A DNA stretch of 64,000 nucleotides from an uncultured Candidatus Saccharibacteria bacterium (GCA_964423445.1 CAYREQ010000001.1:65732-129731); one strand, 5' to 3'. Counted from the first letter of the stretch, positions 1 through 64,000 are shown. Notes: a model not told the origin generated them from the sequence alone. Program-made: numbers and translations.

Positions 1-57
1 TGATAGATTATCACATATTTTTACTAAAAACAAGCTTTTTAAAAACAAAGGTTTTTA

Positions 58-88
58 TTGACTTTTTCGTGAAAAAAGATAGTATATT
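58..88 (+). promoter_or_regulatory. sigma70-like promoter upstream of greA
   Basis: TTGACT(58-63)-16 nt-TAGTAT(80-85). The ATG at 92 is only about 7 nt downstream with no SD, so the mRNA may be leaderless. Confidence 0.3.
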
Positions 89-91
89 CAC

Positions 92-562
92 ATGACAACA
101 GACTATATAACAGAGGAGAAGAGAAAAGAACTCGAGCTAGAACTCATTGATTTAAAAGGCCCAAAAAGGAAGAAAATTTTGGAGAATTTAGAGTATGCAA
201 AATCTCTAGGTGACTTGTCTGAAAATGCGGAATATCATCAGACTCGCGAAGACCAAGGCAAACTAGAAGAGCGCATAGCAAAAATTGAAAAAATCTTACA
301 ATCTTCAGAAGTAGTATCTGGAAAAGGTCCTGGTGGAGACACAGTAGGTATCGGCTCAAAAGTCGTAGTAAAGAAAGAAGGTGGGGCACAAGAAGAAAAA
401 ACTTATACGATAGTAGGATCTGAAGAAGCAAATATGGCTGAAGGAAAAATATCAAATAGATCACCATTTGGCGAAGCTCTTTTTGGAAAAAATAAAGGTG
501 ACAAAGTATCCTTTAATACTCCAAATGGAACTGTAGACTATAAAATAATTAGTGTTTCTTAA
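92..562 (+). CDS. greA: transcription elongation factor GreA
   Basis: 156 aa. N-terminal coiled-coil (LGDLSENAEYH) plus C-terminal FKBP-like domain typical of GreA. Confidence 0.9.
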   Translation: MTTDYITEEKRKELELELIDLKGPKRKKILENLEYAKSLGDLSENAEYHQTREDQGKLEERIAKIEKILQSSEVVSGKGPGGDTVGIGSKVVVKKEGGAQEEKTYTIVGSEEANMAEGKISNRSPFGEALFGKNKGDKVSFNTPNGTVDYKIISVS

Positions 563-602
563 ATATTTACTCAAATTTTGTTTTGCGTGTTACAATAAAT
601 AA

Positions 603-2069
603 ATGTCTTCAATTGATGAAATTAGAGATGCCAGAATAAAAAAACTTGAACTCTTGAAAGAAAGAGGTGTAAACCCTTACCCTGCAGAATCAAAAAGAGA
701 GCTCAGCCTAAAAGAGGCAGTAGAAAATTTTGATACTTTATCAAATGAAGGTACACAAAAATGGATTGCTGGTAGAGTGATGTCTATCCGTGGTCAAGGA
801 GCTATAGTATTTATCACCCTAAATGATGGTACTGGAACTTTTCAAGGATTACTTAAAAAAGATATTTTGGGTGATGATAAATTATCTTTTTTTAGTGAAG
901 TTGTAGACATTGGTGATTTTATAGAAATACAAGGAACATTTTTTACTACAAACAGGGGAGAGAAAACCCTAGAAACAAAAGATTGGCGGATGCTCTCTAA
1001 GAGCTTGCGTCCATTGCCAGAAAAATGGCATGGACTAGTGGATACAGAAGAGAGATTTCGCAAGAGGTATCTGGATATCTTGATGAATCCAGAAATAAAA
1101 GAACTTTTTGAAAAGAAAGCAAAATTTTGGGATGCTATTCGTACATTTTTGAAAAAAGAAAATTTTTTAGAAGTAGAGACACCCACAATCGAGGTGACGA
1201 CAGGTGGTGCTGAGGCTAGACCATTTAAAACTCACCATAATGATTTTGATATTGATGTTTTTATGCGTATATCAGTAGGCGAGCTTTGGCAAAAGAGACT
1301 CTTGGCTGCTGGTTTCCCGAGAGTTTTTGAGATAGGGCGTGTATATAGAAACGAAGGTTCTAGCCCAGAGCATACTCAAGAATTCACCAATATGGAATTT
1401 TATGCAGGATATATGGACTACAGAGAAGGCACTGAGCTTACAGAGAAAATGCTCAAGTATGCAATAGAGGAGACATTTGGAACACTAGAATTTGAGATTC
1501 ATGGACAAAAAGTAGATTTTTCAAAAAAATGGGAGATAGCTCCATACGTAGATACTATAAAAAAAATGATTGGTATAGACGTACTTATAGCTAATGAAAA
1601 AGAAATGAAAGAAAAGCTCGAAGAGCTCGGTGTCAAATACGAAGGAGATAACAAAGAACGTCTTACTGATTCTTTGTGGAAATATTGTAGAAAAAATATT
1701 ATTGGTCCAGTTTGGTTGGTGGATGTGCCAAAATTAGTATCTCCACTATCAAAAGCTAAACCAGAAAACCCATTGCTTACTGAGCGTGTACAGTTGTTGG
1801 TAGCTGGGGCAGAGTGTACAAATGGATTTTCTGAACTAAATGACCCTATAGATCAAGCAGAACGTTTTGAACTACAAAAGGAGCTAATAAAAAAAGGAGA
1901 CGAAGAAGCTATGATGTCAGACGATGAGTTTGTGGAAATGCTCGAGCATGGCATGCCACCAGCTTTTGGTTTTGGCATAGGAGGTGACAGACTATTTTCT
2001 TTTCTTGTAGATAAGCCACTGAGGGAGACACAATTGTTTCCACTAATGCGACCTAAAAATAAGGAATAA
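603..2069 (+). CDS. lysS: lysyl-tRNA synthetase (class II)
   Basis: 488 aa. N-terminal OB anticodon-binding domain plus class II motifs (FEIGRVYRNEG, EFTNMEFYAGY, GGDRLF). Confidence 0.95.
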   Translation: MSSIDEIRDARIKKLELLKERGVNPYPAESKRELSLKEAVENFDTLSNEGTQKWIAGRVMSIRGQGAIVFITLNDGTGTFQGLLKKDILGDDKLSFFSEVVDIGDFIEIQGTFFTTNRGEKTLETKDWRMLSKSLRPLPEKWHGLVDTEERFRKRYLDILMNPEIKELFEKKAKFWDAIRTFLKKENFLEVETPTIEVTTGGAEARPFKTHHNDFDIDVFMRISVGELWQKRLLAAGFPRVFEIGRVYRNEGSSPEHTQEFTNMEFYAGYMDYREGTELTEKMLKYAIEETFGTLEFEIHGQKVDFSKKWEIAPYVDTIKKMIGIDVLIANEKEMKEKLEELGVKYEGDNKERLTDSLWKYCRKNIIGPVWLVDVPKLVSPLSKAKPENPLLTERVQLLVAGAECTNGFSELNDPIDQAERFELQKELIKKGDEEAMMSDDEFVEMLEHGMPPAFGFGIGGDRLFSFLVDKPLRETQLFPLMRPKNKE

Positions 2070-2265
2070 AAAAAGGCGAGACACTATCGAGTGGCCCGCC
2101 TGAAGTCGATCGGAGAATGATCTACATCATATATACCTTTTATAAAAAAAGTATTTTTCTCTTGGAAAGAACAAGAGAAGGTCTATACGATGCTATCGTT
2201 ATGAAAACAAAAGTATCTAAATATAGTTTATATCTTAAAGTGTATAAAAGTCAATAAAATTAACA

Positions 2266-2430
2266 AATCCCACGAAGGTAAGGACCTGTGTGGGATTTGG
2301 ATGTGTTTTATAGCAAAGCTATCAGATATTTTTTGATGCAGTAGCATCAATTGATGCCTCTCTGGCGGTTTTTCTGGTGGAAAACCCACCAGAGAGGTTT
2401 GGAACGCGAACCGACAGGTAGGCTTCTTAA
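2266..2430. ncRNA. candidate structured RNA / hairpin cluster in the 518-nt lysS-mraZ spacer
   Basis: Several independent perfect or near-perfect hairpins: AAATCCCAC..GTGGGATTT with nested AGGT/ACCT (2268-2301); ATAGC-AAA-GCTAT; GATGC-AGTA-GCATC; long CCTCTCTGGCGGTTTTTC-TGGTG-GAAAACCCACCAGAGAGG (2357-2396). No ORF with credible start. Identity unknown. Confidence 0.25.
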
Positions 2431-2519
2431 GTATATAAATTTTAAAAATGAATGTCACTACGAGTTATCCACAGATATTGTTTGGTGTTATTTTTATATA
2501 GGAATATAATGTATAACAA

Positions 2520-2539
2520 GTGGGAAAAAGTGGGAAAAA
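2520..2539 (+). promoter_or_regulatory. putative MraZ operator (tandem GTGGGAAAAA direct repeats, 10-bp period)
   Basis: Exact tandem repeat gtgggaaaaa gtgggaaaaa lies 49 nt upstream of the mraZ ATG. MraZ is known to bind GTGGG-type direct repeats with 10-bp spacing upstream of its own operon. Confidence 0.5.
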
Positions 2540-2587
2540 ATGTTTTAAAGTTTTTTCCAAAAAAATAATAAAAATTTTGCAAAAATT

Positions 2588-3025
2588 ATGTTGATAGGCG
2601 AATACATACACACAATAGATGAAAAAAACAGAATGTCTTTGCCGGCAAAATTTCGTAAGGAGCTCGGGAAAAAAGTAATTGTTACTCCTGGGCTAGATAA
2701 ATGTTTGTTTGTTTTTACACTTGCTGAATGGAAAAAAGTCACAGAGAAATTGGGTAGTACAAGTGGGGAGCTTTCTTTCTTGAAAGCAGACCAGAGAACT
2801 TTCAATAGAAATATGTTTGGACAGGCAGTAGATGTAGACATAGATTCAATTGGAAGAATTTTATTGCCAGAATTTTTGAAAGAGAGAGCAAATTTGAAAA
2901 ATACAGGTGTAGTGGTCGGAGTGCAAGATAGACTTGAAATTTGGAATGACAAGATATGGCAAGAATACAAGAAGGGTGCAGAGAAAGAAGCCGAGAGTTT
3001 AGCAGAGAAATTAGCCGGTGAGTAA
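2588..3025 (+). CDS. mraZ: division/cell wall cluster transcriptional regulator MraZ
   Basis: 145 aa. Tandem MraZ domains (MLIGEYIHTIDEKNRMSLPAKFR). First gene of the dcw cluster. Confidence 0.9.
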   Translation: MLIGEYIHTIDEKNRMSLPAKFRKELGKKVIVTPGLDKCLFVFTLAEWKKVTEKLGSTSGELSFLKADQRTFNRNMFGQAVDVDIDSIGRILLPEFLKERANLKNTGVVVGVQDRLEIWNDKIWQEYKKGAEKEAESLAEKLAGE

Positions 3026-3926
3026 TATGCAGAGTATACACAAGACAGTTCTTTTAAATGAAACAATAGAAGGTCTGAATTTAAAAAAAGATTCTATAGT
3101 CATAGATGGCACATTTGGTGGGGGAGGGCATAGCTTGGAAATTTGTAAAAAATTTCCAAATGTAAAAATCATAGCCATAGACCAAGATGCAAATGCTTTT
3201 TTGAAAGCCAAGCCAAGATTTAAAGACATAAAGTGTGATATTGATTTTATCAATACAAATTTTAGATCTTTAGATAAAGCTACAAAAGAAAAAGTAGATG
3301 GAATTATTTTTGATTTAGGTTTGAGTTCTGATCAATTAGAAAATTCTGGACGAGGATTTTCTTTCTTGAAGGATGAGCCTTTGCTCATGAATATGAAAAA
3401 AAGCAAGAAAGAAAATCCTTCTTCAGAAGACCTTACAGCTTTTGAAGTTGTAAATACTTGGGAGGAGAAAAATTTAGCCGACATTATATATGGATTTGGC
3501 GAAGAGCGTTTTAGCAGGAGAATAGCCAAAGGCATAGTTGAGGCGAGAAAAAAATCAAAAATTGAGACAACTTTTGATTTGATAAAAATAATAGAGAGTT
3601 CTGTGCCGGCAATGTACAGGAAAGGGAAGATAAATTGTGCCACAAAGACCTTTCAAGCCCTAAGAATAACTGTAAATGATGAATTGGGGGCATTAAAAGA
3701 AGGATTAGAGAAAGGTTTTGATAAATTAAAAATAGGTGGCCGAATGTCAGTAATTTCTTTTCATAGTCTTGAAGACAGAATAGTAAAAAGATTTTTTAAA
3801 GAATATGAGAAAGAGGGTTTACTGAAATTGATAAATAAAAAACCAATCACACCAAGTAAAGAAGAAATAATTAATAATAATAGGTCTAGAAGTGCAAAAT
3901 TAAGAGTAATAGAAAAAATAAAATAA
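3018..3926 (+). CDS. rsmH: 16S rRNA (cytosine1402-N4)-methyltransferase RsmH/MraW
   Basis: 302 aa. SAM-binding IDGTFGGGGHS motif. Canonical position after mraZ. Confidence 0.95.
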   Translation: MSNMQSIHKTVLLNETIEGLNLKKDSIVIDGTFGGGGHSLEICKKFPNVKIIAIDQDANAFLKAKPRFKDIKCDIDFINTNFRSLDKATKEKVDGIIFDLGLSSDQLENSGRGFSFLKDEPLLMNMKKSKKENPSSEDLTAFEVVNTWEEKNLADIIYGFGEERFSRRIAKGIVEARKKSKIETTFDLIKIIESSVPAMYRKGKINCATKTFQALRITVNDELGALKEGLEKGFDKLKIGGRMSVISFHSLEDRIVKRFFKEYEKEGLLKLINKKPITPSKEEIINNNRSRSAKLRVIEKIK

Positions 3927-3927
3927 C

Positions 3928-4287
3928 ATGACAAAAATCGGGATAAAAGTAAAACAATACACAAACGAAGTAAATATCATAAATAATAATGATATAGAAA
4001 GACGTGTATTAAAAGCTTTACTATTATCTTTTGGTTTCTTGTCTCTACTTTACGTTTTATTTTTGGGAAATATGATTTTCAATATAATCGAACGCCGTAC
4101 CCTAGAAGCAGAAGCACGAACAGTAGGAAATGAAGTAATGGATTTGGAATCTACTTATTTATCAATGAGCAGTAAGCTCGACCTAGAGAGTTCCTTTGCT
4201 ATGGGATTTAAAGAGATAACACCAAGTTACGCTACACGCCCTTCTTCTCTTGGTCTTAACTCTAAGGCTAATAGCAATGAAATCTAG
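3928..4287 (+). CDS. ftsL: FtsL-like cell division protein (small bitopic membrane protein)
   Basis: 119 aa. Single TM followed by a coiled-coil-like segment. Sits between rsmH and ftsI. Confidence 0.5.
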   Translation: MTKIGIKVKQYTNEVNIINNNDIERRVLKALLLSFGFLSLLYVLFLGNMIFNIIERRTLEAEARTVGNEVMDLESTYLSMSSKLDLESSFAMGFKEITPSYATRPSSLGLNSKANSNEI

Positions 4288-6001
4288 TTTTCTTCATAGA
4301 TCCAGAATTATTCTCGTTTGTATATTAATTTTTAGTTTAGTTTTAATAGCTAAGCTTTTTTTAGTGCAAATTGTGCATAATAGCTCATATGAAGAAATCG
4401 CTCAGCGTCAGTACGCCACACCTTCTTCTAGTATTTTTGAACGCGGAACGATTTATTTTGAACGCAAAGATGGCCAACTCGTCTCTGCCGCTACACAAAC
4501 CTTAGGCTACAAGCTCGCAATCAATCCACAAAAGATGGGAGACGCAGAAGATACTTATACAAAAATTTCTAAAATTATAAAAGATAGAGAAATTGACCAC
4601 GACGATTTCTTATTAAAAGCATCAAAAAAGACAGACCCATATGAAGACATTTTAGGTCATTTATCAAAAGAAGAAGCAGACCAGATAGATACTGCAAAGA
4701 TTCCAGGGGTAAGTATTTTTAAAGAAAAATGGCGTTTTTATCCTGGTGATGATTTGGCATCTCATACACTAGGCTTTGTGGCATACAAGGGGGATGATTT
4801 GAGTGGTCGCTATGGGCTAGAGAGACAATATGATTCTACTCTAAGGAGAGATACAGACAATCCATATGTAAACTTTTTCGCAGAAGTTTTTTCAAACATA
4901 AATGATACTTTTTTGAAAAAAGATTCACGAGAAGGAGATATAGTGACTACCATAGAGCCAATGGTGCAAGAATTTTTAGATAAAAAACTGACTGAAGTGA
5001 GAGCAAAATACAGCGTGGATTCAATCGGTGGAATAATAATGAATCCAGTGGATGGATCTATTTATGCACTTAGTGTAAAACCAGATTTTAATCCAAATGA
5101 TTTTTCTAAAATAAAAAATGCGACACTTTTTGGAAATCCACTCGTAGAAAATGTCTTGGAATTTGGTTCTGTGGTAAAGCCACTCGTGATGGCAGCAGCC
5201 CTAGATACAGGAGCAGTCACAGCCAATACGACATATAATGACTTGGGCTCAGTGACTGTAGAAAAACATCAAATATATAACTTTGATAAAAAAGCTAGAG
5301 GAGCTGGTACTAGTATGCAAGAAGTATTGAATCAATCTCTAAATACAGGAATGGTTTTTGCTGAGCAAAAGTTGGGTAAAAAAAATCTAAGAGAATATTT
5401 GCTAGCTTTTGGTTTGAAAGATAAGACTGGAATTGATTTACCAAATGAAACTTCTGGTCTCGTATCAAATATACTTACTAGTCCTCGTGAGATAGAGTAC
5501 GCAAACGCTGCTTTCGGGCAGGGTATAGCTTTTACGCCGATTGAATTAGTGCGAGCCTTGGCTTCGCTTTCAAATGGTGGAAATTTGGTGACACCGCACC
5601 TACTCAAAGAAATAAAATACAATGACGGTACTTCAAAAAAAATTGAATATCAAACAGTACCAACAAAAATAAAAAAAGAAACTTCACAAGAAATTACTCG
5701 CATGCTGGTGGGTGTGATGGATAAATCTCTAAAGAATGGAGCAGCAAAAATGGAAAATTTTAGTGTCGCAGTAAAAACTGGTACAGCACAAGTTGCCAGA
5801 GAAGATGGTAAGGGCTACTATGATGATAGACACGACCATTCTTTCTTTGGATATTTCCCAGCCTATCAGCCAAAGTTTATAGTATTTCTTTATGCAATAA
5901 ATCCAAAAGGTGTTCCATATGCAGCACAGACTTGGGCTGATCCATTTTTAGATATTACTAAGTTTTTATTAAATTATTATGAAGTCGCACCAGACAGGTA
6001 A
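4277..6001 (+). CDS. ftsI: penicillin-binding protein, FtsI-type transpeptidase
   Basis: N-terminal TM. SVVKP (SxxK) and KTGTA motifs. The track ORF starts at a TTG at 4250. The ATG at 4277 (MKSSFLH) gives the typical ATGA-style overlap with the ftsL stop. Confidence 0.85.
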   Translation: MKSSFLHRSRIILVCILIFSLVLIAKLFLVQIVHNSSYEEIAQRQYATPSSSIFERGTIYFERKDGQLVSAATQTLGYKLAINPQKMGDAEDTYTKISKIIKDREIDHDDFLLKASKKTDPYEDILGHLSKEEADQIDTAKIPGVSIFKEKWRFYPGDDLASHTLGFVAYKGDDLSGRYGLERQYDSTLRRDTDNPYVNFFAEVFSNINDTFLKKDSREGDIVTTIEPMVQEFLDKKLTEVRAKYSVDSIGGIIMNPVDGSIYALSVKPDFNPNDFSKIKNATLFGNPLVENVLEFGSVVKPLVMAAALDTGAVTANTTYNDLGSVTVEKHQIYNFDKKARGAGTSMQEVLNQSLNTGMVFAEQKLGKKNLREYLLAFGLKDKTGIDLPNETSGLVSNILTSPREIEYANAAFGQGIAFTPIELVRALASLSNGGNLVTPHLLKEIKYNDGTSKKIEYQTVPTKIKKETSQEITRMLVGVMDKSLKNGAAKMENFSVAVKTGTAQVAREDGKGYYDDRHDHSFFGYFPAYQPKFIVFLYAINPKGVPYAAQTWADPFLDITKFLLNYYEVAPDR

Positions 6002-7100
6002 AAAAATAGATAAATTTTTCTTTATAACTCTGCTTTTGATTATCGCTCTCGGGGTGACTATGTTCGTCTCTGCGTCTTTGGGGTTGCTAAACAAAAATCC
6101 AAAAGTTTTTTACTCAGTGCTTTTCAATCAATTGGTCTTGGGTCTCGGTCTCGGCTTTGTCGGTATGTATTTTTCTTACAAGATAGATTATAAAATTTGG
6201 AGACAATACTCACTATATATACTGATAGCCACTATACTTTTGACTTTGGCTGTGTTTATACCAGGACTAGGCTCTAACCATGGCACAGGAGCAAAGAGAT
6301 GGATAAGCTTAGTATTCTTCTCTTTTCAGCCGGTAGAGTTTTTGAAATTTGGTTTTATTATTTATTTTGCTGCTTGGCTTTCTTGGGCAAAAAATAGAGT
6401 TCAAGATTTTAAATATAGTATGCTTCCACTAGTGATACTGCTCGGTATTATCGCTTTAGTTTTATTTAAACAACCAGATACAAAGAGCTTTATCTTGATT
6501 TCTATAACTGGCATGTCTATGCTTTTTATTTCAGGTGTTCCTCTAAGATATATTTTTGGAGTTGGCTTTGGAGCTGTAATCGTATTGTCTGTGCTCGTAT
6601 ACACTACTCCCTATCTCCAAGCTCGAGTGAAAACTTTTATAGATCCATCAAATGACCCACGAGGATCTTCTTATCAAATTCAACAATCCCTGATCGCTCT
6701 CGGTGGGGGAGGAATTTTTGGTCGTGGGTTAGGGCAGAGTATACAAAAATTTAGCTATTTACCAGAGCCACAAGGGGACTCAATCTTTGCAGTCTTGGGT
6801 GAAGAGCTCGGCTTTTTAGGTGGTGTGGCGACGATAGTACTCTATGTGATTTTTGCATTAAGAGGTTTTAAAATTTCAAATAATTCTCCAGATTTATTCA
6901 GTAGACTTTTAGTTGCTGGTATTGTTATACTGATTATTATGCAGTCGTTTATGCATATTGCTTCGGTCAACGGAGTTTTTCCTTTGACAGGAGTTCCACT
7001 TCCTTTTATGAGTCACGGTGGTACTTCTCTTATGATTTATTTGATAGCAATAGGTGTGGTGCTTCAGATATCAAGATTACAGCAACGTAATATACAATAA
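5979..7100 (+). CDS. ftsW: SEDS-family peptidoglycan glycosyltransferase FtsW/RodA
   Basis: 373 aa polytopic membrane protein with FtsW/RodA conserved loops (GLGQS, PLPFMSHGGTS). dcw context. Confidence 0.85.
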   Translation: MKSHQTGKKIDKFFFITLLLIIALGVTMFVSASLGLLNKNPKVFYSVLFNQLVLGLGLGFVGMYFSYKIDYKIWRQYSLYILIATILLTLAVFIPGLGSNHGTGAKRWISLVFFSFQPVEFLKFGFIIYFAAWLSWAKNRVQDFKYSMLPLVILLGIIALVLFKQPDTKSFILISITGMSMLFISGVPLRYIFGVGFGAVIVLSVLVYTTPYLQARVKTFIDPSNDPRGSSYQIQQSLIALGGGGIFGRGLGQSIQKFSYLPEPQGDSIFAVLGEELGFLGGVATIVLYVIFALRGFKISNNSPDLFSRLLVAGIVILIIMQSFMHIASVNGVFPLTGVPLPFMSHGGTSLMIYLIAIGVVLQISRLQQRNIQ

Positions 7101-7109
7101 TTTAAATTT

Positions 7110-8240
7110 ATGAAAATAGTTTTTACAGGCGGTGGTACAGGCGGACACTTTTATCCTATTATTGCAGTAGTTCAAAAAGTGAATCAAATAATAGATAGAG
7201 ATAAAATAATTGGAGTAAAGCTCTACTATATTTCTGATAGCCCTTATGATAAAGAAGTGCTTTTTGAGAACGGTCTTATCTATGAGGAAGTCGTGGCTGG
7301 AAAATTGCGTACTTATTTTTCTTGGCAAAATTTTTCAGATGTATTCAAGACAGCTTTTGGAGCGATAAATGCAGTGTATAAATTGTTTACGATATACCCA
7401 GATGTAGTTTTTGGGAAGGGAGGCTATGCATCCTTTCCGGTCATATTTGCTGCTAGAATTTTACGAATACCGGTGATAATTCATGAATCCGATTCTGCAC
7501 CAGGACGTGTAAATCTCTGGGCGGGACGTTTTGCAAAAAAAATAGCTGTATCTTTTAATGATGCTGCTCGATTTTTCCCCAAAAATAAAGTGGCATGGAC
7601 AGGTCAGCCAATAAGAGCCGAGATAGAACACCCAGCTCCTCAAAAAGAAGCTTTTGAATATTTTAAACTAGAATCAAAATTACCAATAATTTTAATTTTA
7701 GGTGGCTCACAAGGTGCAGAGTTGATAAATAATACAATATTAGATGCACTGCCAAGACTTTTAGAAAATTATCAAATAATACATCAGACTGGTGTAAGAA
7801 ATTTTAAAAATGTTAGCGAGCGTTCACTCGTAGTTTTAAATGATAATCCAAACAAATTGAGATATATATCAATGGCGTTTTTGAATTCTCTAGAAATGAA
7901 AATGGCTGCTGGCGTAGCTACGATTATAGTATCTAGAGCAGGCTCTACTTTATTTGAGATAGCTTCTTGGGGTGTGCCTTCTATATTGATTCCTTTTACT
8001 TCCTCAAATGGAGATCATTCAAAGAAAAATGCTTTCAATTATGCGCGTGCTGGAGCTTGTAGTGTGATAGAAGAGGGGAATATGACAGCAAATATTTTGA
8101 GTGGAGAAATTGAGAGAATCACAAATGATAAAACAGAATTGGAACAAATGGCAAAAAATGCAAAAGCTTTTGCAAAGACTGACGCAGCTGAAAAAATCGC
8201 TCGCGCTATCATAGACTTGGCTTTGACCCACGAGAAATAA
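7110..8240 (+). CDS. murG: UDP-GlcNAc:undecaprenyl-PP-MurNAc-pentapeptide GlcNAc transferase MurG
   Basis: 376 aa. N-terminal FTGGGTGGHFYP motif diagnostic of MurG. Confidence 0.9.
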   Translation: MKIVFTGGGTGGHFYPIIAVVQKVNQIIDRDKIIGVKLYYISDSPYDKEVLFENGLIYEEVVAGKLRTYFSWQNFSDVFKTAFGAINAVYKLFTIYPDVVFGKGGYASFPVIFAARILRIPVIIHESDSAPGRVNLWAGRFAKKIAVSFNDAARFFPKNKVAWTGQPIRAEIEHPAPQKEAFEYFKLESKLPIILILGGSQGAELINNTILDALPRLLENYQIIHQTGVRNFKNVSERSLVVLNDNPNKLRYISMAFLNSLEMKMAAGVATIIVSRAGSTLFEIASWGVPSILIPFTSSNGDHSKKNAFNYARAGACSVIEEGNMTANILSGEIERITNDKTELEQMAKNAKAFAKTDAAEKIARAIIDLALTHEK

Positions 8241-8280
8241 AAAACTCCTCATTTCTCTAAAAAAATGCTAAAATAGGTAT

Positions 8281-9720
8281 ATGAACGATAAAGCTACAGG
8301 AAAAGTAGTGACTAGGTTTGCGCCATCGCCGACCGGTTTTATGCATGTGGGTGGTGTGCGCACGGCTCTTTTTGCTTGGCTTTGGGCTCGTAAAAATAAT
8401 GGTGTTTTTATCCTACGCATAGAAGATACAGACAAGGAGAGGGAAGTAGAAGGCTCTATAGAGCACATAATAGAGTCATTGAAATGGCTAGGACTAGAAT
8501 ATGATGCTGGACCAGACAAATGTGAAGACGGTGTGTGCTATACTCAATCTGATAGATTAGATTTATATAAAAAATACGCAAATATTTTAATTGAAAAAGG
8601 TTTTGCCTACCCTGACCCATACACAAAGGAAGAATTGGAAAATTTTAGAAAAAAAGCCGAGGAAGAAAAGAGGCCTTTTTTGTATAGAGATCATCGTCCA
8701 GAAAATTTTGAAGTTTGGGACGGCACAAAGCCTCTTCGATTTAAAACTCCAGAAATAAAAAGTTATAAATGGAATGATGTAGTCCAAGGAGATTTATCTG
8801 CAGGCCCCGAGGCATTGGATGATTTTATTTTAATAAAAAGTGATGGTTATCCGACTTATAACTTTGCTCACATTGTAGATGACATAGAAATGCATGTGAC
8901 TCATGTAGTGCGTGGACAAGAGTTTATATCTTCTACTCCAAAATTTTTATCTGTATATGAAGCCCTAGGCATAAATCCACCTATTTATGTGACTACACCT
9001 CCGATACTCGGAGCTACAGGCAATAAAAAGCTTTCAAAACGTGATGGCGCTAAAGATATTTTGGATTATAGAAAAGAGGGTTATTTATCAAATACCATGA
9101 TAAATTATCTAGCATTTTTAGGTTTTAACCCTGGTGGAGAAAGAGAAATATTTACACCAAAAGAATTGGTGGAAGTTTTTGATTTAAGTAAAATTCAACG
9201 CTCAGGTTCAAAATGGAGTGATGAGAAATTAAATTGGTTTAATAAAGAACACATAAAATTACTAAGAGGAGATGAAATAGAAAAAAATATTTTAGAGTGG
9301 TTGCCAGAAGATATGCAAAAAAATCCAATTGCAAAAAAACTCGTACCTATAATATTGGAGAGAATTTCAAAGTGGAGTGATATCACAAAAATGGTAGAAG
9401 AAGGTGAGCTCGATTTGTTTTTCAATACTCCAGAAATACAAAAAGAAAAAATAAATTATAAAAACACTCCAAGTGAAAAGACGATAAGTAACTTGCAGGA
9501 TGTAATAAAAATTCTAGAAAATTTGGATGAAAATGATTTTACTATAGAAAATATAAAAAAACTTGTCATGGAATTAGCAGACAAAATGGAAAACAGGGGA
9601 GAGCTACTCCATCCTATGCGTTTTGCTTTATCTGGAAAAGACAAATCTCCAGACCCATTTACTATTGCCTCAATTATAGGAAAAAATGAAACTTTACTTA
9701 GATTACAAAAAGCGACATAA
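8281..9720 (+). CDS. gltX: glutamyl-tRNA synthetase
   Basis: 479 aa. HIGH-type motif (PSPTGFMHVGG) and KLSKR (KMSKS-type) motif. Confidence 0.95.
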   Translation: MNDKATGKVVTRFAPSPTGFMHVGGVRTALFAWLWARKNNGVFILRIEDTDKEREVEGSIEHIIESLKWLGLEYDAGPDKCEDGVCYTQSDRLDLYKKYANILIEKGFAYPDPYTKEELENFRKKAEEEKRPFLYRDHRPENFEVWDGTKPLRFKTPEIKSYKWNDVVQGDLSAGPEALDDFILIKSDGYPTYNFAHIVDDIEMHVTHVVRGQEFISSTPKFLSVYEALGINPPIYVTTPPILGATGNKKLSKRDGAKDILDYRKEGYLSNTMINYLAFLGFNPGGEREIFTPKELVEVFDLSKIQRSGSKWSDEKLNWFNKEHIKLLRGDEIEKNILEWLPEDMQKNPIAKKLVPIILERISKWSDITKMVEEGELDLFFNTPEIQKEKINYKNTPSEKTISNLQDVIKILENLDENDFTIENIKKLVMELADKMENRGELLHPMRFALSGKDKSPDPFTIASIIGKNETLLRLQKAT

Positions 9721-10987
9721 AACCATAACAGGGTTTTTGCTTATAATTTTATTTTTTACTTCTTTTGTTTTTTCTTATGCACAAAACGCAGATGACATAA
9801 GAGATAGAATAGAACAAAGAAACGCCGACATAGCAAAACTCGAAGAGCAGATAAGAATTTACCAAGGAGAATTAGACGCCCTCGGTAAACAAAAAAATTC
9901 ACTTAGTGTATCTATAAAGCAATTGGATTTAACAAAAAAGAAACTGCAGACTGATATAGCAGTCACTCAAAAGAAAATAGACCAGACTAATTTTAAAATT
10001 GAAGGTCTTACTTCAGACATAGGTGATAAAGAAGGAGCTATTTTAAATCACAAAGATTCTATAGCTCTAGAAATCAGAGAGACCAATCAATTTGAATTGG
10101 AAAATATTATGCAGACACTTCTTTCCAAAAATAATTTTACAGAAATTTGGAATGATATAGACAATAGAGCGACGGTAAGAGAAAAAATAATAGAAAATAT
10201 AGGCAAACTACAAGAGACCAAAGGAGCCCTAGAAGACACTAGGTCATCTACTATTGATGCAAAAAATGAGCTTGTAGCTCTAAAGTCCAAGCTCGCTGAC
10301 CAGCAAAAAATAGTAGTCCAAAATGTAAATGAAAAAAATAAATTATTAACACAGACAAAAAATAGTGAATCCAACTATCAAAAATTAGTAGCAGAGCAGA
10401 CAGCTAAAAAAGCTGCTTTTGAAAAAGAACTACGAGATTTTGAATCACAATTAAAATTTATACTTGACCCATCAAAGCTTCCAAGTAGTGGAGTCTTATC
10501 TTGGCCTTTAGACAGAGTATATGTGACCCAAGAATTCGGAGCAAAGACAGGCCCACACAGGACATATGTGAGCGGACATAGTGGTACTGACTTTAGAGCT
10601 CGTACACCACTGCCTGTATATGCTATGGTTGACGGCGTGGTAAAAGGCATAGGGGATACAGATGCTATTTGCCCAGGGGTATCTTTTGGTAAATGGATTT
10701 TTATTGAATACACAAATGGTCTCGCTAGTACGTATGGTCACTTGTCTCTTATAAAAGTATCTGAAGGTCAAAAAGTAAAAAGAGGGCAAGAGATAGGGTA
10801 TACAGGAGGTACAGGTAGAGTCACTGGCCCGCACCTACACATATCTCTATATGCAGGAAATTCTGTAAAGGTAGACACTGTACCTAGTAAGTCTTGCCCT
10901 GGTAAAATCTTGAAACAACCAATAGCAGCGATAAATGCATATCTTGATCCGATGTATTATTTGCCACGGTATACACCACAGCCTTAG
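9686..10987 (+). CDS. M23-family peptidoglycan metalloendopeptidase with N-terminal coiled coil (EnvC/NlpD-like)
   Basis: 433 aa. Signal/TM, long coiled-coil region. C-terminal LytM domain with HxxxD...HLH (GPHLHISLY). Confidence 0.8.
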   Translation: MKLYLDYKKRHKTITGFLLIILFFTSFVFSYAQNADDIRDRIEQRNADIAKLEEQIRIYQGELDALGKQKNSLSVSIKQLDLTKKKLQTDIAVTQKKIDQTNFKIEGLTSDIGDKEGAILNHKDSIALEIRETNQFELENIMQTLLSKNNFTEIWNDIDNRATVREKIIENIGKLQETKGALEDTRSSTIDAKNELVALKSKLADQQKIVVQNVNEKNKLLTQTKNSESNYQKLVAEQTAKKAAFEKELRDFESQLKFILDPSKLPSSGVLSWPLDRVYVTQEFGAKTGPHRTYVSGHSGTDFRARTPLPVYAMVDGVVKGIGDTDAICPGVSFGKWIFIEYTNGLASTYGHLSLIKVSEGQKVKRGQEIGYTGGTGRVTGPHLHISLYAGNSVKVDTVPSKSCPGKILKQPIAAINAYLDPMYYLPRYTPQP

Positions 10988-11006
10988 TTTATGATAAAAT
11001 AAATTT

Positions 11007-11183
11007 ATGAGTAATATTTTAAAAAATAAAAATAAACAAGCAGGTTTCTTTGAGATTATAGTAGTAGTGATTATCGCTCTATTATTGATGAAGTACTTTG
11101 GCATCACAGTGTCTACTGTCGTAGCTTGGGTAAAGGTATCTCTAGCTTGGTTCCTAGTCTTTTTTAAAGACATCTTGAAGTAA
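11007..11183 (+). CDS. unannotated small hydrophobic ORF (58 aa)
   Basis: ATG at 11007. MSNILKNKNKQAGFFEIIVVVIIALLLMKYFG..., one TM. Below the 60-aa track cutoff. Directly followed by a hairpin and an intrinsic terminator. Confidence 0.35.
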   Translation: MSNILKNKNKQAGFFEIIVVVIIALLLMKYFGITVSTVVAWVKVSLAWFLVFFKDILK

Positions 11184-11261
11184 ATATATTTAGTAAAAAT
11201 TTTCTAAAATTTCCTGTCAAGAACTTCCCTATTTGTCCCAAAATAGGGAAGTGGGTCCCCT

Positions 11262-11296
11262 AAAAACGAGTCTTCATTTTGATGCTCGTTTTTTTT
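11262..11296 (+). terminator. rho-independent terminator after M23 peptidase/small ORF
   Basis: AAACGAG-14 nt loop-CTCGTTT followed by T8. Preceded by a separate 11-bp perfect hairpin CTTCCCTATTT/AAATAGGGAAG (11224-11251). Confidence 0.5.
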
Positions 11297-11509
11297 GTAT
11301 TAGTTTTTCTTGGGAGAGTGTGGAGAATTTTTCTCTGATCTTTGATATGTTTTGTATGTTTTGGTGGTAGATAAGTGACAATAAAGTAAACTTTACAATT
11401 CTTTAATTTTAGAAAATTTAGGTCATATTCTCTCAGGTTAAGTGTCGTAAAAGATATATTGTGCGACACATAGCTATAATATAAATAAGGCTAAAAAAGC
11501 CCTTTCCTA

Positions 11510-11839
11510 CTATTCTCCATACATTTCTTCCTTTTTCTTTTTTAATTCAGAAATTATATTGGGGTCTATAATCTTTGTAAATCTTTTTAAAATTTTTCCA
11601 TCTTTCTCTACTTCCCCCATAAACATCTCCAAGGGTCTAATATCGAACATTTTACCCATCTGGTATACATAGGCCTCATATATCGGCCTGTAGACCACAA
11701 ACTGGTCCTTTTGGTCTGTCTCATCATGTTTGCCTTCAGTGTGTAGGCCTACACCCAGGACTTCATATGCATAGTTATAAATAGAACCCGTAGGGTCGTG
11801 TTTGTAATGATAGTAGTATCCTTTTTCCGGAAATCCCAT
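11510..11839 (-). CDS. hypothetical protein, DUF1653-like
   Basis: 109 aa. Y-rich motifs YYHYK, YEVLGVGLHTE, VVYRPIY, RPLEMF resemble the DUF1653 family as I recall it. Confidence 0.55.
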   Translation of the reverse strand: MGFPEKGYYYHYKHDPTGSIYNYAYEVLGVGLHTEGKHDETDQKDQFVVYRPIYEAYVYQMGKMFDIRPLEMFMGEVEKDGKILKRFTKIIDPNIISELKKKKEEMYGE

Positions 11840-11842
11840 ATT

Positions 11843-12316
11843 TTATTTCTTTTCTTCTTCTATTAATTTTTTGTATTTTTCTTGAATTTCTCTAATGAGT
11901 CTTTTGTCTTCTTTTTTATCTTTCTTATCCATTTTTATTTCTCGTTTGAAATCTTTCTTTTCTAGTTTGGTTCGGGAACCCCTCTGTTCAAATACACTTA
12001 CATCTTTTCTGTCTCGTCTTCCTTCTTTAGCCGAATCTATTATCTCTTCTATTCCGTTTTTGAGATCTTTATTAAATTCCTCTTCAAATTTTTCCCTAGA
12101 ATGAAATTTTAAATAATCCAATTCCAAATTTTTAGCAAATTCATCAAGTCTTTCTATGTATTCGGATATTTCCTCTTTGGCAATTTTTTTTGCATCTTTA
12201 TCTAAACTTGCATACTCTTCAAATAAGCTTTCTGAGACACTCTGTATTCTTTTAGTAAGTAAACTCTCAGCTCCTAAAGCTTCATTTTCGTTTCCTATTT
12301 TTTCAAAATTATTCAT
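11843..12316 (-). CDS. hypothetical highly charged helical protein
   Basis: 157 aa. K/E-rich C-terminus. No recognisable domain. Confidence 0.45.
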   Translation of the reverse strand: MNNFEKIGNENEALGAESLLTKRIQSVSESLFEEYASLDKDAKKIAKEEISEYIERLDEFAKNLELDYLKFHSREKFEEEFNKDLKNGIEEIIDSAKEGRRDRKDVSVFEQRGSRTKLEKKDFKREIKMDKKDKKEDKRLIREIQEKYKKLIEEEKK

Positions 12317-12342
12317 ATATTTATTAAGTATTATAACACTAT

Positions 12343-12747
12343 CTACTTACAAGAGCTTGAAAGCTCATACCCTGAATTCTCAGCTTCTTCATTAGTATTA
12401 AAATAGACTCTGTTTTCCATCTTTATGCTTTTACCTGCGGAGCAACCAATAGTATAATATTTGCTTCCCCTGTTTGAGGCAAAATAATTTCCAGTACCTG
12501 TACTTTGTATTTCTGTGGAAATGTTTTTATTTGTTATAGATTTTGCCCCTTCGATTACACTCGCAGTCTGGTCTATGTATTGGCCTGTAGTTTGGTCCAG
12601 AGACTCTATTTTCACCCCCGAAGAGGCATTTTCTTTGACTGACAGCCTACCTAGCATAAATGAGGCTAAACCGACCAAAATCACTATAAAAACTATCAAA
12701 ATATCTTTCCCCTGTTCACTTTCTAAAAATGACTTGATTTTTCCCAT
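12343..12747 (-). CDS. membrane-anchored protein with C-terminal Ada-like Cys motif domain
   Basis: Likely start at MGKIK (the track start at 12807 overlaps rpmA). One TM. C-terminus [38 protein letters not shown] resembles the Ada N-terminal metal-binding pattern (IYCRPSC...ENVRFF..AEAEAAGFRPC). Confidence 0.45.
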
Positions 12748-12798
12748 AAAATTGTTTATAGTGTAGTACAAGTAAATTTTAACATAAAACAACACAAT

Positions 12799-13071
12799 AT
12801 GGCACATAGAAAAGCCGGCGGTACCGCCAAAAACTTAAGAGATTCAAACCCACAATACCTAGGTATAAAGCTTACAGACGGGCAAAAGGCTCAATCTGGC
12901 TCTATTATCGTACGTCAACGTGGTACAGCTATTTTAGCTGGTACAAACGTATCTACGGGTAAAGATCACACTCTTTTTGCTTTAAAACCTGGCACAGTAA
13001 AATTTGGCACTAGGCGTAAAGTATCCTTTAACGGCAAGACAGTAGTCAAAAAACTCGTAAACGTAATATAA
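12799..13071 (+). CDS. rpmA: 50S ribosomal protein L27
   Basis: 90 aa. [16 protein letters not shown]...IIVRQRGT is highly conserved L27 sequence. Confidence 0.95.
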
Positions 13072-13084
13072 GACAAATAAAAAA

Positions 13085-13107
13085 ATCCCCGACCGGGGAT
13101 TTTTTTA
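13085..13107. terminator. bidirectional intrinsic terminator between rpmA and rplI
   Basis: ATCCCCG-AC-CGGGGAT stem flanked by A7 on the left and T7 on the right. Confidence 0.7.
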
Positions 13108-13108
13108 T

Positions 13109-13552
13109 TTAGATTTTTTCTATGATGAGTTTGAAAGAAGATTTTTTGCCTGCTATAGAAATTTGGATTTCATGCTCACCCACTTCTTTGATTGGTTTTT
13201 CAAGCACTATAAATTCTTCGGAAATGTCTGCATGGTGTTGCTTATGCATTTCTTCTACTATTTCCTTACTGTGAATTCCTTTGAAGAGGTGGCCTTTTTC
13301 ATCAGCTTTTACTTTTATGTGTAGAGTCTTACCTTTTATCTCTTCTAAATTTTTTACTAAAAGATCACTCTGGACTTCCCTCTCTATTTCTATAGTTTTT
13401 TTCCTAATCTCTAAATCTTGTATAGTTTTTGCTGTAGCTATTTCTACTAGTTTTTTTGGTAGAAGAAAATTCATAGCATAACCATCGCTTATCTCTTTTA
13501 CATCATATTTTTTACCTACTCTAGGCACATCTTTTAAGAAAATTACTTTCAT
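13109..13552 (-). CDS. rplI: 50S ribosomal protein L9
   Basis: 147 aa. MKVIFLKDVPRVGKKYDVKEISDGYAMNFLLPKK is the canonical L9 N-domain. Confidence 0.9.
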   Translation of the reverse strand: MKVIFLKDVPRVGKKYDVKEISDGYAMNFLLPKKLVEIATAKTIQDLEIRKKTIEIEREVQSDLLVKNLEEIKGKTLHIKVKADEKGHLFKGIHSKEIVEEMHKQHHADISEEFIVLEKPIKEVGEHEIQISIAGKKSSFKLIIEKI

Positions 13553-13559
13553 ATTATTT

Positions 13560-14768
13560 TTATTGCAATAATAATTCTACAGCTTTGTTTAATTGCGGAT
13601 CTACTTTGTCTACAGAGTCTTTCTTTACTCCTTCTACGATATAGTCTGGAGTGAGGCCTACTTCAGCAATAGTAGCACCATTTGGTGTGAGCCACTTTGC
13701 TACTGTGATTTTTAATATTGTATCATCTGTCACGTCCACCATCTGCTGTACAGAGCCTTTTCCAAAGCTTTGAGAACCCACGAGCTTTGCTCGTCCATGG
13801 TCTCGCATTGCTCCAGCCAATATTTCTGAAGCAGAAGCAGAACCACCATCAATTAAAATTATAAATTTTAATTTTTCATTAAATATATTGTAGCCTCTAC
13901 TTCTGTATATAGTAGGTTCTTTACTTGAACCGTAATCCTCAGTCACTACTACTTTTCCTTCAGGTAAAAACCAACTTGCCATATCTACAGAAGCATCCAA
14001 GTAACCACCTGGATTTCCTCGTAGATCAAGTAGGAGTTTATCACTTTTTGATAAGACAAATTCTTTCATTGCATTTCTAAATAGCTTTGAAGAGTTTGCA
14101 GAAAAGCTGTAAAGTTTTATTACGAAAATTCCGTCTTTGCGAAGCTCTGTGTCTAGAGTAGGTATGTTTATGATATCTCGTACAATTTTTATTTCTCGTG
14201 AATCTTTTTCTCCTTCACGGAATATTGTCAGAGTCACGGTAGTTCCCTTTTCTCCACGAATTAATTTCACTGCTTTTTCAGCAGACAAACCATATGTTTC
14301 TACACCATCTACTTTTAAGACTTTATCTCCAGACTTTATTCCAGCATTATAAGCAGGAGTATTTTTCAATGGGGCTATCACAGTCAGGACTTTGTCTTTA
14401 GTTCCGACTTCCATACCAATACCACTGAAATTACCTGATATTTCCTCTTGAAATGACTTTGCCTCGTCTGGGTTAAAGAAAACGCTGTACGGGTCATTTA
14501 GAGATCCTAAAAGGCCAGAAATAGCACCATAAACCTTTTCTTGGTCAGTAGTTTTTGAGCCAGGATACTTTTCATTTATGATATTCCAGACCTTCCAAAA
14601 AGGAGCAAAATCAGCAGGAGTCTGCACTGCCGTTTCTTTGTTGGAAAGTAATACTCTGTCTATCTCGGGTCTACTAGAATATCCTAGATACACGCCTAAA
14701 ATAAATAAAGTAATTACAAGTAATACTCCAATGATTATGTATTTTATTTTAGAAAGTTTTTCGAGCAT
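13560..14768 (-). CDS. ctpA: carboxyl-terminal processing (tail-specific) protease, S41 family
   Basis: 402 aa. N-terminal TM, PDZ domain, S41 catalytic region (GGSASASEILAGAMRDHGRAKLVGSQSFGKGSVQ). Confidence 0.85.
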   Translation of the reverse strand: MLEKLSKIKYIIIGVLLVITLFILGVYLGYSSRPEIDRVLLSNKETAVQTPADFAPFWKVWNIINEKYPGSKTTDQEKVYGAISGLLGSLNDPYSVFFNPDEAKSFQEEISGNFSGIGMEVGTKDKVLTVIAPLKNTPAYNAGIKSGDKVLKVDGVETYGLSAEKAVKLIRGEKGTTVTLTIFREGEKDSREIKIVRDIINIPTLDTELRKDGIFVIKLYSFSANSSKLFRNAMKEFVLSKSDKLLLDLRGNPGGYLDASVDMASWFLPEGKVVVTEDYGSSKEPTIYRSRGYNIFNEKLKFIILIDGGSASASEILAGAMRDHGRAKLVGSQSFGKGSVQQMVDVTDDTILKITVAKWLTPNGATIAEVGLTPDYIVEGVKKDSVDKVDPQLNKAVELLLQ

Positions 14769-14773
14769 TTGTA

Positions 14774-15016
14774 TTAAATTCTTTCTTGGTCTATCTCTCT
14801 GTCTTCGTATACTGGCATTTCGTTTTGATTAAAATTTTCAGACTTTTGTTTTCTTAGTTGCTTTAATTTGTTTTCTTTATGTATTTCGTAACTGTAGAAA
14901 ACCAATATCAATCCAGATATTGTAAATAAAATATTTTTCCAAGAATAAGGAAAACCGAGGTATGGCAAAACAGCCACCCAGATACCTAAAATTAAAAGTA
15001 TTCGCTCTCTACGCAT
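14774..15016 (-). CDS. small membrane protein, hypothetical
   Basis: 80 aa. Two predicted TM helices. No homolog recognised. Confidence 0.4.
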   Translation of the reverse strand: MRRERILLILGIWVAVLPYLGFPYSWKNILFTISGLILVFYSYEIHKENKLKQLRKQKSENFNQNEMPVYEDREIDQERI

Positions 15017-15039
15017 CTAGCTATTGTATCAAATAAGAG

Positions 15040-16092
15040 CTAATATGCAATAACGCTAGCCTCTAGACTTTCTTGTGGAATTACTGTATTAACATGAAAT
15101 ATTTTCATGTTAATAAATGAGAAAATAAGCAATATAGCAACTACAGCAAAACCTCTAACTATAATTATGGGATGACCAATTTCCCTTTTTATAAATATAG
15201 CGAGTAAAAGCACCAAGATAATTATCATAGCAATACCACTATATATAAAATTTACGTATTTGCTTGGTGAAGTTAGTATTTTATCTACCCAAGACTTTAA
15301 ATAAGTATAAAGAGAAATATCTTTATACGTAACTACTGGAGAATCTATCTCTTCACCCAAAACTTTTACAGTGGTAGGTTTTACAGATGTAGTAGCTTTT
15401 ACTGATAATGCTGGTTTTTTTGTAGTAGATACAGTGTTTTTCGTTGTGGTCGGTTTTGTGTTTTTTACTGTAGCTACTGTAGTATTTTGTTTAACCATTG
15501 GTGTACCAAAAAATTGAGCTACGAAAACCGTATTTCTGCCTTCAAAAGTTCCTGTAGCTACACCAATACCTATTTCTTTATAATTTTTCTTTACAATATT
15601 TGCTCTGTGGCTAGGTGAATCCATCCAAGCTTCTGCCACATCACGTGATTCAAAAAAATTCACAGCTAGATTTTCTCCAGCCATGCTGTATTTATATCCT
15701 ACTTGGTCTAGCCAATACCATGGAGTCTTTCCATCAGGGCTATTATGAGCAAAATATCCACGAGACGCCATGTCTTCAGCTTTTAATTTCGCTGCTTTTG
15801 TAAGTAAATCGTTTTCTATAAGTGGCTCTGCGTTATTTTGAGCACGTTCTTCATTTGTAAGTGTGGTGAGTACACCTGGTAAAACAGAAGCGAGGAAATT
15901 TGTTTTATCAAAAACTACAAAGACTTGAACAAGGAAAAAGAGTTCAATTACGATGATTGAGAACAAGATTATAATAGTTGATTCACGACGTAAAAGGTGC
16001 GGTTTGTAATCGTTGTGTTTATGAGGGAAAAAATATTTTTTTAGCCAAGAAAACATGCTAATATTATAACAACAAATAAGGAGCAAAGTCAA
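15040..16092 (-). CDS. membrane-anchored CAP/SCP (PR-1-like, YkwD-type) domain protein
   Basis: 350 aa. CAP motifs (GYFAHNSPDG...GENLAVNF...SPSHRANIV), T-rich linker, C-terminal TM segments. Confidence 0.7.
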   Translation of the reverse strand: MTLLLICCYNISMFSWLKKYFFPHKHNDYKPHLLRRESTIIILFSIIVIELFFLVQVFVVFDKTNFLASVLPGVLTTLTNEERAQNNAEPLIENDLLTKAAKLKAEDMASRGYFAHNSPDGKTPWYWLDQVGYKYSMAGENLAVNFFESRDVAEAWMDSPSHRANIVKKNYKEIGIGVATGTFEGRNTVFVAQFFGTPMVKQNTTVATVKNTKPTTTKNTVSTTKKPALSVKATTSVKPTTVKVLGEEIDSPVVTYKDISLYTYLKSWVDKILTSPSKYVNFIYSGIAMIIILVLLLAIFIKREIGHPIIIVRGFAVVAILLIFSFINMKIFHVNTVIPQESLEASVIAY

Positions 16093-16150
16093 ATTTATTT
16101 GAACCTTGTCCGAATGCAGTTGTTATATGGTATTCCATATACAAAACAAA

Positions 16151-16180
16151 AACCCCTCTGTAAAGAGGGGTTTTTGTTTA
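16151..16180. terminator. bidirectional intrinsic terminator
   Basis: AACCCCTCT-GTAA-AGAGGGGTT hairpin with A-run upstream and T-run downstream. Lies between convergent genes. Confidence 0.7.
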
Positions 16181-16191
16181 ATAAATATAAG

Positions 16192-18933
16192 TTATTTATT
16201 TAGTACTGCACGAGTCAAAGGACCCACAATACCATCGATTTTTAGAGGCGGGTTTGCTTTTTGGAAAGCTCTGACGCAAGCGTCTGTCTTTGTTCCAAAT
16301 ATTCCATCAACAGCTCCACAATCATAACCAGCATCATTTAAGAATTTTTGAAGTTCATCTACTTCCCCATCCTTTGAGCCAAGCTTCATGTATTCTGTAA
16401 AGATAAACTTTTCAGCACCAAGAACTTGTCCTTTCTCAGTTGATGCACCCAAGACTCTACCATTGTTTGGAATAGAACCAGAAGTATTTTCTTCTCTTAC
16501 TTCTTCTTTAAATGTAGCAGAGATAGTGTGATCTGTAGTGACTTCATTGAAAGTATAAGTTGTTACAGGACCTACTGAAACTTCGCCATCAATAATTACA
16601 TTTTCTACATCAAAACCATTGTTTGCGTCTATTGAATATGTTCTACTTCCGCCATTTGCAACAGTAGTCTCTCCGACAGGGCTGACTGAACCGTTTGCCC
16701 CTGAAGAAGCAGTGATCTTGTGTGTCAGAGCTGCTATCTCAAATGAGCGAGTCACCTCTGGAGCTTCGTTGTAGTTTTCATTTCCTGCCTGACTTGCTGT
16801 TATTGTACAAGTACCTATAGCTAAGAGGTGTACTGTAGTGTTTCCTTCTCCTGTAAGTGAACAAGTACTACCCTCTTCTACTGAATAAACTACTTCTTCT
16901 TCTGAGCTCGCAGTAGCATTTAGGTCAAAATCAGAATCACCAATTGTCTTATCTTCAAGTTCATTGAAAGTAATAGTCTGGTCAGCTTTTGAAATTGTGA
17001 AAGTTCCTCCTACGAAATTAATTTCATAATTTGTATTTCCTAAAGTTCCTAGATTTATATCGTAAAGTCCTACATCCTCACCTGTGTCACGAGTAAGTGA
17101 TCCAGATAATTCATCACCTTCTAGTAGTGTGTTCTCTCCAGTTATTTGGTAAGTAAATTCTGGATCATCTTCACCGTATACTTTACCTTGTCCACCATCT
17201 ACTGTGACAGTTATAGGAAGTGGGTTGATAGCCAATGTAGCTGTGTCTTGTCCTGCGTAATCTGGGTCAGTAATAAGTGCTAGTACATCATACTCACCTA
17301 CGTTTTTTGGAAGATTAGTCAATCCGTTGTATAGGATTACATAACTCAATTCTTCGGGATCAGTACTTGCTTCTAGTGTGTGAGTGTCACCATCATAAGT
17401 CACATCCATCATTCCACTTAGTGTAATTGAAGCAGCTTCTGGAGAAATATCTGCGGTGACTTCATCTTCTACTGTTATGCTTGTAGTGACTAGGTTGTAA
17501 TTTGGAGCACTGATACCAGACATTGATATAGTACCTACAGTGATAGGTTTATTTGCTCCTGCGTCTGGGCTATCAAATAATGCGTCAGTGTATGATAGAA
17601 GAACATTGTCATCTCCTATTATATCTTCACTTCCCAATATTACAGTAGCATTTGCATTACCATCAAAAATTTTATTCACTCCAGTTACTGTGACATGTAA
17701 ATCTTTTTGAGTAATATCAATATTTTGAGAACCAGTAGCGTCATTATAATTTCCTGTGACATCAGTAAATGTCCAAGTTACAGTATTACTAGATACATTT
17801 GTGTAAGAAATTCCTAAATCAAGACCAGCTAGAGCTTCATCTAATATCCCTGTTGCTGTACCAGTGAGGCCATGAGAATTACCATCATAGACACCAGAAA
17901 AACCAGAAACATCTATGATTGCATTTGCTTTGGCTATTGAGAAATTTTCAGAGTCACTACTTCCGTTGTGGTTTGTATCTCCAGTAAAAGTATAATTTGC
18001 ATTAGCACTACCAACATTTGTATTGTTTGAGTAATTTAATACAGGAACTATAGAAAGTCCTCCAGCGCCAGTGACTTCTCCAGTACATGGTGTTTGAGCT
18101 CCTCCATTATAAGTAACACTTTCTGGGCAAGTAATTGTAGTAGTTGAATTTGCTTTATTGATTACAAAATTTCCAGCACTAGCATCTGATAGGTTGTTGT
18201 AATTTACTGTGTCTGTAGGAATAAAGTCTGCTGTGACTGCATAAGTTCCAGCGTTTGTAGGTACAGTACTTGAACCGTCGTATTTTATATCACTAACTAC
18301 ACCAGCAACAGAACCATTTACAGATGCAGATTGTGCAGAGCCAGTAAATGTCACAGGTGAATTTGATATTGAAAGTGTAGGGTTTGTTTTAATTATTGCT
18401 GAGTCTCCTTCAATTAACACATTGTCAACGCGGAAGTGTTCATCACTTGCGTTAGTTGAAACTCTAAACCTAATTAAAAAAGAAGTATTATTCATTCCTG
18501 AGTTAGTAATGGGTGCTTGTGTTGTCCATGAACTATCATTTCGCATGTCGTGAGTTGCTAGAGTAGTCCAACCAGAGCTACTACATGTTGCACCACTAGC
18601 TGACCTGAATTCTACGATTGCATCATCACTTACTTCTGGGCCAGAATCTGCGTCGCCTCTCCATTGATAAGAAAGTTTTACATTTGTATATCCGCTAGAA
18701 TTTATTGTTCTACATATATAACCACTATCTCCTAGCATTACTGCAAATCTGCCTCCATCTGGACTTGCACTATCATTTCCACTACTTGCTGCGCGTGCCT
18801 CAGAGTCACTTCCTGAATTTCCACCGTCACTCCATCCTGATACAGGAGTAACTGTAGATCCTGTGCCAAAGTTGTCTGAAAAAATAGTTGTAGCAGCAGA
18901 AGCTTCTCCTACATTAGACAATAGGAAACTCAT
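16192..18933 (-). CDS. large secreted surface protein with repeated Ig-like beta domains and C-terminal peptidoglycan-binding domain
   Basis: 913 aa. Signal-like N-terminus, S/T/N/G-rich repeated beta-domain segments (YDGNSH, TVTYNGGAQ-type). C-terminal PG_binding_1-like motif (LQKFLNDAGYDCGAVDGIFGTKTDACVRAFQ). Confidence 0.8.
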   Translation of the reverse strand: MSFLLSNVGEASAATTIFSDNFGTGSTVTPVSGWSDGGNSGSDSEARAASSGNDSASPDGGRFAVMLGDSGYICRTINSSGYTNVKLSYQWRGDADSGPEVSDDAIVEFRSASGATCSSSGWTTLATHDMRNDSSWTTQAPITNSGMNNTSFLIRFRVSTNASDEHFRVDNVLIEGDSAIIKTNPTLSISNSPVTFTGSAQSASVNGSVAGVVSDIKYDGSSTVPTNAGTYAVTADFIPTDTVNYNNLSDASAGNFVINKANSTTTITCPESVTYNGGAQTPCTGEVTGAGGLSIVPVLNYSNNTNVGSANANYTFTGDTNHNGSSDSENFSIAKANAIIDVSGFSGVYDGNSHGLTGTATGILDEALAGLDLGISYTNVSSNTVTWTFTDVTGNYNDATGSQNIDITQKDLHVTVTGVNKIFDGNANATVILGSEDIIGDDNVLLSYTDALFDSPDAGANKPITVGTISMSGISAPNYNLVTTSITVEDEVTADISPEAASITLSGMMDVTYDGDTHTLEASTDPEELSYVILYNGLTNLPKNVGEYDVLALITDPDYAGQDTATLAINPLPITVTVDGGQGKVYGEDDPEFTYQITGENTLLEGDELSGSLTRDTGEDVGLYDINLGTLGNTNYEINFVGGTFTISKADQTITFNELEDKTIGDSDFDLNATASSEEEVVYSVEEGSTCSLTGEGNTTVHLLAIGTCTITASQAGNENYNEAPEVTRSFEIAALTHKITASSGANGSVSPVGETTVANGGSRTYSIDANNGFDVENVIIDGEVSVGPVTTYTFNEVTTDHTISATFKEEVREENTSGSIPNNGRVLGASTEKGQVLGAEKFIFTEYMKLGSKDGEVDELQKFLNDAGYDCGAVDGIFGTKTDACVRAFQKANPPLKIDGIVGPLTRAVLNK

Positions 18934-19089
18934 TAATAATATAACTGGTAAAACAAAACGAGAATACGAGGTTACTTTTTCATATTTTTTATAAAAGACT
19001 TTAGTTTGTAATTAATAAGATAACTACATTAGATTAAGACATTATAAGCACAATGTCAAATTCAAGAAAAACCAAGTATAAATAGTTAT

Positions 19090-20817
19090 TTATTCAAAAT
19101 ATTCTGGAGTATTTATGCTCATCCAGTCAAATAACTGTCTTGCTACAGATGATGCGCTAGAACTATTTTTAGGTCCAGATTCCATCATAATTACAAAAGC
19201 ATATTTTGGATTTTCATAAGGGAAAAATCCCATTACCCAAGAATTTAATCTATCTTTGGCTACACCGAGCTGAGCTGTACCTGTTTTTACCGCAATATCT
19301 ACATAAGGCACATTTAATAGCGGGGCTGTACCATCTGTCACAGCCATGCGCATTCCTTTATGCACTATGTCGTAATATTCTTTTTTCAAATCAATCGTCG
19401 TGTATTGTTTTTCTTTTTCAGTATCACCTAAAATTAAATGTGGAGTCATGAGCTTGCCATAGTTTGCTATTGCTCCACCCGCCCTCACCATCTCCATAGG
19501 GGTGACTTGAAAACCATACTGCCCGATAGCTGTATTGTATGTGTCTCCAATGCGCCAAGGGTCTCCTTTAAAGTTTTTTAATTTCCATTCTGGTGTCGGT
19601 ATTACCCCACCCTTTTCATCAGGTAAATCTATTGAAGTTTTTTCTCCTATGCCGAAAATTTTTGCGTATTTATCAATATTTGCTATACCTATACCTTTTT
19701 GACCACCAAAACCACCCCCAATTGTATAGAAATAAACGTCCGAAGATACAGCTATCGCCTCGGCCATGTTTGTCCAACCATTTGCTCTCCAGTCTTTGAA
19801 AATAGTCGGCTTGTCTGGAAAATATGGGTTTGGTATTGAGATAGAGCCCGTAGACAGTATTTCTTTTGAAGGGTCTATAATACCTTCATTTAAAGCCCCA
19901 AGTGCAAAAAATGGTTTGACGATAGATCCTGGGGTATAAAGACCAGAAATACTTCTATCCATAAAAAATCTTCTTTTATCTGTGATATAACTATTTATTT
20001 TTTCTTTGTCTTTTCCTTGAGACAAAACTTCGGAATCGTATTCTGGAAAACTAGTAGAAGTTAAAATTTCTCCATTTCTTACATCCATTATTACACCAGC
20101 TCCTCCGGCAAATGAACCCCTCTCGGCTAAATCTTTTATGAAATTAAATAATTGCATTTGTATCCTAGAGTCTATGGTCGTCACTAGATCTGGTCCTTGT
20201 TTTGGAGTATTTACTATATTTTCGGAATAGATTTCTCCAAGAGCAGTCTTTTCTATCATTTTTGCCCCGTTCTCACCTTTTATTCTGTCATTGTATTGTT
20301 TTTCAAGTCCATCTTTACCTATAAAGTCTTCTCGCCAGTAATTTCCTGATTTATCTCGAGTCGGGTAGCTCACATAGCCAAGTAAATGCGAAAAACCTGG
20401 TGATAAATAAGCACGAACTAGATTTGTCTGCACCTCTGTTTTTTCATCTTTATTTTCTTCAGCCACAGTAAAATCTACTTTCTTATTCCAAGCTAATTCT
20501 TTCTTGTTTCTATCATAGATAATTCCCCTATCAGCAAATAAAATATCTTTTTCTATAATATTATTTTCACTTCTCTCGAAATAAGCAGAACCTTTATTTA
20601 CTTGTAGGTAAAATAGACGCCCACTAAATATAACGATAGCAAGTAAGAAAAAACTGGAAAGAAAAACAATAGTTTTTTGTGGTATTGGTTTCTCTATTCT
20701 TCCTTCAAATTGTTGACGATCAAAGTTTGCTATATTTTTTGAGTCTAGAAAAATTTCGTCTGGGTCGACGAAGACATTTTTTCTTCTTCTATGCTTTTTT
20801 AAAATTTCTCTTATCAT
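19090..20817 (-). CDS. mrdA: penicillin-binding protein 2 (elongation transpeptidase)
   Basis: 575 aa. N-terminal TM, SIVKP (SxxK), KTGTAQ motifs. PBP2-like dimerisation domain. Confidence 0.85.
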   Translation of the reverse strand: MIREILKKHRRRKNVFVDPDEIFLDSKNIANFDRQQFEGRIEKPIPQKTIVFLSSFFLLAIVIFSGRLFYLQVNKGSAYFERSENNIIEKDILFADRGIIYDRNKKELAWNKKVDFTVAEENKDEKTEVQTNLVRAYLSPGFSHLLGYVSYPTRDKSGNYWREDFIGKDGLEKQYNDRIKGENGAKMIEKTALGEIYSENIVNTPKQGPDLVTTIDSRIQMQLFNFIKDLAERGSFAGGAGVIMDVRNGEILTSTSFPEYDSEVLSQGKDKEKINSYITDKRRFFMDRSISGLYTPGSIVKPFFALGALNEGIIDPSKEILSTGSISIPNPYFPDKPTIFKDWRANGWTNMAEAIAVSSDVYFYTIGGGFGGQKGIGIANIDKYAKIFGIGEKTSIDLPDEKGGVIPTPEWKLKNFKGDPWRIGDTYNTAIGQYGFQVTPMEMVRAGGAIANYGKLMTPHLILGDTEKEKQYTTIDLKKEYYDIVHKGMRMAVTDGTAPLLNVPYVDIAVKTGTAQLGVAKDRLNSWVMGFFPYENPKYAFVIMMESGPKNSSSASSVARQLFDWMSINTPEYFE

Positions 20818-20820
20818 TTT

Positions 20821-21084
20821 TTAATTATTGAATCTGATTTTTTTCTTTATAAATTGAGCCAAGAATACGAGCACAAGAGCACCAAAGAAAGATATAAAAA
20901 CTATATTGTAAAATTTTGCCTCAGGTACCCCATAGAGTAAGTCAGATAAAAGAGCTATGGCCACCGCTTCCAAATAGTAATTAAAATAAATTATCCCAAT
21001 TAAACCTAAAATAATACTTACCCAAAAAGGCATGAAGATTACTGAAAAAAGTAATATAGCTGTAGCTAAAATTCGTAGAGCCAT
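20821..21084 (-). CDS. small polytopic membrane protein (possibly MreD-like)
   Basis: 87 aa, 3 TM. Immediately upstream of mrdA, where mreD often sits. Assignment tentative. Confidence 0.35.
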   Translation of the reverse strand: MALRILATAILLFSVIFMPFWVSIILGLIGIIYFNYYLEAVAIALLSDLLYGVPEAKFYNIVFISFFGALVLVFLAQFIKKKIRFNN

Positions 21085-21120
21085 AATCTTATATTACACG
21101 CTTAAACCCAAAATACAAAA

Positions 21121-21381
21121 TTAGAAAAATCTACGCCATAAATGACGCAAAATGAGAAATAAAATTATGCCTAAAATAGGATAAAATATATAAGGACTAT
21201 TAAATGTATTTAGCCTAAATGATTCCAATTCTTTTGTGGCTATTGATATGCCATTTGAGACAAAAGCTGGAGTATTGTCTTTTATTGTTTTACTAATTCC
21301 AGTATTTGATTCTGTGCTAGCAGTAGTTTTTGTTTGTACTGCAGTTTTTGCAGTCGTAGTCTTTGTATTATTAGTAGCCAT
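21121..21381 (-). CDS. small tail-anchored membrane protein, T-rich N-terminus, hypothetical
   Basis: 86 aa. Low-complexity T/K-rich N-terminus, single C-terminal TM. 8 nt after the purB stop. Confidence 0.35.
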   Translation of the reverse strand: MATNNTKTTTAKTAVQTKTTASTESNTGISKTIKDNTPAFVSNGISIATKELESFRLNTFNSPYIFYPILGIILFLILRHLWRRFF

Positions 21382-21388
21382 GCAAAAA

Positions 21389-22753
21389 TTATATCATTTT
21401 TGTAGCAATGCCGGTATAATTTTCTGGGGAAATTTTTAGTAATTCTTTTTTTATTTTTTCATTTACATTTAAAGTCTCAATAAAATTATGTATTTCTTTT
21501 AGGGTGACTTTTTTACCACGAGATAATTCTTTTAGTTTTTCATAAGGCATCTCTACACCCTCACGTCTCAGTATGGTTTGGATAGCCTCAGTGACGACTT
21601 CGGGATGATTGTTTAAAACTTCCAATATTTTTTCTTCGTTTACTTTTATTTTGCTGAGCCCTTTTAACAGTGAGCTATATGCTAGATATGAATGTCCAAA
21701 TGCTGTACCAAAAGCTCTTTCTACTGTAGAATCGGACAAATCTCTCTGCAGTCTAGATATTGGAAGCTTGCGAGCAAAAAATTCAAAAAGAGCATTTGCG
21801 AGGCCTAGATTCCCTTCACTGTTTTCAAAATCTATCGGGTTTATTTTATGTGGCATTGTAGAAGAGCCAGTCTCACCTGCCTTTGGTATTTGCCCTACCC
21901 AATCATCTGATATGTATCTCCACATGTCTTGGTTGAAATCTATAAGTACTCCATTGATATGTTTTACCTTATCAAAAATCTTGATATAACTATCGTGACA
22001 TTCTATTTGAGTAGTGATTTTATTTTGGATTAATTTTTGTGTACGTCCTTTATTAAAACTCTCAATAAATTTTTTACTAAATGAATTCCAATCTACTTTT
22101 GGATAAGCTACAACGTGAGCATTATAGTTTCCTGTCGCTCCATTTAATTTCATCTCTATTTTTATACTTTTTAATTCAGTCAATAGTTTTTCTAAACGCA
22201 GAGAAAATACTTTCATTTCTTTGCCAAAAGTAGTGGGGCTAGCAGATTGTCCGTGAGTACGAGCTAGCATCGGTAAGTTTTTATATTTTTTTGCTAGAAT
22301 ATTTATTTCAGAAATTACTTTTGAAATACAAGGAATAATTTCATTGTCTAGCGAGTCTGACAACAACAGAGCATAAGCTATGTTGTTTGTATCTTCGGAT
22401 GTAATAGCAAAGTGGGTCCATTCCGTAGAATCTTTTAGAGATGTTTTGGAAAGTGCATTTTTTATAAAATATTCTACAGCCTTTACATCGTGATTTGTTT
22501 TTGATTCAATCTTTTTTATTTCTTTATATGAATTTTCATCAAATTTTTCGTAAAGACTTCTTATTTGCTTTATTTCATTTGTAGTAAATTTACGTAGTGC
22601 TGTTTTGTTTAATAAAGATAAGGCTATTAGATATTCACTTTCCATCATCACTCTGTATTTCATCAAACCTTGCTCGGAAAAATATGGAGCGAGAGCTCTC
22701 GTTTTTTCAAAGTATCTACCATCCAATGATGAAATTGCGTTAAAATTTTGCAT
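21389..22753 (-). CDS. purB: adenylosuccinate lyase
   Basis: 454 aa. SSLDGRY N-terminus. Fumarate-lyase signature GSSTMPHKINP. Confidence 0.95.
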   Translation of the reverse strand: MQNFNAISSLDGRYFEKTRALAPYFSEQGLMKYRVMMESEYLIALSLLNKTALRKFTTNEIKQIRSLYEKFDENSYKEIKKIESKTNHDVKAVEYFIKNALSKTSLKDSTEWTHFAITSEDTNNIAYALLLSDSLDNEIIPCISKVISEINILAKKYKNLPMLARTHGQSASPTTFGKEMKVFSLRLEKLLTELKSIKIEMKLNGATGNYNAHVVAYPKVDWNSFSKKFIESFNKGRTQKLIQNKITTQIECHDSYIKIFDKVKHINGVLIDFNQDMWRYISDDWVGQIPKAGETGSSTMPHKINPIDFENSEGNLGLANALFEFFARKLPISRLQRDLSDSTVERAFGTAFGHSYLAYSSLLKGLSKIKVNEEKILEVLNNHPEVVTEAIQTILRREGVEMPYEKLKELSRGKKVTLKEIHNFIETLNVNEKIKKELLKISPENYTGIATKMI

Positions 22754-22755
22754 AA

Positions 22756-23688
22756 TTATATTGTGTATTTTTTAAGATTATTTTCAATTCTCTTTTCTAT
22801 GTCTCCTTGTTCTATTTGGAATTTTGTTCCTGTGATTTGTTCAAAAATTTGTATGTATCTTTTTGTTAATTCTTCTACCATTTCAATTGGAGCTTCTGGC
22901 ATTACTTCGTCTTTGTATGGGTCACAATTTTGTTTAAACCAAAGTCTCAAAAATTCTTTATCAAAGTTTTGAGGCTCCAATCCTTCGTCTATGCGTTCTT
23001 GATAAGAGTCAGCTTGCCAATACCTAGAAGAGTCTGGTGTGTGTATTTCATCTATTAATATTACTTCACCATTTTCAGCAAGTCCAAATTCATACTTTGT
23101 ATCTACTAAAATCAAACCTCTTTTCAATGCTACTTCTTGCCCGCGTGAAAAAAGTTTTAATGCCGTATCTCTGACTTTTTCCCAGATTTCTGGGCTCATC
23201 ATTTTTTCTTCCAAAATTATTTTACTAGTTAATGGTCTGTCATGAGCTTCAAATTTTGTCGTTGGAGTCACTACTGGTTTACCTAATTTTTGATTTTTCT
23301 TCATTCCTTCTGGTAAAACAAAATCTCCAAAATCCCTAGTCCCTTTTTGGTATAAAGTCCAAAGTGCAGTATCAGTGACTCCTGTAATATACCCACGTAC
23401 CACCATTTCTACTGGTAATACTGTGCACTTTTTACCAATTACTACATTTGGGTCTGGATTATCTAAGATATGGTTCTCTACTATATCTTTGGTATTTTCA
23501 AACCAAAAAGAACTTATTTGTGTGAGCACTTGCCCTTTGCATGGTATCAAAGCAAGGTTTCTATCAAAGGCAGAATATCTGTCACTGGAAATTAATATGA
23601 TTTTATCATCTTGTACGTAAACATCTCGCACTTTTCCTGTATATTTTTTCCCAAGATTATTAAAATTTGTTTCTTTTAGAATGTTCAT
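22756..23688 (-). CDS. purC: SAICAR synthetase (long, Ade1-like form)
   Basis: 310 aa. GKVRDVY...SDRYSAFD and conserved PurC core. Length matches the long form. Confidence 0.9.
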   Translation of the reverse strand: MNILKETNFNNLGKKYTGKVRDVYVQDDKIILISSDRYSAFDRNLALIPCKGQVLTQISSFWFENTKDIVENHILDNPDPNVVIGKKCTVLPVEMVVRGYITGVTDTALWTLYQKGTRDFGDFVLPEGMKKNQKLGKPVVTPTTKFEAHDRPLTSKIILEEKMMSPEIWEKVRDTALKLFSRGQEVALKRGLILVDTKYEFGLAENGEVILIDEIHTPDSSRYWQADSYQERIDEGLEPQNFDKEFLRLWFKQNCDPYKDEVMPEAPIEMVEELTKRYIQIFEQITGTKFQIEQGDIEKRIENNLKKYTI

Positions 23689-24846
23689 TTATTTATAAAT
23701 TATTTTTTTATTCAAACTTAATTTTGAAATTATAGATATTTGTGGAATTTTTTCTTTTGTTACTTTGCCGATTATTTTTGCTTTAATTCCAAAATCTTTT
23801 GCTCTCTTGATTGAGTACTGCGCATCTTTTTCATCTACGATGAGTAGCATGCCTTGTCCCCCATTCCAGACTTCATAAAATTCTTCATCTTTTAAACCAC
23901 GCCAAGAAGCACATTCTAGCATAATTTTTGGTGGTTCCCATAAATCAAAAATCTCTGCTGAAAGTCCTTTGGAAAAAAGTACATCTTTGCCTAATTTTTC
24001 TCTAAAAGCTCCACCAGAGAGGTGCACCACACTGTGTATTTTTATTTCTGGTTTAAAACTTTTATTAAACCACCCATGCATAGTGTTTATATACATATCA
24101 TAAAGTACTGAAGGGACAGCCGAAGCCTTGATGGCATCTTTTGCTTTTGGGTTTTTGTACCAGCTTTTACCGAATTTTACTTGCAGAGCTTTTCTTACAG
24201 AGCTAACACCATTTGATCTAAAACCATTTTCCTTGAGTCCAATAATTACTTGCCCAGCTTTTACACTCTTACCAGTTATCATTTTGTCTTTATGGTAAGC
24301 ACCTATCATCATTCCTGACCAGTTTAATTTAGTTTTTGAATCTTTGATTTCTGAGCCGATAGCAATTCCCATCTGTGCTGTCTCACCTTTTAAGACCACT
24401 ATCTTATTTTCTTTTGCTACATCTCCGAGACCACTTATTGCACTTTTGTAAGTCTTGTTTACTATATCTCCAGAATTTCCGACAGAAGAAATATCAAAAA
24501 CATTTATAAAAACAAGTGGCACGCCACCAAAGCGAGTGATGTCACTCGCTGTCATAGCTATGATGTCGTATGCTGCATCTTTGTGAGTCTTGGCTGCATC
24601 TATGATTATGCCTTTTGTGCCGAGACCATCAGTGGATGCTTCGATAAAATATCCTTTTGGTAAATTTTTTAAAGTAAAAGGCCTAGGACCACGAAAATTT
24701 CCCATAGAAAGATCATGGACTTTTACAAAGGGAGAATTATTATAACTTTTTTTACAAACTGACCCCGCAAAACTACTAAAACTAGATTCTTCTTCTACAT
24801 CTACTCCATCTTGACTGTATTTTTTTGAAATTTTTATCTTACTCAT
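23689..24846 (-). CDS. purM: phosphoribosylformylglycinamidine cyclo-ligase (AIR synthetase)
   Basis: 385 aa. DGVDV...STDGLGTK motif and AIRS N/C domains. Confidence 0.85.
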
Positions 24847-25351
24847 TTAAATATTTTTTGTAACCAACTTTTGAAAGTTTTTTACTTTTTATTTTTACTT
24901 CTTTACTCATCTTATTCTTAAAATCATTAAATTTCTTTTCTAGTTTTTTGTCGGATAGGCTGAGAATTTGTATAGCAAGTAAACCAGCATTCTTTGCTCC
25001 ATTTATGGCGACAGTAGCCACAGGAACACCTGGTGGCATTTGTAAAATAGACAAAAGAGAATCCATGCCCTCCATTGTTTTTGTTTTTATTGGTACACCG
25101 ATAACTGGAAGTGTTGTCATTGATGCTGTCATACCTGGGAGATGTGCAGACCCACCGGCACCAGCGATGATCACTTTTATGCCAGACTTTTTTGCATTTG
25201 TAGCATATTTATATAATTTGTCAGGGGTTCTGTGCGCAGATACGACACTAATACTATAATCTACACCAAACTCTTCAAGGATTTTTGCTGATTCACTCAT
25301 TATTTCTAAATCAGAATCAGAACCCATTATTATCAATACTTTATTTTTCAT
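24839..25351 (-). CDS. purE: N5-carboxyaminoimidazole ribonucleotide mutase
   Basis: 170 aa. IMGSDSD...[10 protein letters not shown] class I PurE motifs. Confidence 0.95.
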
Positions 25352-25371
25352 AATATTTTTACTGCGAATAA

Positions 25372-26502
25372 TTAAATAGATATATGTTTGTGTGCTTTTT
25401 TTGCTCTCTTCTCTGCTTCTTTTAATGTGTTTGCTGTTACTGTGATATGTCCCATCTTGCGCTCTTTTCTCGTTTCCATCTTACCATATATATGTATATT
25501 GACACCACTTATTTTTTTAGCATTTTCTCCACCTCTATATTTTGGAGCTCCATTTCTTTTTCCAAGAATATTCATCATCACAGAAGCTTTTGACCTTGTT
25601 TTAGATTTTGCCAGATGCATTCCTGTCACGGCTCGTATCTGTTGTTCAAATTGTGATGCTGAGTAGGCCTCTATCGTATGGTGTCCAGAATTATGTACTC
25701 GTGGTGCTATTTCATTTACTATCACATTTTCTTTTTTATCTAAAAACATTTCTATGGCAAATACTCCTACACCACCTAAAGCCTCAAGTACTTTTTTTGC
25801 CACTTTTTTTGCTTTTAGTTTTATTTGAGGTTTTATGTTTGCCGGTGAGCGAACAATATGACAAATATTATTTTGGTGTATTGTTTCTACTACATCAAAA
25901 GAAAAAATAGTATTAAATTTATCTCGAGCAGAGACCACAGCGAGCTCTTTCTCAAATGGTATAAATTTTTCTGCATAGAGTGGGCTCTTTGAGAGTTTGA
26001 TAAAAGCTTTTTTTATATCTCCTTTTTTACAAACCACAAAGTTTCCCCTGCCATCATAAGCATCAAACCGAGCTTTAAGTAAAAAAGGGTAGCCAAAAAT
26101 ATCACCCTGCTTTAAAGCATCACTCTCATTTTCAATAAGTGCAAAATCCGCGACCGGAATATCATGTTCTCTTAGAAAAACTTTTTGTTCAAATTTATCT
26201 TTTATGATTTTTAAAATTTTTGGACTTGGGTTTACCGGTTTTCCTTTTTTTGCAATTTCTGCCAAAGTTTTATTGTCAGCACTTTCTATCTCAAAAGTCA
26301 GAAAGTCAGAAATTTTAGCAAGCTCAAGAATTTTTTTTCTATCTTTAAAACCACCGATTATCTGCCCGTTTGCCACTTGTCCTGCGGGCGAAGGACTGTT
26401 TGGGTCTAGCACTATGACTTTAAACCCGAGACGGTGCGCAGAGTCTGTGAGCATCCTGCCCAACTGCCCTCCACCCACTATTCCGATAGTTTTTTGTTTC
26501 AT
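25372..26502 (-). CDS. purK: N5-CAIR synthetase (ATP-grasp)
   Basis: 376 aa. [14 protein letters not shown]-terminus, ATP-grasp fold. Adjacent to purE. Confidence 0.9.
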
Positions 26503-26504
26503 TT

Positions 26505-27986
26505 TTAGTGTTTAAAATGCCTAAAACCAGTCGTGACCATGGCCATATTGTATTTATCAGCCATGTCTATGGATGCTTGGTCGTTCTTTGAGCCTCCTGG
26601 GTGGATGACAGCAGAGACTCCATTTTCCCCTGCTACTTCTACGCAATCAGGAAATGGGAAAAATGCTTCTGAAGAAAGCACTGAGCCTTTTAAGTCAAAA
26701 CCAAATCTTTTTGCTTTATCTATCGCTTGGTTTAGAGCATCGATTCTTGATGTCTGTCCACAACCCATAGTGATGAGTGTGCTATTTTTTACTAATGCTA
26801 CAGAATTTGATTTTAAATGTTTGGTGGCTACAGATGCGATAAGTAAATCTTTTTTCTCTTGCTCTGTTGGCTCTCTCTTAGTGACAGTTTTCAAATCTTC
26901 TATTTTTTCTACTTGAGTGTCTCTGTCTTGAGAAAGTATTCCTGTAAAGTTTGTGCGTATTTGTTTCTTTGGCAGTGTGGGATTTTTCCATTTAAGTATT
27001 CGGCAATCTTTTTTAGTCATTAAAATTTCCAGTGCCTCTTTTGAAAAATCTGGCGCGATGATGACTTCTATGAAAAGCTTTTGTTCTTTTATCAGGTTTG
27101 CTATATCTGCTTCCACTATTCTATTCCCTGCCAATATTCCACCAAAAGCAGATACTGGGTCAGCATTGTACGCAGATTTGTAAGCTTCAAATAAATTTTC
27201 TTTTACAGAGAGACCACAAGCATTCATGTGTTTTATGATTGCAAATGCTGGTTCAGAAAAGTCATACACAGTAGCTATGGCTGCTTCGGTATCTATTAAA
27301 TTATTATATGAAAGTTCTTTGCCGTGGAGTTGGATAAAACTGTCTTCTAAGTTACCAATAAATTCTGCACCTTGGTGAGGGTTTTCTCCGTAGCGCAATT
27401 TTGATCCTTGGAAATATCCACGGATAGCAGAGTCATACATGCTCGTAACTTCAAAGGCAGTGCCTGCAAATTTTTTTCTTTCCTCGAGTGTAGTTTCACT
27501 TCCCTTTTCTAAAATATTTAAAAGCTGAGAGTATTGGTGTTTGGAAGGTATCACTACGACATCATTAAAATTTTTCGCTGCCGCTCGGATGAGTGATATT
27601 CCTCCTATGTCTATCTTCTCTATTATTTCCTCATCAGTTCCTCCACTCGCTAAAGTTTCTTCAAATGGATACAAATCTACTATTACTAAATCAATATCTT
27701 CTATTTTATGCTCTGCTTTTTCTTTTTGGTCGTCAGTGTTGTCTCTCCTATTTAAAATACCTCCAAAGATTTGTGGTTGGAGTGTTTTTACTCTGCCACC
27801 AAAGACGCTTGGGAATCCAGTAAGAGTTTCTACTTCGGTGACAGGTATATTTAGTTTACGGACAAATTCTGCTGTACCTCCTGTGGAGATAATTTTTACA
27901 CCGTGTTTGTCTAAGAGTTTTACAATCTCATCAAGCCCATCTTTATTAAAAACTGAAATTAGCGCTGACTTGATTTGTTTATTCAT
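26505..27986 (-). CDS. purH: bifunctional AICAR transformylase / IMP cyclohydrolase
   Basis: 493 aa. MGS-like N-domain (ALISVFNKDGL...STGGTA) plus AICARFT domain. Confidence 0.95.
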   Translation of the reverse strand: MNKQIKSALISVFNKDGLDEIVKLLDKHGVKIISTGGTAEFVRKLNIPVTEVETLTGFPSVFGGRVKTLQPQIFGGILNRRDNTDDQKEKAEHKIEDIDLVIVDLYPFEETLASGGTDEEIIEKIDIGGISLIRAAAKNFNDVVVIPSKHQYSQLLNILEKGSETTLEERKKFAGTAFEVTSMYDSAIRGYFQGSKLRYGENPHQGAEFIGNLEDSFIQLHGKELSYNNLIDTEAAIATVYDFSEPAFAIIKHMNACGLSVKENLFEAYKSAYNADPVSAFGGILAGNRIVEADIANLIKEQKLFIEVIIAPDFSKEALEILMTKKDCRILKWKNPTLPKKQIRTNFTGILSQDRDTQVEKIEDLKTVTKREPTEQEKKDLLIASVATKHLKSNSVALVKNSTLITMGCGQTSRIDALNQAIDKAKRFGFDLKGSVLSSEAFFPFPDCVEVAGENGVSAVIHPGGSKNDQASIDMADKYNMAMVTTGFRHFKH

Positions 27987-28012
27987 GAAAGCATTTTATC
28001 ATAACAATTTTT

Positions 28013-29551
28013 TTATTCAAATTCTGTCGTAGCTGGAGGTTTTGGAGTCATATCAAAAAATACTCTCACTATATCTTTGTGTTTTGTCAGTGTTGTTGTA
28101 ATTTCATTTACGACTTCTTCTGGAAAATAAAAACCTTTTGCTGTCATAAAGTCCACTGTCTGCACCGCACGAATAGCGAGTGAGTGGCCATATACTCTCT
28201 CGTCCCCCTTTACTCCGACAGAATTTATGCCGAGCAAGGCTACGATGAGCTGAGAAATTTCTTTTTCCAAATTATGTTTTTTAATTATGTCAGTTACGGT
28301 TTTATCTGCTTCTCGTACAAGATCTATATTGTCTTTTGATACAGGTGTGCCGACTACTCGTAGATATAGTCCTGGTCCTGGAAATGGATTTCGCTCATAG
28401 ATAGCCGGTGGTAAGTTTAAAGCTTTGCCCAATTCACGAACCTCGTATTTAAATAAATTTCTAAATGGGTGCAGGTCTTCTACTTCAAAACTCAAGCCCA
28501 CATTGTGATGGGTTTTTATCATTGCTGATTCGCCGGCTTTGCCTGACTCTATTATATCTGTCGCCAGTGTTCCTTGAATTATAAATCCCGCATCATGTTT
28601 TACTATTTGCTCTTCAAATATTCTCTGATACACCTTGCGGAATTTTGACCTCTTTTCTTCTCCATCAATAGTGGTGCCGATATTTTTTATAAATTCCTCT
28701 TCGGCTTCTATTACTATTAAATTATTTACACCTGCATTTTTTGTATTTTCTTTAAGCTCCGATACTTCGTCTTTACGTAGTCCACCTGTATCTATGGCTA
28801 TACATTTTAGTCTATCACCCAACACAGGAGCTAGAAGTGCAGCTAGTGTAGTGGAATCTACTCCACCAGACACACCGAGAATTACATTTTTCTTTTCACT
28901 TTCGTTTACTACACTTAAAACTTCATTTTGAATTTGTTTTATCAAGTCTTCAGGATTCCAGTCTTTCTTGCAAGTAGCTATGTCTAAAAAGTTTTGTAGT
29001 ATTTTTTTACCCTCTTTTGTATTTGTGACTTCTGGATGAAATTGTATTCCCATTACTTTATTATTCGTATTTGTCATGGCAGATATTCCACCGGATGTAG
29101 CTATGGATAAAAAACCTTCTGGCAATTTAGTCACAGTGTCTCCATGACTTGCCCAGACTTCTGTATTTTTAGAAACTCCTAGAAATAGTGGATGGGTATC
29201 ATCTACTGTCACTTGAGCTGGACCATATTCTCTGTGGGCTATTGGTCTCTCTACTGTGCCACCGAGGTTGTGTGCCAAAAGTTGCATACCATAACAGATT
29301 CCAAGAATGAAATATTTTTTACCAGTGATGTCTACTGATTCTGGAATTTGTGGAGCACCTTCATTGTGTACACTCCAATTACTACCAGAAAGTATTACAG
29401 CTTTTGGATTATTATTTTTTAACCAATTATCTACTTTATTTGGTGGAAGTATTAGACTGCGCACACCAAGCTCGCGCAGTGTTCGCCCAATCACTAGTGT
29501 GTATTGTGAACCGTAATCTATAACCAAAACTTGGATGTCATTCATAGACAT
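28013..29551 (-). CDS. guaA: GMP synthase (glutamine-hydrolysing)
   Basis: 512 aa. GATase1 N-domain (ICYGMQ, HPE), ATP-PPase SGGVDS loop, C-terminal dimerisation domain. Confidence 0.95.
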   Translation of the reverse strand: MSMNDIQVLVIDYGSQYTLVIGRTLRELGVRSLILPPNKVDNWLKNNNPKAVILSGSNWSVHNEGAPQIPESVDITGKKYFILGICYGMQLLAHNLGGTVERPIAHREYGPAQVTVDDTHPLFLGVSKNTEVWASHGDTVTKLPEGFLSIATSGGISAMTNTNNKVMGIQFHPEVTNTKEGKKILQNFLDIATCKKDWNPEDLIKQIQNEVLSVVNESEKKNVILGVSGGVDSTTLAALLAPVLGDRLKCIAIDTGGLRKDEVSELKENTKNAGVNNLIVIEAEEEFIKNIGTTIDGEEKRSKFRKVYQRIFEEQIVKHDAGFIIQGTLATDIIESGKAGESAMIKTHHNVGLSFEVEDLHPFRNLFKYEVRELGKALNLPPAIYERNPFPGPGLYLRVVGTPVSKDNIDLVREADKTVTDIIKKHNLEKEISQLIVALLGINSVGVKGDERVYGHSLAIRAVQTVDFMTAKGFYFPEEVVNEITTTLTKHKDIVRVFFDMTPKPPATTEFE

Positions 29552-29573
29552 ATGATATATGAAAATAAGAAAT

Positions 29574-29609
29574 AAAAAAAGCGGCTTATTAAAAAATCAA
29601 AAAAGCCGC
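29574..29609 (-). terminator. intrinsic-terminator-like hairpin plus T7 run between small ORF and guaA (possible attenuator)
   Basis: Minus-strand reading: GCGGCTT-15 nt A/T loop-AAGCCGC followed by TTTTTTT. Only 22 nt upstream of the guaA ATG. Confidence 0.35.
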
Positions 29610-29632
29610 AGTTTGAATTATTTTGTGCCAAT

Positions 29633-29743
29633 TTATAAATTTCCCGACACGAAATCTTTAATTTCGCCCCAAAAGACGAAGAAGAAAAATACAATGAGTA
29701 ATACAACAAGAAAAGCGACGACATCATCAAATATTTTCTTCAT
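29633..29743 (-). CDS. small hydrophobic ORF (36 aa) with strong SD, upstream of guaA
   Basis: GGAGG-7 nt-ATG. MKKIFDDVVAFLVVLLIVFFFFVFWGEIKDFVSGNL. Not in the track (under 60 aa). Confidence 0.35.
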   Translation of the reverse strand: MKKIFDDVVAFLVVLLIVFFFFVFWGEIKDFVSGNL

Positions 29744-29831
29744 AGTTTTACCTCCAAAAATCACAATAACACTTATAAATTATTCCGTCAAATAAATATT
29801 CTAATTTTACCCGAATTTATTTTTATGCTAA

Positions 29832-31322
<1,491 letters not shown>

Positions 31323-31330
31323 AATATAAT

Positions 31331-32671
31331 ATGAAAAAAAAGAAAGGATTTATAGATGTAGTAGTAGGCCTCCAATGGGGTGATGAAGGTAAAGGTAAAA
31401 ATATAGATCAACTTCTTTCAAGTAATATTTATTCTGGCGTTGCTCGCTTTCAAGGCGGAGCAAATGCTGGGCATACTTTAAAATACAAAGACACTACATT
31501 TATCGGACACATAGTCCCCTCTGGATGCTTGCATAAAAATATAGATTTATACATAGGCAATGAAGTAGTAGTAGACGTGGTCTCTCTAGTGAAAGAAATC
31601 AAGCAATTAAAAGACCTAGGTTTTGATGTGACTTCTCGCCTTTTCATATCTAATAGAGCAAAACTCGTCTCATATATGCACCCTATTTTAGATGCTGCAG
31701 ATGAGCAGAAAAGAAATAAGTCTGGAAATAAGATAGGTACTACAAATAGAGGTATCGGCCCTGTGTATAGTGATGTAAGGGCTCGTAGAGCACTCCTTTT
31801 AGGAGATGTGCTTTTGCCAGATTTTAATAAAAAATTAGCCAAACTCGCAGAATTTCATATGAATACTTTGAGTATGTATGAAAAACATTATGATTTTAAA
31901 ATTGATCAAAATAAAATAAAAAAAACAAAAGCTGAGTGGGATAAGTCCATGAAAGAATTACAAAAATTAAATATCTGTGACGTATCTGCCTTGGTACAAA
32001 AAAAACTAAAAGAAGGAAAAAATATTTTAGCTGAAGGTGCACAAGCTGTGATGCTGGATATTGATTTCGGAGATTATCCAAATGTCACAAGTAGTAACAC
32101 CTTGCCAGCAAATGTCTGCCTCGGCCTGGGTGTGCCACATACTGCACTTCGTAATATCTATGGAGTCATCAAAGCTTATGTCACCAAAGTGGGTGGAGGT
32201 ACTTTCCCTTCTCGTATAAAAGATGAAAAGATAGAACAGCTTTTTCAAAAAGCTGGAAATGAATTTGGGGCTACTACAGGCCGACCACGTATGTGTGGCT
32301 GGCTAGACCTATTTGCTCTTCGTTATGCGATAGGACTATCTGGTGCAAATAAAATTTTTATAAATAAAGCTGACATCTGCTTGTCAGATAAAATAAAAGT
32401 GGTGACAGGTTATAAAGTAAAAAATAAACAAAAAGAAATAAAGTGTAAAGAATTTCCACTTTATTTGGATGAAGTGAGTAGTGTAATTACAGAAGACATA
32501 GCTGGTTGGGGCGATAAAAATTTTGCAGTATCTAAAAAAGTTAAAGTTTCTAAAGAACTTACTTCATATTTAAAATATATAAAAAATAAACTATCTGATT
32601 TGGATGTAAAAATAATTTCCGTAGGTACAGGTCCAGAGAGAGAACACTATTTCAATTGGGATAAAAACTAA
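31331..32671 (+). CDS. purA: adenylosuccinate synthetase
   Basis: 446 aa. QWGDEGKGK P-loop. GTTNRGIGP and GATTGRPR motifs. Confidence 0.95.
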   Translation: MKKKKGFIDVVVGLQWGDEGKGKNIDQLLSSNIYSGVARFQGGANAGHTLKYKDTTFIGHIVPSGCLHKNIDLYIGNEVVVDVVSLVKEIKQLKDLGFDVTSRLFISNRAKLVSYMHPILDAADEQKRNKSGNKIGTTNRGIGPVYSDVRARRALLLGDVLLPDFNKKLAKLAEFHMNTLSMYEKHYDFKIDQNKIKKTKAEWDKSMKELQKLNICDVSALVQKKLKEGKNILAEGAQAVMLDIDFGDYPNVTSSNTLPANVCLGLGVPHTALRNIYGVIKAYVTKVGGGTFPSRIKDEKIEQLFQKAGNEFGATTGRPRMCGWLDLFALRYAIGLSGANKIFINKADICLSDKIKVVTGYKVKNKQKEIKCKEFPLYLDEVSSVITEDIAGWGDKNFAVSKKVKVSKELTSYLKYIKNKLSDLDVKIISVGTGPEREHYFNWDKN

Positions 32672-32674
32672 AAA

Positions 32675-32708
32675 GTCGGCGTGTCCCAAAGGGATGCCGA
32701 CTTTTTTT
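32675..32708. terminator. bidirectional intrinsic terminator between purA and lipoprotein gene
   Basis: GTCGGCGTGTCCC-AAA-GGGATGCCGAC hairpin followed by T7. A-run on the other side. Confidence 0.7.
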
Positions 32709-32726
32709 GAGCGATATTGCTCGATG

Positions 32727-33245
32727 TCATTTGCTGACTTTTTGGAGGAACTCGTTGTAGCCGAAGCTCGTGGCCTCGAAATCTTTCCAAATTCCGTCCA
32801 GTCCGTAATTATCACGCGACACTTTTTCTTTCGATATATCATAATAGAAAAAGTGTTCTTGGTTTTTTATACCTTTGTAATAACCGTAAACGACAATTCG
32901 ACCATCTCCGCCGTCGCCTTTAGGTCCTTTGCCGAGTGCAAGGAAAGCGTGTCGGTTGCCACGGCTGTCAAAGAAGGTGTACTGCTTGGATCTACCTTCG
33001 TAGATGACGAAACCGTGCTTGACGATGTAGTCATTTAACTTGGCGAAGTTTTCGTTGCCGACCGGAATTTCCTTACTTCTGGAAGCTTCCAAGTTTGCTT
33101 TCTCTAAGTTCTGTTTTTTCTCGAACTCGGAAAGCTTGGGGGCGGTAGGGGTAGTGGCCGGTTTTTGTTCCGCCGAACTATTGCCACCACAACCAACCAA
33201 AACAACGACGAACGATACAACGATTACAAACATTAAATTTCTCAC
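32727..33245 (-). CDS. lipoprotein of unknown function (compositionally atypical, higher GC)
   Basis: Lipobox LVGC|GG. SD AGGAG 8 nt before the GTG at 33245 (the track start at 33263 is TTG; the ATG at 33233 is an alternative). GC visibly higher than neighbours. Confidence 0.65.
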   Translation of the reverse strand: MRNLMFVIVVSFVVVLVGCGGNSSAEQKPATTPTAPKLSEFEKKQNLEKANLEASRSKEIPVGNENFAKLNDYIVKHGFVIYEGRSKQYTFFDSRGNRHAFLALGKGPKGDGGDGRIVVYGYYKGIKNQEHFFYYDISKEKVSRDNYGLDGIWKDFEATSFGYNEFLQKVSK

Positions 33246-33336
33246 TTTATTTTCTCCTCTCAAATAGAATGAACTCGCCTCATAACAGGCAAATTCTTTT
33301 TAGAATTAGAGCCAGTTATGTAGCTATCTACTTGAC

Positions 33337-33365
33337 ATAATAGTATATTTATGTTCTTTTGTCAA
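33337..33365 (-). promoter_or_regulatory. canonical sigma70 promoter for lipoprotein gene
   Basis: Minus strand TTGACA(33365-33360)-17 nt-TATTAT(33342-33337). Starts 6 nt after the purD stop. Confidence 0.45.
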
Positions 33366-33370
33366 ATATA

Positions 33371-34645
33371 TTACAGAGCTTTTTTACCTATATCTTTACG
33401 ATACTGCATACCTTCAAATTTTATATCTTCTACGGCTTTATATGCCTTCTTTAGGGCTTCTTCTGGTGTGTTTCCTGTAGCTGAAATGCCGAGAACTCTT
33501 CCCCCATTGGTGACGAGCTCTCTATCTTTTATAGTTGTACCAGCATGAAAGACCACTATGTCTTGATGCATCTCAGCTTTATCTATTCCAGATATCACTT
33601 TCCCTTTTTCATAATTTTCAGGATAGCCACCAGATGCGAGGACTATATTACAAGCTGAAAGTGGTTTCCATTTAATTTCTGTTTTTTCTAGTGTGCCATC
33701 TATGCACGCATCAAAAATATCCAAGATGTCAGAGTCGAGAAGTCGCATATAGCTTTGTGTCTCTGGGTCACCAAAACGCGCATTGTATTCTAGGAGCTTT
33801 GGTCCTGTTTCAGTTAAAATAAGACCTGGGTATAAAATACCCACAAAAGGTGTGCCAGAGTTTGCCATGCCTTTAATTGTCGGAGCTACTATAGTGTCTT
33901 CTATTATTTTAATTAGCTCAGCTGTCACAAAAGGCACAGGAGCTATAGTACCCATGCCTCCAGTATTTAATCCCGTATCCCCTTCAGCCACTTTTTTATG
34001 GTCCTGAGATGTAGGTAATATTTTAAAATTCTTTCCATCAGAAAAAGCATGTATAGATATTTCAGGTCCTGTTAAAAATTCTTCTATCACGACTTCATTT
34101 CCAGCATCACCAAAATTTTTCTTCACCATGATTTCATCCAAGGCATCATTTGCTTCTTCTATTGTCTGGCAAATTATTACACCCTTGCCGAGTGCGAGAC
34201 CACTCGCCTTTACGACGAGTGGAAATTTTTGACGAGTAAGAAAATCTTTTGCATCTTCAACTTTTGTGAAAGTTTTAAATCTAGCAGTCGGTAATCCATG
34301 GTCTGCCATAAAATTTTTAGAAAAAGCTTTTGACCATTCTAGTTTAGAAGCCATCTTGCTCGGCCCCCAAATACGTAGACCTTCTTTCTCAAATTCATCT
34401 ACGATACCGAGAGCTAGTGGATCATCTGGTAGAGCCAGAGTAAGGTCTATCTTCTCTTTCTTTACGAATTCTATAAGTTTTGGAATGTCAGTAGCACTTA
34501 TCGATACATTCATGCCGAGTTTTAAAGTACCTCCATTTCCTGGAGCAAAAAATATATCTCCAGCTTTTGGTGATTGGCGCACTTTCCATCCGACAGCGTG
34601 CTCCCTACCTCCACTACCTATTATTAAAATTTTTAATTTATTCAT
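33371..34645 (-). CDS. purD: phosphoribosylamine-glycine ligase (GAR synthetase)
   Basis: 424 aa. ILIIGSGGREHA N-terminus, ATP-grasp. Confidence 0.95.
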   Translation of the reverse strand: MNKLKILIIGSGGREHAVGWKVRQSPKAGDIFFAPGNGGTLKLGMNVSISATDIPKLIEFVKKEKIDLTLALPDDPLALGIVDEFEKEGLRIWGPSKMASKLEWSKAFSKNFMADHGLPTARFKTFTKVEDAKDFLTRQKFPLVVKASGLALGKGVIICQTIEEANDALDEIMVKKNFGDAGNEVVIEEFLTGPEISIHAFSDGKNFKILPTSQDHKKVAEGDTGLNTGGMGTIAPVPFVTAELIKIIEDTIVAPTIKGMANSGTPFVGILYPGLILTETGPKLLEYNARFGDPETQSYMRLLDSDILDIFDACIDGTLEKTEIKWKPLSACNIVLASGGYPENYEKGKVISGIDKAEMHQDIVVFHAGTTIKDRELVTNGGRVLGISATGNTPEEALKKAYKAVEDIKFEGMQYRKDIGKKAL

Positions 34646-35276
34646 GTTTATTGCAAAGTTTTTCTAAAATTTCTACATACAACATATTTTCTTTTTCTTT
34701 TAATCTAAAATACAAAGAATCTACATCATCATTGGGTTCAATTTTTTCAAATACTCTACCGAGCACAGGACCAAAATCAAATTCAAGTGTTAAAAAATGA
34801 ATAGAAGATCCAGCATAAGTATTTTTTAAATCAAAGAAATTTTGGATAGCTTTTGTCGTCAGCATTCCTTTATTCCATAGACCATTTGTACCATCTGGAT
34901 TTTTTACCACAGTATTTACGCTATCAGGTATCAAGCCTGGGTGTAAATTTAAAATTTTATTTGGGTATGAAGTAATTACATTATCTAAAATGATTTGTTT
35001 CCATCCAGCGAGGCATATATAATCTGGGTTCAATTCTTTTAGTATTGCTAATAACCCCTCTTTGGTGGGACAAATTTTAATATTCAAATTGTGTTTTTCA
35101 GCACGCTCGAGCGCCAAAGTCTCTCCCTTATCAGATACTACACTACAAATCTCTGCATCGAGTTTTCCATTTTCTATGGCATCTATAATAGCTTGCAAAT
35201 TTGTTCCAGTACCGGCATCTGAGACCAATACAGCCAATCTTTTTTTATTGCTATTGTTATTTTGTTGGGACGTCAT
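34638..35276 (-). CDS. purN: phosphoribosylglycinamide formyltransferase
   Basis: 212 aa. LAVLVSDAGTGTNLQAI formyltransferase motif plus conserved N/H/D catalytic region. Confidence 0.9.
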   Translation of the reverse strand: MTSQQNNNSNKKRLAVLVSDAGTGTNLQAIIDAIENGKLDAEICSVVSDKGETLALERAEKHNLNIKICPTKEGLLAILKELNPDYICLAGWKQIILDNVITSYPNKILNLHPGLIPDSVNTVVKNPDGTNGLWNKGMLTTKAIQNFFDLKNTYAGSSIHFLTLEFDFGPVLGRVFEKIEPNDDVDSLYFRLKEKENMLYVEILEKLCNKHE

Positions 35277-36663
35277 AATTTACTTCGCTCTTACGTTCAA
35301 GTATATCAATAGGATAAACTCCCGTAAAGAAAGAAGTAGATAAGTTTTTCTCTGGTAGGCCTATAGACTCTATTAATCCTTCTAGAGAAAGATAATGCAA
35401 TGAAGTAGCACCTAGATATTTTCTTATTTCTTCAATGGTTTTATTTGAAGCAATAAGATTTTTTTGTTTTGGTGTGTCTATGCCGTAAAAATCTGGAAAA
35501 CGAACCGGAGGAGAAGAAACTAAAAAATGAACTTCTTTTGCCCCAGCTTTAAATAGTGATTGGACCAATCTTTTACTAGTCGTCCCTCTCACTATAGAGT
35601 CATCTATTACTATAATTTTTTTACCTTTGAGTACGCCATTCAATGGTATTAGTTTTAATGCCACACTATTTTGCCTAGATTTTTGTGTAGGCTCTATAAA
35701 AGTTCTATGGACATATCTATTCTTTACCAAAGCCATTTCCATAGGAATACCAGATTCTTCACTGTATCCGATAGCCACAGGCATAGCTGTGTCTGGCACC
35801 GGCACCACGATGTCTACTTTTAATTTAAATTTCTTGAATTCTTTTGCCAGAGCTTTACCAAAATTTTTCCTGACATCATATATTAATTTTCCATTTATTA
35901 CACTGTCTGGTCTCGCGAAATATACATACTCAAAAATATCATGTTTATGAACTTCTTTTGAAAGTTGAAAACTTTTCATACCCTTAGAATTTATCACGAG
36001 CATTTCCCCTGGGCGCACTTCTCTTAGAAACTTTGCACCTATAGTAGAAAGTGCACATGTCTCTGAGGCTACTACATAGCCTTTATCTATTTTACCAAGT
36101 GCGAGTGGGCGCATACCATATGAGTCTCTCACAGCTACTAGTGTGTCTTTGTCCATCATTACCAGTGAGAATGCACCAGTTATCAATGGGAAGATTTTTT
36201 TCACTGCCTCTGGTATTGAAGATCCTTTTTTCATTTCAAAATTTATAGCGTCAGCTATGAGCTCTGAGTCCATACGATTATTTTTCAAAGCTTTATTATC
36301 TTTTAGAAAATTTTCCAATGCTTTTACACTTGGCAAATTACCATTGTGAGCTAGAGCAAAATTGTTTTCTTTATTTATGACAGGTTGAGCATGTTCTAAT
36401 GCTCCACCACCAGATGTGGAATACCTGTTGTGCCCTATTCCCAAGTAACCTTTTAGGCTCTCAATGTCACGTTCTTTGTATACTTGAGATACGAGACCAG
36501 CGCCTTTGTGATTAAAAAACTTTTTTCCGTCACTTGTGGTAATACCGGAAGCTTCTTGTCCTCTGTGCTGTAAGGCAAATAAAGCAAAAAATGCCAATCT
36601 AGAAATAGGTAAGTTCTTACCGTATATACCTACGATTCCACATTTTTCTTTTAATTCATTCAT
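35257..36663 (-). CDS. purF: amidophosphoribosyltransferase
   Basis: 468 aa. N-terminal catalytic Cys (KCGIVGIYG), Ntn-GATase plus PRTase domains. Confidence 0.95.
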   Translation of the reverse strand: MNELKEKCGIVGIYGKNLPISRLAFFALFALQHRGQEASGITTSDGKKFFNHKGAGLVSQVYKERDIESLKGYLGIGHNRYSTSGGGALEHAQPVINKENNFALAHNGNLPSVKALENFLKDNKALKNNRMDSELIADAINFEMKKGSSIPEAVKKIFPLITGAFSLVMMDKDTLVAVRDSYGMRPLALGKIDKGYVVASETCALSTIGAKFLREVRPGEMLVINSKGMKSFQLSKEVHKHDIFEYVYFARPDSVINGKLIYDVRKNFGKALAKEFKKFKLKVDIVVPVPDTAMPVAIGYSEESGIPMEMALVKNRYVHRTFIEPTQKSRQNSVALKLIPLNGVLKGKKIIVIDDSIVRGTTSKRLVQSLFKAGAKEVHFLVSSPPVRFPDFYGIDTPKQKNLIASNKTIEEIRKYLGATSLHYLSLEGLIESIGLPEKNLSTSFFTGVYPIDILERKSEVNYDVPTK

Positions 36664-37449
36664 TTACTTAAAATATTTAACTGCGTTTCTAAAAATTTGT
36701 AAGCCTTCACCAACCTTACTCTTCTTCTTGTTTTTCTGCCACAAAGGACTTTGCTGTGGAAACATTGCGCGCTCTGGGTGTGGCATAAGCCCTAAAACTC
36801 TTCCATTATATGCCAAAACCCCAGCAATGTCATAATCTGAGCCATTTGGATTTTTTTCAAGATTTTGGAATTTACAAATTTCTCCTTTCGTATAAGTAAA
36901 AGCAATTTCTCCAAGTTTTTTCATTTGTTCGTATTTATTTTTATCAATTACAAAATGTCCCTCACCGTGTGCTATGGGTACTGATAATTTTTTTATTCCA
37001 GAGAGCCAAGGGCTTTTGCCACTAACTTCCAAGTCCACCCAGCGATCTATATATTTTCCATTTTTATTAAAGGTTAAAGCTCCGGGTAATATCCCTAAGT
37101 TTGTTATTATTTGAAAACCATTACATATACCTATCACCAGAGTATCTCGTGTCAAAAACAGAGCAAGCTCTTTTGATAGGTGATTTTTAAATTTATTAGC
37201 ATATGCTTTTCCACTACCTGTATCGTCGCCATAAGAAAATCCTCCAGGAAAAGCCATGATGTCATAATCCTCTAGCATTTTTGGTTTAGCAATCAAGTCG
37301 TTGATGTGTACGATGTCGGCAACTATAGATTTTTTTTCTTCTCTTCCCGCCCACTCAAAAGCAAACTTTGTCTCTTCTTCGCAGTTGAGTCCATAACCAG
37401 ACAATACTATTACTTTTATTTTATTTTTGTTTTTCATTTTTTGTATCAC
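36664..37449 (-). CDS. purQ: FGAM synthase glutaminase subunit PurQ
   Basis: 261 aa class I GATase (IKVIVLSGYGLNCE, catalytic GICNGFQ, HPE). Confidence 0.85.
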   Translation of the reverse strand: MIQKMKNKNKIKVIVLSGYGLNCEEETKFAFEWAGREEKKSIVADIVHINDLIAKPKMLEDYDIMAFPGGFSYGDDTGSGKAYANKFKNHLSKELALFLTRDTLVIGICNGFQIITNLGILPGALTFNKNGKYIDRWVDLEVSGKSPWLSGIKKLSVPIAHGEGHFVIDKNKYEQMKKLGEIAFTYTKGEICKFQNLEKNPNGSDYDIAGVLAYNGRVLGLMPHPERAMFPQQSPLWQKNKKKSKVGEGLQIFRNAVKYFK

Positions 37450-38122
37450 TATATGTAAAATCTTTTGTATCTTCGTTTACTTTTGGTCTTACGAAATATA
37501 ATCTCCCATTTTTATTATCAAAATATACATCATCTTCTCCGTAACTGTATTTTTTTGGACCATTAATAACTACAGGTTCAAATCCCAAAATTGAATTTGT
37601 TTCTGTAGACAATAATTTTATTGATTCCACAGAAGCTTCTTTAGAGAAATCATCATCAAAGTAATCTCCACCTACTATGACAGCATCTATTGTACCTCGA
37701 ATACATTTTTCTTTGATTTGATAAAGTGCTTTATCAAATTCAGCTTTAAATGAGCTTGATAATTGATGGCTTTTGTCTTTTTTAAAAGCTATAAAGGCAA
37801 ATGGAGCTTGATGGGTTAAAAAAGAAATATTCTCTCCAGTTTCTTTATCTGTACCTTTGACGACTAATCCTGTGCACCTACTAAACCCCTCTGAAAATTT
37901 ATCTCCATCACTTACATTTGATATTATATATCCAGGATAAGAAGACCATTTTACATTTTCCGGATTTTTTAGGTTAAATTTATGAGGAGGAGTTCCCTCT
38001 AGAAATTCTTCATCTCCTTCTAAAAAATCTTTTCTAGCACTTATACAAACCATAATAGGCTTAGCATCTTTATTTAAATGCTCAAATTTTAAACTATTAA
38101 CTTTTGGTATGGATTCTTGCAT
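37421..38122 (-). CDS. conserved hypothetical protein, paralog B of a pair flanking purL
   Basis: 233 aa, cytoplasmic. Shares CTGL[IV]V.G.DK.TG.NISF..HQ.PF, GTIDAVIVGG, LGFEP.VINGPK and RLYF.RPKVN blocks with the 41115..41855 product. Overlaps the purQ start by 29 nt. Confidence 0.7.
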   Translation of the reverse strand: MQESIPKVNSLKFEHLNKDAKPIMVCISARKDFLEGDEEFLEGTPPHKFNLKNPENVKWSSYPGYIISNVSDGDKFSEGFSRCTGLVVKGTDKETGENISFLTHQAPFAFIAFKKDKSHQLSSSFKAEFDKALYQIKEKCIRGTIDAVIVGGDYFDDDFSKEASVESIKLLSTETNSILGFEPVVINGPKKYSYGEDDVYFDNKNGRLYFVRPKVNEDTKDFTYSDTKNEKQK

Positions 38123-38131
38123 ATAGATATT

Positions 38132-41071
38132 TTACTTCATTTTGTTTGAAAAATTATGATAAATTTTGTAAAGGTTTTTGATTTCTGTGTCCACCACCCT
38201 TGTTTTATCTGTAATTATAAATTTACTATCTTTTGTGACTTTTCCTATTTTTGTAATAGCATTTCCTGTCATTATTTTTTCAAAAACTTTTATATTTTTA
38301 GGTGATACTGATACCAAAATTCTACCTTGGCTTTCAGAAAATAATTTTATGTCTGTTTCTTTTGCATTACCCATGAGGTTTTTTATTGAAATATTACATC
38401 CCAGCATTCCACCCACACTAGCCTTCGCTAGTGCTATGGCTAACCCCCCAGAAGTCACAGAAATAGAAGAATTAATAATTTCTTTTTGAATTACTCTTTC
38501 TAATGCTTGATAAGCTTTTATATTTTTTTTCAAACTTACTTTTGGCACATTGTTTCCTGTAGCTCCAAGGATTTTGAAATATTCTCCACCACCTAGCTCA
38601 TCATTTGTCTCACCTATTATATAAATCACATCTCCTATATTTTTAAATTCAGGTGATACAGTTTTATTTAAATCAGGCACTACACTAATGGCAGAAATTA
38701 ATAGTGTGGGGGGTATAGATATCGCCACTGGATTTCCCTTTTCATCGTAACCCTTGAAATCATTAAACATAGAATCTTTTCCAGAAATAAATGGTGTACC
38801 AAACCCTACAGCATAGTCGTAGCAAGCTCTGACTGCCTCTACTAGCTGACCTAATCTTTTTTGATCGTAAGATGAACACCAACAGAAATTATCCAAAATG
38901 GCTATATTTGAAAGTGATCCACCAGAAGCAACACTATTTCTAATAGCAGTATCAATAGCGCAGGCAGCCATATGATAAGTGCTAATGTCTCCATATGAAG
39001 GGAAAAGAGCGGATGAAAGCACAGCTCCTTTTGTAGAGCTGAGGACAGGACGAAAAACTTGGGCATCAGTATTTATTCGTCCAGCCCCTGATAGAGGTTT
39101 TAGTACAGATGAACTTTGTACTTCGTGGTCGTATTGCTCTGAGATAAAAGAAAATCCACTGACGTTTTTATCACCCAATAATTTTTCTAAAATTTTTGTG
39201 TAGTTATTTATTTTTGGAATTTTTGGTTCAGGGTTTTTTTGTTCGACTATGGCTGACATTAGAAATTGTTTTGGTAAGCCATTGTGTAAGAATTCCATAT
39301 CTATGTCCATTATTTTTTTACCACGGTACTCAACTATGCATTTTTTAGAATTGGTAAATTCACCAATTATAGTAGCTTCTACTCCTCTATTTTCCATCAA
39401 TTGTTTAAATATTTTCCATTTATTTTTTGGTACTGACAAAGTCATACGCTCTTGTGATTCCGAAATCCAGATTTCCCATGGTAATAAACCAGGGTATTTT
39501 AGTGGGACTTTTTCTAATTGTACTTTTGCTCCACCAGATTCTTTTGCCATCTCAGCCACAGAACATGATATACCCCCTGCTCCATTGTCTGTGATGCTAC
39601 TATAAAGATTCATCTCTCGTGCTTCTTTTATGATTGCATCACTTAATTTTTTTTGAGTAATTGGGTCTCCTATTTGTACTGCGGTAGCAGGAGAATTTGA
39701 ATCCATCGCCACAGAAGAAAATGTAGCACCATGAATACCATCTCTGCCGACTCTGCCACCTACTACTACGATATAGTCTCCTGCACGAGCCTGTTTTTCA
39801 TGCATGAGTCTACCGTTTAATTTTCTTGGAATAATTCCTACAGTTCCTGCGAAAACTAAAGGTTTACCTCGATATCTATCATCGTATTTTACAAATCCTG
39901 AGAGTGTAGGAATTCCTGAGCAGTTTCCTCCGACATTTATTCCTTTTATAACTCCATCCATAATTCTTTTTGGTGATAGCATTTTATTTTTCAAATTTTT
40001 ATCACGGAAAAGTGGACGATTGTCTTCGGGGTTTCCAAAACAAAATCCATATACATTTGCTACAGGCTTGGCACCAAGCCCAAAACCAATAGTGTCTCTA
40101 TTTACTCCGACGATGCCAGTAATAGCTCCACCAAATGGATCTAATGCAGATGGGCTATTATGAGTCTCTACTTTGTGGGTAATTAAATATTTATCATCAA
40201 AAATTATTCCACCTGAGTTGTCACTAAACACAGAAACACAGAAGTCATTTCTACCTTTTTGTTTTCGTATTAGATTAGTCGCACCTTGGATATATGTCTT
40301 GTATAAGCCAGATTTTATATCATCTATTTGGTTTGCGAATATCGTATGTTTGCAGTGCTCAGACCAAGTCTGTGCTAGAGATTCTAATTCTATGTCTGTA
40401 GGGTCTCGTTTTAGTTTTTTAAAATAATCTCTAATTGTATGCATTGAGTCGAGGTCAAGCGCTAGTGGGCCTCTACGAGTGCCATCTGTATTTTCTATTC
40501 CTTCCCTACCTATTTTTATGAGTTCATCTTCTTTTAAATTTAATTTTACTTTAATTACCGGAGTTTTTTTATCTAAAACTACTTGTGGGATTTTGTTTGG
40601 TAAGCTCGCACCTTTTTTTACGATATTTGATCGCTCTATTAATGGATTGTGTAAAGACAATGCAATTTTTTGAGCATCTTCTGTTTTTATAGAACCAGAT
40701 ACTATGAAAACTTTTGAAGTAAATACTTCAAAGTTGTTTTTATTTTTTAAATGTAATAAATCAGAGATAGTTTCTTTTGTGCTGTGAGCCACATTGTCAG
40801 TGACCCCAGGAAGAAATCCTATTTCAACTATATAAGAAAAACCAGATACACGCGGTATCTGGTCTATAGAAAATTCTTCAAGAATTGGGTTTGTGAGGGC
40901 AGATGCTATTTTAGACAATTCTATATTTTTAAAGTTGTGTTTGATTAAGTAGGATTCGATTATTTGCACTCCTGTAACCTTGCCAGACAATCCAAGGGTA
41001 TTGAAAGATTTCACATACAAATTACCTCGTATGTCTTCCCCTTTAGACTTTACATATATTCGTGAAATCAT
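38132..41071 (-). CDS. purL: FGAM synthase PurL with about 230-aa N-terminal extension (possible fused PurS-like domain)
   Basis: 979 aa. smPurL core (SEHCKHTIF, AIRS-like duplicated domains) preceded by an extra N-terminal region. No separate purS in the cluster. Confidence 0.9.
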   Translation of the reverse strand: MISRIYVKSKGEDIRGNLYVKSFNTLGLSGKVTGVQIIESYLIKHNFKNIELSKIASALTNPILEEFSIDQIPRVSGFSYIVEIGFLPGVTDNVAHSTKETISDLLHLKNKNNFEVFTSKVFIVSGSIKTEDAQKIALSLHNPLIERSNIVKKGASLPNKIPQVVLDKKTPVIKVKLNLKEDELIKIGREGIENTDGTRRGPLALDLDSMHTIRDYFKKLKRDPTDIELESLAQTWSEHCKHTIFANQIDDIKSGLYKTYIQGATNLIRKQKGRNDFCVSVFSDNSGGIIFDDKYLITHKVETHNSPSALDPFGGAITGIVGVNRDTIGFGLGAKPVANVYGFCFGNPEDNRPLFRDKNLKNKMLSPKRIMDGVIKGINVGGNCSGIPTLSGFVKYDDRYRGKPLVFAGTVGIIPRKLNGRLMHEKQARAGDYIVVVGGRVGRDGIHGATFSSVAMDSNSPATAVQIGDPITQKKLSDAIIKEAREMNLYSSITDNGAGGISCSVAEMAKESGGAKVQLEKVPLKYPGLLPWEIWISESQERMTLSVPKNKWKIFKQLMENRGVEATIIGEFTNSKKCIVEYRGKKIMDIDMEFLHNGLPKQFLMSAIVEQKNPEPKIPKINNYTKILEKLLGDKNVSGFSFISEQYDHEVQSSSVLKPLSGAGRINTDAQVFRPVLSSTKGAVLSSALFPSYGDISTYHMAACAIDTAIRNSVASGGSLSNIAILDNFCWCSSYDQKRLGQLVEAVRACYDYAVGFGTPFISGKDSMFNDFKGYDEKGNPVAISIPPTLLISAISVVPDLNKTVSPEFKNIGDVIYIIGETNDELGGGEYFKILGATGNNVPKVSLKKNIKAYQALERVIQKEIINSSISVTSGGLAIALAKASVGGMLGCNISIKNLMGNAKETDIKLFSESQGRILVSVSPKNIKVFEKIMTGNAITKIGKVTKDSKFIITDKTRVVDTEIKNLYKIYHNFSNKMK

Positions 41072-41114
41072 ATAGGTATATTAATATATATAGAGCTTAA
41101 AGACAAATCAAATT

Positions 41115-41855
41115 TTAACCCCACTTTTCTTTTTGATTTTCAATATCGCTAGGAATAAAATCTCCTGTATTTTGATTTACTTTTGGTCTCAAAAAATATA
41201 GCCTCCTGTTTTCATTATCGAAATATATGTCATCACCTATAATCCTAGAAGTTTTTGGTCCATTTATAACTATCGGCTCAAATCCTAATGACCCCGAAGT
41301 CTCTTTACCAAGTAGATCAATTGATGTTTTATATGTTTCCATTACTTGAAAATTATCAAGTTCTGTATCTGTATAAAAAATACCACCAACTATCACAGCA
41401 TCTATTGTACCTTCTCTACATTTTTCCTTTATTTCCTTAATTTTTTCTTTCAAATCATTTTTAAATTTTTCTTTATCATCTAGTAAGAATTTAAAAGGGT
41501 CTTGGTGACTAACGAAAGAAATATTTTTACCAGTAGTTTTATCAATTCCTGAAACAATTAATCCAGTACATCTATGGAATTTTTTTGAAAATTTATCAGC
41601 GTCATTTATCTCAGATATTACGTATGTTTTTTCTCCAGCGTTTAAGAATTTATCTTGAGCAAGCTTATCTTTTGAACTATCTATGTCTATAAATTGTGCA
41701 TTTTTTAATTTTAAATCTATCTCATATTCTGGTGCATTTTTAGGATATGGGTCTTTTATGCCAAAATCTTCAAAAGAACCCACACAAGCAATTATAGGTT
41801 TTACTCCTTCGATTAAGTGTTTGTTTTTATTTTCAAAATTAAAATTTTCGTTCAT
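41115..41855 (-). CDS. conserved hypothetical protein, paralog A of a pair flanking purL
   Basis: 246 aa. Same conserved blocks as 37421..38122 (HRCTGLIVSGIDKTTGKNISFVSHQDPF; GTIDAVIVGG; LGFEPIVINGPK; RLYFLRPKVN). First gene of the purL operon. Confidence 0.7.
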   Translation of the reverse strand: MNENFNFENKNKHLIEGVKPIIACVGSFEDFGIKDPYPKNAPEYEIDLKLKNAQFIDIDSSKDKLAQDKFLNAGEKTYVISEINDADKFSKKFHRCTGLIVSGIDKTTGKNISFVSHQDPFKFLLDDKEKFKNDLKEKIKEIKEKCREGTIDAVIVGGIFYTDTELDNFQVMETYKTSIDLLGKETSGSLGFEPIVINGPKTSRIIGDDIYFDNENRRLYFLRPKVNQNTGDFIPSDIENQKEKWG

Positions 41856-41895
41856 AAATACTATATTTATATTATATTATATATCTTTAAATACG

Positions 41896-41926
41896 AAAAA
41901 TGGCACACCCTCCTAGCAGGTGTGCC
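41896..41926 (-). terminator. intrinsic terminator after HicB-like gene
   Basis: GGCACACC-9 nt loop-GGTGTGCC followed on the minus strand by a T-run. Confidence 0.5.
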
Positions 41927-41951
41927 AAAATATTATACCGAGCTCAAATTA

Positions 41952-42152
41952 TCAACCCTTACTTTTGAATTTTCTTTCGAGGTCTTGCAATGCTTCCTCG
42001 ATGGTAAATCCAGTTCCTGACAGGTTGTATTTTGAGTGATATAGAGAAAAACAGTTTTCTTTTATCAAAAGAACAGCTCCGTTCAACTCCTGACATTCTT
42101 CAGGAATCATACGAACACCTTGGTCTGACTCGAATTTTTCTGTGTTTGCCAT
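41952..42152 (-). CDS. small protein with HicB-like (UPF0150) antitoxin-type fold signature, orphan
   Basis: 66 aa. GTGFTIEEALQDLE resembles the HicB GDTLEEAL motif. No adjacent HicA. Confidence 0.35.
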   Translation of the reverse strand: MANTEKFESDQGVRMIPEECQELNGAVLLIKENCFSLYHSKYNLSGTGFTIEEALQDLERKFKSKG

Positions 42153-42237
42153 TTAGGTATTCCCTCCGACGAAACTATACCAATTTTTTTGAAAAAAGCA
42201 AGATATATCAGTAATTTAATATATAAAATATTTTTTA

Positions 42238-42246
42238 TGCTATAAT
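42238..42246 (+). promoter_or_regulatory. extended -10 promoter element (TGcTATAAT) upstream of Nudix gene
   Basis: TG-n-TATAAT, 17 nt before the ATG at 42263. Confidence 0.35.
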
Positions 42247-42262
42247 CCAAAATAATTTATAT

Positions 42263-42781
42263 ATGAAGACAAATTTAAGATATGAGGAAAAATATGATTT
42301 GGTTGATTTCAAAGATCGTATAATAAAAACAGGAACAAAGAAAGATGCCCTTAAACTCAAGCTCTTTTTTAGGTGCGTCCATATTTTACTTGCAAATAAA
42401 GATGGAGAACTAATGCTTTCCAAAAGACCACCCACTGTATTTAATTATCCAAATAAAATTTCCTCTTCTGCAGGCGGGCATGTGGACCTTGGAGAAAATT
42501 ATAAAATTGCAGCACAAAGAGAACTCAAAGAAGAACTAGGTATCTATACACCAATTAAAGATATCGGAAGGTTTGACGTAATTACTCCAAAGGAAAGGAC
42601 TATCCATCATTTATTTATAGGTAAATATAAAAAAGTAATAGCAGACCCAAGAGAAATAAGTAGTTTTCATTTTTTATCTCCTAAGGCTATAAAAAAAGAT
42701 ATAAAATTATTTCCTAGAAAATATGCAAAATCTTTCCATCAAGCATTTAAGTGTTATCAAAAATATATCAATAATATTTAA
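42263..42781 (+). CDS. Nudix hydrolase
   Basis: 172 aa. Nudix box GGHVDLGENYKIAAQRELKEELGI (Gx5Ex7REUxEExGU). Confidence 0.8.
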   Translation: MKTNLRYEEKYDLVDFKDRIIKTGTKKDALKLKLFFRCVHILLANKDGELMLSKRPPTVFNYPNKISSSAGGHVDLGENYKIAAQRELKEELGIYTPIKDIGRFDVITPKERTIHHLFIGKYKKVIADPREISSFHFLSPKAIKKDIKLFPRKYAKSFHQAFKCYQKYINNI

Positions 42782-42784
42782 AAT

Positions 42785-43762
42785 ATGAAAAAGATAGTCA
42801 CAGTAGGCGGAGGCACAGGAAGCTATACGGTGTTATCTGGGTTGAAAAATCTGCCAGACGTGTCTTTGACTGCGCTCGTGTCTATGGCTGACGATGGAGG
42901 CTCTACGGGAGTCCTAATGGACGAGCTAGGTGTATTGCCTGCTGGTGATGTGAGGCAGTGCTTGGTAGCTTTGAGTGAGCATAGTGATATAGTGCGCGAA
43001 CTCATGAATTATAGATTTAGTGAAGGAAAACTAGACGGGCATAGCTTTGGAAATATTTTTCTCGCAGCATTAGAAAAAGTGACTGGGGATTTTGTGCAAG
43101 GCGTAGAAGTGGCCTCAGGTATTTTAAAGGTCAAAGGCTCTGTGATACCCGTCACTAGAAATGTAGCAAAATTAGCTATTATGCTCTCTGATGGAAAGAT
43201 AATTGAAGGAGAAAATAAAATTAATCATTCTGAAATTCAAGAAGTAGGTATCGATAAGATTTTTTATCAAGACAATGTAGATATAAATGAACATGCTAAG
43301 ACTGCCCTATTAAATGCAGACTATGTGATATTGGGACCTGGAAATTATTATTGCTCACTTGTACCAAACTTGATAGTAAATGGCTTTAAAGAAGCTATAA
43401 GTAAAAGCAAAGCAAAAATAATATTACCTGTAAACCTGACAAATAAACATGGACATACGATAAACTGGAAAAGTATAGATTATCTGGAAGATATAGAAAA
43501 ATATATTGGTAAAAAAGTAGATATCATTTTAATAAATAACGAAGATCCATCTGAAGAGCAGATAAAAATCTACAAACTCCAAGAGGGTGATGGTGTGCTC
43601 GTAGAAGATAATATAAAAGACGAAAGAGTCATGACAGAACCGCTATTATCAAATTCTCTAGTTTCTTTTAATAAAGCAGATAAGATACAAGGAGTCAGAA
43701 GTTTTATCAGACATGACTCTCAAAAATTAGCTAATTGTATAAAAAAAATAATTGAAAATTAA
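42785..43762 (+). CDS. YvcK/CofD-like (UPF0052, gluconeogenesis factor family) protein
   Basis: 325 aa. N-terminal VTVGGGTG...SMADDGGSTG...LPAGDVRQC motifs of the YvcK/CofD family. Confidence 0.8.
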   Translation: MKKIVTVGGGTGSYTVLSGLKNLPDVSLTALVSMADDGGSTGVLMDELGVLPAGDVRQCLVALSEHSDIVRELMNYRFSEGKLDGHSFGNIFLAALEKVTGDFVQGVEVASGILKVKGSVIPVTRNVAKLAIMLSDGKIIEGENKINHSEIQEVGIDKIFYQDNVDINEHAKTALLNADYVILGPGNYYCSLVPNLIVNGFKEAISKSKAKIILPVNLTNKHGHTINWKSIDYLEDIEKYIGKKVDIILINNEDPSEEQIKIYKLQEGDGVLVEDNIKDERVMTEPLLSNSLVSFNKADKIQGVRSFIRHDSQKLANCIKKIIEN

Positions 43763-44306
43763 TATGAAATATATTTTTGATTTTGATGATGTTTTGTTTT
43801 ATACAAGTAAAAAATTTATTGAATACGAGTATAGTGTTTTGGCAAAAGTTGGCGTATCACCTCTCCATATACAAAAATACTATCAAGAAATAAAAACTAA
43901 CAATAAAACTTTCTCATTTAAAGATATGTTTGAATATTTATCAATACCAGAAAAATTTTATATTGAAATAATGAGTTCTTGTAAAAATTTCGTAAATGAA
44001 GATTTGATATATTTAATAAAAAAGATAGGTAAAGAAAATTGTTTTATTGTGACTTATGGAGACGAAGATTTTCAAAAAGAAAAAATAAAATATTCAGATA
44101 TAGAAGATTTGTTTTCTGAGATCACAGTAGTGCAAGGAACAAAAAAAGATACAGTAGAGAAGATTTGTTTAAAATACAAAGATGAGAAGGTCTTATTTAT
44201 AGATGATAAACAAGAGCATTTTGATAATTTAGATATGAAAAAATACCCTAATTTAAAGACTATACTTTACATAGGGCAAGATCTTAAATCTGTACTCCTT
44301 CCTTAG
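43752..44306 (+). CDS. HAD-superfamily hydrolase-like protein
   Basis: 184 aa. Motif I IFDFDDVLF (DxDxV). Motif IV-like LFIDDKQEHF. Confidence 0.45.
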   Translation: MKINMKYIFDFDDVLFYTSKKFIEYEYSVLAKVGVSPLHIQKYYQEIKTNNKTFSFKDMFEYLSIPEKFYIEIMSSCKNFVNEDLIYLIKKIGKENCFIVTYGDEDFQKEKIKYSDIEDLFSEITVVQGTKKDTVEKICLKYKDEKVLFIDDKQEHFDNLDMKKYPNLKTILYIGQDLKSVLLP

Positions 44307-44577
44307 CTAGTAATGCTATTTTTGTTTTTATACCACCTTTGCCGGAGTATCCACCGAGCTTGCCGTCACTCCTGATGACTCTATGGCAAGGGATGATTGG
44401 TGCACATGGATTTGCTCCCACTGCATTTGCTACAGCTCGCACAGCCCTTGGCTTACCTATACTTTTTGCGAGTTCTTTATAAGTTGCCACCTTCCCCCTT
44501 GGAATCTTTAAAAGTCCGCTCCAGACAAGCTTTTGAAATTTGGTACCTTTTAATTTTTCTAAATTTATTTTGACCAT
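44284..44577 (-). CDS. ogt: methylated-DNA-protein-cysteine methyltransferase (minimal, catalytic domain only)
   Basis: 97 aa. Active-site IPCHRV motif and HTH of the MGMT C-domain. Confidence 0.85.
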   Translation of the reverse strand: MVKINLEKLKGTKFQKLVWSGLLKIPRGKVATYKELAKSIGKPRAVRAVANAVGANPCAPIIPCHRVIRSDGKLGGYSGKGGIKTKIALLAKEGVQI

Positions 44578-45674
44578 TATTTTATATTTATAGTAAGTGT
44601 TCCTGTGGTGTCAGAATCTACGGCGAGGAAACGCTTACGCCCTATTATGAGTCCGTCCTCTGTCTTTATATTCACTCTCCACTTTCCAGCTATCAAAGCT
44701 GATTTTTTTGAATATGTCCTAAAGCCACCATCTCTGCCACCAAATACTGGTAACCTTATTATACTCTCAGTCTCCCATCTTTTTTGTATTTCATCATAGT
44801 GTTGCCACTCATGAATAATAGTAAGATTTAAATCTTTTGGCGAAAAGACCGCAGAGTATACATATGCCGGCATTCCCGGTACTAATTTAAATTCTGGATA
44901 AATTTTAAAATAATCTCTCCAGCCATGATCTTCATAAGTGACTTCATATCCTGCACTTGTCTTTTGTACCATATTGTAAACCCCAGCATCTTTTAGAGAT
45001 AGAGGTATAGGTGGAATTAAGTTTGTGAAATATAAGATATTAATAAGAGCAAAGATACCTAAAATCATAGAAAATATCATTTTCTTCCCTTCATATCTCT
45101 GTTTTTTAATTTTGTCTTTTATGAAATAAAACAAAGAAGAAACAAATATACTAATGATGCCTAGGCTTATAGCTCCGCCCAATAGAAAAACTTCAGTACC
45201 GATTTTATGTAAAAGAATTGGAAGTAAGAATATCGCAAAAGAATATATTGAGATAAAGAATAAACTTATTTGAAAGCTGAGTCTTACATAGTGCCTCTTT
45301 AGTGATTCGTTTGCTATAAAAGCGAGTGCTAGTAATAAGATAAAAGGCCAAGAAGAAGAAATCTCAGTGCTTCTAAAGTATAAGACTAGGTATGCAGAAA
45401 GTGTACCTCCGAAAAAGAATTGTAATATGTTTACGTACCAAAAATGAACCTTACTAGGATTTTTTTCATCTCCTTCTTCTAATTCTCTAATATGTATGAG
45501 AATTATAAAAATACCAATCACTACAAGATGAGCTAAAATCCAAATATTTTCAAAAACTGTATCTACCCGTCTTAGGGTAATAGCATCAAAAACGAATCCA
45601 AGCACAAGAGACAAGGATGATATGGGTCGCTCATAGCGACCATAAAAATTTAAAATTGGTTTTACTATTGCCAT
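44577..45674 (-). CDS. polytopic membrane protein, hypothetical
   Basis: 365 aa. About 8 TM in the N-terminal two-thirds, soluble C-terminal domain. No family recognised. Confidence 0.5.
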   Translation of the reverse strand: MAIVKPILNFYGRYERPISSLSLVLGFVFDAITLRRVDTVFENIWILAHLVVIGIFIILIHIRELEEGDEKNPSKVHFWYVNILQFFFGGTLSAYLVLYFRSTEISSSWPFILLLALAFIANESLKRHYVRLSFQISLFFISIYSFAIFLLPILLHKIGTEVFLLGGAISLGIISIFVSSLFYFIKDKIKKQRYEGKKMIFSMILGIFALINILYFTNLIPPIPLSLKDAGVYNMVQKTSAGYEVTYEDHGWRDYFKIYPEFKLVPGMPAYVYSAVFSPKDLNLTIIHEWQHYDEIQKRWETESIIRLPVFGGRDGGFRTYSKKSALIAGKWRVNIKTEDGLIIGRKRFLAVDSDTTGTLTINIK

Positions 45675-45676
45675 AT

Positions 45677-46111
45677 TTATGCGTCAAACTGGTCAACTTT
45701 TTTCTTTTTTATATGAGGAATTCTAGGTACAACTATAGTGATAAGACTAGAGAATATTGCCATAAAATAAAATCCAAATCCTATAGACATGCCTATAGCT
45801 CCAGCAAACCAAATACTAGCTGCTGTAGTCAAATTTTTTACATTAGCACCTTCTTTCAAGATAAGCCCAGCACCAAGGAAACCAATTCCAGAAACAATCT
45901 GAGCAGCTATTCTAGATTTTGAAGCTGGGTCTACAATACCAGAAAGAAAAGTAAAAAGCATAGCCCCTGTAAGAACTAAAATATGAGTACTAATACCAGC
46001 ATCTTTGCCTCTACTTTCACGCTCAGCTCCAATTAAATAGCCCAATACCACAGCTAATAATATATTTATAATAAAAATTGTATTTATATTTGTGAAAATA
46101 AAATTGTACAT
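45677..46111 (-). CDS. mgtC: MgtC/SapB family membrane protein
   Basis: 144 aa. GAERESRGKDAGISTHILV...RIAAQIVSGIGFLGAG signature. Confidence 0.8.
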   Translation of the reverse strand: MYNFIFTNINTIFIINILLAVVLGYLIGAERESRGKDAGISTHILVLTGAMLFTFLSGIVDPASKSRIAAQIVSGIGFLGAGLILKEGANVKNLTTAASIWFAGAIGMSIGFGFYFMAIFSSLITIVVPRIPHIKKKKVDQFDA

Positions 46112-46132
46112 AAAAATATTATAACATTTATG

Positions 46133-46441
46133 TTATTTTTTAGTGAATCTATCTTTATCTCTGTTTCTAGATTTTTGAATTACTTTTTCTAATTCAGTGT
46201 CTAAATTTATTTTATGTGAATTTGCTAGACATATAAGGGCAAACATGACGTCTGCTATTTCTTCACCCAGATCTTGCTCAGCCTCAGTCACCTTCTTTGG
46301 CTTTGAGCCATATATATGATTTAAAATTCTTCCAACTTCACCTACTTCTTCGGCTACACGAGCAAAAATAGAAAGCGGAGGCCAATATGGCTCAGCATAA
46401 CCCTGCACCCATTCATCTATAGCTTTTTGGTATTTATCCAT
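46133..46441 (-). CDS. MazG-like nucleotide pyrophosphohydrolase
   Basis: 102 aa. EEVGEV...EEIADV all-alpha NTP-PPase motifs. Confidence 0.75.
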   Translation of the reverse strand: MDKYQKAIDEWVQGYAEPYWPPLSIFARVAEEVGEVGRILNHIYGSKPKKVTEAEQDLGEEIADVMFALICLANSHKINLDTELEKVIQKSRNRDKDRFTKK

Positions 46442-46468
46442 AAATTTATTATATCATTATATATTCTT

Positions 46469-47122
46469 CTATTTAAATCTTGAAGAATAAGAACCTTTTT
46501 CCATATCCCCTATTCCTTTTATTTCAGAATCTTGCTCTATTGTGTCACCTAGTATCATTTTAAATCCTTGCTCTCTGTAGAAATTTTTTATTGAATCATA
46601 TTCTTCATCATAGATTACACTCTCTGCAGATATTGGAATAAAACAAAGTCCAGTAGATTCTTTAAAAATTTTTATTGCTCGTGGGAGATGATAAAAATTT
46701 GTCAAAATACCAATATCATTTAAATCAGTGATATTTTTTTCTATAAAATATTTTTTGATTTCTTTCGCATTACCTTTGGTATTTGAGACAGATTTTAAGG
46801 CCGTTAAGTTTTCTTTAGGGATTTCGTAATTATTTACGAGAGAATGATGCATCACTTCTACTTTTGATATAGTCTTGCCCGTGTTTCCGATAAAGGCTGT
46901 CTTCTTGCCATCTTTTATTATTTCCACTTCACCACCGACTAAAATAAAATCTGAACAAGCCCCATCTGAAAATAGCTTTTTTATAGCTTTGAAACAAAAT
47001 TCATCTGGGTCACCTTCTATGGTGTAAGAAAAATTTTCTTTTTCATTTTGAAATTTTTTTAACCCATCATCACTTTGCTTTACACCACGTGATAAGACAA
47101 TTATTTTCGTATATTTTTTCAT
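46469..47122 (-). CDS. DUF218/YdcF-like protein (tentative)
   Basis: 217 aa. Rossmann-like. Weak resemblance to the SanA/YdcF family. Confidence 0.4.
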   Translation of the reverse strand: MKKYTKIIVLSRGVKQSDDGLKKFQNEKENFSYTIEGDPDEFCFKAIKKLFSDGACSDFILVGGEVEIIKDGKKTAFIGNTGKTISKVEVMHHSLVNNYEIPKENLTALKSVSNTKGNAKEIKKYFIEKNITDLNDIGILTNFYHLPRAIKIFKESTGLCFIPISAESVIYDEEYDSIKNFYREQGFKMILGDTIEQDSEIKGIGDMEKGSYSSRFK

Positions 47123-47187
47123 CTGGACAGTATAACAAAAAACCAGCGAAGCTTGTAATAGCTTCGCTGGTTTTTAAATTATTTTTA

Positions 47188-47856
47188 TTATCTCGCTACT
47201 ATTTGCAAAGATAATTTTACGTCCTTACTGACATTTGATAGAAATGGAAGGTCTGGTACAGATATTCCAAAGTCTTCATATTTTAATGTAGTAGAAGCTT
47301 TTACAGTCAATTTACCATCTGTAGCCATAGTAGCTTCTCCGGCAAATGCTACAGGTTTTGTTTTTCCAGCAATTTTTAAATCCCCAGTTATCTTTACTGG
47401 GACACTCTCTCCTAGAGATTTTTCTGGAGAACCTTCCACACTAGTCATTTCAAATGTGATAGTTTCATTTCCAGGCTCATCAGTTCTCAAGACCATCTTT
47501 TTTACATTTGTGTCTCGTAGTTCTTTGTCTGTTTTAAATGAATTTGCGTCGATAGATATCGTAGCACTCTCTGCTATTTTTGTGTCTTTGTTTAATACAA
47601 TATTTCCAGAGATAGCATTACTTTCTCCTGTAACATGGGTAGGCTTACCACTTAGAACCTCATCTATTTCATAAGTAGCTTTTGATTCTTCGGCTACAAT
47701 TATGAGAGAGCCCATCTCTTTATTTTCATTTTCTACTTTTACCTCTTCCTCTACTAGGGGTTCATTTAGAGTAGCTTTCTTATTTGAATTACTAATATAC
47801 CAAACACCTAATACTGCTACTAAAACAAGCAAAACGATAATCAAATTTTTCTTCAT
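47188..47856 (-). CDS. YceI-like periplasmic protein
   Basis: 222 aa. Signal/TM. YceI-like beta-barrel motifs (ATYEID...GNIVLNK...FKTDKELRD). Confidence 0.75.
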   Translation of the reverse strand: MKKNLIIVLLVLVAVLGVWYISNSNKKATLNEPLVEEEVKVENENKEMGSLIIVAEESKATYEIDEVLSGKPTHVTGESNAISGNIVLNKDTKIAESATISIDANSFKTDKELRDTNVKKMVLRTDEPGNETITFEMTSVEGSPEKSLGESVPVKITGDLKIAGKTKPVAFAGEATMATDGKLTVKASTTLKYEDFGISVPDLPFLSNVSKDVKLSLQIVAR

Positions 47857-47921
47857 ATTTTTTATATGTTAACTAATAAATAATTCTATAATGATAGCAT
47901 TTTTTAGCGAGAAATAAAATG

Positions 47922-48278
47922 CTAAATTTTCTCTTCTTTTAAGCGGAATTTTATTATCTTTGTGATAAGTGTGATAGGTAGTGATTTATCATAGGCAAAC
48001 CTGATACAACCTTTTGAGTAGCTGATATTGTATTTTTTGAGGTCACTTTCAAATGCTTTCACACCAGATGGCGCGGGGTAAAATCCTAAATGCCCTTTCA
48101 TCGCAGCGAAATGAATAAAGTTTTTGCCATTTAGCTCAATCGTCGGCATGCCATATTTTATACTTTCTTTACCTTTTGGTATGAGCTTTTTGGTAATAGC
48201 TCGCATTTCTTTTATTTTTGGTAAAAAATCTTTAGGAACATCTTTGATGTATTCATTTATATTTTTGTATATTTTCAT
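47922..48278 (-). CDS. DUF1801 (YdhG-like) domain protein
   Basis: 118 aa. Pattern typical of the DUF1801 family (tentative). Confidence 0.45.
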   Translation of the reverse strand: MKIYKNINEYIKDVPKDFLPKIKEMRAITKKLIPKGKESIKYGMPTIELNGKNFIHFAAMKGHLGFYPAPSGVKAFESDLKKYNISYSKGCIRFAYDKSLPITLITKIIKFRLKEEKI

Positions 48279-48299
48279 GCCTATATATTTAAAAAAATG

Positions 48300-48370
48300 C
48301 TGGGAGACTAGGAATCGAACCTAGATTAAAGGCTTCAAAGGCCTCTGTCCTACCGTTAGACGATCTCCCA
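48300..48370 (-). tRNA. tRNA-Gln (anticodon UUG)
   Basis: Manual fold: acceptor UGGGAGA/UCUCCCA with U1-A72 (typical of bacterial tRNA-Gln). D-arm GUCU/GGAC. Anticodon arm GAGGC-CUUUGAA-GCCUU (UUG). T-arm CUAGG-UUCGAUU-CCUAG. Discriminator G. CCA not encoded. Confidence 0.85.
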
Positions 48371-48385
48371 ATGGGTCTAAAACAC

Positions 48386-48595
48386 TTTAATTTATATCAT
48401 AAATTCTAATAAAAATCTATATATAAAAGAAAACCCCGACACCTAAGTCATAGGTTGTCGGAGCGTGTAGACACGATTGTGTCTATGATAAAGGTTCATC
48501 GGGAAGGTATTCCGCTTTCTGGTCCTATGTTGAACCACTGTAGCCCGGGCGACATGCGAAACCATCCCCGATGAACGAAATAAATATATAGTAAA
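48386..48595. ncRNA. hairpin-dense non-coding region adjacent to tRNA-Gln, candidate structured RNA
   Basis: CCGACA-CCTA-agtca-TAGG-t-TGTCGG (48436-48460). TAGACAC-gatt-GTGTCTA. 10-bp closing stem GTTCATCGGG...CCCGATGAAC enclosing about 65 nt with a CCCGGG palindrome (48499-48587). No SRP, tmRNA or RNase P signature motifs found. Confidence 0.2.
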
Positions 48596-48651
48596 TATTA
48601 AAAAATGTAAAGCTAAAACTAAAATATAAATTTTTTGGTACAATACATATT

Positions 48652-49161
48652 ATGATAATTAAAAAATATAAATTTCTCTTGGCGGTCGTAGTCACCCTTT
48701 GTTTATTTTTGTTTTTAAATTTTGGATATTTTATATACACAAATTGGCGTAACTTTTTACCAAAGAAGACTATGCCCCTCGTACCTAAACCCGCAGATAA
48801 AGTTTATGAAAATCAAAAATTTGGATTTGAATTAAAATATCCACCGACATGGGTTTTACAAGAAAAAGAAAATATTATAGAGATAAATCCTCCAGCAGAA
48901 AAAAATCCATATAATAGTGTTTACTTTACAATTTCTGCTCGAGAAGAATTTTCATCATTGGATGAAGTAAAAGAAGTATTATCAAATTCCACTACCTTTA
49001 TACCTCTTGAGTCACCGCAAATAAAAGGTTTTAAATATAATGATGGAGGATATCATGAAGTTGTCTGGTTTAAAAACAAGGAAATGGTCTATGTCGTTAG
49101 AAAATTTTCTACAAGCGGAGATGCTGATAAAATTTTTGAGAGTTTAAAATTTAAAGAATAA
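48652..49161 (+). CDS. membrane-anchored hypothetical protein
   Basis: 169 aa. N-terminal TM then soluble domain. No family recognised. Confidence 0.5.
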   Translation: MIIKKYKFLLAVVVTLCLFLFLNFGYFIYTNWRNFLPKKTMPLVPKPADKVYENQKFGFELKYPPTWVLQEKENIIEINPPAEKNPYNSVYFTISAREEFSSLDEVKEVLSNSTTFIPLESPQIKGFKYNDGGYHEVVWFKNKEMVYVVRKFSTSGDADKIFESLKFKE

Positions 49162-49169
49162 AAATTAGT

Positions 49170-50219
49170 CTATTCTTTACCTAAAATTTTTATGAGAGCG
49201 AGTTCTAGTGGTAGCTCGGCTATAAATGCATTTTCTATATTTTGATATTCAGCAAGTAGTATGGATAGTGCTTCAGAGCGAAACATTCCATTTTTATCTT
49301 CTTTTACTAAATTTTGTAAAAATTCCATATCAGCTTCACCCACATCTCCTGCCATCTGCTCTTTTAATTTTGGAGCATAACGCAATATGATAGCTACTCG
49401 GAATTTTGTGATAATTAATTTGAAATATAATTTCATATCTAGGCCTTCAGCTGAAGCTTTACCCACCACAGATATTCCCTCTTCCAGTTCACTTTTTGCT
49501 ATAGCAGACAGAAAATCATTTACGAGCGATGTTTTTGGAGCACCTGTTATTTTTTCTACATCTTCCCTTTTTATTTTTTTACTTTTGCTAAAGTTTAAAA
49601 CTTTTTGTAGTTCACCTAGAGCATTTCGGAAAGATCCATCAGCTAGTATAGCCAAGAGCTCGGCAGAGCCAGAATCTAATTCAAAACCTTCTTTTTTGCC
49701 GACATCGAGAAGCATTTTTTTACAGATCGCATCTGTGGCTTTTCGGAAAGTGAAAACTTGGCAACGAGAAATGATAGTCTCTGGGACTTTGTGAAATTCT
49801 GTAGTCGCTAAAATAAATATCACATGCTTTGGTGGCTCTTCCAATGTCTTGAGTAATGCACCCCAAGCATCTTTTGATAGCATGTGCACCTCATCTATGA
49901 TGTAGATTTTATATTTTGAATCAAAAGGCAATACTCGGGTACCATCGCGGAGTTCTTTTATGTCTTCTATTCCTCTGTTACTAGCGGCGTCTATTTCATA
50001 AAGATCATTTGCTGATACTCCGATACTGTTTGCAAAAATACGAGCCACCGAAGTCTTACCTGTACCACGAGAGCCTACAAAAAGATATGCATGAGAGACT
50101 TTATTTGTCTTTACAGAACTCTCTAGGACGCTGACGACATGGTCTTGACCCAATACTTCATCAAAGTTCTTTGGGCGATATTTTCTATACAATGCTAAGC
50201 TTGTTTCATCTTTTGACAT
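49170..50219 (-). CDS. dnaX: DNA polymerase III subunit gamma/tau, short form
   Basis: 349 aa. YRPKNFDEVLGQ...HAYLFVGSRGTGKTS AAA+ clamp-loader motifs. Lacks the tau C-terminal domains. Confidence 0.85.
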   Translation of the reverse strand: MSKDETSLALYRKYRPKNFDEVLGQDHVVSVLESSVKTNKVSHAYLFVGSRGTGKTSVARIFANSIGVSANDLYEIDAASNRGIEDIKELRDGTRVLPFDSKYKIYIIDEVHMLSKDAWGALLKTLEEPPKHVIFILATTEFHKVPETIISRCQVFTFRKATDAICKKMLLDVGKKEGFELDSGSAELLAILADGSFRNALGELQKVLNFSKSKKIKREDVEKITGAPKTSLVNDFLSAIAKSELEEGISVVGKASAEGLDMKLYFKLIITKFRVAIILRYAPKLKEQMAGDVGEADMEFLQNLVKEDKNGMFRSEALSILLAEYQNIENAFIAELPLELALIKILGKE

Positions 50220-50228
50220 AAAAACATT

Positions 50229-51230
50229 CTACATTATTTTACTTAAAAAATCATTAATGATGTCTTCCACTTCTTTGGCCGAGTTTGTCTCCATTAGTTT
50301 TATGCGTAGTTCTTTGGCACCCTCAAAACCATTTATATAAGCTTTGAAGTGTTTTTTCATTACTGCAAAATTTTTATGTCTTGGCTTTGATAATGTCTTT
50401 TCAAAAAGATTTGTGTGCTCTATCAAGACTCTCAATTTTTCTTCTAAGGTTACTGTAAAATTTTCATCCATTAAAAAGAACCAAGGATTACCAAATATTC
50501 CCCGCCCGATCATCACCCCGTCGCAACCATACTTTTGTATTTTTTCTTCACCATCTTTGATGCTCACTACATCTCCATTACCTATAAGTAAAATATCTTT
50601 ACCACTTTTTTTAATAAGTTTTTTTATTTTTTCAATATGTTCCCAGTGTGCAGGCACCAGTGACATCTCCTTGGCAGTACGCAAGTGTATCGTAAGTGCA
50701 GAAATATCTTCTTTTAATAATTCAGGAATCCAATTATCTATATCTTCTTTTGTAAAACCAATTCTAGTCTTTACAGATACTGGTATATTTACACCAGCAG
50801 ACTTTATACCTTCATGTGCTGCTCTAATTATTTTTCTTGCGAGTGCTGGAGTCTTTATCAAACCTGCTCCAGCTCCTTGAGCCACTACTGACTTGTCAGG
50901 ACAACCCATATTTATATCTATACCATCAAAACCAAGGCTGGCCACATACTGGCAAGCCTTTTTCATATTTTCTTCATTAGCACCAAAGACTTGAGCTACT
51001 ATAGGTCTCTCGCTATTTGAAAAGACTAGCAAATGGCTGAGCTTCTTTTTAGCAAGCTTATTTGCCAATCCATCTGCTGCCACAAATTCTGTCCAAAAGA
51101 CTATCTTGTCTTTGTTTTCTCTATTCTTACTATATTTTGCTATAAGATGACGAAAAGCTATGTCTGTGACATCGGACATCGGCGCTAGGCAGAAAAAAGG
51201 TTTATTTAGTTTTGTCCAAAAATTACTCAC
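50229..51230 (-). CDS. dus: tRNA-dihydrouridine synthase
   Basis: 333 aa. LAPMSDVTD...INMGCP TIM-barrel Dus motifs. Confidence 0.9.
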   Translation of the reverse strand: MSNFWTKLNKPFFCLAPMSDVTDIAFRHLIAKYSKNRENKDKIVFWTEFVAADGLANKLAKKKLSHLLVFSNSERPIVAQVFGANEENMKKACQYVASLGFDGIDINMGCPDKSVVAQGAGAGLIKTPALARKIIRAAHEGIKSAGVNIPVSVKTRIGFTKEDIDNWIPELLKEDISALTIHLRTAKEMSLVPAHWEHIEKIKKLIKKSGKDILLIGNGDVVSIKDGEEKIQKYGCDGVMIGRGIFGNPWFFLMDENFTVTLEEKLRVLIEHTNLFEKTLSKPRHKNFAVMKKHFKAYINGFEGAKELRIKLMETNSAKEVEDIINDFLSKIM

Positions 51231-52087
51231 TTGAACTTATAGTAAACCTTATTTCCAAACCTCAAGTCAATGTATTCTAATTTTGAGTATTCTTTTTTGA
51301 ATTTTGAAAGTAGTGGCTCAGTATCAAGTGCAGCTTTCAAATTCTCTGCCATTTTTTGAAAATCTGCATCTTTCTTTACCCTTATCTCTGGTCCGAGTAT
51401 GTTTTCTCCAGAGCGAGATAGGTAAATTTTTAAATCCTCACCATCTTCTATGTATAGTATGACAGGCTTCAAATTTATATTTGAAAGTGTATTTTTAAAG
51501 ATGATTAATTTATCAAAATAACCTTTGGCCAGAGATACCCCTGCTGGGTTTTCTCCTCCGGTGGTGCCATAAAATTTAAAATAAACTTCTCCAGAAAAGT
51601 AAGGAGCTTCATCAAAGATATATCCTTCTTTGTCTAAAAAGTAGCATGTCTCTTTGTTGTCATTTTGTGGTGGCACGACTCCACACCATGTATATTCCGG
51701 CTGTCTCTCATTTACTGACACAATTAATTTTTTATCTTTTCCCATAGACAAGTTTATATCTGTCAGTCTTTTAAATTTTTCTCCCAAGCCCAATTGTATT
51801 TTATTCTTTGGGTATAAAAGAATATTTGTTTTTGGAAATAGCCACAAATATTTTCCTTGTATTTCAGTATTGATGAATTCAATTATTGCCTCACTGTCTA
51901 TTACTTTATTACCGGTAGTCTCTACACTAGAAATATTCAATTGTCTTATGCGAGAAATAAAAACTAGACTACCGAGCACGAGTAAAAACCCAAAGATAAT
52001 TATCACCACTTTTCGGATAAAAATTTTTCTCCTAGTGTTTTTTAATTCGAGAAGGCGTGGAGAATTTACGACATTTCGCTTTTGCAT
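51227..52087 (-). CDS. ftsQ: FtsQ/DivIB-like cell division protein (POTRA)
   Basis: 286 aa. Cytoplasmic N-tail, TM, POTRA-like segment (ISSVETTGNKVIDSEAIIEFI), beta domain, C-terminal IDLRFGNKVYYKF typical of FtsQ. Confidence 0.6.
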   Translation of the reverse strand: MQKRNVVNSPRLLELKNTRRKIFIRKVVIIIFGFLLVLGSLVFISRIRQLNISSVETTGNKVIDSEAIIEFINTEIQGKYLWLFPKTNILLYPKNKIQLGLGEKFKRLTDINLSMGKDKKLIVSVNERQPEYTWCGVVPPQNDNKETCYFLDKEGYIFDEAPYFSGEVYFKFYGTTGGENPAGVSLAKGYFDKLIIFKNTLSNINLKPVILYIEDGEDLKIYLSRSGENILGPEIRVKKDADFQKMAENLKAALDTEPLLSKFKKEYSKLEYIDLRFGNKVYYKFK

Positions 52088-52098
52088 TAAAATAGTTT

Positions 52099-53364
52099 TT
52101 ATTTTATAAATTCTTTACCTCCCATGTATTTTTGTAAGACTTCTGGGATTTTTACAGAGCCATCAGCTTGTTGAAAATTTTCTATCATAGAAACCAAGAT
52201 TCTAGGAGTAGGTATGGCTGTAGAGTTTAGTGAGTGTGCATAATGCATTTTTCCTTCTTCGTCTTTATATCTAATACCAAAACGTCTGCATTGAAAATCA
52301 TGGAAATAAGATGCAGAAGAAATTTCTCTATATTTATTTTCTTTTGGCACCCAGAGTTCTATGTCATATTTTTTTACCTGACCCATACCGAGGTCTCCTC
52401 CACAATTTATGACTGTATGATAAGGGATACCAAGTGATTCTATGAATTCTTCAGTATTTCTATTTATTTCTTCGTGGAATTTTACTGAAGTTTCATGGTT
52501 TGCTTCACACAGTATTACTTGCTCCATTTTATAAAATTCATGTACACGAATTAAACCCTTCACATCTTTTCCATGACTTCCAGCTTCGCGTCTAAAGCAA
52601 GGAGAAAAACCAAGGTGTTTAATTGGGAAAACTTTCTTATCTAAAACTTCTCCAGAATACATACCTGTAAGTGGGATTTCTGCAGTACCAGCGAGAGCAT
52701 CTCCATCTTGAGTCATATAATAGTCTTCTACATCTCCTGGGAGGTGTCCTGTACCATAGAGATTTTGTTTTTTTACAATTACTGGTGGTATTACGGGAGA
52801 AAATCCTCTACTAGAGAAAAAATCTAAAGCGTAATTCCAAATAGCAAAAGAAAGTCTCGCACCATCATTTGTCAAAAAGTATCCTCGAAAACCATGAATC
52901 TTTGTACCTCTTTCAAAGTCCACCATTTTCAGTCTGTTCATTATTTCTATATGGTCTTTTGGTTCAAAACTAAAATTTGGTTTTTCTCCCCAAACTTTTA
53001 CTTCTTGGTTGTCTTCATCTGTCACACCATCTGGCACAGTCATGTCTGGAACATTTGGTACATGGAGCATGAGAGCTTGCCACTCTTCTGTAATTTTTTT
53101 GAGTTTCTCTTCTTTGGCTTTAATATCTTCTTTCACCAAAGTCATTTCTTTAATCAATTGAGCTTTTAGGGCAGGATCTTGGTCGCGAGCTATATTATTT
53201 GAGACCTTGTTTACTTCCGCACGCAAGTCCTCAACCTCTTTTAGCTCTTTCAGGCGCTCGTCATCTATGGCAATTAGTTTTTCAATATCGACATCGATGT
53301 GCTTTTTTTTGGCTCCGGCCTGCACAATGTCTTTATTTTCACGTATAAATTTAATATCTAACAT
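52099..53364 (-). CDS. serS: seryl-tRNA synthetase
   Basis: 421 aa. N-terminal coiled-coil arm plus class II core. Confidence 0.95.
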   Translation of the reverse strand: MLDIKFIRENKDIVQAGAKKKHIDVDIEKLIAIDDERLKELKEVEDLRAEVNKVSNNIARDQDPALKAQLIKEMTLVKEDIKAKEEKLKKITEEWQALMLHVPNVPDMTVPDGVTDEDNQEVKVWGEKPNFSFEPKDHIEIMNRLKMVDFERGTKIHGFRGYFLTNDGARLSFAIWNYALDFFSSRGFSPVIPPVIVKKQNLYGTGHLPGDVEDYYMTQDGDALAGTAEIPLTGMYSGEVLDKKVFPIKHLGFSPCFRREAGSHGKDVKGLIRVHEFYKMEQVILCEANHETSVKFHEEINRNTEEFIESLGIPYHTVINCGGDLGMGQVKKYDIELWVPKENKYREISSASYFHDFQCRRFGIRYKDEEGKMHYAHSLNSTAIPTPRILVSMIENFQQADGSVKIPEVLQKYMGGKEFIK

Positions 53365-53372
53365 AATTTATA

Positions 53373-54278
53373 TTGTATAATATTTTTGATATAATTACAA
53401 AATATATGAGTTTTGAATTAAAAATTTTAGAAGGAAATAAAATACCCAATTCCCTTTTAGAAATTCCTCAACCTCCAAAGAAATTATACATTGCCGGACA
53501 ATTACCACCCGAAGGGACTGTGTATTTAGCTGTAGTCGGATCTAGAAAAGCTACGACATATGGCAAAGATATTGTAAAAAAATTAATTCAAGGACTACGA
53601 GGCTATCCGATTGCCATAGTCTCTGGGCTAGCTATCGGTATTGATTACCTTTCACACGAAGCAGCACTCGATGCTGGTCTATATGCGGTAGCTTTTCCAG
53701 GGTCTGGTATTTCTAAAGAAAGTTTTTTTCCACCTACTAGTCTAAAATTAGCAGAAAAAATAGTAGAGAAAGGTGGATGTATCATTTCTGAATTTGAACC
53801 AAATATGAAAGCTCAATATTATTTTTTCCCCATGCGAAATAGACTAGTGGCTGGTCTATCCAAAGCATCACTCATAATAGAGGCACAAGAAAAGTCTGGC
53901 ACACTTATCACAGCTCGCATGGCACTCGATTACAACAAAGAAGTGCTCGCAGTTCCAGGGCCAATAAATTCTCTTTATTCTAAAGGTACAAATAAATTAA
54001 TCCGCCTCGGAGCTACACCGATAACATCTAGTGAAGATATATTGGAAGCTCTTGGTTTTAAAATAAATGAGGAGAGTAAAATAGATAAACAACAAAGTCT
54101 TTTCAATGATGCGAGACCGGAAGAAAAAAAAGTTTTAGCATTACTCGTAGAGCCGATGGAGAGAGATGAATTGATAAGAAAAATGAAAATGCCTACAGGT
54201 GAAGCAAATGCGCTTTTGTCTGTAATGGAAATAAAAGAAATGATAAAAGAAGAGCTCGGAGAGATTCGTTTAGCTTAA
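53373..54278 (+). CDS. dprA: DNA processing protein DprA (Smf)
   Basis: 301 aa. Rossmann-like DprA core (LAVVGSRKATTYG...VSGLAIGID). dprA-topA synteny. Confidence 0.9.
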   Translation: MYNIFDIITKYMSFELKILEGNKIPNSLLEIPQPPKKLYIAGQLPPEGTVYLAVVGSRKATTYGKDIVKKLIQGLRGYPIAIVSGLAIGIDYLSHEAALDAGLYAVAFPGSGISKESFFPPTSLKLAEKIVEKGGCIISEFEPNMKAQYYFFPMRNRLVAGLSKASLIIEAQEKSGTLITARMALDYNKEVLAVPGPINSLYSKGTNKLIRLGATPITSSEDILEALGFKINEESKIDKQQSLFNDARPEEKKVLALLVEPMERDELIRKMKMPTGEANALLSVMEIKEMIKEELGEIRLA

Positions 54279-54343
54279 TTTTTTTCAAAAAATCTCACAG
54301 AAATTTGCAAAAGAGTAATATTACGTGTAATACTTGTCTTTAT

Positions 54344-56551
54344 ATGAAATTATTAATTGTGGAATCACCATCAAAAGCGAAGACCATTGAGAAATATCTC
54401 GAGGGAGCTTTTACTGTGCGTGCATCCGTCGGGCATATTCGTGATTTACCAAAATCAAATAAAATAGCCATAGATATTGAAGGTGGTTTTATTCCTCACT
54501 ATGAAATTTCAAAAGGAAAAGAAAAGGTAGTTCACGAACTCCAAACCCTTGCAAAAAAAGCTACTGAAATAATGCTCGCTACTGACCCCGACCGTGAAGG
54601 AGAAGCCATAGCTTGGCACATAGAAGAGCTTTTAAAACAAGATAAAAAAATCAAAGCTCCTATAGAGCGAGTGGCTTTTTATGAAATTACCAAAGAAGCA
54701 GTGCATGAAGCTTTAAAGCACCCTAGAAAAATAGATACAAATTTAAGACAAGCGCAAGAAGCCCGTAGAGTATTAGATAGATTAGTGGGTTATGATTTGT
54801 CTGGTCTTATTTGGAAAAAAGTACGATATGGATTATCTGCAGGAAGAGTGCAATCTCCTGCTCTTCGTATAATTATGGAACGTGAGCGTGAGATACGAGC
54901 TTTTATTCCAGAAAAATTTTGGAAAATAAAAGGCCTTTTTGAAACTAAAAAAGAAGATAAATTAATCTTGGAATGCTCCGAAGAGCCTAGAGATGAAAAA
55001 CTTGTCGACAAGATAATGGAAGCTGGCAAGAAAGGCACCTGGGTGGTAAGTAATTTAAAAGAGACAGAACAAAAGCGTGTACCACGTGCACCTTTTACTA
55101 CTTCTACACTTCAACAGACAGCGAGTTCTCGCCTTGGATATTCTCCTTCTCGTACTATGCAACTCGCACAAAAATTATACGAAGCTGGACATATCACATA
55201 TATGCGTACTGATAGTACAAATCTAAGTACTGTGGCCTTAGGTCAAATAAATGCTTTCATAAAAAAACAATATGGAAAAGAATATGCACAAGAAAGAATA
55301 TATAAAACAAAATCAAAAAACGCACAGGAGGCCCACGAAGCTATTCGCCCTACACATATAGAGAGCATGATGGCTGGTACTGATGAGCAACAAAGATTAT
55401 ATAGACTCATATGGGAGCGTGCAGTGTCTTCACAGATGACAGATGCAAAATTATTAAAGACAAAAATCACAGCTAAAATCGAAGGAGAAAAAGATTTACC
55501 AGACTTTAGTGCAAATGGTTCACGTCTACTTTTCCCTGGATGGCTCAAAGTGGACAGCGGAGCACGAGGTGAAGATGTGGAATTACCAATAGTAAAGGTT
55601 GGTGAAGAATTAAAATTGCTTAATTTAATAAATGAAGAAAAATTTACCGAGCCACCAAGTAGATATAGTGAAGCTGGACTCATCAAAGAATTAGAAAGTA
55701 GAGGCATAGGGCGACCGAGTACATATGCTTCTATTATGAGGACCATAGAAGATAGAGGTTATATAAAAAAAGAAGGTAAGACATTATTCCCTACTGACAC
55801 AGGTGAAGTAGTATCTGATTTCTTGGAAAAACATTTTATGAAATATATTTCAGATGTTTTTACAGCAGAGATGGAAGATGAGCTGGACGAAATTTCTCGT
55901 GGAGAAAGAGAATATAAAAAAACTCTTACAGATTTTTACGGTCCATTTTTGAAAGATGTAAAATCAAAAGATAAATTAGAAAAAGCTACAAATTTAGGTG
56001 AAGCACCAGCAAACATAAAATGTCCAAAATGCGGTAGCTCTATGATAGTAAAATTATCTCGCGCTGGAAAATTTTATTCATGTTCAAAATATCCTGACTG
56101 TGATGGAGCACTAATGCTAGACGGTACAGAATTAAAAGGTCCAGTAGAGACTGGAGAAATGTGCCCAGAGTGTGGAGAGAAAAAAGGAAAATCTGGTGGA
56201 GGTAAACTCATAGTACGTGAACGCCGAGATGGCACAGGGACATTTATATCTTGCTCTCGTTATCCAAAATGTAAATTTGTGAAAAGCGACGAAGCTGATG
56301 AAGCTAAAAAACGCACAGGTGTAATGTGTCCGGACTGTAAGACTGGAGATATTAGTGAGCGCCGTGGAAGATTTGGAATTTTTTATTCTTGTTCAAACTA
56401 TCCAAAGTGTAAATTTGCTATTAAAGCAAAACCAACAGGAAATATATGTAAAGATTGTGGCAGTCTAATGATGGAAGGTACAAAGACTATACCTGAGAGA
56501 TGCAGTAATAAAACTTGCCCCAACCACAATCCACACAAACTCAATAAATAG
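54344..56551 (+). CDS. topA: DNA topoisomerase I with four C-terminal zinc ribbons
   Basis: Start at MKLLIVESPSKAKTI (the track ORF begins 13 codons earlier). Toprim plus Topo IA core (catalytic Tyr region). Four CxxC...CxxC ribbons at the C-terminus. Confidence 0.95.
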   Translation: MKLLIVESPSKAKTIEKYLEGAFTVRASVGHIRDLPKSNKIAIDIEGGFIPHYEISKGKEKVVHELQTLAKKATEIMLATDPDREGEAIAWHIEELLKQDKKIKAPIERVAFYEITKEAVHEALKHPRKIDTNLRQAQEARRVLDRLVGYDLSGLIWKKVRYGLSAGRVQSPALRIIMEREREIRAFIPEKFWKIKGLFETKKEDKLILECSEEPRDEKLVDKIMEAGKKGTWVVSNLKETEQKRVPRAPFTTSTLQQTASSRLGYSPSRTMQLAQKLYEAGHITYMRTDSTNLSTVALGQINAFIKKQYGKEYAQERIYKTKSKNAQEAHEAIRPTHIESMMAGTDEQQRLYRLIWERAVSSQMTDAKLLKTKITAKIEGEKDLPDFSANGSRLLFPGWLKVDSGARGEDVELPIVKVGEELKLLNLINEEKFTEPPSRYSEAGLIKELESRGIGRPSTYASIMRTIEDRGYIKKEGKTLFPTDTGEVVSDFLEKHFMKYISDVFTAEMEDELDEISRGEREYKKTLTDFYGPFLKDVKSKDKLEKATNLGEAPANIKCPKCGSSMIVKLSRAGKFYSCSKYPDCDGALMLDGTELKGPVETGEMCPECGEKKGKSGGGKLIVRERRDGTGTFISCSRYPKCKFVKSDEADEAKKRTGVMCPDCKTGDISERRGRFGIFYSCSNYPKCKFAIKAKPTGNICKDCGSLMMEGTKTIPERCSNKTCPNHNPHKLNK

Positions 56552-56578
56552 AATAGTTTTTGTCATATAAATTAAAAA

Positions 56579-56607
56579 AGCCGGTAGCATTTCTGCGTAC
56601 CGGCTTT
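56579..56607. terminator. intrinsic terminator (strong on minus strand) between topA and 56630..57343 gene
   Basis: AGCCGGTA-12 nt loop-TACCGGCT. T6 run on the minus strand. Weak T-tail on the plus strand. Confidence 0.6.
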
Positions 56608-56629
56608 AGTCTATGATGTTGATGAAAAA

Positions 56630-57343
56630 TTATCCGACAAAGCGCGGGCGTTCGGCTTTTTCTTTTGGCGGATTAATCATCTTTACCTCGCCGTTTTTTT
56701 TGATTTGAAAGGTGCTGTCGTCCCCTTTCTCATTTATTAGACGCATTAAGAGTTTTGAATCTTCGGCGTCAAAAATGATTGCACCCTTGGAGTTTTTAAA
56801 TCCATGAGTGTAGTTTGATATTGGAAGTTTGAACTCCTCGGGAGATAAAATGCCTCCAAATTTTTGTATTACCGCCATGGCTTCGGGAGTAAAGTATACA
56901 CGGCGGTCGATTTCATCGACGAGCAAATTAAAATTATTTATTGCTCGCCACTCTATCTCGGCAGATACCTGCTCAAGAGCAGAATCTTCTGACCACTTGT
57001 CCCAATCGACGACGACCGCCGTAGCTGAAACATTGTGAGTCATTTTCCCCGATTGATAAGACCGAAAAGTGTCGGACCATATAACTTCGTACTTGCCTTT
57101 GTACGATACTTTCCTTTCAGGTATTTTGAGATGTACCTTTCCTCCACCATCGAGTTCTACTTTAATAGTGATATCTCGCCGGACGACAGACCCAGAGAGA
57201 TTTTCGTCTAGGTTGATAGTGCATACATCCGTACCGACGTTTAAGATTATCTTTGTCGGCATGGGTGAAAGTGTTTCTTGGGCAAGTGTCTTTACGCCAA
57301 ACAAAGACACAAAAAACATAGCGACTAAAAGCATTTTTTTCAT
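56630..57343 (-). CDS. secreted hypothetical protein (compositionally atypical, higher GC)
   Basis: Signal peptide MKKMLLVAMFFVSLFGVKTLAQE. The track start at 57373 is TTG and the ATG at 57343 is preferred. GGAAG SD-like motif upstream. No family recognised. Confidence 0.6.
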   Translation of the reverse strand: MKKMLLVAMFFVSLFGVKTLAQETLSPMPTKIILNVGTDVCTINLDENLSGSVVRRDITIKVELDGGGKVHLKIPERKVSYKGKYEVIWSDTFRSYQSGKMTHNVSATAVVVDWDKWSEDSALEQVSAEIEWRAINNFNLLVDEIDRRVYFTPEAMAVIQKFGGILSPEEFKLPISNYTHGFKNSKGAIIFDAEDSKLLMRLINEKGDDSTFQIKKNGEVKMINPPKEKAERPRFVG

Positions 57344-57487
57344 TTCATTTCTTCCTTTTTCAAGTTTTGTCAAAAAGCTCAGATCGAGAGCTCGGGCTAG
57401 TTCAAGACAATAATGTATATTTTATTTAGAATTGTCAATATTAAATTTAAAATTCTCAGACTTGATTTGTTGTGATATAATCATTTT

Positions 57488-58960
57488 ATGTCTATGGAAG
57501 TCAAAGAAATACTAGATCTCATGCCTGAGAGCATGACGAAGAAAGACGAAGAATTGATAATAAAAGCATATAATTATGCTAAAAAAGCTCACGAAGGACA
57601 AAAGAGAATGAGTGGAGAGCCATATTTTGTCCATGTATTTGAGACTGCAAAAACTCTAGCTACTCTCAGTATGGATGTCCAGACCATAGCTGCTGGCTTG
57701 CTTCACGACACTATCGAAGATACAGAAGTCACCGAAGAAGAACTAGAAAAAGAATTTGGTGAAAATATTGTATTTTTAGTAAAAGGAGTCACCAAGCTAG
57801 CGACTTTAAAATATAGTGGTTATGAGAGACATGTAGAAAGTCTACGAAAATTTTTCATGGCCATGGCAAATGATTTACGTGTGGTCATCATAAAATTAGC
57901 AGACAGACTTCACAATTTAAATACTTTGCAACATATTCGTGAAGATAAAAAGAAACGTATCGCCTTAGAGTCTATCAGTGTCTATGCCCCTCTCGCGAAT
58001 CGTCTTGGTATGGGAAAATTGAAAGGAGAAATAGAAGACGCTGCTTTTCCTTATGCTTATCCAAAAGAGTATAAACAAATGCAAGAAATTTTGGATGAAA
58101 AAAGAGAAGCATATGAAAAAAATCTTGAGATAGTGAGAACTGAATTAAAAAAAGAACTTGATAAAAATAATATCAAATGTGCCGAGCTCGACTATAGAGT
58201 AAAACACAAATATAGTCTATATAAAAAACTTTTGAAATATGACATGGACATAGATAAAATCTATGACATAGTCGCTCTGCGTGTAGTCGTAGACAATGTA
58301 GAAGAATGTTATAGAGTGCTCGGAGTAATACATTCAATTTGGAATCCCCTTCCTGGCAGAATTAAAGATTATATTGCATTACCAAAGCCAAACGGCTATC
58401 GCTCTATACATACCACGGTGCTCACAGGATTGGGTGGTATTGCAGAAATCCAAATCAAAACAAAAGAAATGCACAATGAAGCTACTTATGGTATCGCTGC
58501 ACACTTTGCATACAAGGAAGGTAAGAAAAAGAAAAAAAATGCAATGAGTGAGTTGAAATTTGATTGGATTGAAGATTTGAAAAATTTAAAATATTCCCCA
58601 GATGAACCAAAGAAATTTATTGAACACCTAAAGACAGACTTTTTCAATGATAGAATTTTCGTTTTTACACCAAAGGGTGACGTAGTAGACCTGCCAGAAG
58701 ATTCCACTCCGGTAGATTTTGCTTATGCCATACACTCTGACATAGGAGACCATATTTCTGGAGTAAAAATAAATGATAAAATGTCACAGATTTTTTCCAA
58801 ATTAAAAAATGGAGATATTGTAAATATAATAATAAACAAGAACTCTCGTCCATCAAATAAATGGCTAGAGTATGCGAAGACTGCAGTAGCTAGAAAACAT
58901 ATAAAGCACTATCTTGAAAATAATACTCTCTTAAATAGACTCAAGTCTTTTGGGAAATAA
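57488..58960 (+). CDS. rel: short RelA/SpoT homolog (HD hydrolase, synthetase, TGS; no ACT domain)
   Basis: 490 aa. HD motif (LLHDTIEDT), synthetase motifs (RVV.D...GYRSIHTTV), TGS-like C-terminus (TPKGDVVDLP). Confidence 0.85.
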   Translation: MSMEVKEILDLMPESMTKKDEELIIKAYNYAKKAHEGQKRMSGEPYFVHVFETAKTLATLSMDVQTIAAGLLHDTIEDTEVTEEELEKEFGENIVFLVKGVTKLATLKYSGYERHVESLRKFFMAMANDLRVVIIKLADRLHNLNTLQHIREDKKKRIALESISVYAPLANRLGMGKLKGEIEDAAFPYAYPKEYKQMQEILDEKREAYEKNLEIVRTELKKELDKNNIKCAELDYRVKHKYSLYKKLLKYDMDIDKIYDIVALRVVVDNVEECYRVLGVIHSIWNPLPGRIKDYIALPKPNGYRSIHTTVLTGLGGIAEIQIKTKEMHNEATYGIAAHFAYKEGKKKKKNAMSELKFDWIEDLKNLKYSPDEPKKFIEHLKTDFFNDRIFVFTPKGDVVDLPEDSTPVDFAYAIHSDIGDHISGVKINDKMSQIFSKLKNGDIVNIIINKNSRPSNKWLEYAKTAVARKHIKHYLENNTLLNRLKSFGK

Positions 58961-58964
58961 AATA

Positions 58965-59978
58965 CTAAACACTAAAATTAGAGATATTGTATAGATCATT
59001 GTCGTCTCGCTCTACTTCGTCTTTACTTCTGTCATCTTCTGCTATTTCGGGTATTTCTCCAGCTTCAGGGTTTGTAGCTTTTTCACCTTCGTTTGCAATG
59101 TATTTTTCCATTAGGCCTGCTTGTGGAGGTACTCCAGATGCAATCTTTTCATTATTTGATTTATTAATTAAATTTAAAATTTCTCTCAAGTCCTCGTTTG
59201 AGAAAAAATCAATTTTTATTTGCCCGCCCAATTCACGCCTATCTATGTGTACACGAGTTCCTAATTTTTCTTGGAATTCTTCTTCCAATTCTGTGATTTC
59301 TGGGTCTGGCATAAATTCTTTCTTTCTAATACGATCATAAGCGATTTTGCGAGCCAATTTCTCTGCTTCACGTACTGTAATTTTTCGGTAAATTATTTCT
59401 TTATACAAGACCATCTGTTCTTCTGGGTGATCTATCAGCATGAGTAGTGGTCTAGTGTGTCCATCGGTGAGCTTGCCTTCTGAGAGACCAGTCAAAATTT
59501 CTTCTGGCAGGTTTAAAATACGAAGTGAGTTTGATACATACTCTCTACTCTTACCCATTTTCTTTGCAATTTCACTGTGAGTAAATTTAAATTCACTAGC
59601 TAATCTAAAAAAAGCTCTAGCTCTGTCTACGGCATTCAAATCTTCACGTTGTAGATTTTCAATGATGGCTAGCTCTAATTTCATCATTGAAGTGTCTCCT
59701 GTGCGTATGATAGCTGGCACTTGTGACACACCTGCGAGCATTGCTGCTCGGAGCCTACGCTCTCCTGCTATCAATTCATATTCAGTGAGAAGTCCTCCGC
59801 CTTCTTTTTCTACTTCCAAGCGAGATACAGTCAGTGGCTGAAGTACGCCATACTGCTTTATAGATTGAGATAAGTCTTGCAATCTAACAGGGTCAAAATC
59901 TCTCCTAGGTTGGTAGGGGTTTGGTCTTATCTTGTCTGTATCAATCCAGAAAATTGAGTTGGAATAAATGTTTGACAT
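58965..59978 (-). CDS. parB: ParB/Spo0J-family protein with long acidic C-terminal tail (no adjacent parA)
   Basis: 337 aa. ParB N-domain with arginine patch GERRLRAA. HTH (HSEIAKKMGKSREYVSNSLRIL). D/E-rich tail. Confidence 0.8.
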   Translation of the reverse strand: MSNIYSNSIFWIDTDKIRPNPYQPRRDFDPVRLQDLSQSIKQYGVLQPLTVSRLEVEKEGGGLLTEYELIAGERRLRAAMLAGVSQVPAIIRTGDTSMMKLELAIIENLQREDLNAVDRARAFFRLASEFKFTHSEIAKKMGKSREYVSNSLRILNLPEEILTGLSEGKLTDGHTRPLLMLIDHPEEQMVLYKEIIYRKITVREAEKLARKIAYDRIRKKEFMPDPEITELEEEFQEKLGTRVHIDRRELGGQIKIDFFSNEDLREILNLINKSNNEKIASGVPPQAGLMEKYIANEGEKATNPEAGEIPEIAEDDRSKDEVERDDNDLYNISNFSV

Positions 59979-60014
59979 AAAAGTATTTTAGCATACATGT
60001 TTTATTTTTAATAA

Positions 60015-60066
60015 TTGATTTATATGTACTTTTTGTGTAAAATGTGTGAATTGTGGTGTATAAAAT
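60015..60066 (+). promoter_or_regulatory. tandem sigma70 promoters upstream of tRNA-Leu/murA
   Basis: TTGATT(60015-20)-17 nt-TAAAAT(60038-43). Second TGT-ATAAAA extended -10 ends 7 nt before tRNA position 1. Confidence 0.5.
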
Positions 60067-60072
60067 AAATAC

Positions 60073-60156
60073 GCCCGGGTGGCGGAATTGGTAGACGCAA
60101 ACGACTCAAAATCGTTCGAGGGCAACCTCATGAGAGTTCAATTCTCTCCCCGGGCA
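60073..60156 (+). tRNA. tRNA-Leu (anticodon CAA)
   Basis: Acceptor GCCCGGG/CCCGGGC. Anticodon arm AACGA-CUCAAAA-UCGUU (CAA). Long variable arm. T-arm GAGAG-UUCAAUU-CUCUC. Discriminator A. Confidence 0.9.
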
Positions 60157-60158
60157 CA

Positions 60159-61493
60159 ATGAAAAAAGATAAAAAAATTACTCAACTTAAATCTATAGAT
60201 TTTGAAGTTAAGGGTGGTAAAAAACTACACGGCACTATAAATACAAACTTTTCAAAAAACGGTTCTGTGGGTCTTTTGTGTGCATCACTATTAAATAGTG
60301 GCACGACTACTCTACATGGCATTGCTCGAATTGAAGAAGTGTATAGAGTAATTGAAATTTTAGAGAGTATTGGTGTAAAGATAAAATGGTTAGACCAAAA
60401 TACACTTTCAGTAAAACCACCACACAGATTTGATTTAAAGAATATAAATGTAGAATCAGCTATAAAGACTCGTTCTATTGTGATGCTTATAGGCCCTTTG
60501 ATTCATAAAATCAAAGCTTTTAAAATTCCTCATGCCCAAGGATGTAATTTAGGAAAGAGGACAATTGCTGCTCATATTTATGCTCTTGAAAAACTGGGTG
60601 TAAAAATAAAGACTACAGCAAATAGCTATGAAGTTTCTTTAAAAAAATTAAAACCAAGTGAGATTGTCATGTACGAATCTGGAGATACTGCTTGTGAAAA
60701 TATTCTCTCTGCATGTGCGCTCATAAATGGTAAGACAGTTATTAGCTTTGCTAGCGCAAACTACATGGTGCAAGAAGTTTGCTTTTTCTTGGAAGAACTT
60801 GGAGTAAAGATAGACGGAATAGGTACTTCTACACTCACGGTACACGGAGTAAGTGAAATAAATAAAGATATTCACTATTGGAATAGCGAAGACCCTATAG
60901 AATCTATGATGTTTATTTCTGCCGGAATCATCACGGACTCACAGTTGAAAATAATGCGTTCTCCTATTGATTTTCTAGCACTTGAAATGGAGAAATTGAA
61001 GAGGATGAATTTGAAGTATAAAATTTCAAAAACCTATCTATCTTATAACGGAAGAACAAAATTAGCTGACATCGAAATATTTCCGAGTAAATTAATTGCT
61101 TTAAATGATAAATTACATTCAAATCCCTACCCAGGTATAAACATAGACAATCTCCCATTCTTTGTACCTATAGCGATACGAGCAAAAGGTACTAGCATGA
61201 TACATGATTGGGTCTATGAGAATAGAGCCATATACATGACTGAATTAAACCGCCTAGGAGCGAATATAACCCTAGCAGACCCACACAGGCTCTATATAAC
61301 AGGTGGAACAACATTAAAACCCGCACAAGTAGTATGCCCTCCAGCACTTCGTCCATCTATGGTAATACTCATTTCTATGATGGCAGCAAATGGTACATCA
61401 ATTCTTCGAAATGTATATATGATAAATAGAGGCTATGAAGACATAGTCCGACGCTTAAACTCTATAGGAGCAGAGATAAAAATATTGAAGTAA
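60159..61493 (+). CDS. murA: UDP-N-acetylglucosamine 1-carboxyvinyltransferase
   Basis: 444 aa EPSP-synthase-fold enzyme (KLHGTINTNFSKNGSVGLLCASLL). Starts 3 nt after tRNA-Leu. Confidence 0.9.
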   Translation: MKKDKKITQLKSIDFEVKGGKKLHGTINTNFSKNGSVGLLCASLLNSGTTTLHGIARIEEVYRVIEILESIGVKIKWLDQNTLSVKPPHRFDLKNINVESAIKTRSIVMLIGPLIHKIKAFKIPHAQGCNLGKRTIAAHIYALEKLGVKIKTTANSYEVSLKKLKPSEIVMYESGDTACENILSACALINGKTVISFASANYMVQEVCFFLEELGVKIDGIGTSTLTVHGVSEINKDIHYWNSEDPIESMMFISAGIITDSQLKIMRSPIDFLALEMEKLKRMNLKYKISKTYLSYNGRTKLADIEIFPSKLIALNDKLHSNPYPGINIDNLPFFVPIAIRAKGTSMIHDWVYENRAIYMTELNRLGANITLADPHRLYITGGTTLKPAQVVCPPALRPSMVILISMMAANGTSILRNVYMINRGYEDIVRRLNSIGAEIKILK

Positions 61494-61730
61494 TTATTTA
61501 TTATTTCTTTTTTCAAATTCTTTTTTCTCCATTTCAAAATAAGGCTCGTTTATTTTCGCCAATTGCTCTTCTGTAAGTGGTGGTAAATCTTTTGGTGTTT
61601 CTGGTGTTGCTTTTGGATTTAATTTTTCTTCATTTTTTCTTTTCTCCATTTCAAAATAAGGCTTATTGATTTTCGCTAGCTGTTCTTCTGTAAGTGGTTT
61701 TATTTCATTGTTGTTTCCTTCCATACTCAT
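61494..61730 (-). CDS. small protein with two 39-aa tandem repeats (PLTEEQLAKIN.PYFEMEK)
   Basis: 78 aa. DNA-level direct repeat of about 65 nt (61526-61590 vs 61643-61708). Confidence 0.45.
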   Translation of the reverse strand: MSMEGNNNEIKPLTEEQLAKINKPYFEMEKRKNEEKLNPKATPETPKDLPPLTEEQLAKINEPYFEMEKKEFEKRNNK

Positions 61731-61796
61731 AAATTTATGTTAGACTAATTAAGTTTTAATAGGCAAATTATAACAAGCCGACAAATTTAAGCAAAT

Positions 61797-62660
61797 ATGA
61801 AAATAAAACCAAAAGTTATAGTTATATTAGGTGAGACTGCTACAGGCAAGAGCTCTCTATCAGTAAAATTGGCCAAAAAGATAGGAGGTGAGGTTATTTC
61901 TGCTGACTCAAGGCAAGTATATAAAGATCTAGATATTGGTACTGGTAAAATTACACAAAAAGAGATGAGGGGCGTACCGCATTATTTATTAGACGTAGCT
62001 AATCCTAAAAAGAAATTTACTGTAACTGAATATCAAAAAAAAGCTGTTTACGCTATAGCTGATATATGTAAACGGGGCAAAGTACCGATAATCTGTGGAG
62101 GAACAGGTTTTTATATTGATGCTATTACTAAAGGTGTGGTTTTCCCTGAGGTACCACCAAATTTGAAATTGAGAAAAATTTTAGAGAAAAAAGATAATAT
62201 TGATCTACTTAAGATTTTAAAAAAGATTGACCCTAGACGAGTAAAAAATATTGATATAAAAAATAAAGTGAGATTGGTGAGAGCCATAGAGATAGCTAAA
62301 GCTCTGGGAAAAGTGCCAGAGATTAAAGAGAAAAAGCCACAATATGAATTTATAAAAATCGGACTATCTCTACCTATAGATATACTAGAAAAAAAAGTTA
62401 CCAAAAGAGTAAAACAAATGTTTGAAGATGGCCTTTTAAAAGAAATACAAAAATTAAAGAAAAAAGGAGTAAGTGAAAAGAGGTTGAAAGAATTGGGCTT
62501 TGAATATTACAAGCCGACACAAGAAACAGTGGTGCGTGAGACTATAAAATACGCAAAGAGACAAATGACTTGGTTTAAAAGAGACAAAGAAATAAAATGG
62601 TTCTCTCCTGTTGAGGGTACAAAGATAAATGAGTATATAAAAAATAAACTTGATTTTTAG
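61797..62660 (+). CDS. miaA: tRNA dimethylallyltransferase
   Basis: 287 aa. P-loop GETATGKS and SADSRQVYKDLDIGTGK motif. Confidence 0.9.
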   Translation: MKIKPKVIVILGETATGKSSLSVKLAKKIGGEVISADSRQVYKDLDIGTGKITQKEMRGVPHYLLDVANPKKKFTVTEYQKKAVYAIADICKRGKVPIICGGTGFYIDAITKGVVFPEVPPNLKLRKILEKKDNIDLLKILKKIDPRRVKNIDIKNKVRLVRAIEIAKALGKVPEIKEKKPQYEFIKIGLSLPIDILEKKVTKRVKQMFEDGLLKEIQKLKKKGVSEKRLKELGFEYYKPTQETVVRETIKYAKRQMTWFKRDKEIKWFSPVEGTKINEYIKNKLDF

Positions 62661-62732
62661 TGTATAAATGGTATAAACAAGCTTGAATACTCATCATTTT
62701 GGTGAGTAAATTTGTTATTTTGAGGAAAAAAT

Positions 62733-63200
62733 ATGGAAAATTTTAAAGTTTGCGCTCAGCACGGAAGTGCAGGGCTTAGTGCTTTGTTCCCTGATTTTAA
62801 AGGGGTGATTAAAGTAGACCCTTCGGTGTCTGCTTTTCTGCAGTTGAATGAAACCTCGACGTACGAAGTAAAGTCTGACTTCTACGTGAATTTTGAGGTT
62901 TTTCCAAAAGGAGGAAAGTTCTTTGAACTTTTAGCTCCATGGCCGACGCTTCCAAGGCGTGAAAAGTTTCTCGCGATGCTTACCTATCTCGGCACCCCAG
63001 AAGGATTCAAAGCTTTGTCTCTTCAGGAAGAACAAGACGAAGCAAACGTCCTTCTCGGCTACTTCAAAAGTGGCGCCGAGGATATTGTGTTCCATGTGGA
63101 GCACGAGCATGAAGCTGGAAAGGGTCCGGAGATTCATCTCCATGGCTCAAAAGCAAATCGTGAAGAAGATAGCATCGTCACTGTCTTTCATATAAATTAA
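62733..63200 (+). CDS. hypothetical His-rich protein (compositionally atypical, higher GC)
   Basis: 155 aa. GAGGA SD 7 nt upstream. HVEHEHEAGKGPEIHLH segment. No family recognised. Confidence 0.55.
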   Translation: MENFKVCAQHGSAGLSALFPDFKGVIKVDPSVSAFLQLNETSTYEVKSDFYVNFEVFPKGGKFFELLAPWPTLPRREKFLAMLTYLGTPEGFKALSLQEEQDEANVLLGYFKSGAEDIVFHVEHEHEAGKGPEIHLHGSKANREEDSIVTVFHIN

Positions 63201-63243
63201 TTTTTTACCCGCCAGCACCGGTTTTAAAAATAGTATCAAAATA

Positions 63244-63276
63244 CCCCAACACAATTTTACTGTGCTGGGGTAAAAT
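63244..63276. terminator. imperfect hairpin between convergent genes
   Basis: CCCCAACACA-attttac-TGTGCTGGGG (one mismatch) followed by a T-rich stretch. Confidence 0.3.
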
Positions 63277-63281
63277 TGTTT

Positions 63282-63878
63282 TTAGTGCTCATTTTTACTC
63301 CTTTTAGATAGGTGATAAATACCCGGCAATAAAGATACTAGAACAATTATGATAACTACATATAAAAGATAATCTTGAATTTGTGGGAAAGATTGACCCA
63401 AGAAATATCCACCAAATACAAATACAGAAGACCATATAATAGAACCCAGAAAACTATATTTTAGAAAATCTAAATAATTCATCCTCACCATTCCAGCTAC
63501 TATTGGTAAAAAAGTACGTACAATAGGAACAAATCTAGAAAGTATCATTGCAGAGAGTCCATGTTTTTCTAAAAATTTATGAGCTTCGTCTGTGTATTTC
63601 TTTTTAAAAATTTTTCTAAATAGTGAATAGTTGTATAAAAAATCTAACTTAGTTCCGATATAATACCCTACTATTCCCCCCAGAAAAGCAGCTACAAAAA
63701 CCAAGAATGCGAGCAGAATGACACTTAAGCCTAGTTGGTGTGCTAGTAGTCCAGCTGTGAAAAGTAGACTATCTCCTGGAAGTGGGAAAAATACTCCAGA
63801 CTCAAGAAATACAATTATGAGTATGCCTATATAGCCATAATTTGTGATGAGATAAGTCAGGTCAAAAAGATTATGCAT
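63282..63878 (-). CDS. dedA: DedA-family membrane protein
   Basis: 198 aa. DedA/SNARE-associated motif pattern (GxxxLxFxxGxxxH...FxPxVRTF). Confidence 0.8.
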   Translation of the reverse strand: MHNLFDLTYLITNYGYIGILIIVFLESGVFFPLPGDSLLFTAGLLAHQLGLSVILLAFLVFVAAFLGGIVGYYIGTKLDFLYNYSLFRKIFKKKYTDEAHKFLEKHGLSAMILSRFVPIVRTFLPIVAGMVRMNYLDFLKYSFLGSIIWSSVFVFGGYFLGQSFPQIQDYLLYVVIIIVLVSLLPGIYHLSKRSKNEH

Positions 63879-64000
63879 AATATGATTTTAACACATAAAT
63901 ATATTAATTTTTTCCATAAGGAAATTCTTGAGATAATTCTCCTGAATAGTAGAATTGCTCACCGAGCTCTCCAAAACTGTATTCCTCACCATTTATAGTG

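Follow-up and report, generated by a model that had tools for sequence, protein, structure and literature searches.

A lipoprotein gene lies exactly at the convergent purA/purD junction, inside a purine cluster of a Nomurabacteria/Paceibacterota (Patescibacteria) genome. The window, i.e. the whole stretch of 64,000 nucleotides that was analysed, has a GC content of 0.348 (34.8%). With the product of its purA as the query, 38 loci were retrieved from MAGs of Candidatus Nomurabacteria, Paceibacterota and other Patescibacteria, at 66-86% amino acid identity.

Pfam scans place a complete purine cluster at 21.4-41.9 kb of the window. On one side the gene order is purB, purC, purM, purE, purK, purH and guaA, then guaB and purA reading rightwards; purA is met by the leftward-reading purD, purN, purF, purQ, a 233-aa ORF, purL and a 246-aa ORF. 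The lipoprotein gene thus splits the purine supercluster, as the preliminary description of this DNA had noted. Purine genes flank it for 10 kb on each side and no prophage genes are found near the site. No recombinase gene occurs within 10 kb, and the site itself has no direct repeats, tRNA genes or recombinase genes.

The space between purA and purD is occupied by a cassette consisting of a terminator, a small hairpin, the CDS, a Shine-Dalgarno (SD) sequence, a structured 5'UTR and a promoter (Table 1). The preliminary description grouped this gene (site 1) with two other GC-rich genes of the window, here called sites 2 and 3, as recently acquired single-gene insertions, each flanked by terminators and carrying an SD motif.

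Table 1. Features of the purA/purD cassette and of the two other GC-rich genes, in window coordinates (L numbers denote loci outside the window)
Feature	Position	Strand	Basis or remark
Whole accessory cassette	32672..33370	-	between the purA stop (32671) and the purD stop (33371)
Promoter, sigma-70 type, TTGACA-17-TATTAT	33337..33365	-	11/12 positions match; kept in L036, L039 and L041
Structured 5'UTR stem-loop, ~50 nt	33277..33324	-	MFE stem
Shine-Dalgarno sequence GAGAGGAG	33254..33261	-	8 nt upstream of the GTG start (33245)
Lipoprotein CDS, 172 aa, GTG start	32727..33245	-	homologues, AF2 model, lipobox
Small hairpin right after the stop codon, UCGAGCAAUAUCGCUCAAA	32706..32724	-	conserved in the cassette loci
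Bidirectional intrinsic terminator AAAAAGUCGGC...GCCGACUUUUU	32669..32704	.	common to purA (+) and the lipoprotein gene (-)
Site 2, gene for a secreted 237-aa protein	56630..57343	-	between topA and relA
Site-2 promoter TTGACA-17-CATTAT	57410-57438		SD GGAAG
Site-2 terminator, bidirectional	~56577-56607		
Site 3, gene for a 155-aa cytoplasmic orphan	62733..63200	+	between miaA and a VTT/DedA-family gene
Site-3 promoter TTGATT-16-TATAAA	62650-62677		SD GAGGA
Site-3 terminator	~63243-63285		

Expression signals of the cassette

The cassette promoter, which had been called a textbook sequence, is the best of 10 sites found in 31-35 kb. Its -35 hexamer is located 5 nt from the purD stop codon, with no terminator between. 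The consensus structure of the 5'UTR, derived from three sequences only (the window, L036 and L041), contains 19 pairs, 6 of which are changed on both sides. The GAGAGGAG motif pairs with the anti-SD at -11.6 kcal/mol, the strongest pairing at any credible start codon of the window, and the SD-like motifs of sites 2 and 3 pair at -6.2 and -5.6 kcal/mol. Pairing of -6 kcal/mol or better is found at the first start codon of 3% of ORFs versus 11% at random positions. The earlier observation that these three genes have SD motifs and that almost all core genes are without them is therefore borne out.

At the other end, two hairpins follow the stop codon. The small hairpin is identical at 19/19 positions in L039 and has one mismatch in 19 in L036; in L041 it shows compensatory changes, GAGC/GCUC becoming GGAC/GUCC. 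Among 0.7 Mb scanned, it was found only in the window and in these three loci, with a shortened variant in L042. It is present at site 1 only, and so is not a mobilisation motif common to all three GC-rich genes. The exact pattern matched viral contigs once, inside a 1346-aa ORF of a giant virus, and this match was judged to be chance. Rfam searches (cmscan, E-value limit 5) gave no match to the cassette in either the 5'UTR or the 3' element, and two chance-level hits elsewhere in the region.

The site-1 terminator folds at -26 kcal/mol (z = -6.0), none of 200 shuffled sequences folding as well, and it is conserved in L039, L041, L042 and L036. The terminators of sites 2 and 3 have fold z values of -5.4 and -2.7. 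All three genes are thus leadered monocistronic units with strong 3' hairpins, but the claim that terminators flank them on both sides does not hold. Site 1 is insulated by its one bidirectional terminator at the 3' end and by nothing on the 5' side, and site 2 has a divergent promoter region in common with relA.

The lipoprotein and its family

The product has a signal peptide with a lipobox, L16-V17-G18-C19, followed by a Pro/Thr/Ala-rich linker, a helix and a compact alpha/beta domain. The N-terminus, MRNLMFVIVVSFVVVLVG-C19, matches the lipobox pattern [LVI][ASTVI][GAS]C. Homologues begin at the same N-terminus, M(K/R)xLMF, and the GTG at 33245 is therefore taken as the start codon. The lipobox is conserved in the proteins P0001, P0002 and P0004. 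In a set of 110 proteins, made up of the family representatives and the four direct homologues of the query, a regular expression detects it in 58, about half of the representatives.

A search of 5.8 billion proteins returned only four homologues, with 38-60% identity, all on low-GC, CPR-like contigs. The family profile, in turn, comprises 107 clusters at 50% identity, mostly of ~180 aa. An AlphaFold (AF2) model made from 83 sequences has a pLDDT of 86.5. In this model the signal peptide, a disordered linker and a long helix are followed by a helix, an antiparallel sheet of five to six strands and a C-terminal helix. Nearly invariant in the family are F67, I74, G78, D93, H99, I117 and I137, and the model places D93 and H99 in a beta-hairpin. 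Identity within the domain is 63-67% inside the cassette clade and 53-54% to the next relatives; thus there is real constraint on the domain, and the linker accounts for much of the divergence.

Profile and structure searches gave no name to this protein. Pfam and NCBIfam contain no match for the query, and the 83 family members give only scattered single hits against profiles of this type. The best E-value of a PDB sequence search is 0.046; Foldseek gives E-values of at least 0.3 against the PDB and at least 0.046 against BFVD. PHROGs and PADLOC yield no significant match, the best PHROGs E-value being 0.006 over the N-terminal signal peptide and linker. Searches of Pfam, NCBIfam, PHROGs and PADLOC with all three GC-rich proteins likewise gave nothing meaningful. 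Membership of the PG1828 family was considered and rejected; the hits span only residues 1-30, the signal peptide, and are below the cut-off. A Bacteroidota origin, hinted at by the "SC" lipoboxes of many family members, was also dropped, as the contexts retrieved for them (L044, L053 and L056) look low-GC, small-genome and CPR-type.

The protein is therefore a member of an unnamed and undescribed family consisting mostly of lipoproteins. Distant members of the family stand singly among housekeeping genes (priA, gyrA/holB, ychF, rpsB-tsf, polA) without a conserved partner.

Composition and distribution among relatives

The three genes are significant outliers in composition and codon usage, as the preliminary description had proposed from their GC content, although the background that it gave as 30-33% is closer to 35%. 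The lipoprotein ORF, 32727-33263(-), has a GC of 0.443 (GC1 0.48, GC2 0.34, GC3 0.508), the site-2 ORF, 56630-57373(-), a GC of 0.415 and a GC3 of 0.419, and the site-3 ORF, 62733-63200(+), a GC of 0.447 and a GC3 of 0.429. The 56 other ORFs of the window have a GC3 of 0.250 ± 0.040 with a maximum of 0.361, against which the GC3 z values of sites 1, 2 and 3 are +6.5, +4.2 and +4.5. When each gene is scored per codon under the window's own codon usage, the log-likelihood z values are -4.8, -3.1 and -3.2; the three are the worst of 60 ORFs, and the lipoprotein gene is the most atypical. A DUF1653 gene at 11510-11839 is a fourth GC3 outlier (0.41) that had been overlooked.

Third codon positions account for nearly all of the GC deviation of the lipoprotein gene, GC1 and GC2 being ordinary, and C contributes most to it. 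At two-fold pyrimidine-ending codons C/(C+T) is 0.66 vs 0.27, at two-fold purine-ending codons G/(A+G) is 0.32 vs 0.20, and at four-fold sites C is enriched too (0.38 vs 0.13). In the site-3 gene, C3 equals G3. A Sharp-type S index (Phe, Tyr, Ile, Asn) of 1.9 was obtained for the lipoprotein gene; that of the ribosomal proteins L27 and L9 is ~1.0, from 30 codons only, and has the same direction. The overall GC3 of these two ribosomal-protein genes of the window is just 0.24-0.30, well short of the level of the lipoprotein gene, an observation against an expression-linked bias.

An Akashi-type test, stratified by gene and amino acid, shows that GC-ending codons are enriched at conserved (invariant) residues of the lipoprotein (Mantel-Haenszel odds ratio (OR) 1.9, p = 3e-4), but the enrichment drops to an OR of 1.5 (p = 0.06) in the folded domain alone, and the result is suggestive only. 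For the site-2 gene the OR is 1.0, without any enrichment.

High GC is not a trait of the family as a whole, since distant homologues (e.g., L050, L045, L053) equal or undershoot the GC3 of their hosts. All four cassette copies, on the other hand, have a GC3 of 0.44-0.53 vs 0.23-0.35 in host genes. In the loci of the relatives, 19 of 514 ORFs are GC3 outliers; signal peptides or TM segments (37% vs 10%) and strong SDs (32% vs 7%) are overrepresented among them. By this measure, envelope genes that are small, rich in GC3 and equipped with an SD seem to form a class that recurs in this lineage.

The lipoprotein gene is absent from 38 species-level relatives, as determined by tblastn and by searching six-frame translations with the family HMM. 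Thirty relatives have both purA and purD. The gap between the two genes is < 100 bp in 18 of them and 186-325 bp in 5; in the remaining 7 the junction holds 0.5-2 kb of unrelated DNA, the ORFs of which differ widely in composition, for example 577 aa at a GC of 0.49 in L035, 196 aa at 0.42 in L007 and a 189-aa lipoprotein at 0.27 in L028. Inserts of 186 bp or more are thus present in 12 of the 30. The survey shows that the purA/purD junction is a recurrent landing place and that its ancestral state, a gap of a few bp, was empty. The view of the lipoprotein gene as an accessory insertion is therefore upheld.

A purA tree groups the window with L039, L034 and L036, and each of these has a different content at the junction. 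L039 has a homologue of the lipoprotein gene in the same place and orientation; the flanks are 85-87% identical at the amino acid level and the gene is 53% identical. For purA, dN is 0.079 and dS 1.72, whereas for the lipoprotein gene dN is 0.38 and dS is saturated. DNA identity is 72% over the 3' element and the 3' half of the CDS. Comparisons within the clade of the lipoprotein locus give flank dS values of 0.9-1.7. Since the flanks of L039 are synonymously saturated, the slot must be older than that divergence, and yet the GC3 of the L039 gene is still ~0.53 (0.526).

In L036 the same promoter, 5'UTR stem-loop, post-stop hairpin and terminator enclose an unrelated CDS of 101 aa with two TM segments, which is not GC-rich. 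A degraded lipoprotein gene was sought in L036 with the family HMM on six-frame translations, and no remnant was found. L034 is the closest empty-site relative, with the purA and purD stop codons ~2 nt apart, and is the only member of the window's clade in which the slot is empty.

Two further copies have other surroundings. In L042 the gene and its 3' element follow purA directly, but their orientation is inverted and their promoter is a different one. In L041 the CDS, 5'UTR and 3' element lie elsewhere, and their neighbour is a serine recombinase pseudogene of the PHROG integrase/invertase type that is disrupted by a frameshift. The contigs L039, L041 and L042 are short and each comes from a single sample; the relatives are MAGs.

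The lipoprotein gene is thus a genuine add-on, and an old rather than a recent arrival. Its absence from related genomes, which had been named as a check, holds for the 38 relatives but not for L039, which has it at the same site, and the persistence of the slot ends in L036 also speaks against recent acquisition. Nor was a donor lineage found. No homologue was found in phage or plasmid collections (tblastn) or in IMG/VR.

Site 2 was not recently inserted either. The gene is syntenic in four contigs (L046, L047, L048, L049) that represent three distinct relatives, the L046 and L047 proteins being the same. Its flanks are 89-99% identical there, with a flank dS of 0.64-0.74, and its GC3 is maintained at 0.42-0.49 over all copies (0.44-0.49 in the relatives). 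Its dN, 0.106, exceeds that of the genes on either side (0.008-0.035) by a factor of 3-13, and the gene is best described as old and fast-evolving. In L046 the same topA-relA gap has a second secreted-protein gene with its own consensus promoter. The site-3 protein, by comparison, has no homologue among 5.8 billion proteins besides its own sequence, which is consistent with an orphan or a recent gain.

Origin and maintenance of the cassette

The GC-rich composition of the lipoprotein gene is a maintained property, not the leftover of a recent donor. Its GC3 has persisted across synonymous saturation, and this argues against un-ameliorated donor composition; moreover, in the deeper comparisons a two-state decay model implies, by our own estimate from dS, an impossible ancestral GC3, close to or above 1. 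The favoured reading, to which a probability of about 0.55 is given, is that a self-contained lipoprotein cassette was gained by the clade ancestor at the purA/purD junction and that its codon bias has been maintained, most likely by selection.

The following sequence of events would account for the locus. The ancestor of one small Nomurabacteria clade would have acquired the cassette at the convergent junction, after which it may have been kept, diversified, swapped or lost, with one loss (L034) and one CDS replacement (L036). As read from the sequence, the near-consensus sigma-70 promoter would drive a leadered monocistronic mRNA, the 5'UTR of which is predicted, from three sequences, to fold into a conserved stem-loop. 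The strong SD would recruit ribosomes, the core genes being SD-less or apparently leaderless, and the small hairpin and the strong intrinsic terminator would close the unit and also terminate purA. The signal peptide and the lipobox LVGC suggest that the product is exported by Sec, lipidated on Cys19 and cut by signal peptidase II. It would then be tethered at the outer face of the cytoplasmic membrane, where a flexible linker of ~20-40 residues may display the alpha/beta domain. Finally, C-ending codons would be selected in a very highly expressed mRNA, giving rise to the GC-rich third positions.

Selection for C-ending codons in a highly expressed gene is probably the cause of the maintained GC3, with high expression being predicted from the signals described above. 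Weak translational selection is expected in CPR bacteria, which counts against this part of the model. Furthermore, one mechanism may not fit all three genes, because the site-2 gene has an OR of 1.0 and the site-3 gene has equal C3 and G3.

The E. coli lpp gene, which encodes the Braun lipoprotein, resembles the cassette in its strong promoter, stable structured mRNA ends, strong terminator, marked bias to translationally preferred codons and lipobox-processed product, the processing being a prediction here. The two are not homologous, and the Lpp coiled coil of 58 residues is unlike a 172-aa protein with an alpha/beta domain on a linker. Also, lpp is a very highly expressed core gene, whereas the cassette gene is accessory and its expression level is deduced from sequence signals.

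Of the other readings, recent foreign insertion is unlikely. According to this reading, the GC-rich codons and the SDs of the three genes are un-ameliorated features of a GC-richer, SD-using donor. It would explain why the three are such strong outliers and why SDs are restricted to them, and it agrees with the missing gene in the 38 relatives, the unrelated inserts at the junction in L035, L007 and L028, the serine recombinase adjoining the L041 copy, and the strong SDs and signal peptides among the GC3 outliers of the relatives' loci. But donor composition should have decayed, and it has not: the L039 copy occupies the same site between saturated flanks with an undiminished GC3, the decay model fails, and the syntenic site-2 gene keeps its GC3 everywhere. 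In addition, the promoter, UTR and terminator are conserved and have an AT-rich, host-like composition, the phage, plasmid and IMG/VR collections yielded no homologue, and the window site bears neither direct repeats nor tRNA or recombinase genes.

Somewhat less probable is an exchange of cassettes from a pool, in which a fixed slot has conserved ends, CDSs are swapped by homologous recombination, and GC-biased gene conversion may add GC3. The pool would have a composition of its own. In L036, identical or nearly identical ends enclose another CDS. The 3' element and the 5'UTR have changed much less than the CDS (19/19 for the small hairpin vs 72% for the region of the 3' element and the 3' half of the CDS), a CDS with its 3' element sits by purA in L042 under a different promoter and in the opposite orientation, the L041 unit sits elsewhere, and 12 of the 30 relatives have junction inserts. 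A swapped CDS is, however, seen just once, the occupant of the L036 slot is not GC-rich, and no recombinase or att-like site is found in the window. GC-biased gene conversion predicts an equal rise of G3 and C3, but C3 far exceeds G3, and reported gene-conversion effects are much smaller than +0.25.

Integron cassettes are similar in being single-gene exchangeable units at a fixed site with a hairpin-forming 3' element. They differ in that the purA/purD locus has no IntI integrase and no attI or attC with R/L core architecture, its 3' element being a 4-7 bp hairpin plus a terminator rather than an attC, and integron cassettes are usually promoterless whereas this one has its own promoter.

Least probable is a remnant phage-type moron, or a defence or superinfection-exclusion lipoprotein left by a mobile element: the cassette is an independent promoter-gene-terminator unit of atypical composition between genes that abut in relatives, like the lambda bor and lom and the HK97 morons, and fits the definition of a moron in all respects but its location outside a phage. 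Its product can be likened to small envelope lipoproteins, among them lambda Bor and the exclusion proteins Llp, Cor and Ltp, and the L041 copy adjoins a PHROG-type recombinase. But the cassette lies in a chromosomal purine cluster of Patescibacteria and not in a phage or prophage. Its product resembles neither Bor nor other moron products in sequence or fold, PHROGs and PADLOC give no significant match, and searches of phage genomes and IMG/VR gave no hit. The cassette has also been retained in its clade for a long time while diverging, and the distant members of the family are single genes among housekeeping genes.

The category that suits the cassette best is that of accessory envelope genes in core-gene hot spots. 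As in genomic islets and integration hot spots, one junction has different accessory genes across relatives and is empty in most. Unlike islets, the cassette is very small, a single gene of ~700 bp, it is without an integrase, tRNA gene or repeats, and one relative keeps its regulatory ends around a different CDS.

Patescibacteria, most of them uncultured, are ultra-small bacteria with a presumed life in attachment to other cells. The proteins on their surface are likely to be the interface with hosts and phages and, to our knowledge, almost none is characterised. A literature search turned up no work bearing directly on SD usage or on GC-rich lipoprotein islands in this group. The findings overturn nothing in current understanding. 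They bring out an unnamed lipoprotein family of 107 sequence clusters whose confidently predicted fold was matched neither by solved structures (PDB) nor by predicted viral ones (BFVD).

The locus combines atypical GC and codons without recent transfer, and hence calls for caution in composition-based assignments of horizontal gene transfer in AT-rich, reduced genomes. There are also signs of two translation-initiation regimes, one of SD-less core genes and the other of SD-bearing accessory envelope genes. A more speculative and rather doubtful extension is that Nomurabacteria have fixed "expression slots" at convergent core-gene junctions, each with a conserved consensus promoter, a structured 5'UTR, an SD and a double-hairpin 3' element, in which alternative genes for abundant surface or secreted proteins are exchanged. 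These genes would be a leadered, SD-dependent, C3-rich class of their own, set against a genome in which translation otherwise starts without an SD. If this is true, an episymbiont would have a system dedicated to varying its cell surface.

Compositional outliers and their translation signals

The preliminary description named three GC-rich genes in the window; the gene for a DUF1653 protein is a fourth GC3 outlier that was missing from its list. This gene carries no Shine-Dalgarno (SD) motif and its codon log-likelihood is near-normal. Further small membrane-protein or lipoprotein genes, with GC3 far above that of their own genomes and strong SDs, occur in the relatives' loci retrieved with purA (L001-L038; examples in the table). 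Taken as a group, the GC3 outliers of these loci are enriched in signal peptides or transmembrane segments and in SDs. The 913-aa ORF of the window shows the opposite bias. If its product is exported, as its N-terminus might indicate, GC3-rich codon usage would not be common to all exported proteins.

Features of the window and of related loci
Feature	Location	Strand	Remarks
DUF1653 protein gene	window 11510-11839	-	GC3 0.41, z ~4
913-aa ORF	window 16192-18933	-	N-terminus hydrophobic, signal-sequence-like; GC2 0.47, GC3 only 0.19
De novo purine and GMP/AMP cluster, complete	window 21389-41855		purB, C, M, E, K, H, guaA, guaB, purA, purD, N, F, Q, L
5'UTR stem-loop, ~50 nt, conserved	window 33277-33324	-	
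same	L036 ~11700-11760		
same	L041 ~1880-1950		
233-aa ORF	window 37421-38122	-	inside purine cluster; GC 0.295, GC3 0.14
246-aa ORF	window 41115-41855	-	inside purine cluster; GC 0.283, GC3 0.17
relA/spoT	window 57488-58960		extended -10 (TGnTATAAT) in 57440-57490, ending 6 nt 5' of ATG
Extra secreted-protein gene, 196 aa	L046 1687-2277		between site-2 gene and topA; GC raised, 0.40
Small GC3-rich membrane/lipoprotein genes in relatives	L008 4651-5265; L002 4700-5236; L007 4608-4937		examples

Surroundings of site 2 and of the purA/purD junction

The site-2 gene, which encodes a secreted 237-aa protein, lies between topA and relA. Judged from its promoter position, relA/spoT appears to be leaderless, consistent with the general lack of SDs in the core genes. 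A close relative with flanks 96-99% identical (L046) has an additional secreted-protein gene with its own promoter (TTGACA-17-TATTAT), for which the window has no counterpart.

The 5'UTR stem-loop of the purA/purD cassette has been conserved in front of two CDSs that are unrelated to each other, with compensatory changes (CAUAAC/GUUAUG vs CGUAAC/GUUACG). It matched no Rfam family; a role in mRNA stabilisation or in regulation is possible. In L036, where the cassette ends surround an unrelated 101-aa CDS, purD has a mutated stop codon, and its reading frame runs on for 9 codons across the cassette promoter's -35 region (~11776-11811).

The purine cluster and its AT-rich paralogues

The 233-aa and 246-aa ORFs, both of very low GC, are paralogues (~42% identity), and neither has a Pfam match. 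In L034, of the same purA clade as the window, only the second, 246-aa paralogue is present and the purQ-purL interval is empty. The window thereby carries a further accessory insertion, AT-rich in this case.

Synteny of the purine cluster extends over ~30 Nomurabacteria-type genomes. CPR bacteria are usually described as being without nucleotide biosynthesis, and the complete cluster in the window is notable for that reason.
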